A DNA stretch of 64,000 bases, taken from contig OZ024742.1 of NCBI GenBank assembly GCA_964016885.1, forward strand, positions 117,366,001 through 117,430,000, given 5' to 3'. Origin of the DNA: Eledone cirrhosa (lineage: Eukaryota). The translations under genes and the position numbers were made by a program. Below, piece after piece: positions 1 through 64,000 of the stretch; position 1 is the first letter of the stretch; every line of letters begins with the position of its first letter. The notes under the pieces are model-generated. The model saw only the letters and a list, made by a program, of their open reading frames with translations. It searched no databases and was not told where the DNA came from.

Positions 1-392
1 CTGATTGCTAGTGTGCTGGGCATGAACCACAACAGAGTTTGGGCAGGCAGGAAATCTGTGTCAAATTGTTGTCGAAGCTGCTGAATGATGACCAGAAGGA
101 GAGGTACATGCAGATGTGTCAGGACATAAGACATCGTCGAGTGTCTTGAAACCAAACCAGACTGGGGAAAATCATCACTGATGATGAGTCAAGGGTACCC
201 ATTTTCTGGACATGGAAGCCATCAAGAGGGTTGGGATGAGGGGGCAGAATCCTTCCATGAGTGCATGGATGTGCAGCAGAAAAAGATGGGAAAGTATGTT
301 AGACACAAGGTGGATTATTTCTAAAGAGAAAACTTGCTGTTTGTAGTTTTATTTTCAACTCCAGTCCTGTTTCTTTTCTGACACATCTCGTA
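1..392 (+). mobile_element. Degenerate, internally deleted Tc1/mariner transposon (3' part)
   Basis: Translated pieces KLLNDDQKERYMQMCQDI and KIITDDES resemble the mariner ITGDE(S/T)W first catalytic Asp region. The QKRWE/YVRHKVDYF stretch (frameshifted) resembles the mariner C-terminus. The end ...TTTTCTGACACATCTCGTA looks like a mariner 3' TIR followed by TA. Confidence 0.7.
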
Positions 393-939
393 CATACATA
401 TATCAATTTTCTCAACACTGTTTATGTGAATGCTTAATTTAGTACAAGTTGTATATATGTAAGCACTATCAAAAATTGACATCAAAAATATTCTTTTTCT
501 ATCTTTACACCATAGAAAGATCAAACAAACTTCTATATATGTAGAGAGTCTGTCAATAGTTTTTTGTTGTTTTTTACTTTTATGGGGAATCAACAGTATT
601 CTACTTTGGTTATGAAATATGATTAATTTAAAGTAGATATAATAACATCAAAGGTGAATGGTCAACTAAGACTTGACAATTTATATTGGTTAAAAGAGAA
701 AATCAAACTGTTAATCATCAGTTAACCATAACAACCCGCTACTAAATAAGGTGTTTTCTAGTTTATATAGTTTTTTAACACTAATATTGAAATAACTCAA
801 TACAGAAAGCAATTTCATAAAAATAGCAGATTGTGTCAGAAAGTAATACAAAATGAAAATTTTACCTGCAAATTAAAATAAATTTTCTAATTTTTTAGTT
901 AGTAATTCATTTTTGACAGCAAAAGTTTCTCCCTACTTA

Positions 940-1392
940 CAGAACGATAAATGTATGATGCCTGTGTGTGACGTTTGATGCTGCATAGTAGTGAAACATG
1001 GGCTGGGACTGCAGAGGACATGTGTAGACTGAAAAGAAATGAAGCAACCCTGCTTCAGTGGGTGTGCAATGTAAATGTGAGGGAGAAGCTGGGTTTAAGA
1101 AGAATCTGAGGTTGTGTGCAGGAAAGTAGAATGCATTGATATGGGCATGTGTTGTGCACGGATGATGATCGTTGGGTGAAGAAATGCCAGGAAATCCCAG
1201 TGGAAGGAAGCTGAAGTAGAGGTAGACCAAGAAAGACCTTGGCAGAGGTGGGGAGTACTGACCTCAAATTGTTGAAACTCACAGAAGAGATGACAAAGGA
1301 ATATGGCAGGTGAAGAGATGCCATGCTGAGAAGGACCTTTCCAACCCATGCTAACATGCAAAATCCGACGTAAAAACAATGATGATGATGAA
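940..1392 (+). mobile_element. RTE-clade LINE 3' fragment
   Basis: Degenerate YDACV..MLHSSETWA..KRNEA..WVCNV C-terminal region. Ends CCCATGCTAACATG...GACGTAAAAACAATGATGATGATG, the (GAT)n tail shared with other copies in the window. Confidence 0.75.
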
Positions 1393-1547
1393 TAGGATTC
1401 TTTCATTTGAAAATATAAATTTTGAAGTAGCCAATAGATAATATTTAAAAAATGATAGTGTGAAAGTATCATAAATTATTACCTATATCCCAAATCTATT
1501 ACCAAATCCCAATTAATTTAATGATAAGCTGATAAAGTAACCACAAT

Positions 1548-1735
1548 GCTGGTCATTCCACCTGATAGAAATAGCATCGAAATCACTTTCAAATTGTAGG
1601 CTATCATATTGAATGTGAGAACCCATTGTATAATGTAGTCTTGAATATGAGCATATAAAATACCTGAAGCAAAGATGGTATGATTATGGCTGGAATACCT
1701 TTAATTATAAGCCTTTTTAGTCATGGTTGGCATGA
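1548..1735 (+). repeat. Copy of a ~190-bp dispersed non-coding repeat family
   Basis: Shares TAGAAATAGCA...ATAATGTAGTC...GATGGT...ATGGCTGGAAT.CCTTT blocks with copies at 38.5-42.6 kb. Confidence 0.55.
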
Positions 1736-2304
1736 TAGTAAACAATAACATGTTTAGCAAAGTATGAAGATATACATCCCTTCTCTTCAAGGTCAGAAAA
1801 TATTTCAAATCCCAACAACTTATGACATTCTAAAAGACATAAGTGAGACCCACAATGGAACACCACTCCCTCATTTAGAGTGATGCTACTATTACTCACA
1901 CTCAGGCACTCCTGACTCCCTTATCTCTCCTCCTCTCATCCTTCATGTTTTGTTCAACCCCCTGCCTCACTCTACACACTAACCACTATACCCAGTTCTT
2001 CCTCCCCAGAACATTGCTCCTTTGGAGCTCAATCCTTGCACATGTCTTTTTAAAAGGAATGTACCTGTAACAGTTTAAGCAGATCAACAGCATTGATCTT
2101 AACCTTCTTCTGATTGACTAATTGTAATTTTCTCAACTGAAAGAAGTAATTTGAAGGTCAGAGTTTTCCCAATACCGTCTTAACATGAATTATAATTTTA
2201 AAACTGAAATTATGGAATCATGTATTTATTTTTTTATAAAATGTCAAGCTATTGGAACAGACTTTCATGTTATTCTTTGTTTGTTTCATACATTTAAACA
2301 ATAG

Positions 2305-2470
2305 ATGCAGGTACAGTTGAATGTTTAAGATGTGTACTTTGCTATTGTATGGTTCTGGGTTCAATCTCACTGCATGACATCTTGGGCAAGTGTCTTTACT
2401 ATAACCTCAGGTCAATCCTAGCCTTGTAAGGGAAATTGGGTAGATGAAAACTATATGGTAGCCCATTGAA
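2305..2470 (+). mobile_element. tRNA-derived SINE (CORE-like), degenerate
   Basis: B-box-like GGGTTCAATCTC followed by CTTGGGCAAGTGTCTT core-like motif. Confidence 0.55.
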
Positions 2471-2948
2471 TTGATTATACTTGTAAACCAAAAGGTCCTG
2501 CCTTTTTATATATTGTGTCAGTGATACTGCTTCAGAATTACATTAAGAGTACATGTGGCTGTGTAATAGTAAACCTCTTATGTACATACCTTGGTCATGC
2601 CATACCTTGTTGAAATGTAACTGTATTTTAGTTGTTTGTTGTTTTTACAGCCAGCTGGAAGCTCTTCCTAATACCAGCCATGTTTGCAATGTAGAACTGG
2701 GTGGTCTGGTTTTTAGAATGGCCTGGCCAGTTGGTTGCACCATATCCTGCTCATAGCAGAACTGTATTTTAGGAGCTGTTATGAGGAATTGCTGGCCAGC
2801 AGATCGCGTCAAACCTCGCTCATAGCAGAGCCTGTGCTTTAGCTGGGTTTTTATGGCTGCTGGATGTCCTTCCTAACATCAAATACATTTTCAGGCCACT
2901 CATGAGGCCAGTTTGGCCAGTTGGCTGCATTGTACCTTGATTTATATA

Positions 2949-2952
<4 letters not shown>

Positions 2953-2993
<41 letters not shown>
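2953..2993. repeat. (TG)n microsatellite
   Basis: Seen directly in sequence. Confidence 0.95.
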
Positions 2994-2995
<2 letters not shown>

Positions 2996-3217
2996 TCCAT
3001 GCTGATCTCGTGCTAAACTAAATAAGTCTTTTAAGGACATTTACCTTGCCAATGCAGAGATTAAACTGAAGCAATTCTTTGCAACCAGATCCCCTTCCTG
3101 GTGTCAAACCTTTTACTTTCCTCTTAAAATATGCAGGAATATGATTTATCTATTCTAAACCAGAAACACAGTAATTATCTGGAGACTAAACAACATTGTT
3201 TTTTCTATTCTCTTCAG

Positions 3218-3428
3218 GTGATATGGCGGAAAATGACAAATAGGCATCCAATCACTGTTGGAACATATACATTTATCAGTGATAAAAGTTATTCTATTCA
3301 ACGCCAAATTGAAAAAAATGAATGGAATCTTGTAATAGATAAAGTACAAGCAAAACATGCTGGTCTCTATGAATGCCATATATCAAGTAAAGAAGAAAAA
3401 AACTTTTATGTATATTTAAATGTTATAG
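3218..3428 (+). CDS. Internal coding exon of an immunoglobulin-superfamily cell-surface protein (Dpr/DIP/Zig-8/lachesin-like Ig domain, second half)
   Basis: Polypyrimidine tract with TTCAG acceptor ending 3217; G|GTAAGT donor at 3429. Translation VIWRKMTNRHPITVGTYTFISDKSYSIQRQIEKNEWNLVIDKVQAKHAGLYECHISSKEEKNFYVYLNVI has the Ig C-strand Trp, WNLxI, the AGLYEC (DxGxYxC) motif and the Dpr-type TVGxYTF motif. Phase 0 in, phase 1 out, as is typical of Ig-domain exons. Confidence 0.88.
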
Positions 3429-3587
3429 GTAAGTCATGTGTTCCACTTTTCCTTCATATTTTAGATTTGCATTTGTGATTATTATAAATTATTATTATTA
3501 TTATTGTTCTTCGAGTCTCAGTCATTGCTGTTAGTTAACTGGAAAGTTTGTTGAAATGAATATCAAGCCACTACCTGCAGCCTCAGA

Positions 3588-3624
<37 letters not shown>

Positions 3625-4799
3625 GATGTTGTTGTTGTTTTAATTCTGATAAAATATTCAATTATATACAGCTTTATCTTTCAAGACAAGAATATAAAAA
3701 AAAAATGAAAAACGTTATTCAACACTACAGATCTAGATGTACAGATCTATTTTTATTCGTTTTTTTATGTAAAAAGTTTGTATGCATATATATATATGTA
3801 ATAAATGCATATCTATACATGTATGTAAGTGCATATACTGCATGTGTACCAGGTGGTGCTATTAAATTAGGCCTTTCATTGAACTATGGGCAGCTAAAGG
3901 AGATTAGAGTCTGACTCAAGTTATTTGTGTAATACATACATATACATACACATACAAACATACACACATGCATACACCTATAGTGTCATGCTTGAGAAAT
4001 AATATCAAAAAATATAGAACACTCAACATAAAGTTATAGAATAATCTTTAAATACATTAATAATATATTTGTATATATGTGGTAAAATAAGTTAACTTAT
4101 GATAGAATATTTTCTATAATATGGGGAATGAAGCAAAGATTAAAAAAGTATGAACATGAAAGCAATGTTAGCCTAAATGAATAGTTGAACTACAAGTCTC
4201 TTCCTAGTTTTGTTGGTTACTGCTGTTTCATCAAGGACATCGACATATGTTCATTTTATAGATAGAGCAGATAACAGGTACCAATTTTATTTAATTGCAT
4301 ATCATTGAATATTATGTAACTTATGTACTGAGAAAGCATGAGAGGATGAAATGTGAATAAGTTCAAATATATACATTTAATAAACACACATTCAGACAGT
4401 TGAACACAAGTAAATAATCTTCATAGCACAGGAATAATCAGTCAATTTTGCAGGAGAGCCTTGCAGTTTAACCTCAACAACTAATTACACACTTTAAATT
4501 TGAATGTGTGTATGGTTATTCAATATATTTATGTAACTTATTTTCAACATATCCACATCAGTATACATTATATATATATGATAAAAAATAGAAGTGACTG
4601 TGACTGTGCAAATGTTTGTATAAATTTCATCATTTTCATATATAAACGGAATTCTCTTTGCTCAGATCAACACATTCTTCGCAGATGGTCTTCCACAACA
4701 ATAACACAGAATTCACGGGCCATCTCCTAATCAAATATGCTCTGTATTCTTTGTTTATGTTTTCCATAATTCCTTTTATTAATTAACTTATTATACAAT

Positions 4800-4862
4800 C
4801 CCCACCTGATGATGTCACCAGGGTCTTACATAACCAGGCCATTGAAATATATATGGTGCTTT
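4800..4862 (+). ncRNA. Degenerate minimal hammerhead-ribozyme-like core (Penelope-type pLTR relic)
   Basis: CAC-CTGATGA-...-GAAAT-ATAT-AT-GGTG; the cleavage triplet is degenerate. Confidence 0.35.
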
Positions 4863-4937
4863 GCAACAGTAAAACTTTAAAGGGATACCTCCAATCCCTG
4901 GCCTCCTGTTGTTTTAATTAAATAAATAAATATACTG

Positions 4938-4946
4938 TGTATATAT

Positions 4947-5023
<77 letters not shown>

Positions 5024-5050
5024 TAAACACACATACATACATACATATGT
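4938..5050. repeat. (TA)n/(CA)n compound microsatellite
   Basis: Seen directly in sequence. Confidence 0.95.
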
Positions 5051-5057
5051 ATAGATA

Positions 5058-7095
5058 TTATCATCATCTTCATCATTTTTATGTCTATTTTCCATTTTTG
5101 CATGGGTTGGACAGGTCCTTTTCAGCTCAACATCTTTTCATTTGTTGCGTTCCTTCTGTGAGTCTCACCATTTTAAGATCAGCTCTCACCACCTTTACCC
5201 AGGTTTTTTGGTCTGCTCTTACTGTGGCTTCCTTTCACTGGAAATTCCTGGAAATTCTTCACCAGCAATCATCATCCATGTGCTTCACATGTCGATACCA
5301 ATTCAGTCTTCTCTCTTGCATACCACTTTTGATTCTATATAAACTCACTTTCCCCCCTCAGTTGATCCAAGCTTTGGCATTCTTTCACATTTATATTGCC
5401 CATCCAACAATGCATGGTTGTTTCATTTCCCTCCAGTGTACACATATTCTCTGCAGTCAACGCCCATGTTTTACTTCCATGCAACATCACACTTTGCACA
5501 CAGGCATCATCTAACCATTCTTTTGAACATAGTGAGAAACCTTTTGTTGTCAACAGTGGGAGTAGCTCTGTATACTTCTTCCGTCCTATCTCTATTCTCA
5601 CTATTATGCTCTTTGAGCACCTTCCTCGACTTCTAATTAGTTCACCTACGTAGCAGAAGCTATCAACCACTTCTATGGATCCTTCTTGTGTTTGGAAAAG
5701 GTTTATATCACTGATGCTCTTCCCATCGATTGCCCCTGTGCATCAAGTACATACAAAGACTTGCTTTCCTGTTAGTCTGTATGCTAACCACTACACCTAT
5801 TGTGTACCCAAGATTTTTATTGTGTACATGTATAGAGTTTATGTCTACTCCTTTTTTGTCATATCAAGCAGGGACATTTCCCTGATAATATCAGTGTCCT
5901 GTCTTCTTTCCTGCTTACCAACACTTTTGACAGTAAATTCTGTTTCCATATTTTTTATGGATTCAGCTATAAGGACAAGATCATTCACATAGAGAAGTTG
6001 CCATGGAGATCTTGTCTTAAACTTCTCTGTTATGGCCTGGAGGACCAAAATGAACAGCAATAGTCTGAGATCTAAAGCCTGATGAATTCCTACCTGTACC
6101 TTGAATTCATTATTAAACTCACTTCCTACTCTCACTTTACTGACAGCTTCTCTATACATGGCTTGCACCACTGCTCTTACAAGCCATTTTTCTATACCTA
6201 ATTTTCTGAAGGACCACCAGATAACTGATCGAGTTACTCTGCCACAGGCCTTTTCTAGAACAAGAAAATCTAAATATAGTGGCTTATTCTTGGATTGGAA
6301 CATGTAGTTGCCTCATTAAGAAGAGGGCATCTATAGTACATAAAACCAAACTGCATCTCATCTAATTTGACTTTTTCCCTAATTAGTTGTGCTATAACTC
6401 TTTCCATCACTTTCATAACTAGATTATACTGCTGTGCCACTTATTGGGTATATCTCCGTCCTGCATTACCTAATTGACTATGCGTGTTACTAGTTGAACT
6501 CCTACTTCTCTCGATGCTTTTAGTATATCGCTGTCGATCTCTGACAATCCTGTGGCTCCCCCATTCTTCATATGCTTGATTGCTTCTTTGATCCTATAAC
6601 TGTAAATTTCAATTGCTAGTTCCTCTTTTAGGTAAGTTGTTGGTAGTCTCTCTATTTTTCCCTTTCATTCTCCACATTCATCAGCCTCTCATAGTATCAT
6701 TTCCAGGCCTCTTTCTTTTGAGCACCAGTGATACTAAGTACACTAGTGTCATTTCTAACACACTTTTCCCCAACAACATCCCAATTCACACTGGTGCACT
6801 GCTTTGCAATGTGGAACACTTTATATTCTTGATCCTGACGTTGCAAGACATGGGCAAACATTTTTTTTTCAGCCTTTTTCCAAGCTATGTACACTTGTCA
6901 TCTAGCTTCTTTTTTAGCTACTTGGTACTGGCCTCTGTTATCCATATTTTCTATTCTTTCCATATCTGTCTCTTGGTTTTAATGGCTCTGTCCACTGTGC
7001 TGTTCCACCACCGGGCTGGTGCTTAGCTCCAACCTCAAGTCTCATCTGTGAGTACAACAGGTCATCATGTAAGAATTTCCAATTGTCCTCTGTGA
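5058..7095 (-). mobile_element. RTE-clade LINE, 5'-truncated and internally deleted
   Basis: Minus-strand ORF pieces LYLDFLVLEKACGRV...VQVGIHQALDLRLLLFILVLQ...WQLLYVNDLVLIA (RT motifs, degenerate YADD) and VDSFCYVG...DACVQSVMLHGSKTWA. (CAT)n tail at ~5060-5075. Confidence 0.85.
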
Positions 7096-7309
7096 TATCA
7101 TACTCACACACACACATATATATATATATACATATACACACTCACATATCTATATGTATATATGGACTTATAATCCCTGGTGAAATAGTAGGGTTGGAGG
7201 TTTTAAACTTCACAAAGCCCATCACTTTCAAGCTCTGAACTCTGATGATTTCTTCCAGAGAAAGTTAGAAAACATGATAAAGAGGAAGTGTGAAAGAGAT
7301 ATAGAGAAT

Positions 7310-7430
7310 GAATTAACTCCAATACTAGAATGGTACTTTTCTTATCGATCCTGAAGATGAAAGGCAAAGGTGACTTCAGTAGGATTTGAACTCAGAGCAT
7401 AGAACTAAAATAAATACCACACATTGCACC
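7310..7430 (-). mobile_element. SINE fragment (family with the CTTTGCCTTTCATCC...GGGGTCGATAAAATAA core)
   Basis: GTACTTTTCTTATCGATCCTGAAGATGAAAGGCAAAG...GGATTTGAACTCAGA is the reverse complement of the copies at 13230 and 21815. Confidence 0.7.
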
Positions 7431-7887
7431 TTACCTATGGCATACTTCCTAAGCTTGACCCATAGGATAAGGAGGGATCTTCACCTGAATTAATGGCCAG
7501 CAACCCCCTAGTGCCGGTGATCTACAAGATGAATACACTCAGTACACTAAAGAGGTTGGTGATAGTTGGGGCACCTGGCCATAGAAAAGTGTCGGAAAGT
7601 CTATTCACTTGTGTCAAAGACATGAAAACAACCCTTAGGCGGGTGTTGTGATACAATCCACACATTGCACTCTGTACAGTTCAAGAGCATATATAAGCAA
7701 GAAATTGGCCCCCAGCTCACCTGTGAGTACTGACTAGATCTGTGACAACCCATCCAACCCCTTCTGGCAAGGAAAATAAACATTGAATGATGATGATGAT
7801 GATGATAATTGTGCAAGACCACATTTCAGCACAAAACCTCAATTCATTGAACCGCTGGTCTTGCTTCAAAGTTATAATCGAACATAA

Positions 7888-7937
7888 ATGTGTATACATA
7901 TACTTATGTATGTGCATGTATATATACATGTGTATTT

Positions 7938-7988
<51 letters not shown>

Positions 7989-8070
7989 CACACACATATA
8001 TATATATATATATATCAATACATACATATATATATATATATACCTGTATACATACATGCACACATACACA
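7888..8070. repeat. (TA)n-rich microsatellite
   Basis: Seen directly in sequence. Confidence 0.95.
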
Positions 8071-8339
8071 CAGAAACATTACTATATATGGGTGAATGAA
8101 ATGAATTTGCATGTGTTTAAGAATTTATGTTTTATGAGGTATAGCCAAATTGGAACATCTTATTTACATCATTTTAGTCACTAGTCAAATTGGGTGTGTA
8201 AGTTTGTATGGACCTGTAATTCTTGATGGAACCATATCAGCATATTTTGGACATTATAAAATCCCCTCTCACAGCAAATGTCTTCTAGGGGAGAGAGAAA
8301 GTAATAGATAGGAAGTGAGAAAGAAATATAGAGAAAGAA

Positions 8340-8495
8340 TTGACCACAGTACTGAACTGGTAATCTTTTTTATTAACTTCAAAATCATTAAAGGCAAAGT
8401 AGCCCATAGCAAGATTTGAACTCATAAATTGCAGAGATCTGGAATGAATGCTGCAAAGAATTCTATCCAATTTTCGACTAACTCTGCCAATTCTT
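8340..8495 (-). mobile_element. SINE fragment, same family
   Basis: AAAGGCAAAG...AGATTTGAACTCA reverse-complement core. Confidence 0.55.
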
Positions 8496-9587
8496 TGCCT
8501 GAATCAGGTGTACTCCTTAGCAAAATAAAATAAGTACCCAACAACATACTATTATCGATATAAATCAGCTAAAACCATAGATGGCAGTGTCCCAGCATGG
8601 CTTTTGTCCAATGACTGAAATCAGGAGAAAAAAAAATGTGTGAATAATTTGTGTGTGTGTGTGTGTGTGTGTAGTTCAAGAATAAATGAGACAAACACAG
8701 AGATGCAAAACACAAAGTCTTAACACACACACATATATATACACATGCATATACATGATTTTGGATGTATGAAACAATTTTTGTCCTTTAAAAGTCATTT
8801 CTATCTGAAATAAATTATATATATATAGAGAGAGAGAGACATTCATATATATATATATATACACATGTATATATAAGATTATAAGATCATTTTGTACAGA
8901 TGAGTGTTTAATAAGCCTACATATACATAGAAAAAATACATGTGTATATATAATCTCTCTCTGTATATAAATGGTAGTTGTCTGTGTGTGTTTACCTTTT
9001 ATTCAGAAACTGGGAACTGGACACTTACAAAATGGTATATGTTATTGTTCCTCATCTGAGACAGGTAATTGTAGCATTTATTGTGGTATATACAACATCT
9101 ATAGTTAATTAAATTCATTTTCTTTTTTTGTATTCATATAAAGAATCTGTTCAGTGAAAGAAAGAGAGTATGGGAGAATGAAAGAAGAGAGAGACGATGA
9201 CAAAGAAAGAAAAAGAGGGAAAGAAGAGAGAGACATGTGATAGAATATGAAAGTGAAAAACTTTGAGATGGAGGAATAGAAAGAGAAAGAGACATATGCC
9301 AAAAGAGAGAGAAGTAAAACCAGACACAGATATAAAATGCTCAAACACATAATTAATTGTGAACAAAGAATAACAGTTGGGAAGTGGATAAAGAAATATC
9401 AACAGAGTAAAAAATGAGAGACAAAGAAAAAGGTTGAGATTTAAAAACAGAAAGCTAAAATTTGTGACAGACAGTGAGAGGTGGGGATCAACATTGTTTG
9501 GTCATAAGTTTTACAACATTACATATGTGAGTGATTGAATGTGTGTGTGTGCACGCATGTGTGTGTGTATATTTTTTTTCTTATTCA

Positions 9588-10130
9588 AAAGGAGGTCTGG
9601 AAATGTTAATATGAGAGGCTGATGAATGTAGATTTTGAATGGGAGGAAGAAAAACTACCCCCAACTTACCCAACAGAAAGACCAGCTATTGAAGTTAAGT
9701 TAAAGGGTCAAGAAGCAATCAAAGAGATAATGAATTGTAAAGCTGCAGGACCATCAGAGATTGCTGCTGAAATGCTAAAAGCATTGGGAGTAGTAGGAGT
9801 TGAACTAGTAACCCACATAGTCAATCAGGCAATACAGGACAGAGTCATACCCAATGACTGGTGCAGCAGTACAATCATAAATTGCTACAAGAGTAAAGGT
9901 GATTCTCTAGAAAGGAGCAACTACAGAGGAATAAAACTAATGGATCAAGTTATGAAAGTGAGAGAAAGAGTTATAGCACAACTAATTAGGGAAAGAGTCA
10001 AATTAGCTGAGATGCATACATGAATGGTGATTGATAGGTGAAGAAGTGTCAGTGGATGGAAGCTGCAGCAGAGGTAGACAGCGAAAGACCTGGGGAGAGG
10101 TGATGAAAGCTGACCACAAATCACTAAATG
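9588..10130 (+). mobile_element. RTE-clade LINE fragment (RT N-terminal part fused to a 3' piece)
   Basis: AIKEIMNCKAAGPSEIAAEMLK...IPNDWCSSTIINCYKSKGDSLERSNYRGIKLMDQVMK (RT domains 0-2), then jumps to the GSCSRGRQRKTW 3' region. Confidence 0.85.
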
Positions 10131-10259
10131 TCCAAGTAACGATGCCAACAAAATTTCAAATTCAGTGTGGTCTTCTTTCACTGTCACCCTATAGATCTCT
10201 GTATTTCTCTTCAACTACCCCACCCTTATGTCTAACTTTCTGCTATGTTTAAGATATCT

Positions 10260-10870
10260 CTCATAACACCTGTCAGCCCTCCTGTCGTTTCACTCAGCAT
10301 CTTTCTCAATGTCTCCTCAGCTATATCCTCTGACAATCTGAGAACTGAATTGCTCTCTCCACATTTAAAAATTCATGAATTTCTTATTTCTTTTTTAAAG
10401 TTCATACCAGTATAACACCTATTACTATCACTTCATTTTTCAAGCTGTTTGCTACTATCACCATACACCTCTCTTTCACTAACTACCTTGCAATCCTAAA
10501 CACATCTCTCTAAGCCCAGCTTTTAATTCATTGGTTCTATAAAGATTTTTCTAGATGCCTCTTGTGTTCTCTTCACATCTTTCTTTGCAACTCTCTTAAA
10601 CTGCCTTGTAACTCTGATGTGCTGACTCATCTGGTAACATACCCTTCGATCTCTGCTGTTCTCTGAATCTGCTCCTATTCTCAATAATCCTCTTTTCTTC
10701 TTCATAATCCCACTACTATGTTTCCAAGTGTCTTGGTGGTCTTTTTCTGCATCCACTATATCACCAACACCACCTAACATGCCATCTTTTAAGTACTTCC
10801 AAGTACTCTCAACTCATTTGTATTCTCTTTTAACACACGCAATTTCTTTCTGAGAGCATCCTTATTGCTA
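10260..10870 (-). mobile_element. Degenerate LINE fragment (probably a second RTE family, EN-RT linker)
   Basis: Purine-rich minus-strand reading with a linker-like translation (10523-10780); heavily degenerate. Confidence 0.4.
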
Positions 10871-11387
10871 CTTTCTTTAACTGCCACAGTTTGCTTAATT
10901 GGTGGCTAATTCTAAGTTTATTTATGTTCAGGTTTCAGCAATTGATGTTCTTAATTAGGTATGTCATACCTTGATATGATGATGTGGACTGAGTTCCCAA
11001 ATGATAGGCTTCTGGCATTAAAGTCCCTTTTAGTGTTCAGCTGTTATTGAACATAATTGTGCTTATGGATATTTTTTTAACGAGGTACATTCATTAAGTT
11101 TAGGAAATTGACATTCGTTATTACATCTGTTTAGGTCATACCTTGACACTGTGTGAGATGACCCCCCATTAACAGGCCTCTGGTATAAACTTCCCTTAAT
11201 GGCATCAGCTTTTATTGCATTTAGTTATATTCATGGCCAACTTTTTATTGGGGTAAATTTGTTTATGTTCATGTTAAGGTGATTGACAGTTTTAGTTATG
11301 TATATCTATAGTTACTTCTGTATGCTGAAAACCTGGTTCTTATACTTGAATCAGTAGTAGAGCTAGAAAAGAGATTTCTCTGTGGAA

Positions 11388-12780
11388 ACATCATCATCAT
11401 TTCTTTACATCCAGTTTTCCATACTTGTATGTGTTGGATGGATCTTTTCCAGTACAGATCCTCGCTCTACCTACTGCATCTCTTTGTAATTTCCTCTATG
11501 AGGTTCAGCATTTTGAGATCCACTCTCATAACTTCTGCTCAGATCTCCATTGGTCTTCCTCTTCTGCAGGGAACTCCTGGCGCTTCTTCAACCAACAATC
11601 ATCATCCATATGCATTACATTTCCGTACCAACACATTCTTCTCTCCCACACATTTAATTTGAATCCTCTTATACTCATTTTTTTTCTCAGTCCTTTCATG
11701 CTTTTCTGCTCATGCATATTAACATCAAACATCCCTTAAAGCAGGCTTGCTTCATTTTTCTTCTGCTTTCATATATCCTCTACAATTCATTAAAACACAA
11801 CAGTGTGCTTCACACACAGGCATCATACAGTTAGCCTTTCGTTCATGGAGTGAAATGTTTTGTTGTCAATAAAGACAGTAGATCTCTGAACTCTTTCTAT
11901 CCTATTTTTATTCTTGCTACTAAATTTCAGAGAAACATCTTCCATTCCTAATTTGGCCACCTATGTAACAGAAGCTATTAACTACCTGTATGGAGCTTTG
12001 CCATAATTGGAGAAAGTTTATTATGCCATGACTCTTATTACTAAATACTTCTGTTGATCTCCTTCATATAAAGTCTAACTTTTCAGTTAGTCTGCCTAAA
12101 ATACCACTACACTCTTGTGTACCCATGTTTCACATTATTTATATCATAATAGAGCACCTACCTACTGCTCTTTTCTATATATTGAGCATAGCCATTTCCA
12201 TGATGGGAACTGTGTCCTTTCTTATTTACTAAACCTTTGGAATTTTGCCAAGTTTACTCTGAGCTCTTTTGATTCTATGTTCTTGGTTCCATATGCCACA
12301 GTGAAGGCAACTCATCTAGAAGGGCAGTCATTACACAATGCAGGCATTACATAATTACTCTCAGACCTTCTGATTCTAAGTTCTGTTTAGTTTGTAGGAA
12401 TTTTTCTCTAGTTCTTCTACAGATTTAGGAATAAGAACCAGGTCATCAGTCACAGGATTTCAGGGGGCCTTCTCTACATCATAGAAAGATAGACATAGCA
12501 ACTTACACTTTGCTAGGAACTTCTCTTGTAGTCTCACTAAGAAAAGGACACCTCTGGTATGCCCTCCTAGCACAAAACCAAAATGCGTCTCATCTAATTT
12601 GACTTTTTCTCTCAATAGTTATGCTAAAACCCTTTCTGTCATTTTCATACCTTGAACCATTAGTTTTATGTCTTTGCATCACCTTTTCCCTTGTAACAAT
12701 TAATGATTAAACTACTAGGTCAGTCATTGTGTATGGCATCATCATATCTTACCTGATAGACCATGTTACAAAATTCTGTA
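11388..12780 (-). mobile_element. RTE-clade LINE fragment
   Basis: (CAT)n tail at ~11390. Minus strand RRMCWYGNVMHMDDDCWLKK and RT-region homology to 5058-7095. Sequence at ~12060-12410 appears to be unrelated inserted DNA. Confidence 0.75.
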
Positions 12781-13227
12781 AATAGTAAAGCTTCCTGATT
12801 AGGTTTCAGCTGTCCCTATAGTTCTGGTAGTGGTGGGAAAGGAGGAAGAACCACTGACTGAAAATAATGTAACAATAGTAGAAGAATGTATCCTCCTTAC
12901 CCAATGATACGAACCTAGACAGTGTTAATATTCTCTAGCATGCAGAACTCCAGGTGCAAGCCGTCTCATGGTAGCAGTGGGGCGAATGGAAAAAGTATTA
13001 CCCTGGAGGATAGCAACATGAAATAGTAACAGTAGAAACATCATGTTAAAGGTAGAAATAAAGATAAAAGATACAGAACAAAATTATAGAATGTAAAAAA
13101 ATATATATATATATACCTAATGATACCTAGAAAATAAATATAAAATGTATGTAAAAATAGATAAATTTAATTTTAATTTGATTTCGTATTTTCATTTCAT
13201 CTTTATTTTTACATTGTTTTCTTTGTT

Positions 13228-13560
13228 TATTGGTAGAACATCAGACACCATGCTTTGTAGCATATAGTTACGGCCCTTTACGTTCTGATTTCAACATCCT
13301 GCTGAGGTTAACTTTGCCTTTCATCCTTATGGGGTCGATAAAATAAAGCACCAGTAAAGAATTGTTCGATTTAATCGACTTTCCATCCCCCAAAATTGTT
13401 GGCCTTGTGTCTAATGTAGAAATCCTTTTTTCACATGGATTGACAGCATTGGTAGAGCATTAAACAAAATAATTTGTGGCATTTACTTACACCCCTTTAT
13501 ATTCTAAGTTCAAATCCTACCAAGGCCAACTTTGCCTTTCATCATTTTGGGGTGTGCCTA
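13228..13560 (+). mobile_element. Two tandem SINE copies
   Basis: GGTAGAACATCAGACACCATGC...TTCTGATTTCAAC...CTTTGCCTTTCATCCTTATGGGGTCGATAAAATAAAGCACCAG, then a second head and core from ~13445. Confidence 0.8.
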
Positions 13561-13719
13561 AGTTAGGAACAATTATTTCATGTCTCTTTCATATATCCCA
13601 TGCATCACTTCACATATTTATCTTGATTTATTTATATCCTGCTAGAGACTGTCCTAATAAATTATCTTGACTATTCTTAGAAATAAATTATAGATTTTCT
13701 TTCTCTTGATATTTTTTAT

Positions 13720-13995
13720 TATTCTGTCCTGATGGCTTTGATCCTAACATGCCATTGTTCTTAGAAGTCTCACCATTTTGTCTCCCAGATTGCTTCTTTG
13801 ACCTTATAACTGTCTATTTCCATAGTATGGCCCTTTGTTGAGTCTACTGGAGGTGTAGGTTTTCACTTGTTCTCCACATTCATGAACCTCTGATAGTATC
13901 ATTTCCAGTTGTCTATTTTATGAGCATCAGTGAGGCTAAACGTGCCTGCGTTATTCCAAACACACTTATCCCAAATGATATCTTGATTCACATCA
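13720..13995 (-). mobile_element. RTE LINE fragment, upstream continuation of 11388-12780
   Basis: Homologous to 6540-6800 (GATTGCTTCTTTGA.CTTATAACTGT...TCTCCACATTCAT...TAGTATCATTTCCAG). Confidence 0.7.
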
Positions 13996-14341
13996 TTGAA
14001 TTCTAGGAGCCTTGGTCCCTCTTCATTACTCGAGCCATATCCTCAGCTATTATGCACTTCATTTTAGCCATCTTGTTGCTGCCCAAAATGTCCATTAAAG
14101 TCACCCACCAGAATAATAAGGCCCCTGTCATCTCTTATTGAAGTTGTCTGTAATAGGTCCTCATCGAAATAATTTTCTTATTCTATACTTAGCGCTGATT
14201 GTGGCATATATGTTGAAATAACTGTTGTTATGTTATCACATATGGCTATTCTGAACTTGTAATTCTGTCATTTATTCTAACTACCTCAATTACCTTGTCT
14301 ATCAACTTCTCAGCTAGTAAAATCTATCCACATATCTACCA

Positions 14342-14377
14342 TTATCTACTTATCTATCTCTCTATCTATCTATCTAA

Positions 14378-14432
<55 letters not shown>

Positions 14433-14441
14433 CCTACCTAC
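14342..14441. repeat. (TATC)n/(TACC)n microsatellite; insertion site of the Tx1 LINE
   Basis: Seen directly; the last 19 bp are duplicated at 20257-20275. Confidence 0.95.
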
Positions 14442-14674
14442 GTAATCTAGCTGTCGTCTGTTCTACAGTGTGGATGTAATTCACTTCGCGCAGAAGTTTT
14501 GTTCAAATTTATTGCGGAAATTTTGTGAGTTCAAATTTAATTTTGATACTATTGTGTAGCTTGACCCCCCGTCTGAACTGTCAGGCGGTGGGTCAGCTCA
14601 TCTTTACCCCTCCTAGAGGTGAAAAACCTATTTTAAAAATTTTGTGGAAAAAAAAGTTCAATTGTCTGACAGAA

Positions 14675-16568
14675 ATGTTAAACGAAGCGAACGAAAATAG
14701 TGGTGGGGGGACAGCGGTAAGAGTTGTAAGCTCGCACGCTTTAGTCCCCTCTTCCTTCCCAACTAACGTCATAGAGAAGGAAGGAAAAATTAAAATAAAA
14801 ACAGACGAATCTGCGGAGAAAAAAAATGATGAAAACACAAATCTGGACATGGATTCCAACAACGAAAAAAAAAAATTGAAAAATTGCATGACAATACTAA
14901 CACCACAAACAAAGACACAACAAACACAAAAATAACATTTGAAAATAACACCATAACAGAAAGCAAAGCAGACGACAAGATTTTATTTGCACAGACAACA
15001 AAGAAATCTTTGACTTATATACCGGAAAATATTTCAGATGTGGCACGAAGAATCACAGACGCCAAACAATACATAAGTGAAGGAGAGAATGTTATTTTAT
15101 CGGTAAAAATGCCTCAAGAATTCACCAAAGACATTGAAAGCCGAACGGTCAAGTTCCGCACCATCAACAACAGTACAAAAAAACCTGAACAGCCTTCTCA
15201 AGCAGATATCAAAACAGTACTCACAGAAGTACTTAATGAAACCACATAAGAAAAGACAGACTGTATGGAAGCCTAGCAATTATCATGAAGAACGAATCGG
15301 CGGCAAAAAAATGTGCTTTGTCACCGATTCGTTCGAAAAATTTTACCTTTTATCCATCTTATATGGGTAAAAGAACTCAACGCATATGGCTGGATGCAAT
15401 GATGCCAGATGTGGACTACTGCTGGCTCATAGCTGGCTTCATCGATCCAGTGAATGACAACGTGATTTCCATTGGGAAAACCACAGGCAATGCGTTCAGT
15501 GGAACAGGTATAGAGCTGGTAGTGCAAATGAAGCCTGAACGCATCGCCCAAATACCCGACAGAATCCTATTAGAGGGCCACGGGTATATAAACATTAGCG
15601 TGGAGGGGAGAAGGCCGTCCTGCCATATCTGTGCAGGCAGAGGGCACCTGAAGGCCGCTTGTCCCCAACTCAACAAAAAGAAAACCCTGCTACCAACACC
15701 AGCTCCACCACCACCACTACAACAGATAAACAAACAACAAAACTCAGTCCCACCCAACCCGTCCCTCAGTAAAACCACACCACCACCACAACACAAACAG
15801 TCACAACACATTACCCCAAAACAAAATACAGGCCCACCCAACCTCTCACTCAATAAAACAACACAACCACCGCAGACACAACACACAACACAGTCTAACA
15901 TAGTGACATCCATCTCCCCCACAAAGAAAACCAACACGGAAACATTACCAGCAAACATACCTCTTCCCTCCAACACTGAAGATAACCCAACGAATTCGGA
16001 GGAAGAAACGGAGTCCTTCAGACAGATTAAAAGGAAAAAAAGAAAACATGTGCAAAACACACAAGGCCAAACAACCCCCACCCAAATCTCAACACAATCC
16101 AACAAAACAGAAAACACCCCTCCAGCAACAAACAAAACCAAACCTTCCCCTCCCCTCTTCGAAACACTCACACCATCCGAAAAAAAGACATTACACTATA
16201 CTTACATCAACAGAAACAATAATAAATTAAATGAACTCATATACAATAATCCTTCGGTACAAACCGAAGGTGTAAACTTTGTTTCTTCAGAAAACTACCC
16301 ACATTTAAAATTAATAAAGATCCCAATGAACCTCTACCAAAAACTAAAAAAGGATTTTAAGGAGGACGTAGGACCACCCTCTGTCAAACCAATAAACCGC
16401 GTCCTACTAAAAAGCTTTCCCCCTCCCCTTCCCCTCCCCAACACAACTCCAAACACCCCAACCCCACCACACACTGACGACCCCACACCACCACAAGACA
16501 CCCCTTCACCCAACACCCCCGACCCCATGGAAGTCGTGCAACCCGAACCCCGGGAAGCGGAAAGGTAG
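14675..16568 (+). pseudogene. Tx1 ORF1 (gag-like zinc-knuckle protein) split over three frames
   Basis: ATG at 14675. Pieces 14675-14935, 14884-15249 and 15285-16568 are in different frames; an A11 run at 14865-14875 is a likely slip site. CHICAGRGHLKAAC fits CX2CX4HX4C. Pro/Thr-rich tail with a KRKKRK basic patch. Confidence 0.75.
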
Positions 16569-16601
16569 GTCTCTACACTCTCCTTTGGCTCTGCCGCCCA
16601 C

Positions 16602-19600
16602 ATGGATGTGTTAAGAGTAGGATGTTTGAATTCACGTGGCCTGGGCTCAACTTGGAAGCAAGCAAAGCTTCTAAATGACCTCAGGTCATGTAGTATAAAT
16701 GTAATGGTTATCTGTGAGACTCGAATCAGCGTCGTGCGGCAGCTGGCCCCCACCTTCGATGACTTTGAGGTGCATGCATCTCTCTGTCAACCTGGAGGTG
16801 GGGGTGGGGTTGTCGTACTGCTGCAAAAACACCTGGGTCTTGCCGTACAGGTTGTGCACTCGGACCCGGAGGGTTGTTTGTTGGTGCTAGACGTTGGCAG
16901 TAGTGAAAGTGCGGCCTTGAGACTGGTCGCCGTCTACTCCCCTTTCGGAGCTGAACGGCCCGACTTCTTCCATCGTTTGGAGACTTTTCTGGGAACGTCG
17001 CGTTCCCTGCTTCTAGCGGGGGATTGGAATGACATCCTAGATGCACGTTCGGACTATGCAGGAGCATGTCCTAATAGAGGGGGGTGTGACAGCCTCAAGG
17101 GGTTACTCGACCGTTTTAACTTGGTCGATAGATATCGACTAGATTTTCCAACTGTGCCTACCTGGACTTGGAGAAACCACAGTGGTCAATCTAGATCGTA
17201 CTTAGATAGATTCTTAGTTAGAAGTAAGGATAGGGACATATTAAGCTGTCCAGAAATGCGCACGGTTGGCTACACGGATCACAAATTAGTGACCTGCGTA
17301 GTCAATCTCGAGAAAACACATAAACAGGGTCCCGGTTACTGGAAACTTAATTTGTCTTTACCGGCAAAAGAGACTTACAGAAACCGGATTAGCAGATTAG
17401 TTAAGGAGAGGTTGACGGGTGCAATCGTCAACAACCGATGGTGGGCATCTCTCAAAAGAGAGATTAGAACGGAATCAATAAGTTATAGCAAGATGTTAGC
17501 TGCCGATAGGAATAGAAACGAGAAAGAATTAACAGGTAAATTAGAAGAGGCAATCAAGAGCGAAGACGTGGCCAGTGTGCTGGCATCGAGGACGGCCTTG
17601 AACCAGTTTTTCGATGCAAAGCACGAAGGCTGCGTCATTCGAAGTAAAATACGTGCTCTAGGTAATGAGGGGGCCAAAGCCGTTGGCTGGGCCCGCGTGA
17701 CAGAAGCTAAGAGTGGAAATCGATCCACCATCCGGTCGTTGCAAGACGAAGATGGACGGGTGATCCGGGAGCCTAAGCAGATGTGCGAGGCCTTTCAAAG
17801 GCACTTTTCCCGATTGTTCGGGGGAGGCGAGGGTCCGGGCGGGGGCGTGGATTTCGGTCCATACCTCGACGGCCTGCCGCGTCTCTTGAGCGAAGAGGCA
17901 GAGTCCTGCGAGGGACCAATCTCGGCTGATGAGATCGGAGATGCGCTGAGCCAATGCAGCAGACGCAAATCTCCAGGTCTCGATGGTATACCTTACGAAC
18001 TTTATTTAGCAATGCCGGTCTTCTTCTCCGAACTCCTCGAAGTGGTCTACTGCAATTGGCAGCAGAACGGGAGAATTCCTTGTTCTGTAGCCAAGGGCGT
18101 AGTCACGCTGGTGAGGAAGGACGAGAACAAGGGAGATAGTATAAATAATTTTCGGCCCATAACCCTGCTAAACACAGAGTTAAAGATTTTGGCCAAGGTG
18201 TTAGCAAAGAGGTTGGCGCTTGTCGTGGGTGGCCTGGTGGGAGATGCGCAGACATGTGCTATCCCATCCAGGTCCATTCACGATAACCTCCACCTCATGC
18301 GATACATCATAGAGAGGGTTGGCAACAAACCCGGCTTCGGTGGGGCCCTGATCAACTTGGATCAGTCTAAGGCCTTCGATAGGGTCGACCATGGTTACCT
18401 GGATGCGGTGCTAGCGGCGGCTGGGTTCAGTCCTGTTTTCAGAGGCTGGATCACTGCCTTACATAGCAACCACATCTGTTCTAGGATCAAGGTGAACGGC
18501 TACCTTTCGAAGCCGTTCGAAATCACACGATCCATTCGACAGGGGTGCCCTCTCTCCTCCCTTCTGTACGTATTGACTCTCGAGCCTTTACTGAGGAAGT
18601 TGGAGTTGTTGCAGGGTATCCCCCTGGAACCAGGATTGAGCAAAGCGGTGTCGGCCTACGCCGATGACGTAACAGTAATGGTATCGACCGACTCAGAGAT
18701 CGAGGCGATCGGTACCTTACTGGAGGATTACGAAAGGTTGTCAGGAGCGAAACTGAACCGGGAAAAATCCATCGGGCTGCAACTCAGAATGTGGAGAGGC
18801 AGACCAATGCCTCCTGACGGTGTCGTCGGACACTGGACGGAGGGCCCGGTAAAGTTGCTTGGGGTCTGGTTTGGACCGGACCTCCAGGTGGAAAAGAACT
18901 GGGACGAGGTTACGAACAAGGTGTTTGCACTAACCCAGAAATGGGCCAAGTGTAAGCTGTCCCTAAAAGGCCGGGCGGAGGTGGCAAACATTTACATAGC
19001 GTCCGTCATTTACTACCGCCTGACTGTCGTGCCTTGCCCTAAGGAAACACTCACCACCATGGAACGCATGCTCTTCCAATTTCTTTGGAAGAAGCGCCCT
19101 CCTATGGTGAGAAGATCCATCTGCTGCCAACAACCTTCGAAAGGAGGGCTGGGGATGCCGTGGTTGATGATGCGTAGGCACGCATTAAGGCTACGGCACC
19201 TACAGGTATTCCTCACTGGTCAACCGGTGTGGGCTCCGTTCGTGAAATGAGCCTTTCCAAGACTCGTCTCGCTCACCGAGCTACAGTCCTGGGTCAAGCA
19301 AAGATCCGGAAAACTGGGAGACTGGCACACTGAGTGTGCTCAGACGCTCAGGGCTCTCTGGCAAGCGGGCCAGGCCATCGGTGGAGAATCCACCTCATCA
19401 TTCTATAGAGGGCTGGTGGCTAGCAGGGGCGATGACACCCTTGGAGAGTCGCTGGACATGGAAGAAGACGAACTGGCCAGCCTGTTCGGTAGGACTTTCG
19501 GCCCAGGACCAATGGACAACTTCCAGAAGTCACTGGCCTGGCAGTGCTACCGGGGGGCTCTACCCGTTCGAGAGAGGCTCTACAGACACGGGCGCCCGGG

Positions 19601-20039
19601 CAGGGATCCCTCAAAAAAGATTTGCCCTAGATGCGTGCGTCACGAAGAAACCGTTGCGCACGCATTGGTGCAATGTCCGGGCGTGGCTGATCTGTGGGGC
19701 TACGCCGAACGACCGCTGTCGCGGGTGGCGCCGATTAAATTGACCGCCGAGTCCGTGATGATAATCAAACCGCCTCCCCTCTTCACAAAGGAAGCAAAGG
19801 CGGTTTTTCTGTGCGTAATAGCCATGTTGAAAGAGGTTGTTTGGTGGACACGATTGAAAGGTCTGAGGTCAGGCAACTTCCTCTCTGGCCATAGTCTGGT
19901 CTACTTCTTCCGATATCACTTCGGAAGAAGGATAAGAATGGAGAGAGAGGTGCTTGGCCACAGGCAGTTTTATGAAAGGTGGATGATAGTGGCGAGAATG
20001 GCTCGTGTAAATGGGCCTTCTCTGTATACCATCCTGTAG
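16602..20039 (+). CDS. Tx1 ORF2: endonuclease/reverse transcriptase with one in-frame TGA at 19248-19250
   Basis: EN motifs LNSRGL, ICET, GDWN, SYLDRF, TDH. RT motifs KSPGLDG, FRPITLLN, DQSKAFDRV, IRQGCPLS, YADD. The frame stays open after the TGA into 19416-20039, which carries the CPRC...ETVAHALVQC zinc finger. Confidence 0.9.
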
Positions 20040-20507
20040 GTAAAGAAGTAAAGGAGAGGGGAGCACCTTCTCCATGTGCTCCCCGGGCAAAGGATTGCAC
20101 ACTTTTTCGGGGGTGTGTGCAACCCCCATCACGTCCCCTCCCTTTTGAGGTTATTTTCGATTATTTTCATGTTACACCCTTTTTACTCGATTATATGTAA
20201 ACTCCCCCTTTGTATTTGTCCCTTCTTTTTATGCCTTTATGGTAAATAAAGAAATATATCTATCTACCTACCTACCGGTCTCTCTGCCTGTCTGTTTTCC
20301 TGCCTGTCTATTTGTCTGACTATCTTTGTACTTTTTACGAATATATCTATCTTCAGATAAAGACAGCAATAACAACAACAACAATGCACAAAACTCATTA
20401 GCTGTCCAAAGAAAGATAGCTAGATAGACAGATACATAGAACAAAATCATCATGATTTAGTACATTATGTTTGGAAATATGGGAAAAAATTATTGTAATT
20501 GTTTTAA

Positions 20508-20731
20508 CCCTTTATCATTCAAACCAGCCATATCCAGCTAGAATTCTTTCACTTCTTTCTTTCTGTTCAAACTAGCCATAATGCTTGCCCATACTTATGT
20601 TACAGTATTGTTCTCTCAATAAATAATATCAAAATCTCGTAGATTCAATGTTATGTGAGATAATTATGTGAAATAAAGTATTTACCATGAAAATGCAATA
20701 GTAAATATAGAGTAATCTAATTGCTAAAGGG
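20508..20731. mobile_element. piggyBac-like MITE
   Basis: TTAA|CCCTTTATCA ... TGCTAAAGGG|TTAA terminal inverted repeats with TTAA target duplication; a second copy lies at 44777. Confidence 0.75.
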
Positions 20732-21264
20732 TTAAATAAATGTAGTGTCATCTGCAAGTCTATCATGTGATGCATATACCACAAGGGTAGTAGCAACTGT
20801 AGTCTAATTTTAATTATCCTATCACATACAATAAATACTTTCATTACATTATCTACTAATCAACCTATACTATCATCAATGCCTGTGAGGATTCTAGTTG
20901 AGACAGCTCTACATCTGACATCTTGCAAACATCTCTGTTTAAGTATCTCTACAATTTTCTGGACCTACCTTTCATTGGACTGACGCTGATTGTTGCAGGT
21001 CAGAAGTTTTGAAACTGATGCATGAGGAGGAGGGCGGGTGGTTTGATATATGTTTTTTGTACCTAAAATGAATAGAGCCTGTGTGATTGTTTCATTATGG
21101 GTTGTGGCTTCTTAGTCATGGTCAAATACTTTTTACCACCAAATTACTTGTAATCCATCTTTCCTAACTAGCAATGCTCTGAACAAGGGATGGAATGGGT
21201 GGCCAGCATGGCACCAATAAGTTTCATCAGGTAGGAAGAGAACAGAAAAAAACTGCTGGCAGTA

Positions 21265-21455
21265 GTGAGTGTATACATGTGTAATTATGTATATGATTGT
21301 GTGCATATATATATGTGTGTGTGTTTATGTATTTGTAGGTATGTGCTTGTTTATATTTATATATATACATATATATGTGTGTATGTATGGATATATTTGT
21401 GTATATATGTATATGTGTTATATGCGTCTGTATGCTTATATAGGTATATGTATAG
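21265..21455. repeat. Degenerate (TA/TG)n microsatellite
   Basis: Seen directly in sequence. Confidence 0.9.
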
Positions 21456-21794
21456 GAAACATGCATATTACATGGAATTTAAATTTAAGATTTATAATGT
21501 AAGTTATCTCATTTTCTATATTTTCTAATCTTTTCTGTTTCTATATTTACAAAATTTGAAAATTTTGCTTTGAGTTCTTATGACATAAATGCAACCGTTA
21601 TTTCCCCTAAAAATTTGAGATGAAGTCACTAAAATAGCAAAATGTTTTCTCCCTGTACTCACTTTTTTTTTGTACCAATTTTTAATCTTCTGCTGAAATG
21701 CAAATATATTTAAACACAAACTAGCATAAAGTATGGATATTATTCCTCATGATTATTATAATTATTACTGTTGTCATTATTATTAATGTTGTGG

Positions 21795-21990
21795 GTGGTG
21801 TTTGGCAGTATTGGTAGAGCATCAGACACCATGCTTTGCAGCATAGAGTCATGGCCCTTTGCATTCTGAGTTCAAATCCGCCAAGATTAACTTTGCCTTT
21901 CATCCTTACGGGGTCGATAAAATAAAGTACCAGTAATACACTGGAATAATTGCTGGCCTTGTGCCAAATGTAGAAACAATTATTATTAAT
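21795..21990 (+). mobile_element. SINE, full copy
   Basis: TGGCAGTATTGGTAGAGC (A-box-like) ... GAGTTCAAATCC (B-box) ... CTTTGCCTTTCATCCTTACGGGGTCGATAAAATAAAGTACCAG ... GTAGAAACAATTATTATT tail. Confidence 0.85.
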
Positions 21991-22334
21991 GTTTTGGATT
22001 GCATTTTGAAATTTTACATAGCTTTGTGTTTAAGGAAAATGTTGTGTTGAAACATTTGTAAAGATTAAATGATTTAAGAACTTCTATCTGACATCTTAAT
22101 TTGTGTGTATGTATATATACATATGAGGTCTACTGATATGACTTTGTTCATGCCTTATCAAACCAGCGTTGATCAGGCCAACTCAACCACAATGCTGGCA
22201 AACCAGTTGTTATTCAACTGAAGGCAGTTTAGAACAGTCCCTTTTCCTCACCTTCCTTTTCAGTGTTTGGTGTTCCCTAAAACGAGTTTCAAAGTCATCT
22301 CAGGTATATATCAGTATACAATATGTACATTATG

Positions 22335-22545
22335 AACAGCATGGTCTGAAAAGGTGTAGCGAATGTGGCAAGGAATGTGCAAGCATGAGAGGTCTTAAAA
22401 GACATATGAGAACACACAATCAGAACCAAGCAGTGGAAAGTCCCAGAGGGTCTTTGGCTGGTTTGAAGAGCCACATTCGTGCCTCACATTTTTTAGCATT
22501 TTGTCAGGCGATGGCAATGCTTGTACACAAGTTTGCTGCCATCAT
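22335..22545 (+). mobile_element. C2H2 zinc-finger fragment, probably the 3' end of an RTE-type LINE
   Basis: CSECGKECASMRGLKRHMRTH plus a truncated SLAGLKSHIRA finger, ending at a (TA)n tract; no clear exon boundaries. Confidence 0.45.
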
Positions 22546-22590
22546 ATATATATATATTGGAAAATGTGTGGATTCCTTGGTACAGTTAGG

Positions 22591-22781
22591 TATATTTAAA
22601 AAAAAGGAAAAGAATGACTTCACTTGTAGTTCGAAACAATTTAATTTAATTTTATAATATTATGATTTTACAATTTGGTTTTGAAGATCTACAAAACCAA
22701 ATTGTAAAATTATAATATTATAAAATTAAATTAAATTGTTTAGAACTACAAGTGAAGTCATTCTTTTCCTTTTTTTTTAAA

Positions 22782-22785
<4 letters not shown>
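22591..22785. repeat. Near-perfect spacerless palindrome (~97-bp arms)
   Basis: Centre AGATCT at 22685-22690; arms differ at about 3 positions plus an A-run length. Confidence 0.92.
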
Positions 22786-22855
<70 letters not shown>

Positions 22856-23000
22856 TGATACATATTATATATACATTATAAGCAAGCAGTACATACTTTA
22901 TTCTTTCCAACTTTTTGATAAAAATTACCAAGGTAAAAGATCACATATTGTTTCTGAAGAGGGATGGTGTTTATGTATATTTGTGTGTGTATATATATAT

Positions 23001-23052
<52 letters not shown>

Positions 23053-23159
23053 TTAATCTTGTCTACAATGATGAGTGTCCTCGAGTGGCTCTGGTTTCAC
23101 AGTGGAAGGGGCCAAACGACCTACAAAGTTTCTTCAACACCTGAAGTTTCAATTAAACA

Positions 23160-23282
23160 TGTTTTATTCATAATCACATGTAACACGTGTTTTGCAAATC
23201 ACCACCAATGACCCACAAGCACTTACATATCTGTTTGGTAACAGGCAGTTTGACTCTGGATTCAGTTTACTCATCATACCGA
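23160..23282 (-). ncRNA. Degenerate hammerhead-like core followed by AATAAA (Penelope pLTR-like relic)
   Basis: Minus strand ATGATGA-GTAAA...TTTGC-AAAAC-ACGT-GTT...AATAAA; two core substitutions. Confidence 0.4.
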
Positions 23283-23513
23283 ATACATACATCTCTATAC
23301 ATATTTTGATTGTAATCTTCACTGTGCCTTATCAGCTAATCGACTCACACTGCATATTACCAAACCTTTATGTAACAGCTTGTGTCTGATTGCTGGTCAA
23401 TGTGAATTATGACCATTATGAATGAAATATGTTGAATTGAAACTTCGATTTCTCATTCTTAATGTATATACACATGCACACACACACACATGTATGTATA
23501 TATAGTAATAATA

Positions 23514-23566
<53 letters not shown>

Positions 23567-23700
23567 CATACATAAATTGTATGAACATCTGATAATGTCA
23601 CATGGATACTGTCAATGATATAACCATTGCAAAACCATGTCATTGAAGTATATATAATGAAAACAAAAAAACAATTATGTAAAAGTAACCCTGTCTTATT

Positions 23701-23724
23701 TCATATATATATATATATATATAT

Positions 23725-23764
<40 letters not shown>

Positions 23765-23806
23765 TATACATATATATATATATATATATTTATATATAAA
23801 TAACAC

Positions 23807-23891
<85 letters not shown>

Positions 23892-24004
23892 TATATATAT
23901 ACATATATATATATACACATATATATATATATACATATATATATATACATATATCTATATACATATATACATATATATATATATACACACATATATATAT
24001 ACAT

Positions 24005-24077
<73 letters not shown>
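23701..24077. repeat. Long (TA)n/(TACA) microsatellite
   Basis: Seen directly in sequence. Confidence 0.97.
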
Positions 24078-24080
<3 letters not shown>

Positions 24081-25010
24081 TGGGGAACATTTTAGTGTGT
24101 GTGTGTGTGATCTGTTTTTTAATTATTTTTTGTGTTGGTAAAAATATTATTTTCCTCTGTATTTTTGGGGAAATAGTTGATGCATTTTATTTGTAATGAT
24201 TTCATCATATTTTGTTGTGGCATATGAAGCTAAATTTTTGGTTTTTACACACATGACCCACCCATACCCTTTGCAAAATAACTATTTCAGCAATTTTTTT
24301 TTTTTTATATATGATGCAAAGAAAAGAAAACTTCCATTAAGAGAAATGACTTTGAAAAAATACTTGATGGCCTGAAGAGGTTTTTCAAATAATAAGTAAA
24401 CATTGGAAAGCTGGAGCTTAAACTAGGAATGGATTCAATACAAACATAGTTTAACTGTATCAGCAAAAATTATCTTAAAAGCATTTAACACAAAATAAGG
24501 GATGCTATGAACCGTATAGAGGATCTAAATATTAGAAGGAATTTGAATGTTGATCATTCATGGGTTGCAGTTTCATTCAAACTCATAAATTGGTCATATC
24601 GATGTTGTGTAGTAGTAGTAAAATTTCTTATTTCAGGCATTGTATTGCTTGTATGTTTTAAAATAATGCTTTTGGTATTTGTTCCTGAAGGTAAATCAAG
24701 ACTGAATAAATAGGTATTATTTCATCAGTTGATGAAATTTTGTTTTTAATGCTAAAATATTCTTTATGTATTAAATAGTTTCTTTGTGTAAAGCATGAAT
24801 TATATATGCCATATAATTGAGTTGGTTTCAATCTAGATTTTCATAGTGCATGTGTTGATAAGGTTTTTCTGTGTGTATGTCTGTATGTTATGTGATGTAT
24901 ATATTCTATTAGTGTGTTACTTGTGTGTGCAGCATGTATATTTTACTTTCTAATTTATTAAAGGTTTTGGTTGTGATATATGTACATATCTTCATATATA
25001 TATGAATAGC

Positions 25011-26128
25011 TTCAGGACCCCGATGGCTGAGCTATGGTTGTTTCAACAGCTAGATCCAAACTAAGTCATCAGTATTAGAACAGCAAGAATCTAACTGAAC
25101 TTATCAAGAGATACAGTCCATATATGGGTATGCTGTCAAAGCAGAAAGGCAAAAAAATCTAAGCAAAAAATCTTTAAAAGGTTATTGTTTTTCTCTGGGA
25201 GTGGTCAGTGATCTGGGGTGAGGGGGCACCTTAGATCAAATGCCCCATTTAGTCCTGCTAAGTGTTATGTATATAGTTTATTACCTTATTGGCAGCAGGG
25301 TGGGGGGCCAAACAGGACGAAATACAAGGGGGAAGGGGTTAGTAGACAAACTGGCCTGAAAATGCCCTGCTGGTGAGGCACACACACACGCCATTAAGAG
25401 AGACTTTTTATCCTAAACAACTATTTCTAATCTATAGAAACGGTATTATGCTTAACTTCAAATCAAGAGGGGAAAAAACAAATTAGAGAGAATATAACTT
25501 TGGCATATATAAATCAAAGAGGATAGCATAGTGTATTTATGTTATTGTTAGTTTGCTTTATCATACACTTTGCTAAAAAGCTAAGCATTTATAATTTATT
25601 ACTAATTCAGCTCCTCATAGAGAAATCTAGTTATCAATTACTCTATGGCCCGAGAAGAGCGCCTCAAACATTAATTTACTTAATTTTTCCCCTTTATTTT
25701 CAAACACTCATAAATCTACCCTTAGTCTGAAAGATAGTACTAATCATCTCCTCTGTAGTACTGTTGTAAATTAGCTAAGGTGCTATAGCAAAGAAAATTC
25801 CCCAAAAGCCTGAAGGTATCAATTTAACATGTATGTCAAAGCTATTGCCAAACATGAGCAAAAGGAACTAATATTGAAGATTAGCTAATAGGTTTCTTTA
25901 ACAAGTCTGACACTATAGTTAGTGATAGTGCTTAAGCACTAGCATAATATAGGTTTGTATGCCAGTACACATTAACTCTGTATACCGTGCCTGTTTGCTT
26001 TGACTGCATGCCCATATATGGACTGTACTCCTTGATAAGTTCAGCTAGATTCCCGCCATTCTAATACTGATGGCATAGTTCGAATCTAGCTGTCGAAACA
26101 GCTGGAGCTCTGCCGTCAGGTTCCTGAA
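25011..26128. mobile_element. 1.1-kb element bounded by ~140-bp inverted repeats carrying hammerhead-like cores (Penelope-derived inverted pLTRs)
   Basis: 25011-25151 is the reverse complement of 25988-26128, with mismatches. Each arm has CTGATG(A/G)...CTGT(C/T)GAAAC. The arm end matches 54678-54718, which lies downstream of a GIY-YIG fragment. Confidence 0.7.
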
Positions 26129-26412
26129 TCTTTTCATATTACCCACTCTACTACCCCAAGTATTGAGTACTCTGGTGGGTTATGGTCCACCTGGTATTTT
26201 ATCACACCTTATCTGATATATATATATATGTAGTAGTAGTAGTAATAGGTAGGTTAAAAATATAAAGGTATAGAACAACTCAACTCCGTAGCATGTCATT
26301 AAGGCCAGTTTCTACACCAGGTATGTAAGATTCGTTAACCATGAGGGACCAACTTATTCAACCTCTGCCAATGTACATCCATTCATACATATATTTATAT
26401 GTGTGTGTGTTG

Positions 26413-26483
<71 letters not shown>

Positions 26484-26494
26484 TATAGATATAT

Positions 26495-26670
26495 AGTCAA
26501 TTAACTCAACTCCTAATATGACAAGTATTTTATCGACACTAAAGAAATGAAAGCAAATTTGACGAATTAACAAGAGTAAGAATATAAATTTTGTGTTCTA
26601 AAGAATGATACCAAATACTGTAAATCCATTGATTGAATGCTTTTCTTTTTCTGCCAACTCAACAGTCTTT
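26495..26670 (-). mobile_element. Degenerate SINE
   Basis: AGTATTTTATCGACACTAAAGAAATGAAAGCAAA is the reverse complement of the SINE core. Confidence 0.5.
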
Positions 26671-27719
26671 TAGCCACCTATTTTATCCGTGGAACTACTG
26701 TACTTATTTTAGCAGTAAATTAGTAACAATAATAATTTAAAAGACATTTTCTGAACATTTTATAAGTAATTACATATCTGTATTTTTGCTTTTGTTCTGT
26801 AACAGTAGTTCAGCAAATCAAGATCAATAAAATAAGTAATAAACTGAAATAAGTACTGAGATCAATATGATCACTGAAACTCTTTAATATTACAATCTAT
26901 TATTACTATAATCTAATATGACTACAATCCAGTTGAATGACTGAAGCCAAATCAGTGAAATCTGGTTCATTGTTATTGTTCATTTGATTTGTTGATTTCA
27001 CCCTTCCACACTTATACATGAGCAGCACATAATTAGAGCTCTTGGCTTTGCTCCATATGTGAGGCCCCACTCTCACTAAGAATCTATTGTGGTGTACACA
27101 CATCTTAAACATAACTAGACCTTTAAAAGAGTGACTCTTCTCTTCAGAGCCAGAAATTACTTAAGCCCTTAACAATCTCTGACCCATTACAAAACTCAGG
27201 TGTTCCCCAGTGAAGCGCTACTCCAACATCTGGGACAGTTCTGCTGCCATACGCACAAACATCCTAGACTGCATCCAAATAATATTCGCTTATCTGATTA
27301 GCTTAGAATCAGTGACAGACATACTCCAGCCTCTCTCTGCTTTTTCTATAGCTAGTACAATGGCCTCTGTTCCTTGGCCTGGCTGACATCATGCAGCCTG
27401 TCCAACTTATCTCTTATCACCAATATTGCATGCAACCTTAGAGGCCCTGCACTAACCACTACACCCAGTATTTTCCCTCTAGAGATAACCTGCAACAATT
27501 TAAAATGAAAATCAACAGCATCAATCTCATCAGTCACAGAGAGCAAGTAAAGATCTGTTGACAGTTGGAGGGCTAATCACTCCAAATCAGTTACAACTTG
27601 GGCACTCAAACTTATCCCTCAGATAGACAAGCACTCTTAATGGATCTCCTACTATGGCAAGTAGTGTGATGGAGGAGGAAAAACCTGATACTGGAATGAA
27701 ACTGAGAACCCAAATGCCT

Positions 27720-29000
27720 CTTTTAATATCTATACTCAATGTCCTTAGGTGGACAGTTTCATGAACTTCAGTACAAGAATGCCACAAACTATCATTCAAT
27801 GCAGTAGTTATATAAAAACATAGATGGAAAACATCTCTTAAGACTCCTACAATCACAGTCCAATCATCATACTACACACTGATTTACTCATCTGCAGATG
27901 AAAGAGGAGTCGGTGGCATTTGAATACTGGTTACATCATCTATTGCAAAAGCATTGCCAAAGTATTTGACCGAATACTCATCATTGTGATAAACAGTAAT
28001 CCAAAAGTGACTCTCATTTCTGCCTATGTCCCAACAGAAGATAAAAGTGATAAGGTTAAATATAAGTTTTATGCAAACCTTCTACAAATAACAACATCAA
28101 TGGTACAACACAACCTATTATTAATGATGAGTGACTTCAATGTTAAAATCAGTCAAGACTCTGCTGATACATCTCCACGTGTCTGTGAAGTATGCATATA
28201 CCACAAAGGGACAAATAGCAATGGGAAATGACTCATCAGTTTCCGTAAGTCATCTCAAATGAGAATAGCAACCACTTTAAAGCCCCATCTAAACAGATAT
28301 TAGTGGACATGGCAACACCCAAGTGGATGCAGAGTTCTAATAGACCATATCTTAATCAAAGGCAGATGGATAAACTCACTTAAAGATTGTAGAAGTTACT
28401 CAAGGCCAGATTTGAATTCAGATCATCAAATGTTTATGGCAAAAATAAAGATCAGCACAAAATAATGTGGAGGCCAAAATGTTAATCATGCAACCCCACC
28501 AAAATAAACACAAAACTACAATATACTATTAAAATATTAAATCTCTTTCAAGCCTTACCAGGCTGAAAATGATGACAGTGATATACAAATGCATTATAAA
28601 AAAAATATTACAAATTATAGATGCTACAAATGAGAAGCTCCTAGCAAAGATAAAACCACAATGAATCAGTGAAAATAGCAAGAATGTTATTGAAAGGTGT
28701 AGAGCAGCTAGAACCATTGGAATCTAACACACTATACAAAGTGGACACATGCTGCAGAAGAAACAGAAAAATCAATAGTTTCAGATAACATAATTACCTG
28801 ACTTCTATAGGTGAATAAGCAAATGCAATAGTCAGAATAGGTTGGATTGCTGAAGTCTACAGACAGATTAAAGACATTTGCAACAAGCAATAGGTATGCT
28901 CTGTTTTACTTGTCAACAAATAGGTGGTACAACCCCCTTCAGCAAGAATGAACTATTAAGTGAGTAAGCTAAATACTTTTCAAAATTTCTAAACCTGTGT
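27720..29000 (+). mobile_element. Degenerate LINE (RTE-like) endonuclease region
   Basis: TLNVL, EHRW-like, ERGVGGI, TLISAYVPTE..KYKFY, MSDFNVKI, TNSNG, WTWQHPSG, IDHILI and SDH APE motifs, with stops and frameshifts. Confidence 0.75.
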
Positions 29001-29343
29001 TGCTCTGTTGAATATGAGTAAGCACAGCCATTGTGGATACTTGATCTGTTGCTGTTCTTGGTCTACCATTATGTTCTCAATCTTGGACATTTCCTTCTTC
29101 TTTAAACAACCTTCCAGCTGTTAACTGATCAATAGAACTGTAATGCAACTGATCGAATAGAATTTCAAACTCTACTGCACAAAATATAACTTCAACACAT
29201 TCATTTATTGAAAACTTCTCAGACATGGTTCTGAATTTTAAAAAATAATCATTATTTTATTAACATTTATCACATTTACTTACAGAAATAACAAATATGA
29301 AGATATTGCAAATTATTATTTTACTGGTGCATACTTTTACATC

Positions 29344-29347
<4 letters not shown>

Positions 29348-29432
<85 letters not shown>

Positions 29433-29480
29433 GTGTGTGCATGTGTGTGTGTGTGTGCACGTGCATGTGTGTGTGTGTGT
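29348..29480. repeat. (TG)n microsatellite
   Basis: Seen directly in sequence. Confidence 0.97.
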
Positions 29481-29879
29481 AGTTGTGGATATAAGCGAAA
29501 GAAATCAACCCATAATGTGGAATTTGAGAGTATTTGTATTAACAGCGTGACTTAACTCCAAATTGTCATGAGATGTATTGAAGAAAAGTAAAACAAAATG
29601 GAGAATGGAGTTTATGGCCATGAGGTTAAATGCCTTCCATTGGTTAGTTCAAGTCCTTGGGGGTATTGATAAATCAGCAACAGCAGATGAATGGGCAAGT
29701 GCAGGATGTTTACTTCTTAGCTGTGCCATTAAATTTAATTGAATCCAGCAACGTGCATTATATGTTCATGAGCACCCCTTTACTAAGCCCTATCCATTAT
29801 ACTCTAATGACCCTTTTCAGAGTGAAACACTATTTGTTCTTAATAATTGCACATCTTACTAGTTCACTAATCCAATCTC

Positions 29880-32500
29880 TGTAAACTGTGTGTGCCAGAT
29901 CAATGCATTCAGTTTCCAGTAACTGAGTTCCTGTCTATGAAGCTTATCCAAGTTGACTAGACTGCGTGCACATTTGTGATCTGTGTAGTCAACTTCTTTA
30001 ATTGTGAACAACCTTTGCTATGCTTATCTACTTGCATACAGAATACCATATCTAGATTTGATCTGGATGAGATGATGTGGTTTGGTCATGTCCACATTGG
30101 CATATTCAGGATATACAGTTGGTACTTGTCAGACAATTGGAAATGCCTGAGCAGGTCTGCAAGACATTCACCCACCCTGTCTGCTAGCTCCCTATAGCCC
30201 CAGTATGTATCCAATGTACCATTCCAATCCCCCACTAACACTAAAGAGTGGGATGGTCCCAGAAAGATCTTTAGATGCTTGAAAAAATCATATCCTGCAT
30301 AAATGCCTACATATCTGAAAGCATGCTCTTTGATGCTTTTCATGTCCAGCACCACCAAATTTCCCTCTTTGACCAGGAAGATGGTCTGCATTGTGAGCTC
30401 CAGACCTTTCAAAAGCAACTCAGTGACTACACCACCTGAGTGTGAACAATTTAAATATGCATATACATCGAAGTTGACAAACTTGGGCACAAAGGCTTAT
30501 GCCTCAGAAATTCTGGTTTTGCTGATAACCACCAGATCCATATATCATTGAGTAGGTGACCCTGCTACCAAGGCAACTCAGGCCATGTACATTCACACTG
30601 CCTATTTTGAATAAAGCCAAGTTTTTCAGAGAGGAAAAACACAAGAAAAAACACCTTGATTTTTGTGTAAAAGTGGCTTGTCTGTCCATCTGGCAAATTC
30701 TGGGTATTCTCACAAGTAAATACCAAATATGTGTGTGTATGTACACTGTGTTGTCTGTATAATTGAAGCTGTTGGGGAAATTACCTTGTGTGATGCTTGT
30801 AATTTATTAGGTCTGTGTTCTTTGTGTTTACTATATTGCTATATTTCTATTTTTTGTTGGGTTTGCTTCTGTTGTTGTGGGTAAAGATTGGGTTGCGTTT
30901 GTGCTGTTGGTGGTGTCTTTGCCAGTCGTGGTGATGAAGTTGATGTTTGTGATTTTTTTTCCTTGCAGACTTTCTTATTTTATTTTGTCCATTTTTTGTG
31001 TGGGAGAGGTTTGTTCATTATTTCTTTCTGTCTTCTCTTTTCCATTTCATTACAATCTTCCATGCCTCATTCTGGTCAGACTTGCCACAGGCCATGTCTG
31101 AGTATGTGAAATAGGGGAATTGAATGTCCTTCACTTGTGTTGTGGAATTCTATTATTGATGTAGTGGGGATTGGTGTTACTGTAGCTGTTGTTATTGATA
31201 TTCTTGTTGCTGTTGTTTTTTTATGTTGCTTTGTCCTGTCTTGTTTGTACTGTAGTTGATGGCACTTCCAGTGCTGTTGTTGTTGGCATGCTAGTGGTCA
31301 TTGATGTTTGCTTGTTTATTATTTTTTTCTTTAGTATTCAGTTTTGAGAAGAAAACCTTTGAGTGTTTTGTTGCAGCACAGATATGACATTTGGACTTTC
31401 TGCCCTTCACTCTTACTGGTAAGAATTCTATTATCCAGGAGATGCCTTTGGTCAGGTATAGGCTCCACACACTTCTGGCTCATCTGGAGGAAGATTTATA
31501 TTCCCATCCCCATCAAGTTTTCTCTTCTTGTTGAGTACATTTCAAAGATTTTTGTAGCTTCTTTCATGTTCACATTAATAACAATGGAATGGTTATTGCA
31601 GGTGGTATTTGGATAACAGATTTTTGTCACATACTGGATGTCTTCACTCTCCAGGGGTGTCAGTGAGTGAGATTTTACATTTTCATTCATGGCAAATCTG
31701 ACCTCTACTGTACCTTGGGTGATGTGTTTCAAGTTCCCACATACAGGCCAATGCATTTTGGGTATGGGCCTTGCTTGCCTAGTTCACCTTAGTCCAATTA
31801 TATGGTTCATCAGTGGATGGCATATTATGTTTTCAATAATTTCTGGTAGGGTGTTTAGGCTAACAATGTGGCCAGTTCTTTCAACCAGTTATCTAGCCTC
31901 TTTCACTTTCTCTTCATTGAATGTCATTCTTATCTTTCCATAGTGCTTGCAAAAGTGAGACACACATGATCCTATTGTTGTTGTCACTGACAACATCCTC
32001 AGTTTCTTGCAAGGCTGTTGCAGTATTTGTTGAACAAACAGTACTAGTTATGGTGGTGGTTGTTATATTGGTGGTGATATTGATAGGATGATGGCAGGTT
32101 TGGCTGACTTACTGTCTTGGTATTACTGTTGTTGTTGTTGTGCTTGATCTTGTTATCACTTTTACTGTCGGTGGGGTGGGGGTAATATTGTTGATGCTTT
32201 ATTCTTTAACCCTCCTCCCAACCCCGTTTTACATTTTTAATACTTGACAGATGCTGTCATCATCAAGCATTTCTAGAAGCTTGTTGAACATCTATCCTCC
32301 TGACTTTGTAATGTAGTATCACTCTCTATTTAATCCCTGAAAAAGCATCTATGTTATTTTTTACACACAAATTTTGATATTGTTCATTTTTTAAATTTAA
32401 AACTACAACACCCATAAGAGGAATTATGCTGGTTTCCACACATTTGAGTCAAGTTTAAATACTTAAACAAAACACAAAAACTGTTAAAAATAACTTGATT
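29880..32500 (-). mobile_element. Old, degenerate Tx1-like element (ORF1 plus EN part of ORF2; 3' part missing)
   Basis: 30086-30490 (-) aligns by eye with the EN of 16602 (FDVYAYL..SGGVV, EGNLVVLD, FFKHLKIFLGPSHSLVLVGDWN, FQLSDKYQL..MPMWT). IGSVNVHGL lies at ~30590. Upstream sequence has ORF1-like low-complexity composition. Confidence 0.75.
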
Positions 32501-32759
32501 GCAAAATAAGATGGCTTGCATATCGACAAATGCCTTGCCCCATCTTCTATGCCTCTTTGCTGAAAACTGTCCTCTAATTCCTGTCCATGTTTTCTACCCA
32601 CCCTTCCAACGACCACTTACTGAACTTACTGTAATGCTGTTAAATTACTCCCCTAATCTTTCACCTTCTAACTGCTTTGAAAATTAACTATCTATAATCA
32701 TACTATTATTGTCTCTGTATGGTATGTACATACATATCATAGATGGGTAACTAGTATAC

Positions 32760-34505
32760 ATGTGCATTCATGTGTATCTCTTGGACAGCCGTACACTCCG
32801 TAAGCCATAGGGAAAGCCATCCATCTAGGAAGGCGATCACTCTGAATAAATAAAACTACATGGGGCAGGCATGAGTTTTGTAGCTATAGTGAAGTCAACC
32901 CATTTAGGAGAGCATTCACTCTAAATAAAAACTAATAATGGATAAACAGAGTTATTATGTTCTATCACACAATTTGTCTAATGCTAGTGCCACAATAAAA
33001 TGCACCCAGGCCACACACTAAAGTAGTTGGTGATATGAAGGCCATCCAGCCAGAAAAACCCTGCCAGAAATTATGGAAAGCACAATTCAAACACACTAAT
33101 TGCATATACAGGATTAACACTAATCAGGTTAGTGCTGTGCCAAAATCCCAACATCCTCACCAACCACTTTCCTATTCAGGTACAAAAAGCTGCTACCAAT
33201 AAATTGACCAAGCACCACAATCAGGTAACACATCAAAGAGCTGCCACTCCTAATTTGCACACAGTTAAAGGTTGATTGGGACAAACATTGGAGATGCTTC
33301 AGAAGAGATGAGTAGATGTTTCCTGTGTTTAAGAAATGAGAGGGGGGTGAGGAGCATCATTTAGACTTCTCAGAGACAAACAACATGGATATAAGCTATT
33401 TGGTGATGCAGTATGTGGGGTAGACATTCTACTAGCTGAGGAGTGAATAGATAAGGTAATTGAGGTAGGGTATATGTCAATCTCAATGGTCCTAGGCAAA
33501 TAGTTATCTCTACTTATGTGCCACAATCAAGATTAACTAAAAAACAAAAAGATTGTTTGTATGAAGAACTCTTATAGTCGACCTTGACAATAAATTACAG
33601 TGAATTCATTATTCCAGCAGGTAACTTGAAAGGACATGTTGGTCAGCATGTTGATTATGTTGATTATGGATATGGCCTAAGAAATGAAGTGGTGTCAAGG
33701 CTTGTAGAATTCAATGATGCATATGACCTAATGATTTGCAACATTACCTTCAGGAAACCAGCCAGACATTTGCTCACCTACCAATCAGGTGAACACAATC
33801 TAGATTGACTGCTTGCTTGTTAGAAATTGTGATTGACAGAGGGTTATGAATGCTAAGGCCTTTCCTGTTGAATAATGTACGCACATCATAACAAGTTATT
33901 TATGAGTGATGTCAAAACGAGAAACATCAGAAAATCTGGAAAAGGAGGGTTCAGAAGCTAGAAGCATCTTCTGTTAAATATAGATTGAAAACCTCTATGT
34001 GATGTGTATAAGAGGGAGGAAGAGATAGACATATATGGCAGAGGATAATTGGAAGTTTCTATAGGATAACCTACAACAGGCTACTGAAAAGAACAGTGGC
34101 TGGAGCAAAGTACCAGCTGGACAGAAGGTAACCTGGTGGGGAAACAGTACTGTAGATAGCTGGACTATCAGAGATAATCACTGAGATGCTGAAATCATCA
34201 AGTGAAGTAGGAGTCAAGCTACTCACACATATAGTCTATCAGGTAATACATAATGATGTCATACACAATGACTAGCATAGTCATATAATCAGTAATTGTT
34301 ACAAGGAAAAATGTGATGGAAAGGAGCAACTACAGGGACATTAAACTGATGAATTAAGTTTTGAAAATGATAGAAATGGTTTTGGCACAACTAATTAGGA
34401 AAAGAGTCAAATTTGGTTTTGTGCTAGGAAGAAGCACTCCAGCTACACTCTTCTTTGTGAGACAACTACAAGAGAATTTCAAAGCCTAGTATAAACCACT
34501 ATATC
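32760..34505 (+). mobile_element. RTE LINE, 5' portion (UTR, EN, start of RT), degenerate
   Basis: GVDILLAE, VISTYVPQ, GNLKGHVG, GYGLRNE, LMICNITFRKP..LLTYQSG; later RSNYRDIKL and FGFVLGRST. Confidence 0.75.
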
Positions 34506-34729
34506 AGTTACATAGTAACCCTGGAATAGCTATAGAAGTATCAGTGAGCTTGTCCAGTAATAACACAGGATATCCTGGATGCCTGTTCAAGCACCACACC
34601 AGCTAGTAATAGAAACTATGAGTATAACTGTCTGCTTTCTCTCCAGGCACTTCACAAGCCTGTAGTTGTAGCCAGTTGTGTTATGTGTTTGATTTATATA
34701 TCCTTATATATATATACTACGACTAACCT

Positions 34730-35215
34730 GCAGGGTATCTTGGCCATGAGACACTGAAAGTTGTTGCCCACAGCAATGGGTGGATGATTCCATCATTCTT
34801 CTTTAGCGGAGTCACATTAGCAGTGAAAAAACAAAGATACAGGCATGGCGAGGGGGCTCTCCACAGAGAAGATTGTTTATTATTGCTGTAATCAACCAAA
34901 GCAAATGCAATACCACTTCAGTAGACTGCGGCAACATTAGATGTTTGAGGTGACTAGGCCTCAGGCCATCTACTCTGCCACTGTTGCTTTCTGGGAAGGG
35001 TCTCAGAGCAGCTACCGCATCTTTGCTGAACATGGCCAAAGCAATGTCACTGGCAGGGGCTTGGAAGTCCTGATATTGGCTGGAAGATCTGGGTGCTTGA
35101 AGTAAATAGTAACCAGGACCAGTAATGAAGGCTTGAGTACCATGTCAATTGAAGCCAGTGTCTGCCCTGTGGCTGAAACATCACCCTCAATTTGTTGGTT
35201 AACCGTCACAGAGGT
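34730..35215 (-). mobile_element. CRE-clade non-LTR retrotransposon RT fragment
   Basis: ALRPFPESNSGRVDGLRPSHLKHL...TAIINNLLCGEPP, then a frameshifted KKNDGIIHPIAVGNNF, matching the CRE-type SF..GS.GG.DGLRP.HL...KKDGGIRPIAVG pattern. Confidence 0.65.
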
Positions 35216-35537
35216 GTTTGGTATTGTCAGGATAGAGATGTATGTGCAGTGTCGATGTGTGTGACCCTTGAAGTCTGAATTGTTCGCCTCTTACTAAATA
35301 AACAACTTATGGTAAACCTTATATATGTAAGGGAGATCATTCTAACAAGAAAATGGGAGTAATATGTGTTCAGAGAGAGAACAAGTGTTAATTAGAACAT
35401 TTTAGTCTGGCCTAGACCATCTCTTCAAAAATAATTTTGATTCATGATGGGATTGATTGTAAATTTCTAGTCATATATTTAGGCAGTGTTTTTTAGAAGA
35501 CAGCTGTTAGAGTATATTCTACTTTTCTGAGCTGCAT

Positions 35538-35585
35538 AACTGACAAGATTTCGCTCTATTGATGCTTTCGCCTGTATTCAGAGTT
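35538..35585 (-). ncRNA. Hammerhead-like core, one substitution
   Basis: Minus strand AACT-CTGAATA-...-GAAAT-CTT-GTC-AGTT; stem I AACT/AGTT pairs and the GUC triplet is present. Confidence 0.4.
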
Positions 35586-35608
35586 TTATACTGGTATCCA
35601 ATTAGTTG

Positions 35609-35717
35609 TAGCAGATTAATCTTGCATGTACCATCAATCTTCAGCCTTTATGGAAATATATATATGATTTTTCGTAAAGGCTGAAAATTGATGCTGTACA
35701 CAAGAATTAATCTGCTA
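35609..35717. repeat. Imperfect hairpin / inverted repeat
   Basis: TAGCAGATTAA.CTTG...TCAGCCTTTA versus TAAAGGCTGA...CAAG.ATTAATCTGCTA. Confidence 0.75.
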
Positions 35718-35888
35718 TGATTAATCAAGAAATGTGAAACAAAAATGAAAACCTGTACTTAGTTGCCATGTTTTTAAGTAATGTAAAATACCTTTATGTT
35801 TACATATTGAGGGCTCATTCTTTCTTATTACAATGTACATTCAGCTAACTATATATATATATATATGTGTGAGGAGGATGTATGTAAA

Positions 35889-36336
35889 TATAAGGAAAAG
35901 AAATTGAAGATGCAACTGAAGTCTTTTAAGAATATTTATTTACTGTACTGGTTTCACAGTTCTTATGATTTTCAAAAGAAAAAGTGAGATGGAGGGTGTG
36001 TGTTTCTGTTGTGGTTTGTCTCGCATCTGGTTCACGTTCTAAAGTTCTTCCTGTATAAATCTGAAAGAACTTTCGAACTTGAACTTAAATGTACTTAATC
36101 ACGTGACAGTCATCAACCAACCAAATTACATTTTAAAGAAACAGCAATCTGTGATACTTTTTTCATATAAAACAGAAAGAACTTTCGAACATGAACCAGA
36201 GGGAAGACAAACCACAACAGAAACACAAACCCTTCATCTCAATTTTACCTTTGAAAATCATAAAAACTGTGAAACTGGTAAATAAATAAATATTCTTAAA
36301 AGACTCCAGTTTCATTTTCAATTTCTTTTCCTTATA
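35889..36336. repeat. Long inverted repeat (~175-bp arms, ~95-bp spacer)
   Basis: 35889-36066 is the reverse complement of 36161-36336 with scattered mismatches. Confidence 0.85.
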
Positions 36337-36380
36337 CTTTCACCCGTGTCGGACATCTTTTAAAAATCCTCTCATTTTCT

Positions 36381-36405
36381 TATATATATATATATGTATG
36401 TATGT

Positions 36406-36446
<41 letters not shown>

Positions 36447-36536
36447 TATGTATGTATATATGTATGTATATGTATGTATATATATATGTGTGTGTGTATA
36501 TATATATATATGTATGTATATATATATGTGTGTATG

Positions 36537-36569
<33 letters not shown>

Positions 36570-36618
36570 TTATATAAATATGTATGTATGTAAATATATA
36601 TATATATATACATCTATG

Positions 36619-36656
<38 letters not shown>

Positions 36657-36849
36657 TATATATGTATGTATATACGTATATATGTATGTATGTATATATG
36701 TATATATGTATATATGTATGTATGTATATACGTATATAATGTATGTATGTATATACATATATATGTATGTATATACGTATATATGTATATATGTATATAC
36801 GTATGTATGTATATATGTATATATATATGTATGTATATATATATATATG

Positions 36850-36894
<45 letters not shown>

Positions 36895-37125
36895 ATATGT
36901 ATGTATGTATGTATATATGTATGTATATATATATATATGCATGTATATATGTATGTATATATATAAATATATATATATATATATGTATATATATATGTAT
37001 ATATATATATATATGTATATATATGTATATATATATATATGTATATATCTATGTATATATGTATGTATATATGTATGTATATATATATGTATGTATATAT
37101 GTATGTATATATATATATGTATGTA

Positions 37126-37192
<67 letters not shown>

Positions 37193-37253
37193 GGTATATA
37201 TATATATGTATATATATATATGGAGTGTGTGTATATATATATATATATATATA
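36381..37253. repeat. ~870-bp (TA)n/(TATG)n microsatellite
   Basis: Seen directly; it generates the spurious YI/VCI ORFs. Confidence 0.97.
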
Positions 37254-37532
37254 AACACACAAAAGAAATTGATGTGCACGTTTGATAGAAAGAACAGTCC
37301 CTCATTTTCCCTATACATGGATTTTTTATATAAAAAAATCTTTAAGAAAGTAATTTTTAACCACTGTAATTGTCCTCTTGTAATTCAAATCTTTCTAATT
37401 TGTAGTGATGATTTTTAATTAACAACAAAAAAGACAAAAATACAAGATACACAAACATTCCATCTACTTTAAACACAACCAAAGAATAAATAAATATTTA
37501 GATATCCCTATTTATCATCCCCTTTTCCATGC

Positions 37533-37577
<45 letters not shown>

Positions 37578-38115
37578 ATATGTATCTGATATTAGTTTGA
37601 TTTTATCTGTTTTCCATTCTTCTTTATTTACTTGAAAGCAAGACTTGCTATACTTTTTCTAAATATCCTTCGTTATGTCATTATTTTTACTGAACTTGTG
37701 GACTCTGTAATATTGATATAGTAGTAATATTGATATTGCTGTCTGTTGTCATTGGCATCAGGTGTGTTATGAAATTCCCATAGTCTGTACGTTTCTTTTG
37801 GTGTTGTTTTTAAACATTTGTGTGTCTGTGTGAATGTGAATGAAGAAGAACTACATAATCTTCTTCTAACCACAGATTAATTTAAATTTTTAAACATTAC
37901 AATTAAATTGTTCATGGATCCAATTTTGGAAGCAACTTGCAGTTGCTATCACTGGTAAGTAAGACATTTTCATTACTCATTTAATAATTTGGCTTGGCCA
38001 GTATTGAGATTCTAGCACAGCATCTTAAAAGATGAATCAAGGGAAAAAGATTGCTAAAGAGAAATTTGTTGTAATAATGAAGGTTTCTTAATGTCTTTTT
38101 CTTAATAGTGTAGAA

Positions 38116-38452
38116 CAGAGCTTTCCAAACTTTCCACATTGGTAACAGGCATTTTAAAAATAAATTTTTTTCTGTGACACATTAAGTTTTGTTAAATTAG
38201 TTCTGTGACACATTAAGTTTTGTGACACATTAAGTTTTGTTAGCAAAGCATTAAGTTTTGTTAACATTAAGTTCTGTGACACATTAAGTTTTGTTAGCAA
38301 AGCAAATTAAATGAAAAGAAATATATTAGTGAAAAAATTGTGCTTGTTCACAAAATTATCAAATCTCGAGAATACTTGACAATCAAGTATTCATAAAAGT
38401 TGATCAGATTAGATTTCATTTTGCAACACAACACAAAGTTTGGAAACCTCTG
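38116..38452. mobile_element. hAT-type MITE with an internal tandem repeat
   Basis: TIRs CAGAGCTTTCCAAACTTT / AAAGTTTGGAAACCTCTG. Degenerate 8-bp flanks GTGTAGAA / GCGAAGCA. Internal units of GTGACACATTAAGTTTTGTTA at ~38170-38305. Confidence 0.7.
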
Positions 38453-38534
38453 GCGAAGCAAAAAGTAAATTAAATTTTGGAGAGATATTTTATGAATGTT
38501 TCTTAAATAGACGTACAGGTAGGCACCAATAACA

Positions 38535-39002
38535 GGTATTGCAGCTCAATCAGCTAGATATAGCAACCAACATCCCTCGCATCATACCACAGCCTAAAAA
38601 TTTTAGAAAATGGATGGATATATGGGATAATAAAAACCTAGATATATCTGTGAAAATATAGAGGAGTCATAGCTAGAATACCTTGATGAATTGGGACTAA
38701 ACAATAACAATAGCAGTAGCAATAACTACTGCATCAATATGAACAAAATATATAGCAATATCAGTAATAACAACAACAACAAATCAATGTGGAAACTGCT
38801 GCATGGTAATTCATCCTGCTAGAAAAAGCAGCTATATCTCCTTCAGATCAAATCTTGCTGTCATTAAAAAATAATAGGAAAGACTCATTAGATAATGTAA
38901 TTCTAGATTAACTATGTTTGAAGATAAGCTAGGATGGTTATGCCTGAAATGTTTATAATCATAGATCTGCTCAGTCATGTCTGACCTAGGAGCTGATAAC
39001 AA
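38535..39002 (+). repeat. Two copies of the ~190-bp dispersed repeat
   Basis: GCTAGA.A.AGCA.C.A..ATC...GATAAT...CTAGAT...AT(G/A)GCT.GAAT...GG.CT.A.AAC at 38535-38710 and 38805-39002. Confidence 0.6.
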
Positions 39003-39004
39003 TG

Positions 39005-39560
39005 ATTTCTTTCATTGGCCACAAGGGCCTAAAACATTGGGGATAATACATGGACAAAACAATACAAGGTGGGGTATATACATAGAGTAAATAAAATTGG
39101 ACATCTCCAAACTGAAAACAGTAGGTACTGCAATAATAAGAAGGTTTAAAATATTATTGTTAACAATAGAATACAATAGCAAATATCAACTAGGACAAGT
39201 TCCCCAATAAGGGCAAGCTGATCTTTAGGGTAGTTCCAGAGATCCCCCCTCCTCACAAAAGCTTGGGTTACTCTGTCACCTCACAGGCATTGAAAGTGCC
39301 CTCTCCCAGTTTTTTCTTCCTGCTTAGAAAAGCATAGTTAAGTTAGGCTCATTATGTCTCATCAATCTTGCCACGCTCACCCATCTTTCATAAAACACAC
39401 TAGAAGATAACACCTCCCTCTTGACCCTCACCTTTCTCTTCTAGCAGAACTTAAAGAAGTTGATGAAGGCCGAGCTGAAGAGAAAGTTTACTTTCCACAA
39501 TCCTTTTAGACAAGCCCACCATAGCTGCCTTTGTTATAACTATCCACCAAAATAATATCT
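39005..39560 (-). mobile_element. Tx1-like LINE 3' end relic
   Basis: Minus strand KRKVRVKREVLSSSVFYERWVSVARL matches the ORF2 C-terminus RRIRMEREVLGHRQFYERWMIVARM of the 14442 element. Confidence 0.75.
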
Positions 39561-39672
39561 GCCAATACTAATACAACAGGAACCCCAAAGTGACTTTAAT
39601 ATTTATCACAATAGCAGCAACATTAGCCCCACAACTTACAACATCCTTTGAAATAAAATCAAAGCCACTATG

Positions 39673-39862
39673 TGATCATGTGACCTGCTAGGAATAACAG
39701 CCAATTATCCTTCATATTGATTACACCCTACCAAAAGCATGTTATATAAATAGTGTCTCAAATATATTATGTCTGAATAAAGAATGGGTTGTGTATGACT
39801 GATATGTATTTAAACATACATCTGCTTCATCATGGCTGGACTGGGGTTATAAATAAACAACA
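39673..39862 (+). repeat. ~190-bp dispersed repeat copy
   Basis: CCTGCTAGGAATAACAGCCAA...ATCTGCTTCATCA...CTGGGGTTA. Confidence 0.55.
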
Positions 39863-41219
39863 AAAGCAACATTATCTGAAATTAATCAATGACATAATCT
39901 ACAGTAATGGTTCCTAAACATTTGCCATGGGGCCCTTATACAATTTTCTGAAATTCACAGAGCCCCTATCTATATTTTATGGACAACCCTCACCACCAGA
40001 ATTTTAATTTTGGCCATGCTGGGAGCACCTCCTAGAAGTGACTTAGTTGATCATATCAACTCCAGTACATATTATTTAAATCTGGTACTTATTTATCAAT
40101 CTCTGTTTGTCAAACCGCTAAGTTGTGACTCATAAAATAAAAAATAATTATAAACAGACACGGGCATGTGTACACATACATACATACAAACAACATATAT
40201 CCACATATACATACACACATATATACGTAATTACATACATACAAATATATATATACAGACTGACAGACAGAACCAGAAAGAATACGACTAGTTAGGAAAT
40301 TACAAGTACAATCCATTAATGGAACAGTAAAAATATGTAAAACATTCCAAACATTTTGCATGTAATAACTGCATGTATACATGAACAGATACAAATCATA
40401 TACACATGCACACATATAACTCAAACATACACATCCACACATACAATAACATCCATACCTGCACATACATGCATGCATGCAGATATGCAGACATATCTGC
40501 CTAGCTGATGTCTAAATCCCAATGAAAGAGTCTTGTGCCTATGTTAGAAACCAACTCTCTCTCTATTGGTAAAAGTTTATAAAATTATAAAACCAAAGAA
40601 CATACATACATACATGATTTTCTAAAAATCTTGGAACCCATAGCTATATTTTATGGAAAATTCTCACTGCTTTAATTAAAATGCATTCATCACAATAAAG
40701 ATTGTTTAGAGAATTTATTCATATAAAAAATATATAATAAATGTTATATGTATATGTTATAAATTTTATTAAAAACATCCCATGAAACTACAGAAACACA
40801 ATCCGCAGATTGGCAGAATTACATCTTGCAGTGTTACAGAATTTTATGTGAAATCTTGGAGTTCCTCATATGAAAAATATTGATCTAGATTGAGTGTGTT
40901 GGCATTCATGAAAAATATTTGAGGATGCTGTGAACATTATGCTCTCTCCTAAAGAGAATCATTAAAAAGCAAGTTTGAGGTTTCACATATTAATGAAAAT
41001 TAGAAATGCAAGTCTCTACAATATAGTTTTGGAGAGAGAGAGAGAGAGATGGACAAATGGACAAACAGACAGATAGATGAGTGTGAAGTTCGTGGTAGAA
41101 TACAGAAATTTTATATACTTCTCTGGAAGTATTATACATTTAAAAACAGTTTTACATCTAGGAGCATAACAGCTATAACAATTGTAGAAAAATTAGGTAA
41201 ACCTATCTATGGAAGTTTG

Positions 41220-41376
41220 AACTCCTAGAAATAGAAGCCATATACTACATTTGTTTAAAGATGAAGGATACATATGACAATATATGAATATATAAAATGT
41301 TGGATTGTTCAAGTCTGAAATGCCTTTGATCATAGATCTGCTTGATTAGGTCTGAGCTGGGGCTAACCAACAACAG
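41220..41376 (+). repeat. ~190-bp dispersed repeat copy
   Basis: CTAGAAATAGAAGCCA...AATGCCTTTGATCATAGATCTGCT...CTGGGGCTAACCAACAAC. Confidence 0.55.
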
Positions 41377-41619
41377 TTGAAGAAAGTCTAATAGTAATGA
41401 AAATTATAACAAACATTACACCCCCCACCCCCACCCACCCCAAAAAACAAGAACAAGGATAACTAACAATAATCTATGTGTAGACCTATAACTCCTGATG
41501 GAGTTTTAACTATGTTGTGACATGCAGTATGTCTTTAGAAATGTTTAAAACTTGGTGGAATCCATCCTTTCTCCAAGTATGAATCCATTGATTTCTTCCA
41601 GAGAGAGAAGGATCAGCTC

Positions 41620-41770
41620 TTGTACTGGACTGGTATTGTTTAATCACTCTTGAAAGGATGAAAGGCAAAGTTCACCCTGGCTAGATTTGAACTCCAAATG
41701 CTAAGAGCCAGAATGAATACAACAAAGCATTCTCTCTGATATTCTAACAGCTCTGCCAATTTGCCTACTA
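41620..41770 (-). mobile_element. SINE copy
   Basis: GAAAGGATGAAAGGCAAAGTT...GATTTGAACTC reverse-complement core. Confidence 0.7.
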
Positions 41771-42287
41771 GTACCCATAACACCAACATCAAATCTAAAA
41801 CACTGGAACCTCAAAACTAATAGAAAAATATCAGACTACAATTTCAGTGGAAACAACAAAACTTCTCTGCTCTCCGAGTTCAAATTTCATTGAGATTGTC
41901 ATGGCCTTTCATCATTTTGGAGTCAATAAAAGCATTAGTCTAGGGCAGTGGATTGGTAGAATTGTGAGAATATTGGATGAGATACCTTGTATTATTTGTT
42001 CTGGCTATTTGTGTACTGAAATCAAATACTGCTGCAACATAGGTGTTAGACTTAATCTATCATCTGGTTTAACACCACTACCTGACCCTTGGGTGTCTTT
42101 AGTGAAGACCACTCTGTAGCATTCAGATTAGGATCCTGGCTTGAGGATACCTTCCTTCCTGCCTGACACCTTCTTGTCTCAGATGCTCTGAAAAGGGTCA
42201 TGAACACTGCCTGTCCCTTGCTCACTAAACAGTAAAAAGAAAAATGTATCAACCAAGTACGGGACAAATTTTTAAAAATCCTTTTAA

Positions 42288-42417
42288 AATTTGTTGTGAT
42301 TCAACCATATGACATGGATAAAAGAATTTCTAGGTAAAATTATTTTGACTTTCCAGTCAAAATAATTTTACCTAGAAATTCTTTCATTCATGTCATATGG
42401 TTGAATCACAACAAATT
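42288..42417. repeat. Near-perfect hairpin (63-bp arms, TTCC loop)
   Basis: 42288-42350 versus 42355-42417, 2 mismatches. Confidence 0.92.
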
Positions 42418-42429
42418 ACAGGATTTGGG

Positions 42430-42612
42430 GATTTGCTTGAAATATCAGCTGAATCTCCCTTAAATAACATCCCCAACATCTTTAAGAAAATAAAACAAAG
42501 GGAGGCTACATTAGATGATGTAGACATACACACATGTCTGAAAAAAATCTTTGATGGTCATGGCTATGATGCAATTGTTCATAGGTCTGCTTAATCAGTT
42601 TTGATTTGGATT
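42430..42612 (+). repeat. ~190-bp dispersed repeat copy
   Basis: GCTTGAAATATCAGC...TTAGATGATGTAG...GATGGTCATGGCT...CATAGGTCTGCTTAATCAG. Confidence 0.55.
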
Positions 42613-43934
42613 GGGGGAATATAATTACAACATCAAAATGTTGCAACTGAACAATAGGTATTTAATTCCTAGTACAAATATAGTAGTACACATATGAAAG
42701 TTACTTCCTAGTACACCTACAGTAATACAAATGTGAAGATTGTCTCACATTACAAATACAATATTGCAAATGTGATGAAACAACAAAAAACAAAAGAGTA
42801 TGGAGCAGCCAATCCACAAAAATAATTCATTTGTTAATCCCAAAAGGAAATAACAGAAAAATAAAGTTAGTGCCACCAATAATGGAAATTGTGTCTCAGA
42901 TTCACTGTTGTCTGAAGGATTCAAACACCAATTTTGAAAACGAATAATCCTGGGAAAGAATGTTCCATTATAAAATCTAATCAAGGTATATTAATGACGT
43001 TTGGTGCTGTAAATGACTAAAGAAGCTGTTCTTTAGTGAACACTAAAGAATTTCAGATAGAGGTGTGATACCTGATTGCTTTTGCATCCTTTTGAAGATG
43101 TGAAGATTTCTGACTCAGCGGTAAGTAACTACTTCATTATTTTTGTCCTCTCCTTTTCTCTAACTTTATGTACAATAAAAGTAGGGCATATGATACTGTG
43201 TAATGTTTTGCTGGATAGGGAATAATGAGTCTAAACATGAAACATATTGGTGGTTGTGGTGGCAGTGGTAGTGGTGGTGGTGGTGGTGGTTGTGATAATG
43301 GTGGTAGTACTGGTGATGGCAGCAGTGGTGGTGGTGGTGCTAGTTGTAGTGGTGGTCAGAAATGCATTATTTGCTGAAGTAGTTGCAATCTTCCTAGAAT
43401 CAAAAGGTTAGGTTTATGGCTTTATATGCTGCAATAGAGGCAGAACATTAAAGCTTCTGATAACTAGTGATATATTGAAGTTATTGTCTTTAATTCTATA
43501 TGCTGGACACAAGTAGGGCTGTGTCTGAAGATTGCATGCAGTGGTAATGAACACTTTTGATCATGCAATGACAAAATAAGGTTTGAGAAGGTATAGACCA
43601 GATTACTGCATATAAATAAAGGTGATCAATTGGTAGAATTCTTAGACCATTTGACAGTATAGGTTCTGGTTCTATGTACACTTAGTTCAAATATTGCTGA
43701 GGTCAACTCTGACAGTCATTCTTTCAGAGTTGATATATAACAGGCAGCAAGAAGGCTACAAAAACTATAACAAAACAAAGTAACAGCATAATGTCAGGAA
43801 TATAGTAATAACATTGAAAATGTTGAAGCAGCAACAATAGGCATGGCTTCACTATTTTATTTCATGTCTTATATGTCTCTATGATGATGTCTGTTTAATA
43901 TACAAAATATGTGTTGTCATACAGATATGAATAC

Positions 43935-43999
43935 ACACTCATATGTACATATGTACACATGCATACACACACACACACACTCACATATATACACACAAA

Positions 44000-44043
<44 letters not shown>

Positions 44044-44056
44044 ATGTGTGTCCGTA

Positions 44057-44112
<56 letters not shown>

Positions 44113-44276
44113 GAATACAATTGAAGTTGCAGCTGCATGTATGTGTGTATATATATATATTGTGTATGTGTATGTATGTACATGTAATATATATATATAT
44201 ATATATATATAGATATATATATATATAATGCGTGTCTATATAAATATATAATTTATGTGTATGTGTGTGCATGTAG

Positions 44277-44310
<34 letters not shown>

Positions 44311-44312
44311 AT
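43935..44312. repeat. Compound (TA)/(CA)/(TG) microsatellite
   Basis: Seen directly in sequence. Confidence 0.95.
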
Positions 44313-44625
44313 TTAGAAAAGTAGTTACAGCTGAATATTTCCAATTAATCACTGGAAGATAAGCATTTTCATAATGCAGTCTAGCACTTGATGCAAATTC
44401 CAGTGATGGTAATTTACCTCAAAGGAATCTTATACTACATGTGAATATATGCTCACCTTCATAAATACACACAGAATGAGAAGTTGGGAGGGAGAGTTGA
44501 CAAAACAAAAAACTACATCCTTCACTCCATTTATTAGTCAAATGTATATTGTTTAAAAATTAAAAAGAATCAGTGAGTAATGACTCTTTCACTTTATATT
44601 TCTGGCTCCTGTTTTGATGAAAGAT

Positions 44626-44680
<55 letters not shown>

Positions 44681-44776
44681 CATATATATATATATTTACA
44701 ATCAGTAAATTCTGTAAAGTGGTTTTATGATAGGAAGGGCTTCCAGCCATAGAAAATCTGTCAAAACGTAATTCAA

Positions 44777-45084
44777 CTCTTTAGCATTTAAACTGGCTGT
44801 ATCTGGCCAGCTTCTTTCTGTTCAAACTAGCTGTAACCGGCTGCTCATACTTATGTTAAGATATTGTTCTCAAAATAAATAATATCAAAATCTCATAGAT
44901 TTGATATTATGTGAGATAATTATATGAGATAAAGTGTTTACTGTGAAAATTCAATAGTAAATATAGATTAATGTAAATGTTAAAGGGACAACTTTGCCTT
45001 TCATCCTTTCGAGGTCAATAAAATAATGTACCAGTAATGCACTGGGATAATTGCTGGCCTTGTGCCAAAAGTAGAAACAAAGGG
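44777..45084. mobile_element. piggyBac-like MITE copy with a SINE fragment inserted in its right TIR
   Basis: Homologous to 20508-20731. AAAGGG at 44982-44987 is repeated at 45079-45084 and followed by TTAA, flanking SINE piece 44988-45078. Confidence 0.7.
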
Positions 45085-45149
45085 TTAAGAAAACATATAG
45101 GAAAAGGGATGAAATATCAGTGCACACATACATATATGGAGAGGTGTTA

Positions 45150-45341
45150 CAGGTGGAGAGGACTCTTAAGTCTAGTAAGACAATCACTCTAGTGCTGGTG
45201 GCATGGACAATGTGCCCAGTCCATGCTGTAAAGTAGTTGGTGATAGGAAGGGCATCAAGCCAGTAAACCCTAACCAAAATCGTGAGTCCAACCCAATCCC
45301 ATGGTTGCATAACCATGGGAAATCAGATGTAAAAACGATGA

Positions 45342-45377
<36 letters not shown>

Positions 45378-45723
45378 CACCATTATCATCATCATTTAAT
45401 GTCCATTTTCCCTTCTAGCAAGGGTTAGAGATGTCATAACATACCAGTCAGTACTCAAGTGGAGCCACTGATCTCTCTGTGGGCCAGGGGGCACATCAAA
45501 CAATCCTGACCCTACTGAGTGCATTTTATTATAGTTCTAAGGAAATTGCCATGTCAATAACATTGTTGATGAGGTCCTCCTGACATTATGTTTGACAGAT
45601 TTTCTATGGCTAGATGCCCTTTCTATCACCAACCACTTTACAGAATGTCCTGAGTGCATTTATCATGTAGATCACCAAAACTAGGTAAATTGTCACATCT
45701 CTGATACAACTAAAGAGTCCTCT

Positions 45724-45730
<7 letters not shown>
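45150..45730. mobile_element. Two oppositely oriented short RTE-tailed SINE-like repeats
   Basis: TGTAAAGTAGTTGGTGATAGGAAGGGCATC...CCATGG...GTAAAAACGATGATG on +; the reverse-complement copy spans ~45380-45730. Confidence 0.65.
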
Positions 45731-45794
<64 letters not shown>

Positions 45795-46292
45795 ACACAT
45801 CTGTTAATTTTTCATGGAGAAAGAAACAAATGGGGGAAAGGTTAAGAGAGAGAAGAGGTTAAGTAAAAAAGGTCAGGTATATGAGGAGTGATGCAGTGGA
45901 CAGGTGTATAAGATGCATTTTTTCTTGCATTAGGGTGTTGTATGTAGTAGAGGTGGTAGAGCGTCCTTGTCTATCAGAGGTGCTGATGTGTGTTTGAAGT
46001 GCATCATGTGAGTGCATCCATCACTTCAAGATATCTGTCTACATGCTTGTGTTTATCTAACTGTGTGTATGTATATGATAGTGTAGGTGTGTGGGTATGT
46101 GTGTGTACGGTATAGGTGGAGTTTGGTATGTGGTGGTGCATTAAAGTGTGTGTGTTGGTTATTGTTTTGGTTGGTATGTTGTTAATGTCTATCCGTTGTA
46201 GCATATAGGTGTGTGAGAGAATCTGTGTTTTATATAAGTTTTGTGTGAAAAGAGGTTGGAATATATATATATATATATATATCATCATCATC

Positions 46293-46329
<37 letters not shown>

Positions 46330-46750
46330 CTATGTATGTATATATGCGTATGTGAGTGTCTTTGTGGTTGGGTCTTTGTGTATTTTTGTGCAGACAGGTA
46401 AATATGTATGTGCATATTGTTCAATTATGCAGCCATATATGTTTGAGTGGGGATTGATGTAGGCATTATATAAGATATAGATATGAATATCAGTGTTTAA
46501 CACATATTCAGATTATATCTTTAATAAATCATTTTAATTTCTTACTTTTTAAATTTCTCTTAAAGTCTGTTACACAGACATGTGTAAGTATCTATATGTT
46601 ACATATGCATTGATGTAGCAAATGTATTTGTTATAGACTATTTTTATCTTTAGCATTATCTCTATTATTAATTTTTCTTTCAAAATCTACACATCAATTT
46701 AAATTCTGATGACTTAGCATTACATTTACACTACATGTGATTTCAATCTT

Positions 46751-46873
<123 letters not shown>

Positions 46874-47029
46874 CTGAGAGAGTTTGGAAGTTGGGGTGTG
46901 AATGTGCGCTTGTATGTGTAGATGTTGAATGTTTCCTATTCAATTCACCATTTTTTTGTCTGAAGTAAAACAAGGATAACATTTAAAGAGGTTAAATTGT
47001 TTTTCTCCTGTCCATTGAATGACAGCATT

Positions 47030-47500
47030 GATTCAAATGAAGGTATGTTTCATCTCCAACCCCACTGATGACCTTTTGAAGCTTAGAGTTACTTGCAATG
47101 TTTTTTTTTTGCTCTGTTTGTTGACATCTTTGATACCATTAATGTAAATATTGAAGAGAGTTAGCTCAACACAGTGTCTTGTGCTACACTTGTGCTGAGC
47201 TTGATTGCACTCTTTCAATCACAACATGCTGGGTTCTGTTCACCAGGAAACACTCAATCCATGTAGCAGCCTCTCATAGGCTTCAATGTTGGATAATTTC
47301 TTTAACAGGATGCTCTGATTAACCCTGTGAAAGGCCTTGCTGACGTCAAAGTATATGACATTGATGTTGGTATCTTAGCTGTGATCACATCACAGATGTG
47401 TCAGAAGCCATGGAAGAACTCCAAATGCTAGTGTTTCAGGATTTTTATCCATCTTCAGAGATGTTCTACTCACTTGGTATTGAGACAAAATAAGCTAATA
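47030..47500 (-). mobile_element. CR1/Jockey-type RT relic
   Basis: Minus strand NINVIYFDVSKAFHRVNQSILLKKL and LTLFNIYINGI motifs. Confidence 0.7.
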
Positions 47501-47859
47501 GTTTATATAGATTTTTGCAAATGATACATTTATGGGGATATTCATTTGTATATAGTGCATGCTTAATGTGCTTAATGGACTGGAAATGATTATCAGTCAC
47601 ATTAGCAAAGTATGGTTCATAATAGAGACATATGAAAGATGTTCATTATACATAAACATATTTTTATATGCTTTTACATACTACTCTATTATGAATTATG
47701 CTGTGATAGTGCTACAGCTAATATATATAATCATCATCCATTTTACATTTGTTTTTCCTTGCTTGCATGAGTTGAAAAGAAACAATAAAAGAGGAAAGTA
47801 ACAATAAAATAAAAATAACACTGATGAGATGGGCTTTTCAATTGAGTCAATGACTGACA

Positions 47860-48290
47860 ACTTATGCATTGCTGGTACTATGAAAAAGACACCTAGTACA
47901 CTCTGTAAAGTGGATGGTGAGAGGAAGGGAATCCAGCTGTGGAAACCATGGCAAAAAGGTTTAAGTAGACCCTTGAGTTGTATAAAGGGCATTGGTAACA
48001 TGATAACTGTACTCATTATACTCTGTAAAGTGTTTGGTAATAGGATGGGCATCCAGCTATAGAAAGCTTGCCAAACAAAAGGTTGGGATGACTCTACAGT
48101 TGTCAAAGACATAATAACCTCCTCCTATGATAAAATGCATCCATTGCACTCTGTAGAGTGTGAGATCATATATAAGTAAGATGTAACTTACCTCCCCCTT
48201 CTACCAGCCCATCTGGGAGGTTAGAAAGGATGACCTGTCAAACCTTTGCTAACAGGGAGAATGGACATTGATGATAACGATAATGATGTA
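47860..48290 (+). mobile_element. RTE-tailed SINE-like repeat with an internally duplicated unit
   Basis: Unit ACTCTGTAAAGTG..TGGT...AGGA.GG..ATCCAGCT.T.GAAA occurs twice, with a third degenerate copy; ends GGACATTGATGATAACGAT. Confidence 0.6.
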
Positions 48291-48301
48291 TATTTATATA
48301 T

Positions 48302-48334
<33 letters not shown>

Positions 48335-48411
48335 AATGAAAAGTATAGAAATTGTTGTAGCGAGAAGCTGACAGTATTCCATAACATATGTGTCAGAAGC
48401 CATATATATAT

Positions 48412-48613
48412 AAGCGCCACGAAAAAGCACCCAGCACTCACTGTAAATGAGGTTGGTGTTAGGAAGGGCATCCAGCTGTAGAAATCAAGCCAGATCAGTA
48501 TGAGCAAGGCATGGTCAGCCGACCAGAAAGCCCACAACAGGACAACCCGTCTAACCCATGCTAGCGTGGAAGAAAGGACGTAAAAACGATGATGATGATG
48601 ATGATGATGATGA
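48412..48613 (+). mobile_element. RTE-tailed SINE-like repeat, well-preserved copy
   Basis: AAAAGCACCCAG...GTTGGTGTTAGGAAGGGCATCCAGCTGTAGAAA...CTAACCCATGCTAGCGTGGAA...GGACGTAAAAAC(GAT)n. Confidence 0.75.
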
Positions 48614-48699
48614 TAAATATATATATATATATATAGTGTAGGTAGTACGGTGAAATACTGGTGTTGGTACCACAACAAAAGTATATCTTTTGTCGCATC

Positions 48700-48806
48700 A
48701 TCAGTCTGAGGAACAAATCGATACTGGAGTCGGGTCCATAACCCCTATGGGTCTCCTTGAGCCAATCTTCTGAGAAATGCGTGTAACAGGTCAATATGCA
48801 ATAAAT
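48700..48806 (+). ncRNA. Hammerhead-like core with long stem II, then AATAAA (pLTR-like)
   Basis: CTGAGGA at 48706-48712, GAAAT-GCGT-GTA at 48774-48785, AATAAA at ~48800. Confidence 0.45.
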
Positions 48807-48904
48807 ATTTTTCATATGTAAACAAAAGTTTCTCGTTTTTTTTCTATTATATATGTATATATATGCGGAAAAAGAGGGAAATACAGAGAGATACATATAT
48901 GTTA

Positions 48905-50235
48905 ACTTGACAAATGAAGAGGGATGAAGGCCCTTAGAATTCAGTGATGTGAATTACCTTACTATTTACATCACTAACTTCAGGAAACTAGACAGATACT
49001 TGATCACCTAGCAATTGGGCAAACATGGTAACCAAATTGACTACTTGCTCATTAGAAAATATGGTAGACATATAGTTATGAATACTAAGATCTATCCTGG
49101 GGATGAATGTGCAACCCAACATAAGTTAGTTATCATCAGAATAGGAACTAGACAATATCAGAAACACAGAATACACAGGAGAATGAAGCTAAAAGACCTC
49201 TCTGTTATATATTGATTTAGATGCATATATATGATGCATAAGAGAGGGAGAGAGTGAACCAGGCTATTAATTGAGAAAAATGCATTCAGAAAGATTCCAG
49301 TGCAACAAGCCTCACTGATCCTCAGAAGAAAGAGGCTTGGAAATGTTACTATGAGAGGTTAATGAATCTGGAGAATGAGTAGAAGGAAGAGGGCTACCCC
49401 CAGTTGACTTAACAGTCAACAGTTACAGGGGTAAAGAAGTAATTAGACAAATGAAAATTTTTAAAAACAGCTAGACCATCAGAGATAGGCACTGGGTTGG
49501 GATGTGGAAATCTTATGTAGAGAGCCATGTACACAGGTGCCATCAGTAAAATGAGAGTAGGAAATGAGTTTAGTGAAGAATTAAATGTGTTGATAATTGA
49601 TCATCAAGGCTCAGTCTACAGCCCTCTCCTGTTTTCTAGGCCATAACAGAGGTGTTTAAAACCAGTTGTGCTGGTGAGCTTGATCTTATTGCTGCACCTG
49701 TACAAGAGCTAGACAAGAAATTTCTGCTGTGGAAACAACTTTAAATCAAAAGGACTCTTAATAAGGGCCAAATGTTTAAAAAGTAGAAAAAATACAGGAC
49801 TCCGAGAAGTGGTCATACTCAATATGTAGAACAGGTGTAAGTGGGAACTGTATACAATGTACACAAAGTAAAACATGAATAAACAAGAGATGTAGTGGGA
49901 TTGTGGGCAAACTAATAGAAAAGGTAAACTTCGAATGTAGGAGATGCACTGGGGTAAATAGTAATAACAGCCTGATTGTAATAAACTTTCTCTAATCGCA
50001 AGAAAGCTCTGTAGAAGTAATTGATTGGTTTTGTTACCCAGATGATGGAATTAGCAGTGGAGGAGGTTGCCCTGAAAGTATCATTAAGAGTCTCTGTTGA
50101 CAACAAAATATTTCTTTCTATGAAGAAAAGATTGGCTATATGATGCCTGCATGTGAAGTAAGCAGTAAATGTAGAGACACTACACTGGAGAAGATACAGC
50201 TAACCTATGCAAGTATGAGTAGAGTGGATGTAAAA
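48905..50235 (+). mobile_element. Highly deleted RTE LINE relic
   Basis: NQIDYLLIR..MNTKIYPGDECATQHKLVI, AMYTGAISKMRVG, HQGSVYSPLL and YDAC fragments. Confidence 0.75.
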
Positions 50236-50289
50236 ATATGATATATATATATATATAAAACAATGAAGTTTTGTTTATGTTGTATTTAG

Positions 50290-50345
50290 ATTTTTATTGT
50301 GTATCCACTTGTTACACGTGTTTCGCAGAGGATTGGCTCAGGATA
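50290..50345 (-). repeat. Partial inverted copy of the 48755-48806 pLTR-like segment
   Basis: Minus strand TGAGCCAATCCTCTGC-GAAAC-ACGT-GTA-ACAAG...AATAAA. Confidence 0.6.
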
Positions 50346-50349
50346 TATC

Positions 50350-50742
50350 ACCATCATCATCACCATCATTTTTATGTCTGCTTTTCCCTGCTTGCAAGGG
50401 TGGGATGGGAACTGATTCTGGCTTGATTTCTACAGCTGGATGCCCTTCCTAACACTAACCTCATTTACAGTGAGTGCTGGGTGCTTTTTTTCCATGGCGC
50501 CTTCCAGTCCACTTTACAGTGTGGGCTAGGTGCTTTTATGCTGTGGCACCTCCACAACCACTTTGCAGTGGAATGATAGGGACCCCAGTCCCTATCATCT
50601 CATTTCTACAGCTGAGTAAACTGGAACAATGTGAAATAAAGTGTCTTGCTCAAGGAAACAACACATCACCCGGTCTGAGAATTGAACACACAACCTTTCG
50701 ATTGCAAGGCCAATGCTCTAACCACTAAGCCATGTGCCTCCA
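50350..50742 (-). mobile_element. tRNA-headed SINE with RTE-like tail
   Basis: Minus-strand head GGAGGCACATGGCTTAGTGGTTAGAGC (A box)...GTTCAATTC (B box)...CCTTGAGCAAGACACTT, joined to the GGAAGGGCATCCAGC body and a (GAT)n tail. Confidence 0.75.
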
Positions 50743-50752
50743 TATATATATA

Positions 50753-50887
50753 TAGAAGTGGTTACACAACAGTTAGTTCACCATACCGAGAACAATTGTT
50801 TCACCTTAGCGGATCCTCAGCTTGTAATCCGCTAGGTGAAACAATTGTTCTCGGTATGGTGAACTAACTGTTGTGTAACCACTTCTA
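50753..50887. repeat. Fold-back hairpin (~61-bp arms) containing a minimal type I hammerhead core on the minus strand
   Basis: Arms 50753-50814 and 50827-50887, one bulge. Minus strand reads TACAAG-CTGAGGA-TCCGCTAAGGT-GAAAC-AATT-GTT-CTCGGTA. Confidence 0.85.
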
Positions 50888-51027
50888 CCTAACTCGTCCC
50901 ATGGACTGAGTGCCCTACCACTATGGATATTACCTTCCAGTGTACTTCCTCTATATATCTAACAAAATACACCCCGTCCCACCACCCCCACCCCATCCAC
51001 ACCACCCCATTCTATGTAAAGTTATGT

Positions 51028-51308
51028 TGGTGCCGTGCCATCCAGGCCGAAACAAATGAGATCGTGTAGGTGTCACGACAAAAAAACACACAGTCCACGC
51101 TGTAATGTGGCCGTGTAGGCAACACGGTAAAAACCTCCCAGACCCACACTGTAAATGTGGTTGGTGTTAGGAAGGGCATCCAACTGTAGAAAACCTGCCA
51201 GACAGTCCTATGCGAGCAAGACAATCACTCTTGCCTCAAGTGGGACTACCCCCGTCCAAACCCATGCAAGCGTGGAGCACGGACGTTAAACGTTGATGAT
51301 GATGATGA
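51028..51308 (+). mobile_element. RTE-tailed SINE-like repeat
   Basis: CACTGTAAATGTGGTTGGTGTTAGGAAGGGCATCCA...CCCATGCAAGCGTGGA...GGACGTTAAAC..(GAT)n. Confidence 0.75.
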
Positions 51309-51311
51309 TAC

Positions 51312-51363
<52 letters not shown>

Positions 51364-51479
51364 GTGGGTAACACCCCTTTTTTGAGTTGCTGAAGATACA
51401 ACTACTTTCAAGTTTTATTTTTATTTATTAGAACTTTTTCATATTTTTTAATAATTTTCATATCTTTTAATAATTTTCT

Positions 51480-51920
51480 AGAGCTTCACTGCTTACCATC
51501 AGAGGTGTTGTTGATTTATTTATTTTGCCTCTTTTATTGTAAGCATATGTATTTTATGAAGTTTATGGCAGTTTTTCTTCTTTGCAAGCATTCTTTGGTT
51601 TTCATAATGTAATTTGAATCTAGAAGCATGGCTGTTACACTAACATGTTGCAGGTTGCATGTTCATAACAAGTGTATGATGCTTATAAGGCTGGCACCAT
51701 ACTATGATATTGATCTTGGCATCACATTGGGATACCAGTATTATTTCAATATTCTGTTTGGAATTCTGTATAATATTGACATATTGTCTGTTAATGTTTG
51801 AAGACCTTACGCTATTGTTTTAGAGTAGTGACAGTCTCACTTACTTTAATTTTCAGCTGTTTGCTGAAAATTAAAGTAAGTGAGACTGTCACTACTCTAA
51901 AACAATAGCGTAAGGTCTTC
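51480..51920 (-). mobile_element. Degenerate Penelope-like GIY-YIG C-terminal relic ending in a perfect hairpin
   Basis: Weak similarity to the 56409-56684 region. Perfect 58-bp inverted repeat 51800-51857 / 51863-51920. Confidence 0.45.
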
Positions 51921-52049
51921 GAAATGCTTTTAATTAAGCATACAGTGTATTGCAAAATACACTATATATACATTCATAAATATATCGCTATTTCAGAGCA
52001 CCAATTCTAATATATTTATATATCTAGTCCTATATGATGTTAGTCCTAT

Positions 52050-52163
52050 AAGAACGAGACACGGTCACCCGACCAGCCTTGCCTCAAGTGGGACAACTCC
52101 TGTCTAACCCATGCTAGCGTGTAAAATGGACGTTAAACGAAGATGATGATGATGAGATGATGA
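52050..52163 (+). mobile_element. 3' fragment of the RTE-tailed repeat
   Basis: CTTGCCTCAAGTGGGAC...CTAACCCATGCTAGCGTG...GGACGTTAAACGAAGATGATG. Confidence 0.7.
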
Positions 52164-52497
52164 TATATATATATTTAGTGTATCGTAAATTGGTAATAAA
52201 TACCCAAATCTGGTTGAGTTTTCAATCCAAGTGGCAATTAGTGATATAATCTCAATAAATAACATCCAGAAAGCCAGCTAAGGTACCCCCACTTCCTTGC
52301 CTCCACTCCCACTCCCACTCCCACTCCCCATACAGCTCTCCCTCTAGTAGTTCTAAATTACATAGATTTCTAAATAATTTCAAAATAACTTTTGTTCCAA
52401 ATAATCTCACATTATCTGTTATTTTACACAAAACAACTCAAACACTCTTCACTCTCTGTACATTTTTGGTCATTGCCTTTATCATTACTAACACATG

Positions 52498-52549
<52 letters not shown>

Positions 52550-53897
52550 TTCACTTAAAAATATTTTTTTAAATCATGTTCACTTAAAAATAATTTTTAC
52601 AGCTCTCTTTCTTCCATTTTCCTTCTCTGTTTCCTCTGTCTATGTTTCTCATTCAATCTACACTCTCACAACCACTATCTCTTTCTCTCTATCTTTCTCT
52701 CTCTTTATTTATGAAGGTACCTGGAAAAACCTGTATCTCCAGAATCCGTGTTCTGGTTTACGTGATACTTGTTTTATTCCTTTTGTATTCCCATTTGAGG
52801 GGCAACTTCCTTTCAAAGTATTTTCCCATTATGTGCCGTTTTGGCTGTATTAAATTATAGACAAGACACAATCACAGAGTTTTAGTAGTGAGATGTTAAA
52901 AAAAAGCTGTATAGAAAAGGCAAGGCAACTAAAGGTGTTTCATATATACCCATGTTAAATTTAATTATGCATCTGGTATGTAAATGCATATATTTGTCCA
53001 CAAGAAAATATGAAGAAGAGTACTAGATATAGGGAGTCTATTGGGCTGAATGGATCTTTGTAGGATAGTTTTTAATTCAATCAATGGTTTATATAGATAA
53101 AATAGGCATTAAATATTGTATTGCTAAGAGGGCCTTGGAGAGCTGAGAGGCAAGAGTTTCTAGTATGGGTAAATGTCAAATAAAGAAGTTAGATAGGGTA
53201 GATGGTGAGACATCTATACTTAATAAATCTGAGGTACATTATGCACTTTATATAATATGGCATATATATATATATGTAGTAGTTAGAGATTAAATATTAA
53301 GTGTACATTATTATGCTGGCAGATAAGATGGCAATTAATTTAATGGTGGTTTTGGCTAGGGAGTTAGGAGATGATAGTTATAGCTTTAGTGGTAATGAAC
53401 TTACAAGTTGGTCAGAGGACATTGTTTCACTGGTCAAGATACTTATTCTTGAAGTGGAGTGTTAATGAGGCTTTTTCTGTAGTTAAGGATGCTTTTGTAA
53501 AGTATTGTGATGCAATTTATAACAATACAAGTAAGAATATAAGGTGGACTATAGTCAAATCCTGTATGTTTATTTAGATTGTATAGAATAGAAGTGGTTA
53601 AAACTATGAATATGTATTTGAAGTAAACATTTTAGCACAGAATTTCCTGATACAATTTCTTTATACTCTTAGGCAAAAGAGAATTTAATTAGGATAAAGG
53701 AAAACATGATAAAGTGTAAATTAACAAAAGAAATAATGTATGGTTCATGGAAGACAGTTGTTAAAAGACAACAGTTTTTTTTTCTTTCATATTGATTTTA
53801 TTTCTAATTCACATTATCTTCTCGAAATTTTCATTTAATTAGATGTGATGTAAAGATTTTGAAATGTTTTCTTATATTCTTACAATGGTCATTTATG

Positions 53898-54020
53898 AAA
53901 GCACATAGCCTACTGGTTAGTGCATTGGACTCATGACTATAAGAATGCGAGTTTGATTCATTAATAGGGCGGTACATTGTGTTCTTGAGCAAAATATTTT
54001 AATTCACACTGCTAATCCTG
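53898..54020 (+). mobile_element. tRNA-derived SINE head
   Basis: GCACATAGCCTACTGGTTAGTGC...GAGTTTGATTC...TTCTTGAGCAAAA; same family as the 50600-50742 head. Confidence 0.65.
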
Positions 54021-54249
54021 CCAGAAATCTCAGATAGTGTCAGCAATATAAAGACCAATTAAAACATTATTTCCTTGGTCTGGCCTGACAATCAGCTTCT
54101 TTCCTTCCATTCTAAAGCTTACATTACACAATCAGAAGCACACACAGTTCCCTCCTTCCTTCTTACTCCTCTCCTGGATCTCTTTCCTGCTATCAACCCT
54201 ACTGCCACACATGTAGCTGCATTGCCCACACCACCATCCTCATCGGATC

Positions 54250-54718
54250 TAACAGGCATCTTTTTCATTTAAGGACTCTTTTTTCTGCACTTCCACTAGC
54301 CTCGTCTGTGGGCTCTGGTGCATGCTATGTACTGCCATTTACATTGGTCAGACTGGTCATCAACTGATCAACAGATTCACTGAACATCTGCAGGACATCC
54401 GGGTCAGCTACTTGTTTTTGGTGGCCCAACATTCCCACTCTGCCGGTCATTCCATACATCAGCTCCGTGTGTTCAGACTTGCTTTCCTGCACAGGACCCC
54501 AGACACACACTGCCAGTATAGAACAGAGGCTTATTGTTTTCTTAATATCTCTACTCCGCCATGGCCTTACTGCACCTCCTCTCTTCCTCTGATCTGCCCT
54601 TCACACCCCATCCAGTACCCACCCTCATCCATGTGCCTACACTGAAATAATCACACACAGTTAAATATTTTGAGAAATAGCTGTCGAAACGGCTTGGGCT
54701 CTCCCCTCAGGGTCCTGA
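54250..54718 (+). mobile_element. Penelope-like element 3' relic (GIY-YIG endonuclease plus pLTR end)
   Basis: FFCTSTSLVCGLWCMLCTAIYIGQTGHQLINRFTEHLQDIR...VAQHSHSAGHS fits the PLE GIY-YIG pattern C..C...YIGQT...L..RF.EH. Downstream TAGCTGTCGAAAC...CAGGGTCCTGA matches the 25011/26128 arms. Confidence 0.8.
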
Positions 54719-54725
54719 CTCTTTT

Positions 54726-54761
<36 letters not shown>

Positions 54762-54852
54762 GAGAGAGAGAGACATACATAATGGCGACATCTCAGTTTC
54801 AAGAATTGACCTTTTTCTCATACATGGCTGGCACGAACATGACTTTTTAGCC

Positions 54853-54923
54853 CTACCAAAGATTTAGATTCCTTTCTAAAAAGAAAGGAATCTAAATCTT
54901 AGGTAGATTTAGATTCCTTTCTA
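54853..54923. repeat. Short hairpin plus a third direct copy of the arm
   Basis: AAGATTTAGATTCCTTTCT / AGAAAGGAATCTAAATCTT, followed by another ATTTAGATTCCTTTCTA. Confidence 0.8.
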
Positions 54924-55518
54924 TGGAAAGAAAAAAGAAAATGCCATGCTCACATAACATATATTGATGAGTTGTTAGAAGGGTATAATGTGTGCTATTT
55001 CTAGCATCACTACGATCCCGTCTTATTGTCCTGATATTAAAACATTCATTTGATAGTAAAATTACACTTTATTCAATGCACCATGTTGTTTGATAACATC
55101 GAGTTTCAAATACTATCTATTGAATCATCATCATCGTTTAATGTCCATCTTCTACACTAGCATGGGTTAGATAATTTTCTATATCCAAAGAATCCCTCCG
55201 ATGAAGGAATTTCTTCCAATATTGGTTGTCTTAATTATTTGAGATAATTAATATTGTTCCTTAATTCCAGAAACTGCAATCAGGGAGAAGATATTAGCGA
55301 AACTTTCTATCATTAGTTTATCTAGATTGTATTCCCCCAATAGATGTTTTGGCAGCAGATAAGATATGTTTTAAATGCTTGTATGATTCTTTTCATTGAG
55401 ATGTCCAAATATATTAGAGACAAATAATTTTCTGTATTGATTGTATCTTGTATTGATTGAAAAGTTCATAACTCAATTAAATAATTTAGTGTAATTTAAT
55501 CCTGGTTATTTTATTCAT

Positions 55519-55555
<37 letters not shown>

Positions 55556-55571
55556 ATTTACATTTATTGTT

Positions 55572-55604
<33 letters not shown>

Positions 55605-55699
55605 TGATTTACATTTCTTGTTTATATATTTATATATATATATATATATATAAAATTTCAAGTTATCAATAATGTAGTGATAATATATCGTCACGTTAG

Positions 55700-56684
55700 A
55701 GATGAACAGCGTACGTGTAGGTTTGCTCAACGAGTATAAATTATATTCCGGAGAAAATGTAGAAAAGATGAATATAAAATGAAAGTGCTTTCATAAAGGA
55801 ATTTATTAGGTATTGACATGTGTTTCTGTAACAGACGGAATACCTATGTATCGCTGCTTGCGTAATCATATAATGTTAGCAAGTATTCGATAGCAAATGT
55901 ATAATCAGTTGTCACTTCTTCAGAGATATTGGATAAATTGGAAAAAATCAGAAAAATTGAAGTATTTATATTAGTTGTAAGAAAGGAAGAAGAGAGGAGA
56001 TAGTATACGACAGATGGCAATTCAATTTACTGGTAAACAAGTATATAAAAGGTTTTAATGAGAATACAATGAGTATATGGCTTATTTTATCTAAATAAGA
56101 ATTTTTGGGAGTGCCTATTTTAATCTATATTTGACCAATTGAACAATGGACAGGGCTGGTCGTTTGGTGTAGTAGTATTAATACAGATATAAAGTGTCAA
56201 GTAAGGAAGAGGGATATTTTCACTGCTACTGTATAACAACAATGCTGGTAGCCTGCTGGTATATGCATTAGGGAATTGAATTAAGAAATCTCATTTTATC
56301 TATAGCAGTTTATATTAAATGGTAAAGAATAGAAGAGTTGATAGAATTAAGACTAATAGAGAATGTTAATATGTATTTTGACAATCAAACGGAGATGGAG
56401 ACAGGCGTTCAATCCTGGTAGCGTTTGTAATATGAAAATGTAGATTTCAAGCGATGGTTACAGTATAACGATCGCTCTATTCTGTTATTTAATAAAATAT
56501 TTTTGGATTTCATAATACAAAATAATTCCATATTACACAATTTACAAAATTCCTGTCCTTGGAAATATGCAAGAGCAGACACTATTATATCCCATTTTAC
56601 GTTAAATTGTTGGTTATTTTCGCGTAGCTGCCAAGCCTTGTCTGCGAGTGTTGTTACATAACGCTGGTTTTCATGTTTTATCAT
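55700..56684 (-). mobile_element. Penelope-like element 3' end (GIY-YIG C-terminus plus 3' UTR/pLTR)
   Basis: TTLADKAWQLRENNQQFNVKWDII...YFQGQEFCKLCNMELFCI...LLNNRIE..LYCNHR fits the PLE C-terminal T.LS..IW.LK...W.I...C.LC..E...LN.R.E...C.H pattern. Confidence 0.8.
55811..55929 (-). ncRNA. Type I hammerhead ribozyme candidate with intact core and extended stem II
   Basis: Minus strand ...ATATCT-CTGAAGA-AGTGACA...TGTTACA-GAAAC-ACAT-GTC-AATA, with AATAAA just downstream. It lies 3' of the GIY-YIG ORF on the same strand. Confidence 0.6.
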
Positions 56685-56925
56685 GTTTTACGGATGATGA
56701 AATTAGTATTATTATGGAAGCGAGGAAAACTATTGTTAAATTTGATGATAGCTACTGGGTTCGCAAAGATAGACCTTCTAATTTTGATATAACTATGGGT
56801 TCCAATGATTCGGCGGAAGTAACTGATCTTGTTGGGAATTTATATCACCCACAGACTACAAGGAAAATTCAAGGATCTCCACGGTGGACTCTACCGTGAC
56901 GATGCGTTCCTATTAGTTAACTCAT
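56680..56925 (+). mobile_element. Penelope-like RT fragment, inverted relative to the adjacent GIY-YIG piece
   Basis: IIMEARKTIV..DSYWVRK...FDITMGSNDSAEVTDLVG, frameshifted to IYI...GGLYRDDAF (PLE RT MGS.D.AE..LVG...GLYRDD). Confidence 0.8.
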
Positions 56926-57149
56926 CGTTTTCCTTCCTCATCCAATTTTGTTACGTCAATATTTACAATCCAATCTGCATTGTAGCAATTCCCAAAACAT
57001 ACCCACTCGTCATATCTCACAATGCTGCAATCAAAGTACAATAGTCTCTCATAAATATATATATATATATATACATGGAAGATAGACGTTAAACGATGAT
57101 GATGATATATATATATATATACACGCACGCACGCACACACACACACACA

Positions 57150-57528
57150 CATGAAGGCCATCCAGCTGTAGAAAGCTTCCCAGAAAAAAGTTCTGGAGGA
57201 CCCTTCAGTCGTATCAGGGACATGACACCCACCCTAACATTGATGATTTACATGATAAATGCACCCAGTACATGTTGCAAAGTGATTGGTGATAGGAAGA
57301 ACATCTAGCCATAGAAATCCTGCCAAATACAGGGTTGAGAGAACTCTCAGTTGTGTCAAAGACATGGCTACCTCTCCTGAGTATTTGGTGGAATGTAAGA
57401 TTGTACATAAGTAATACACAAATGCCTGGCCTACCTGGGAGATCAGTGGCTCTGCTTCAATACTGACTTGGTCTGTATGGACATATCCAACACTTGCTAG
57501 CATTCAAACGATGATAATGATGATGATG
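57150..57528 (+). mobile_element. RTE-tailed SINE-like repeat
   Basis: GGCCATCCAGCTGTAGAAA...TGATTGGTGATAGGAAG...CTTGCTAGCATTCAAACGATGAT; reverse complement of 45380-45730. Confidence 0.65.
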
Positions 57529-58879
57529 CTATGAGAGAGAGATAAATGTAAAAGTGGAAATGCACAGAAGTGTAAAGAACCTCTTTATCTTTAATCCAAC
57601 AAAACAAATATTTCTATATTAAGTACCTCAAGTAAATTTAAGCTTTATCAAATATTTTTTTACAGGTTTTGATTGATTACAGCAATCTTATCAAATAATA
57701 ATTAATTGATGTTAATAAAATGAGTTCTAATGTTTTGCAAGCTATTAAGCAAATGGCTATTTTCTATCAAAATACCTCCTTATATGATTTTTTTTTTATG
57801 TAGTTGGCATGATGGGAGGTGAAAGTAGATTTCAAATGTATGTATATATGTATGCATATATTCTGTAATATAATATAATGCAATTATCTAAATTCACATC
57901 AAATTATATTCTTAGAATGTGTATAAACAAAATAACAAACCAACATTAATAGAATCATGAAACCACTCACACCTAATATGTCTTAAAACCAGGAGACAGC
58001 TAAATATTGTTTATGATAATTAGGTATTTTTAACAAGGTATTTAAACTTTCATGGTAAAATTATACAAACAAATTTCCCATCAGCCACTACATTGTAATT
58101 CATAATCATATGTACGATGATGTCAGCATGGTTGAGAGGATTATACATTCATTGATAGCTGTACTTGCATTCTTTTATTATTTTACTGGTTTTAATTTTT
58201 GGATTGCAGCCATACTGGGGCTCCATTTTCAAAACCTTTAGCCAATTATATCTATAATAGCCACTTGATAAATAATACACAAATAAGTTCTCTCTGAAAC
58301 AACGGAGTATCTCAAAACTTAAATACCACAAAGTATTTCTCACACACAAATTTATGTCAAGATATACAGATACACACAATTAACACCATCATTTTTACAT
58401 TTGATTTTTTCCTTACTGGCACAGCTTATATGGAAGTTATTTAATCATCCAGCTTTAATACTGCGTTTTAAAGCTAGATGCTTTTTCTCATCACCAACCC
58501 TTTGACAACATGCAGTGACACAGAGTGGTTGATATAAAAACAAGGATCACACAGTGTTTTATATATATATGACCTATATGCAAATGACCTAATTATCATA
58601 ACTGAATCCACAGAGGGAGTAGATAAAATTCAAGACTTGAAAGCAAAATTTGGAATTGGAAGGCCTCAAAGTCAATATAACAAAGACTAAAGCCCAAGTA
58701 AGATGACAGGGCTCTGATTCTATCAGGGATATGTCCATTCTTAATATGTAAAAAAGGATATGGTAGAAATTCCTTACATTGTACAAAGTAGAAACTATAG
58801 ACACACAAGAGATGTAGCATGATCTTGTGAAGGCTAACAAAAAATATCAGCTATATACCTCATATACACATGAGTATTA

Positions 58880-59395
58880 AGCAGAAAGTGCTCACATGAA
58901 ACAAACACTATCAGATGGCTACAAAAGCTTTCTCTATCAGGATGAATAGCAGATTGTATGATGCCTGTGTGAAAACTGCAATGCCACATAGAAGTAAGAC
59001 TTGGGCCTTGAACACAAAGGACATGTGAAGATTGGTAAGAAATGAGGCAACCATGATCCAATGAATGTGTAATAACAGTGTGCATGAATGATAAAGTATT
59101 AGTGAACTGGGATAAAAGCTGAGCATAACAGGGATTATATGCAATGTAAAAAAAAAGGGACTGTGCTAGTATGGACATGTGACATGCATGGAGGATGAGA
59201 GCTGCATAAAGAAGTGCATAGCACTCAAAGTTGATGGAATCTGTGGTAGAGGTAAACCTAGGAAAACTTGAGATAGCTGAACTCATGAAGCTGAACCTTA
59301 CAAAGCTAAACCTCAAGAAGGAGATGACACAGAATATTACTATGGAAAACTCACCATCCCATATGAGTGGGATGAAATGAGCATGAGGAAAATGG
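58880..59395 (+). mobile_element. RTE LINE 3' fragment
   Basis: SRLYDACVKTAMPHRSKTWA..RNEATMI..MCN..YGHVTCMEDESCIKKC..GICGRGKPRKT. Confidence 0.8.
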
Positions 59396-59554
59396 TAGTA
59401 AAATAGCTAATAAGCACCCTCTCAAACCCCCTTCCTTCACTAACTCCCCAACTTGTCCTACACTTTCCCCAACTTAATCTTCATCTCAGCTCACATCCCT
59501 GATTCCTTCCTTCCCTGTCCAACTCATAACTACCTGAAAAGACAAATGCACTCC

Positions 59555-60403
59555 CCAATATCTTGCACATGAGGGCAAGACACTACATGGACAGTTCAGA
59601 AAAGCAACAGATTATGTGAGATGAATGAAATCGTGGGATTGGCTAAAGAAAAAGTATTTGACAAAGGTAACAGAAAGCATAATTGTAGCACAAGATTCGG
59701 CAATTTGCACAAATAACATCAGAAAAGCAGTGTATGGAGAATACGTATCTCCTCTGTGTTGATTGTGTAGCGGTGCAGTTGAAACAGTGGCACACATTGT
59801 TTCAGAGTGTCTGAAACGTGTTCAAAATAAGTATAAGAAGGTAAGACATGAGAGTGTGGCCAAAGTAATCCACTGGAAACTGCCCAAGAAGTGAGAATTT
59901 GATAAGGCAGACAAATGCTACATACATCAATTGGAAAAAAACATTGGATTTAGAAGATTGCAAAATTTCATTTGATTTGCCCATACAAACTTATAAACTG
60001 TGAGATAATGATAAACCAGGCACCACTAATCGAAAAAAGAAAAACAAAATGTGTCAGTTGATGGACATATCTTGTTCATTTGCTGCGCACATAGAAGAAA
60101 ATGAATTACAGGCCCCTAAAGTATGAAATTTCAAGGGTGGGGTATCAGTAGTCATTGGTGCCCTAGGGACGATCACAAAGAATTTTGATAAATTTATAGA
60201 AAGACTAGAATTGAATCTTACAGTGGAAATCTTATAGAAACCTTGTTTTCTTGGAATGGCTAGGATAACATGAAAGGTATTGGATACAAACTGAAAAGAA
60301 GGAAACAATGCCATGATACCCAAGACCACTTGATGTGGTTTGCTATCTTAACTAAACCAAGAATTAAAATCAATCCTAAGGGAGGACATAATAATAATAA
60401 TGA
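59555..60403 (+). mobile_element. R4/Dong-like non-LTR retrotransposon 3' fragment (restriction-like endonuclease type) ending in (TAA)n
   Basis: TLHGQF..SWDWLKK..TESII.AQD..TNNI..CxLC...ETVAHIVSEC...YKKVRHESVAKVIHW zinc knuckle; VVIGALGTI; tail ATAATAATAATAATG. Confidence 0.8.
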
Positions 60404-61069
60404 TAGAGCCCTCCCCCATTTCTTTCCTCCTATATTAGAAAAGCAGTCAGAATAATCCCATTCAGCCTTATCAATCTTACCATTCTCATCTGTCTTTCAT
60501 AAAATATATAGAAGGCAACACCTCTTTCTGCTTTTTACCTTTCTCCTCAAATGGTACTTGAAGAGGTTGATGAGGGTTTGACCAGAAAATAAGTTCTCTG
60601 TCCTCAAACCATTTAGACTAGTCCACCATACAGCTTTCTTTACCATAGTTACTAGGCAGAGGAAGATTTGTCACACCTCCCTTTTAAAGAAAGGTGGCAG
60701 TTCAATTTTTACTAAAGACCCTGCCAGATCTGTTCTACACATGATTGCATTATTTAACACAATTCTGCAAATGTGCATCTCAGACAGGTTTGGCTGTTGG
60801 CACTTCTGTACTTGCAAAGCTTGTCTCAAACAAGTAGTGTCCCTCTGTAACACTGCCAAGGATTTTTGGAGATTGTCCCTAACCCCCCACCTGAAAGAAT
60901 TCCATAAGAGACTGTTCAGGTTGCCTTCATGCCCAGAGCCACTCCCAGGCCATTGCCACTCATAACTTTCATTAAACCTCAATAGAAAGCAAGAATTGTT
61001 TTTTTGAGAAGTTATCGCATTGTCCAGCTAGTAAAATTCCATGTGCACCTTGCAGCACACTAATAATAA

Positions 61070-61290
61070 TAATATTAATGGTTTCTTATATAGGCACAAG
61101 GAGAGCAATTTTGTGGGAGGGAAAAGTCGATCAAATCAACCTCAGCGCGAGACTGGTACTTTTTTTTATCAAACCTGTAAGGATGCAAAGGAAATTTGAC
61201 CTCAGCAGGATTTAAACTCAGAATGTAAAGAGCTAAAATAAATGCTGCAAAGCATTTTTCCTGACATTCTAATGATACTGCCAATCCATC
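61070..61290 (-). mobile_element. SINE copy
   Basis: GGTTTCTTATATAGGCACAAGG...CTGGTACT...AGGATGCAAAGGAAA...GGATTTAAACTCAGAATGTAAAG. Confidence 0.7.
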
Positions 61291-61734
61291 ACTCTACTTA
61301 ACCATAATATTATATTTGTATATTTATATGTATCTCCACCTGTAACTCAATAAAATTCACATTCAGAAAGCTAAACACAATGCATTTCCTATATCAATCT
61401 TGATACTACAATAAGATTGCTTTTAAATCACAAGTTTGTGCATACACACTGAACATTTATGTAACTATGTCCTAGATATATATTATCAAAATATCATTTT
61501 TATCTTTTATCACTTCCAGGTATCAGTTATCAACATAAACTGTAGAGTTTTTTTTATGCTAACTATAAACTTATCAAAATGCATATTTCTCAGCTTGTAT
61601 GGTCGCTCATATATTCAGGATATATCAGTAATTCTAGTATATATGACATAACAATCTCAAAATGAAATACATTCAAATCTTTTGCCATCATTATTGATGG
61701 TACTAGTCTACTACTACTACTACTAATAATAATA

Positions 61735-61880
61735 ATAATTGTTTCTACTTTTGGCACAAGGCCAGCAATTACCCAGGTTAGCTTAGCCTTTCATCTTTAC
61801 GGGCTCGATGAAATAGAGCACCAGTAATGCACTGGGGTAATTACTATTGCTAGCCTTATGCCAAAAGTAGAAACAATTAT
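61735..61880. mobile_element. Head-to-head SINE tail fragments forming an inverted repeat
   Basis: TGTTTCTACTTTTGGCACAAGGCCAGCAAT ... ATTGCTAGCCTTATGCCAAAAGTAGAAACA. Confidence 0.6.
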
Positions 61881-61881
61881 C

Positions 61882-63820
61882 ATTATTATTATTTTGTTCC
61901 CCTTCAGGATTGATCTTTAGTCAAGATAGCAGACCACATTCAGTGGTCTTTGATAACATGATGTTGTTTCCTACTTCTCAGTTTTTATTCAATACCTTTC
62001 GTATTATACCAACCATTCCAAGCAAACAAGGTTTCTGTAACATTTCCACTCTACGATTCAATTCTAGTTTTTCTAACAATTTATCTAATTGACTACTGGA
62101 GTCACTTCCACCTTTTTCATTTTCCACATTCTTGAAATTTCATATTTCAGATTGCCATAATTAGTTCACTTTTCTTCTTCTTTGTCTTCTATGTGAGTAT
62201 CAAATGGACATGATAGATCAACTGACATCTTTTTAACTTTTCGATTACACTGATGTTTGGTCTATTATGATCCAGTCATTTATTGGTTTTTATGGGTAAA
62301 TCCTGTAAAACATTGCAGTCTTCCGACTCCAATATTTTCTCCTGTTGATGCATGTACCATTTGTCTGCCTTGTCAAATCACCACTTCTCACACAGTTTCC
62401 AGTGGATTAATTTGGCCATATTATTATGTATCACCTTCTTATATTCGTTTCAAGCTAGTTTCGGACATTCTGAGATAATATGAGCCACTGTTTCAACTGC
62501 ACCATCACACAATCAACACAGAAGAGATACGTCTTCTCCATACACTGCTTTTCTGATGTTATTCATGCAAATTGCCTGATCTTTTGCTGCAATTATTGTG
62601 CTCTCTGTTTCCTTTTCAAATACCCCTTTATTAGCCAATCCTACGATTTCATTCCTTTCACTTCATCTGTTGCTTTTCTGAACTGTCTGTGTAGTGTCTT
62701 GCCCTCATATTCAGTTTCATGTTCATTCTGTACCTCTTCTTTACTTTTGTCACCAGTGTTAGTTTCAAACAAATCTGCTCCACCCTCTTCCCTCAGTAAC
62801 TTCTCTCGATGCACATAAATATTGTTCTAACACAATCTTAAACCTTGGACTCCATTTGCTCTTTTCATATATAATTAGTCCACATCTGCTTTTGAGTGAT
62901 ATGTGCTCCATAAATCCTCAGCAGCTTCCTTGTTTTGTGATCCAACTCTGCTTTCATCCAACTATGATGCCAGCACCATATCTAATGATATACAATGTTC
63001 TTGAATTGATAGCTGAAATACAGTCGAGTTTTGATTTAAATATTGTCCTCAATCATCATACATATTCTTTGTTTACATGATCTTCATCTCCTCCTGTTTT
63101 ATACCATCCACTTCCAATATTATAAGATATCTATATCCACTTCCTTCTTCAATGCATTTCATCATGTTACTAATCATATTTCCTTCCTTCTGAACAACTT
63201 TCCTATCTTCCTAACCAGCACAGCACATTTTGACAATCCAAATTCCATTTTGATATCGCCTGCAAATATCCTAATGGCATTTACCAAGCTTCTATTTGAT
63301 CTTCATTTTTTGCAAACAATTTAAGATCATCCAAGAAGAGATGATGATTTTCCCTATCTCCTCCAGTTCATAAGATATCTTTGTCTTTCTCAACATCAAT
63401 GTCTGTGAAATCATCCCTACCACAAACAACAATGGTGACAAACTATCTCCTTGGAATATTCCCACGTCTTATCTTAACATTTCCTAACTTTCCATTACCA
63501 GCAACTAGTTGAGTTTTCCAGTTTCATGTTCTCCTTAATGAACTGTCTCATATTTATTGCCACTCCAAAAATTTCCATTGATCCTTCAATCCAACTTTGA
63601 GCCACCATATCATACACCTTGCAACTCCCAATGATGTTAATCTCCTCTTACAATTCTTCGCTATCATTTTCTTGATCACTAATTGATCCCTGGTGCCTTT
63701 ATATCTTTTTTGCATCCTTTCTGCAATGAGTTTGTCTACTACAAATTTCTGTACAATTCTTCAGTTATTAAACCTGTTAATAGTTTCTATAACAGAGGTA
63801 GATAAGTGATCAGTCTAAAA
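61882..63820 (-). mobile_element. R4/Dong-like non-LTR retrotransposon (RT plus 3' end), same family as 59555-60403
   Basis: Minus strand IFQGDSLSPLLFV and NHHLFLDDLK RT motifs. The 3' region is homologous to 59555-60403 and ends in an AATAATAATAAT tail at ~61882-61893. Confidence 0.85.
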
Positions 63821-64000
63821 TTGGACACCATGTTCTTCTTTCCTCTTTCCTTCACACATGCTTTGCGGAATACAGTTACGGCCCTTTATGTTCTGAGTTT
63901 AAATCCCACTGAAGTCAGCTTTGCATTTCATTCTTACAGGGTCAACAAAATAAAGTACCAGTAATGCACATTTAATTGACTTTCCCTTCCCCAAAGATTG
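63820..64000 (+). mobile_element. SINE copy (runs to the window end)
   Basis: CATGCTTTGCGG...GTTACGGCCCTTTATGTTCTGAGTTTAAATCCC...GGGGTCAACAAAATAAAGTACCAG. Confidence 0.75.

What the first reader, a model, noticed from the sequence alone, without database searches (positions are those of the whole stretch)
50753..50887. Minimal hammerhead ribozyme locked inside its own antisense fold-back
Seen: the minus strand has a complete core, CUGAGGA / short stem II CC-GCUAA-GG / GAAAC / palindromic AAUU loop / GUU, with a partial stem I. Directly upstream is a near-perfect inverted copy of everything 3' of CUGAGG. Established: PLE minimal type I hammerheads have a 1-bp stem III with a palindromic loop and cleave as dimers. 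Inference: the inversion breakpoint sits at the ribozyme 5' boundary, suggesting snap-back priming by the PLE RT at ribozyme-defined ends. The hairpin would also sequester the ribozyme, acting as an off-switch and a dsRNA source.
Basis: partly seen in the sequence, partly recalled or inferred. Interest (0 to 1): 0.75.

Follow-up and report, generated by a model that had tools for sequence, protein, structure and literature searches.

The report
Penelope palindrome centred on transcription start
This hairpin is one of thousands of mirror-image stubs left by a Penelope-type jumping gene; its centre likely marks where the element's RNA begins rather than where its ribozyme cuts, and the two halves were likely copied separately from that RNA, so this copy is probably debris and not an off-switch.

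Summary
The hairpin (50753-50887) and the minus-strand hammerhead-like motif are real. They are the 3' terminal repeat (pLTR) of a Hydra-clade Penelope-like element (PLE), present twice head-to-head in (TA)n, with a 66-nt tail (50888-50953) on one arm. This architecture is published; the family has over 8,000 arms.

They do not pile up at the cleavage site (2.7%). Ends at -76 often carry an untemplated G, sometimes on both arms. In a sister family the pile-up lies 30 nt below a TATA box. The site is therefore likely the capped transcription start.

The tail-less arm is the longer one in 20 of 53 fold-backs, and in this copy; simple snap-back cannot produce that. Two cDNAs from two RT start sites, joined head-to-head, fit best. 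This copy's ribozyme is truncated and mutated in stem I. No RNA data were available. The scan's unreviewed notes hold the same reading for other genomes.

The parts
50742..50752 (.). (TA)n target tract, left flank
   Evidence: sequence; family copies are flanked by (TA)n
50753..50828 (-). Tail-less arm: element positions -76..-1 (0 = first base of tail); its 5' end A(-76) at 50828 is the family's hotspot and inferred capped transcription start
50787..50824 (-). Hammerhead motif: stem I 5' strand 50824-50821 (A.C mismatch at 50823), CUGAGGA 50820-50814, U-CC-GCUAA-GG-U 50813-50803, GAAA 50802-50799, C-AAUU-G 50798-50793, GUU triplet 50793-50791, stem I 3' strand 50790-50787
   Evidence: same U..U/GUU layout as published Hydra-clade HHRs
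50827..50829 (.). Junction microhomology ATC shared by both arms; C50829 reads as an untemplated G just 5' of A(-76) on the minus arm (inferred cap copy)
   Evidence: the same junction occurs at 11 loci with the tail on either or both arms
50827..50887 (+). Tailed arm: element positions -62..-1, lacks CUGAGG so has no ribozyme core; 1-nt deletion in loop II
50888..50953 (+). 66-nt PLE 'tail' (start of the next unit; runs into the ORF in full-length copies L126, L127), followed by a short TA tract
50350..50741 (-). Neighbouring tRNA-like SINE reading away from the hairpin (not part of the element; left end approximate)
   Evidence: sequence; its head has 19 hits in 17 fetched loci; A/B-box reading is recalled knowledge

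Best explanation
The hairpin is a short head-to-head insertion of the 3' end of a Hydra-clade Penelope-like retrotransposon, likely made from two separate cDNAs, one of which likely ran off the capped 5' end of the element's RNA. Shown: identity of the element, the one-sided tail, the (TA)n target, the end hotspot at -76 with an untemplated G, and no hotspot at the cleavage site. Inferred: the pLTR promoter fires at A(-76), at the top of hammerhead stem I. The RT/GIY-YIG protein nicks both strands of (TA)n and primes one cDNA at position -1 and one at +66. Its 3' end (..ATC) annealed at the GGATCC site of the other cDNA, and repair fixed the palindrome. The ribozyme is a passenger lying between the start site and the RT start sites. 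Cleaved RNA is not the usual template. This copy's motif is probably dead.
For: Identity: full-length copies L126 (pLTR-tail-ORF-pLTR, unit about 2.54 kb) and L127 carry RWR, DKT, YRDDGL and GIY-YIG-type motifs; L124 has the CxCX5C linker, CxxC and CxH, as defined for Hydra. Hotspot: departures from the template are 197 of 2594 at -76, 439 of 2397 at -77, 180 of 1958 at -78 (Fisher p<1e-17). G is the departing base in 44 of 100 listed at -77, against 15 and 24 of 100 at the neighbours (counted by eye). In 30 arms read, 22 truly end at -76 and 14 have G; L133/134, L129 and L149 have the extra base on both arms with 1-nt spacers. Family B: CCAAT at -90, TATAAATA at -36, 16 of 30 arms end at 0..-12 and none at -13..-60; stem I starts at -6. 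Cleavage site: 215 of 8108. Two cDNAs: tail-less arm longer in 20, tailed longer in 20, within 4 nt in 13 of 53; L057 has the tailed arm at -77 and the other at -317; the window's junction recurs at 11 loci with the tail on the short arm in 8, the long arm in 2, both in 1. In vitro, a PLE protein cuts and extends both strands, starts RT at two sites that bound the tail, and uses uncleaved RNA (PMC11167929). A 5' untemplated G is read as a possible cap copy in L1 (PMC9341517).
Against: No direct RNA evidence for the start site or a cap. Family A has no TATA box; its initiator-like CC-A-TTMC and the upstream GCGCATGCGC site are read from recalled consensus. 8 of 22 true -76 ends lack G, and in L132 the G may belong to the other arm. 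The peak is broad (-64..-82, shoulder to -101) and rich in short palindromes (AGCT, GGATCC, ATTA), so microhomology contributes. Family C shows no peak at its ribozyme (4 of 30). Some family B 'ends' may be subfamily differences (L193, L206, L208). Central deletions after insertion could blur arm-length asymmetry. Arm ends were hand-curated from two aligners that differ by a few nt.
Confidence: 0.7

Rival explanations
1. Self-priming (snap-back or U-turn): one cDNA turns and copies itself, the second arm is trimmed at -1 by the endonuclease, and central deletions later make the arms unequal.
For: Proposed for Adineta Penelope palindromes (PMC3846280, there on an antisense template). Arms usually share subfamily variants (18 shared variants in 46 fold-backs). 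Some centres are near-perfect palindromes.
Against: A tailed first cDNA must be the longer arm, yet the tail-less arm is longer in 20 of 53, by 240-1000 nt in L057 and L090. Centres with an extra base on each arm and a 0-1-nt spacer leave no room for a priming loop. The same junction occurs with the tail on either arm.
Confidence: 0.14
2. No special RNA end: truncation is random and junctions collect where short palindromes and AT/TA words allow annealing to the other arm or to (TA)n.
For: Minor clusters at -33, -45/-48, -64, -70 and -89 sit on AT/TA words or palindromes. Family B's 5-nt junction is a quasi-palindrome.
Against: It does not explain the untemplated G at one position, blunt joins at -76/-77 (L040, L049), the sharp drop in ends beyond -101, or the 30-nt spacing from TATA in family B.
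Confidence: 0.09
3. The ribozyme defines the ends, by self-cleavage, circularisation or RT stalling at its structure.
For: The hotspot coincides with the top of stem I in families A and B. The motif is conserved, with compensatory stem II in sister families.
Against: No excess at the cut site (215 of 8108; 0 of 151 curated ends at -36..-41, with two arms placed at -41 by one aligner). RT reaches -76 only after unwinding the fold. Family C has the motif but no peak. The family C fold-back at window 51800-51920 has no ribozyme.
Confidence: 0.05
4. This copy is a selected regulatory hairpin (ribozyme off-switch, dsRNA or small-RNA source).
For: Any read-through RNA would fold into a 61-bp duplex that buries the motif. 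PLEs yield small RNAs in Adineta.
Against: About half of tailed copies (53 of 98) have an inverted arm, so the form is a routine by-product. The motif here is truncated and mutated (+4.7 against -1.7 kcal/mol for the family from -76). The adjacent SINE points away.
Confidence: 0.02

Closest known systems
Hydra-clade C-terminal-EN Penelope-like elements (Craig et al. 2021, PMC8557442; Hydra-1_Obim, Hydra-1_Ajap, Penelope-n_HM)
   Same: Unit under 3 kb, single RT+GIY-YIG ORF, RWx, DKT, CxCX5C, (TA)n target, HHR near the 3' end with U..U around stem II (14 of 26 Hydra rows in File S2) and GUU (10 of 26), and an inverted truncated copy with an antisense HHR (Penelope-13_HM).
   Different: A different family from Hydra-1_Obim (24 of the first 43 aa identical by eye; different HHR). 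Stem II has only 2 bp, shorter than in any Hydra row listed. The tail is 66 nt against the usual 30-40.
Inverted-pLTR plus one-sided tail insertions of D. virilis Penelope and Adineta Pen2/Pen3 (PMC2377424, PMC3846280)
   Same: Head-to-head pLTRs, tail on one arm, palindromic junction, promoter elements in the pLTR.
   Different: The passages read explain the junction by self-priming or leave it open. Here the arm lengths and extra G point to two cDNAs and run-off at a capped start.
PLE hammerheads (Cervera and de la Pena 2014, PMC4209133)
   Same: Type I core, short palindromic stem III predicted to work as dimers, and motif pairs on opposite strands already noted.
   Different: By their terms this is canonical-like (1-2 bp helix III plus palindromic loop), not a min-HHR. 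It lacks the G10.1-C11.1 pair.
Poseidon PAc in vitro (Frangieh et al. 2024, PMC11167929)
   Same: Two RT start sites bounding the tail, both target strands cut and extended, uncleaved RNA as main template.
   Different: Other clade; in the main text read, the paper does not derive inverted copies or their centre from this.

Membership tests
Hydra-clade PLE | Single ORF with RT and C-terminal GIY-YIG-type EN linked to this terminal sequence | tested here: met
   L124, L126, L127 translations; the copies read have frameshifts or stops. Pfam gave no family above cut-off for three fragments, so the call rests on motifs.
Hydra-clade PLE | RWK-like and DKT motifs, CxCX5C linker, CxxC and CxH around E/N, no CCHH | tested here: met
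   RWR and DKT in L126; CSCRKPEAC, CGLC, CPH in L124 against the definition
Hydra-clade PLE | (TA)n insertion, unit under 3 kb, pLTR/tail/inverted copy | tested here: met
Hydra-clade PLE | Placement in the Hydra clade by RT phylogeny | not tested
   Reference proteins were only seen in a paper supplement; no tree was built.
Type I hammerhead ribozyme | Core C3-A9, G12-A15.1, U16.1, H17 | tested here: met
   CUGAGGA / GAAA / GUU; conserved in 58 family arms, with recurrent variation mainly at N7 and the stem I bulge
Type I hammerhead ribozyme | Helix II closed by R10.1-Y11.1 | tested here: not met
   U.U flanks a 2-bp stem; the same U..U occurs in 14 of 26 published Hydra rows and in sister families with compensatory stems (1126 hits against 32 control)
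Type I hammerhead ribozyme | Intact helix I | tested here: not met
   In this copy: cut at -76 and an A.C mismatch. The family motif has 4 bp plus a 6-bp distal helix.
Type I hammerhead ribozyme | Self-cleavage as monomer or dimer | not testable with these tools
   Needs an in vitro assay. The monomer's predicted MFE is not the hammerhead fold.
Non-LTR retrozyme | Tandem non-coding units each with an HHR | tested here: not met
   Copies are single or head-to-head and trace to a coding PLE; definition
MITE / DNA transposon | Fixed length with symmetric terminal inverted repeats | tested here: not met
   Variable 5' truncation and a one-sided tail

The most novel reading that the evidence does not exclude
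In Hydra-clade PLEs the pLTR promoter fires at the first bases of hammerhead stem I. The 5' end of the transcript then carries a short-stem ribozyme, while the read-through 3' copy carries the full one. The thousands of palindromes are a fossil map of capped start sites written by double-ended target-primed reverse transcription, which would explain the long-known head-to-head pLTR without self-priming.
Probability: 0.55. Interest if true: 0.6.

Novelty: new member of a known kind. Interest (0 to 1): 0.37.

Why it matters
The locus itself is ordinary retrotransposon debris. The family data bear on an open question: how PLEs make inverted terminal repeats with a one-sided tail, and what their hammerheads do. 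If the reading holds, palindrome centres give PLE transcription starts from genome sequence alone, the two in vitro RT start sites explain both arms, and ribozyme-cleaved RNA is not the transposition template.

Tried and rejected
Rfam scan of the window: only miRNA-like hairpin matches below cut-off, no hammerhead family. The first genome search with the whole hairpin returned only similar hairpins; it was judged biased and replaced by a tail-only anchor. Pfam on three ORF fragments: nothing above cut-off. Sequencing runs: no RNA holder listed, so nothing follows on expression. DNA contigs of X1, X4 and X5 hold the repeat, but no listed piece spans the stretch, so they neither confirm nor question this junction; an assembly artefact is unlikely because the asymmetric form recurs at many loci. 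Within-family covariation is weak: no compensatory double change was seen in 58 arms. The 1.5 kb upstream of family B copies L196, L198 and L216 had no hit to the family A protein, so family B's 3' region is unexplained. Lunse et al. 2017 (dimer cleavage of PLE hammerheads) was not held and is recalled only. A sequence look-up in the scan's notes found nothing. MITE and retrozyme readings were rejected (see membership).

Full report
Observation. The window is G000:C3:117366001-117430000 in a 3.0-Gb genome; an octopus-type host is my inference from the repeats and the protein likeness below. Bases 50753-50887 form a near-perfect inverted repeat (MFE -109.2 kcal/mol, z -21, 0 of 200 shuffles). 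The minus strand has CUGAGGA-U-CC-GCUAA-GG-U-GAAA-C-AAUU-G-UU. Rfam reported no hammerhead.

What it belongs to. The hairpin had 367 candidates, and all 40 scored were full hairpins. Their flanks showed a further tail on one side and (TA)n on both. Because that query selects look-alikes, I anchored on the tail alone: 2,120 exact hits, of which I fetched the first 100, all on contig C1. Two were segmental duplicates and were dropped, leaving 98. A 20-nt pattern inside the arm gives 8,108 hits. Long copies run upstream into an RT/GIY-YIG ORF, and two are full length: L126 (pLTR-tail-ORF-pLTR, unit about 2.54 kb) and L127. The motifs RWR, DKT, CxCX5C, CxxC and CxH match the Hydra clade as defined in PMC8557442 (section 11, passages and supplement parts 1-2 read). 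Pfam found nothing above cut-off and no tree was built. With the tail's first base as 0, the window copy is a tail-less arm (-76..-1, minus strand) joined head-to-head to a tailed arm (-62..+65, plus strand) through ATC. An inverted 5'-truncated copy plus a one-sided tail is the published PLE layout (PMC8557442; PMC3846280 and PMC2377424, passages). Hammerhead pairs on opposite strands were noted in PMC4209133 (parts 1-2 of 4 read).

The ribozyme. The family motif has a 4-bp proximal and a 6-bp distal helix I around a variable bulge (58 arms; recurrent variants mainly at N7 and the bulge; no compensatory double change). U..U around stem II and GUU are common in published Hydra motifs (14 and 10 of 26 rows, counted by eye). 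A pattern for that layout that excludes the family's main form gave 1,126 hits against 32 control, with several families whose stem II differs but pairs. The family motif is therefore a plausible ribozyme; cleavage is untested. The window copy lacks the distal 5' strand and has G(-71)>A; its hammerhead fold evaluates to +4.7 kcal/mol against -1.7 for the family from -76. The plus arm lacks CUGAGG.

Where the arms end. Ends were curated by hand from two aligners: 98 tailed and 53 inverted arms. They range from 0 to beyond -1592. The per-base end rate is 0.025 in -64..-82, against 0.005-0.006 downstream, 0.010 at -83..-101 and 0.002 further up. 22 of 151 ends lie at -75..-78 and 0 of 151 at -36..-41 (two arms fall at -41 with one aligner). 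Both ends lie in -64..-82 in 14 of 53 fold-backs, at least one in 25. Genome-wide, departures from the template are 197 of 2594 at -76, 439 of 2397 at -77 and 180 of 1958 at -78, and 215 of 8108 at the cleavage site (an adjacent T of (TA)n would hide some ends there).

Why -76. The departing base is G in 44 of the first 100 listed at -77, against 15 and 24 of 100 at the neighbours (by eye; p 1e-5 and 0.004). Of 30 arms read, 8 were plain substitutions and 22 true ends (19 loci), 14 with G. Several palindromes carry the extra base on both arms with a 1-nt spacer. L146 shows an A-run of ORF sequence joined to G-A(-76), as a template jump would give. An untemplated 5' G is described as a possible copy of the cap for L1 (PMC9341517, passages). 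A(-76) sits in an initiator-like word, with a GCGCATGCGC site about 45 nt upstream (recalled consensus); there is no TATA box. Sister family B (19,910 exact hits; Hydra-type ORF downstream in 3 of 30 loci, 36-53% identity) has CCAAT at -90 and TATAAATA at -36 from CUGA. 16 of its 30 arms end at 0..-12, none at -13..-60, and stem I begins at -6. Family C (69 hits) shows no such peak (4 of 30), which counts against generality.

How the two arms arise. Snap-back from a tailed cDNA needs the tailed arm to be the longer. It is longer in 20 of 53, the tail-less arm in 20, and 13 are within 4 nt. The window copy is of the second kind. About 46 of 53 inverted arms stop within 4 nt of -1 (read). The window's junction recurs at 11 loci, with the tail on the short arm in 8, the long arm in 2 and both in 1, so it forms repeatedly and is not one mobile hairpin. 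PMC11167929 (parts 1-2 of 4 read) shows a PLE protein cutting and extending both strands, starting RT at two sites that bound the tail, and using uncleaved RNA. Two cDNAs joined head-to-head are the simplest account. Self-priming plus central deletion (PMC3846280) remains the main rival; arms do tend to share subfamily variants (18 shared against 274 differing positions in 46 fold-backs), which both models allow.

Off-switch or dsRNA. Read-through RNA would bury the motif. But the form is routine (53 of 98 tailed copies), this motif is decayed, the upstream promoter region is absent and the neighbouring SINE reads away. Expression could not be examined.

Novelty. The architecture, clade and motif type are published. 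I did not find the start-site/cap explanation of PLE palindrome centres in searches of the open library; subscription papers such as Lunse 2017 (recalled) and the bioRxiv supplements were not seen, and only part 1 of 5 of the retrozyme preprint was read. I had recorded my reading before the look-up. The scan's unreviewed notes then showed the same reading in other genomes (46 findings match the words, 8 shown); they are not independent evidence. Verdict: new family of a known kind, ordinary locus, with a testable mechanistic lead. Interest 0.37.

Noticed in passing
window 51800-51920: Perfect 58-bp hairpin that is a fold-back of sister PLE family C, cut 3' of its hammerhead, so it holds no ribozyme.
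   Followed up: partly
window 35889-36336; clearer in L025, L026, L199: Decayed fold-back of a fourth family in TA-rich flanks; intact copies read as a minimal hammerhead with a U3-A8 core variant and a 4-bp stem II.
   Followed up: partly
window 22603-22772, 42288-42417, 54859-54922: Further near-perfect hairpins with no match in the loci fetched up; the last has three alternating copies of a 19-mer.
   Followed up: no
L189-L218 (family B): About 20,000 exact copies of another Hydra-type hammerhead with a 4-bp stem III; many head-to-head pairs lie only 4-17 nt apart, below a CCAAT/TATA promoter. The region upstream did not match the family A protein.
   Followed up: partly
L146 and L137, just upstream of position 1500 in element orientation: A-run directly before the extra G at -76; in L146 the A-run follows same-strand ORF sequence, as if RT jumped from a capped 5' end to a poly(A) tail.
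   Followed up: no
L186: Tandem repeats of an approximately 39-nt piece of the inverted arm ending at the -76 site.
   Followed up: no
window 14480-20039: Near-intact LINE with ORF1-like frames and an 893-aa endonuclease/RT frame (16569-19250); decayed RTE-like fragments at 5335-6312 and 9610-10023 (clade names recalled).
   Followed up: no
98 tailed arms: A second, looser cluster of arm ends at about -465 to -590, inside the EN-coding region; unexplained.
   Followed up: no
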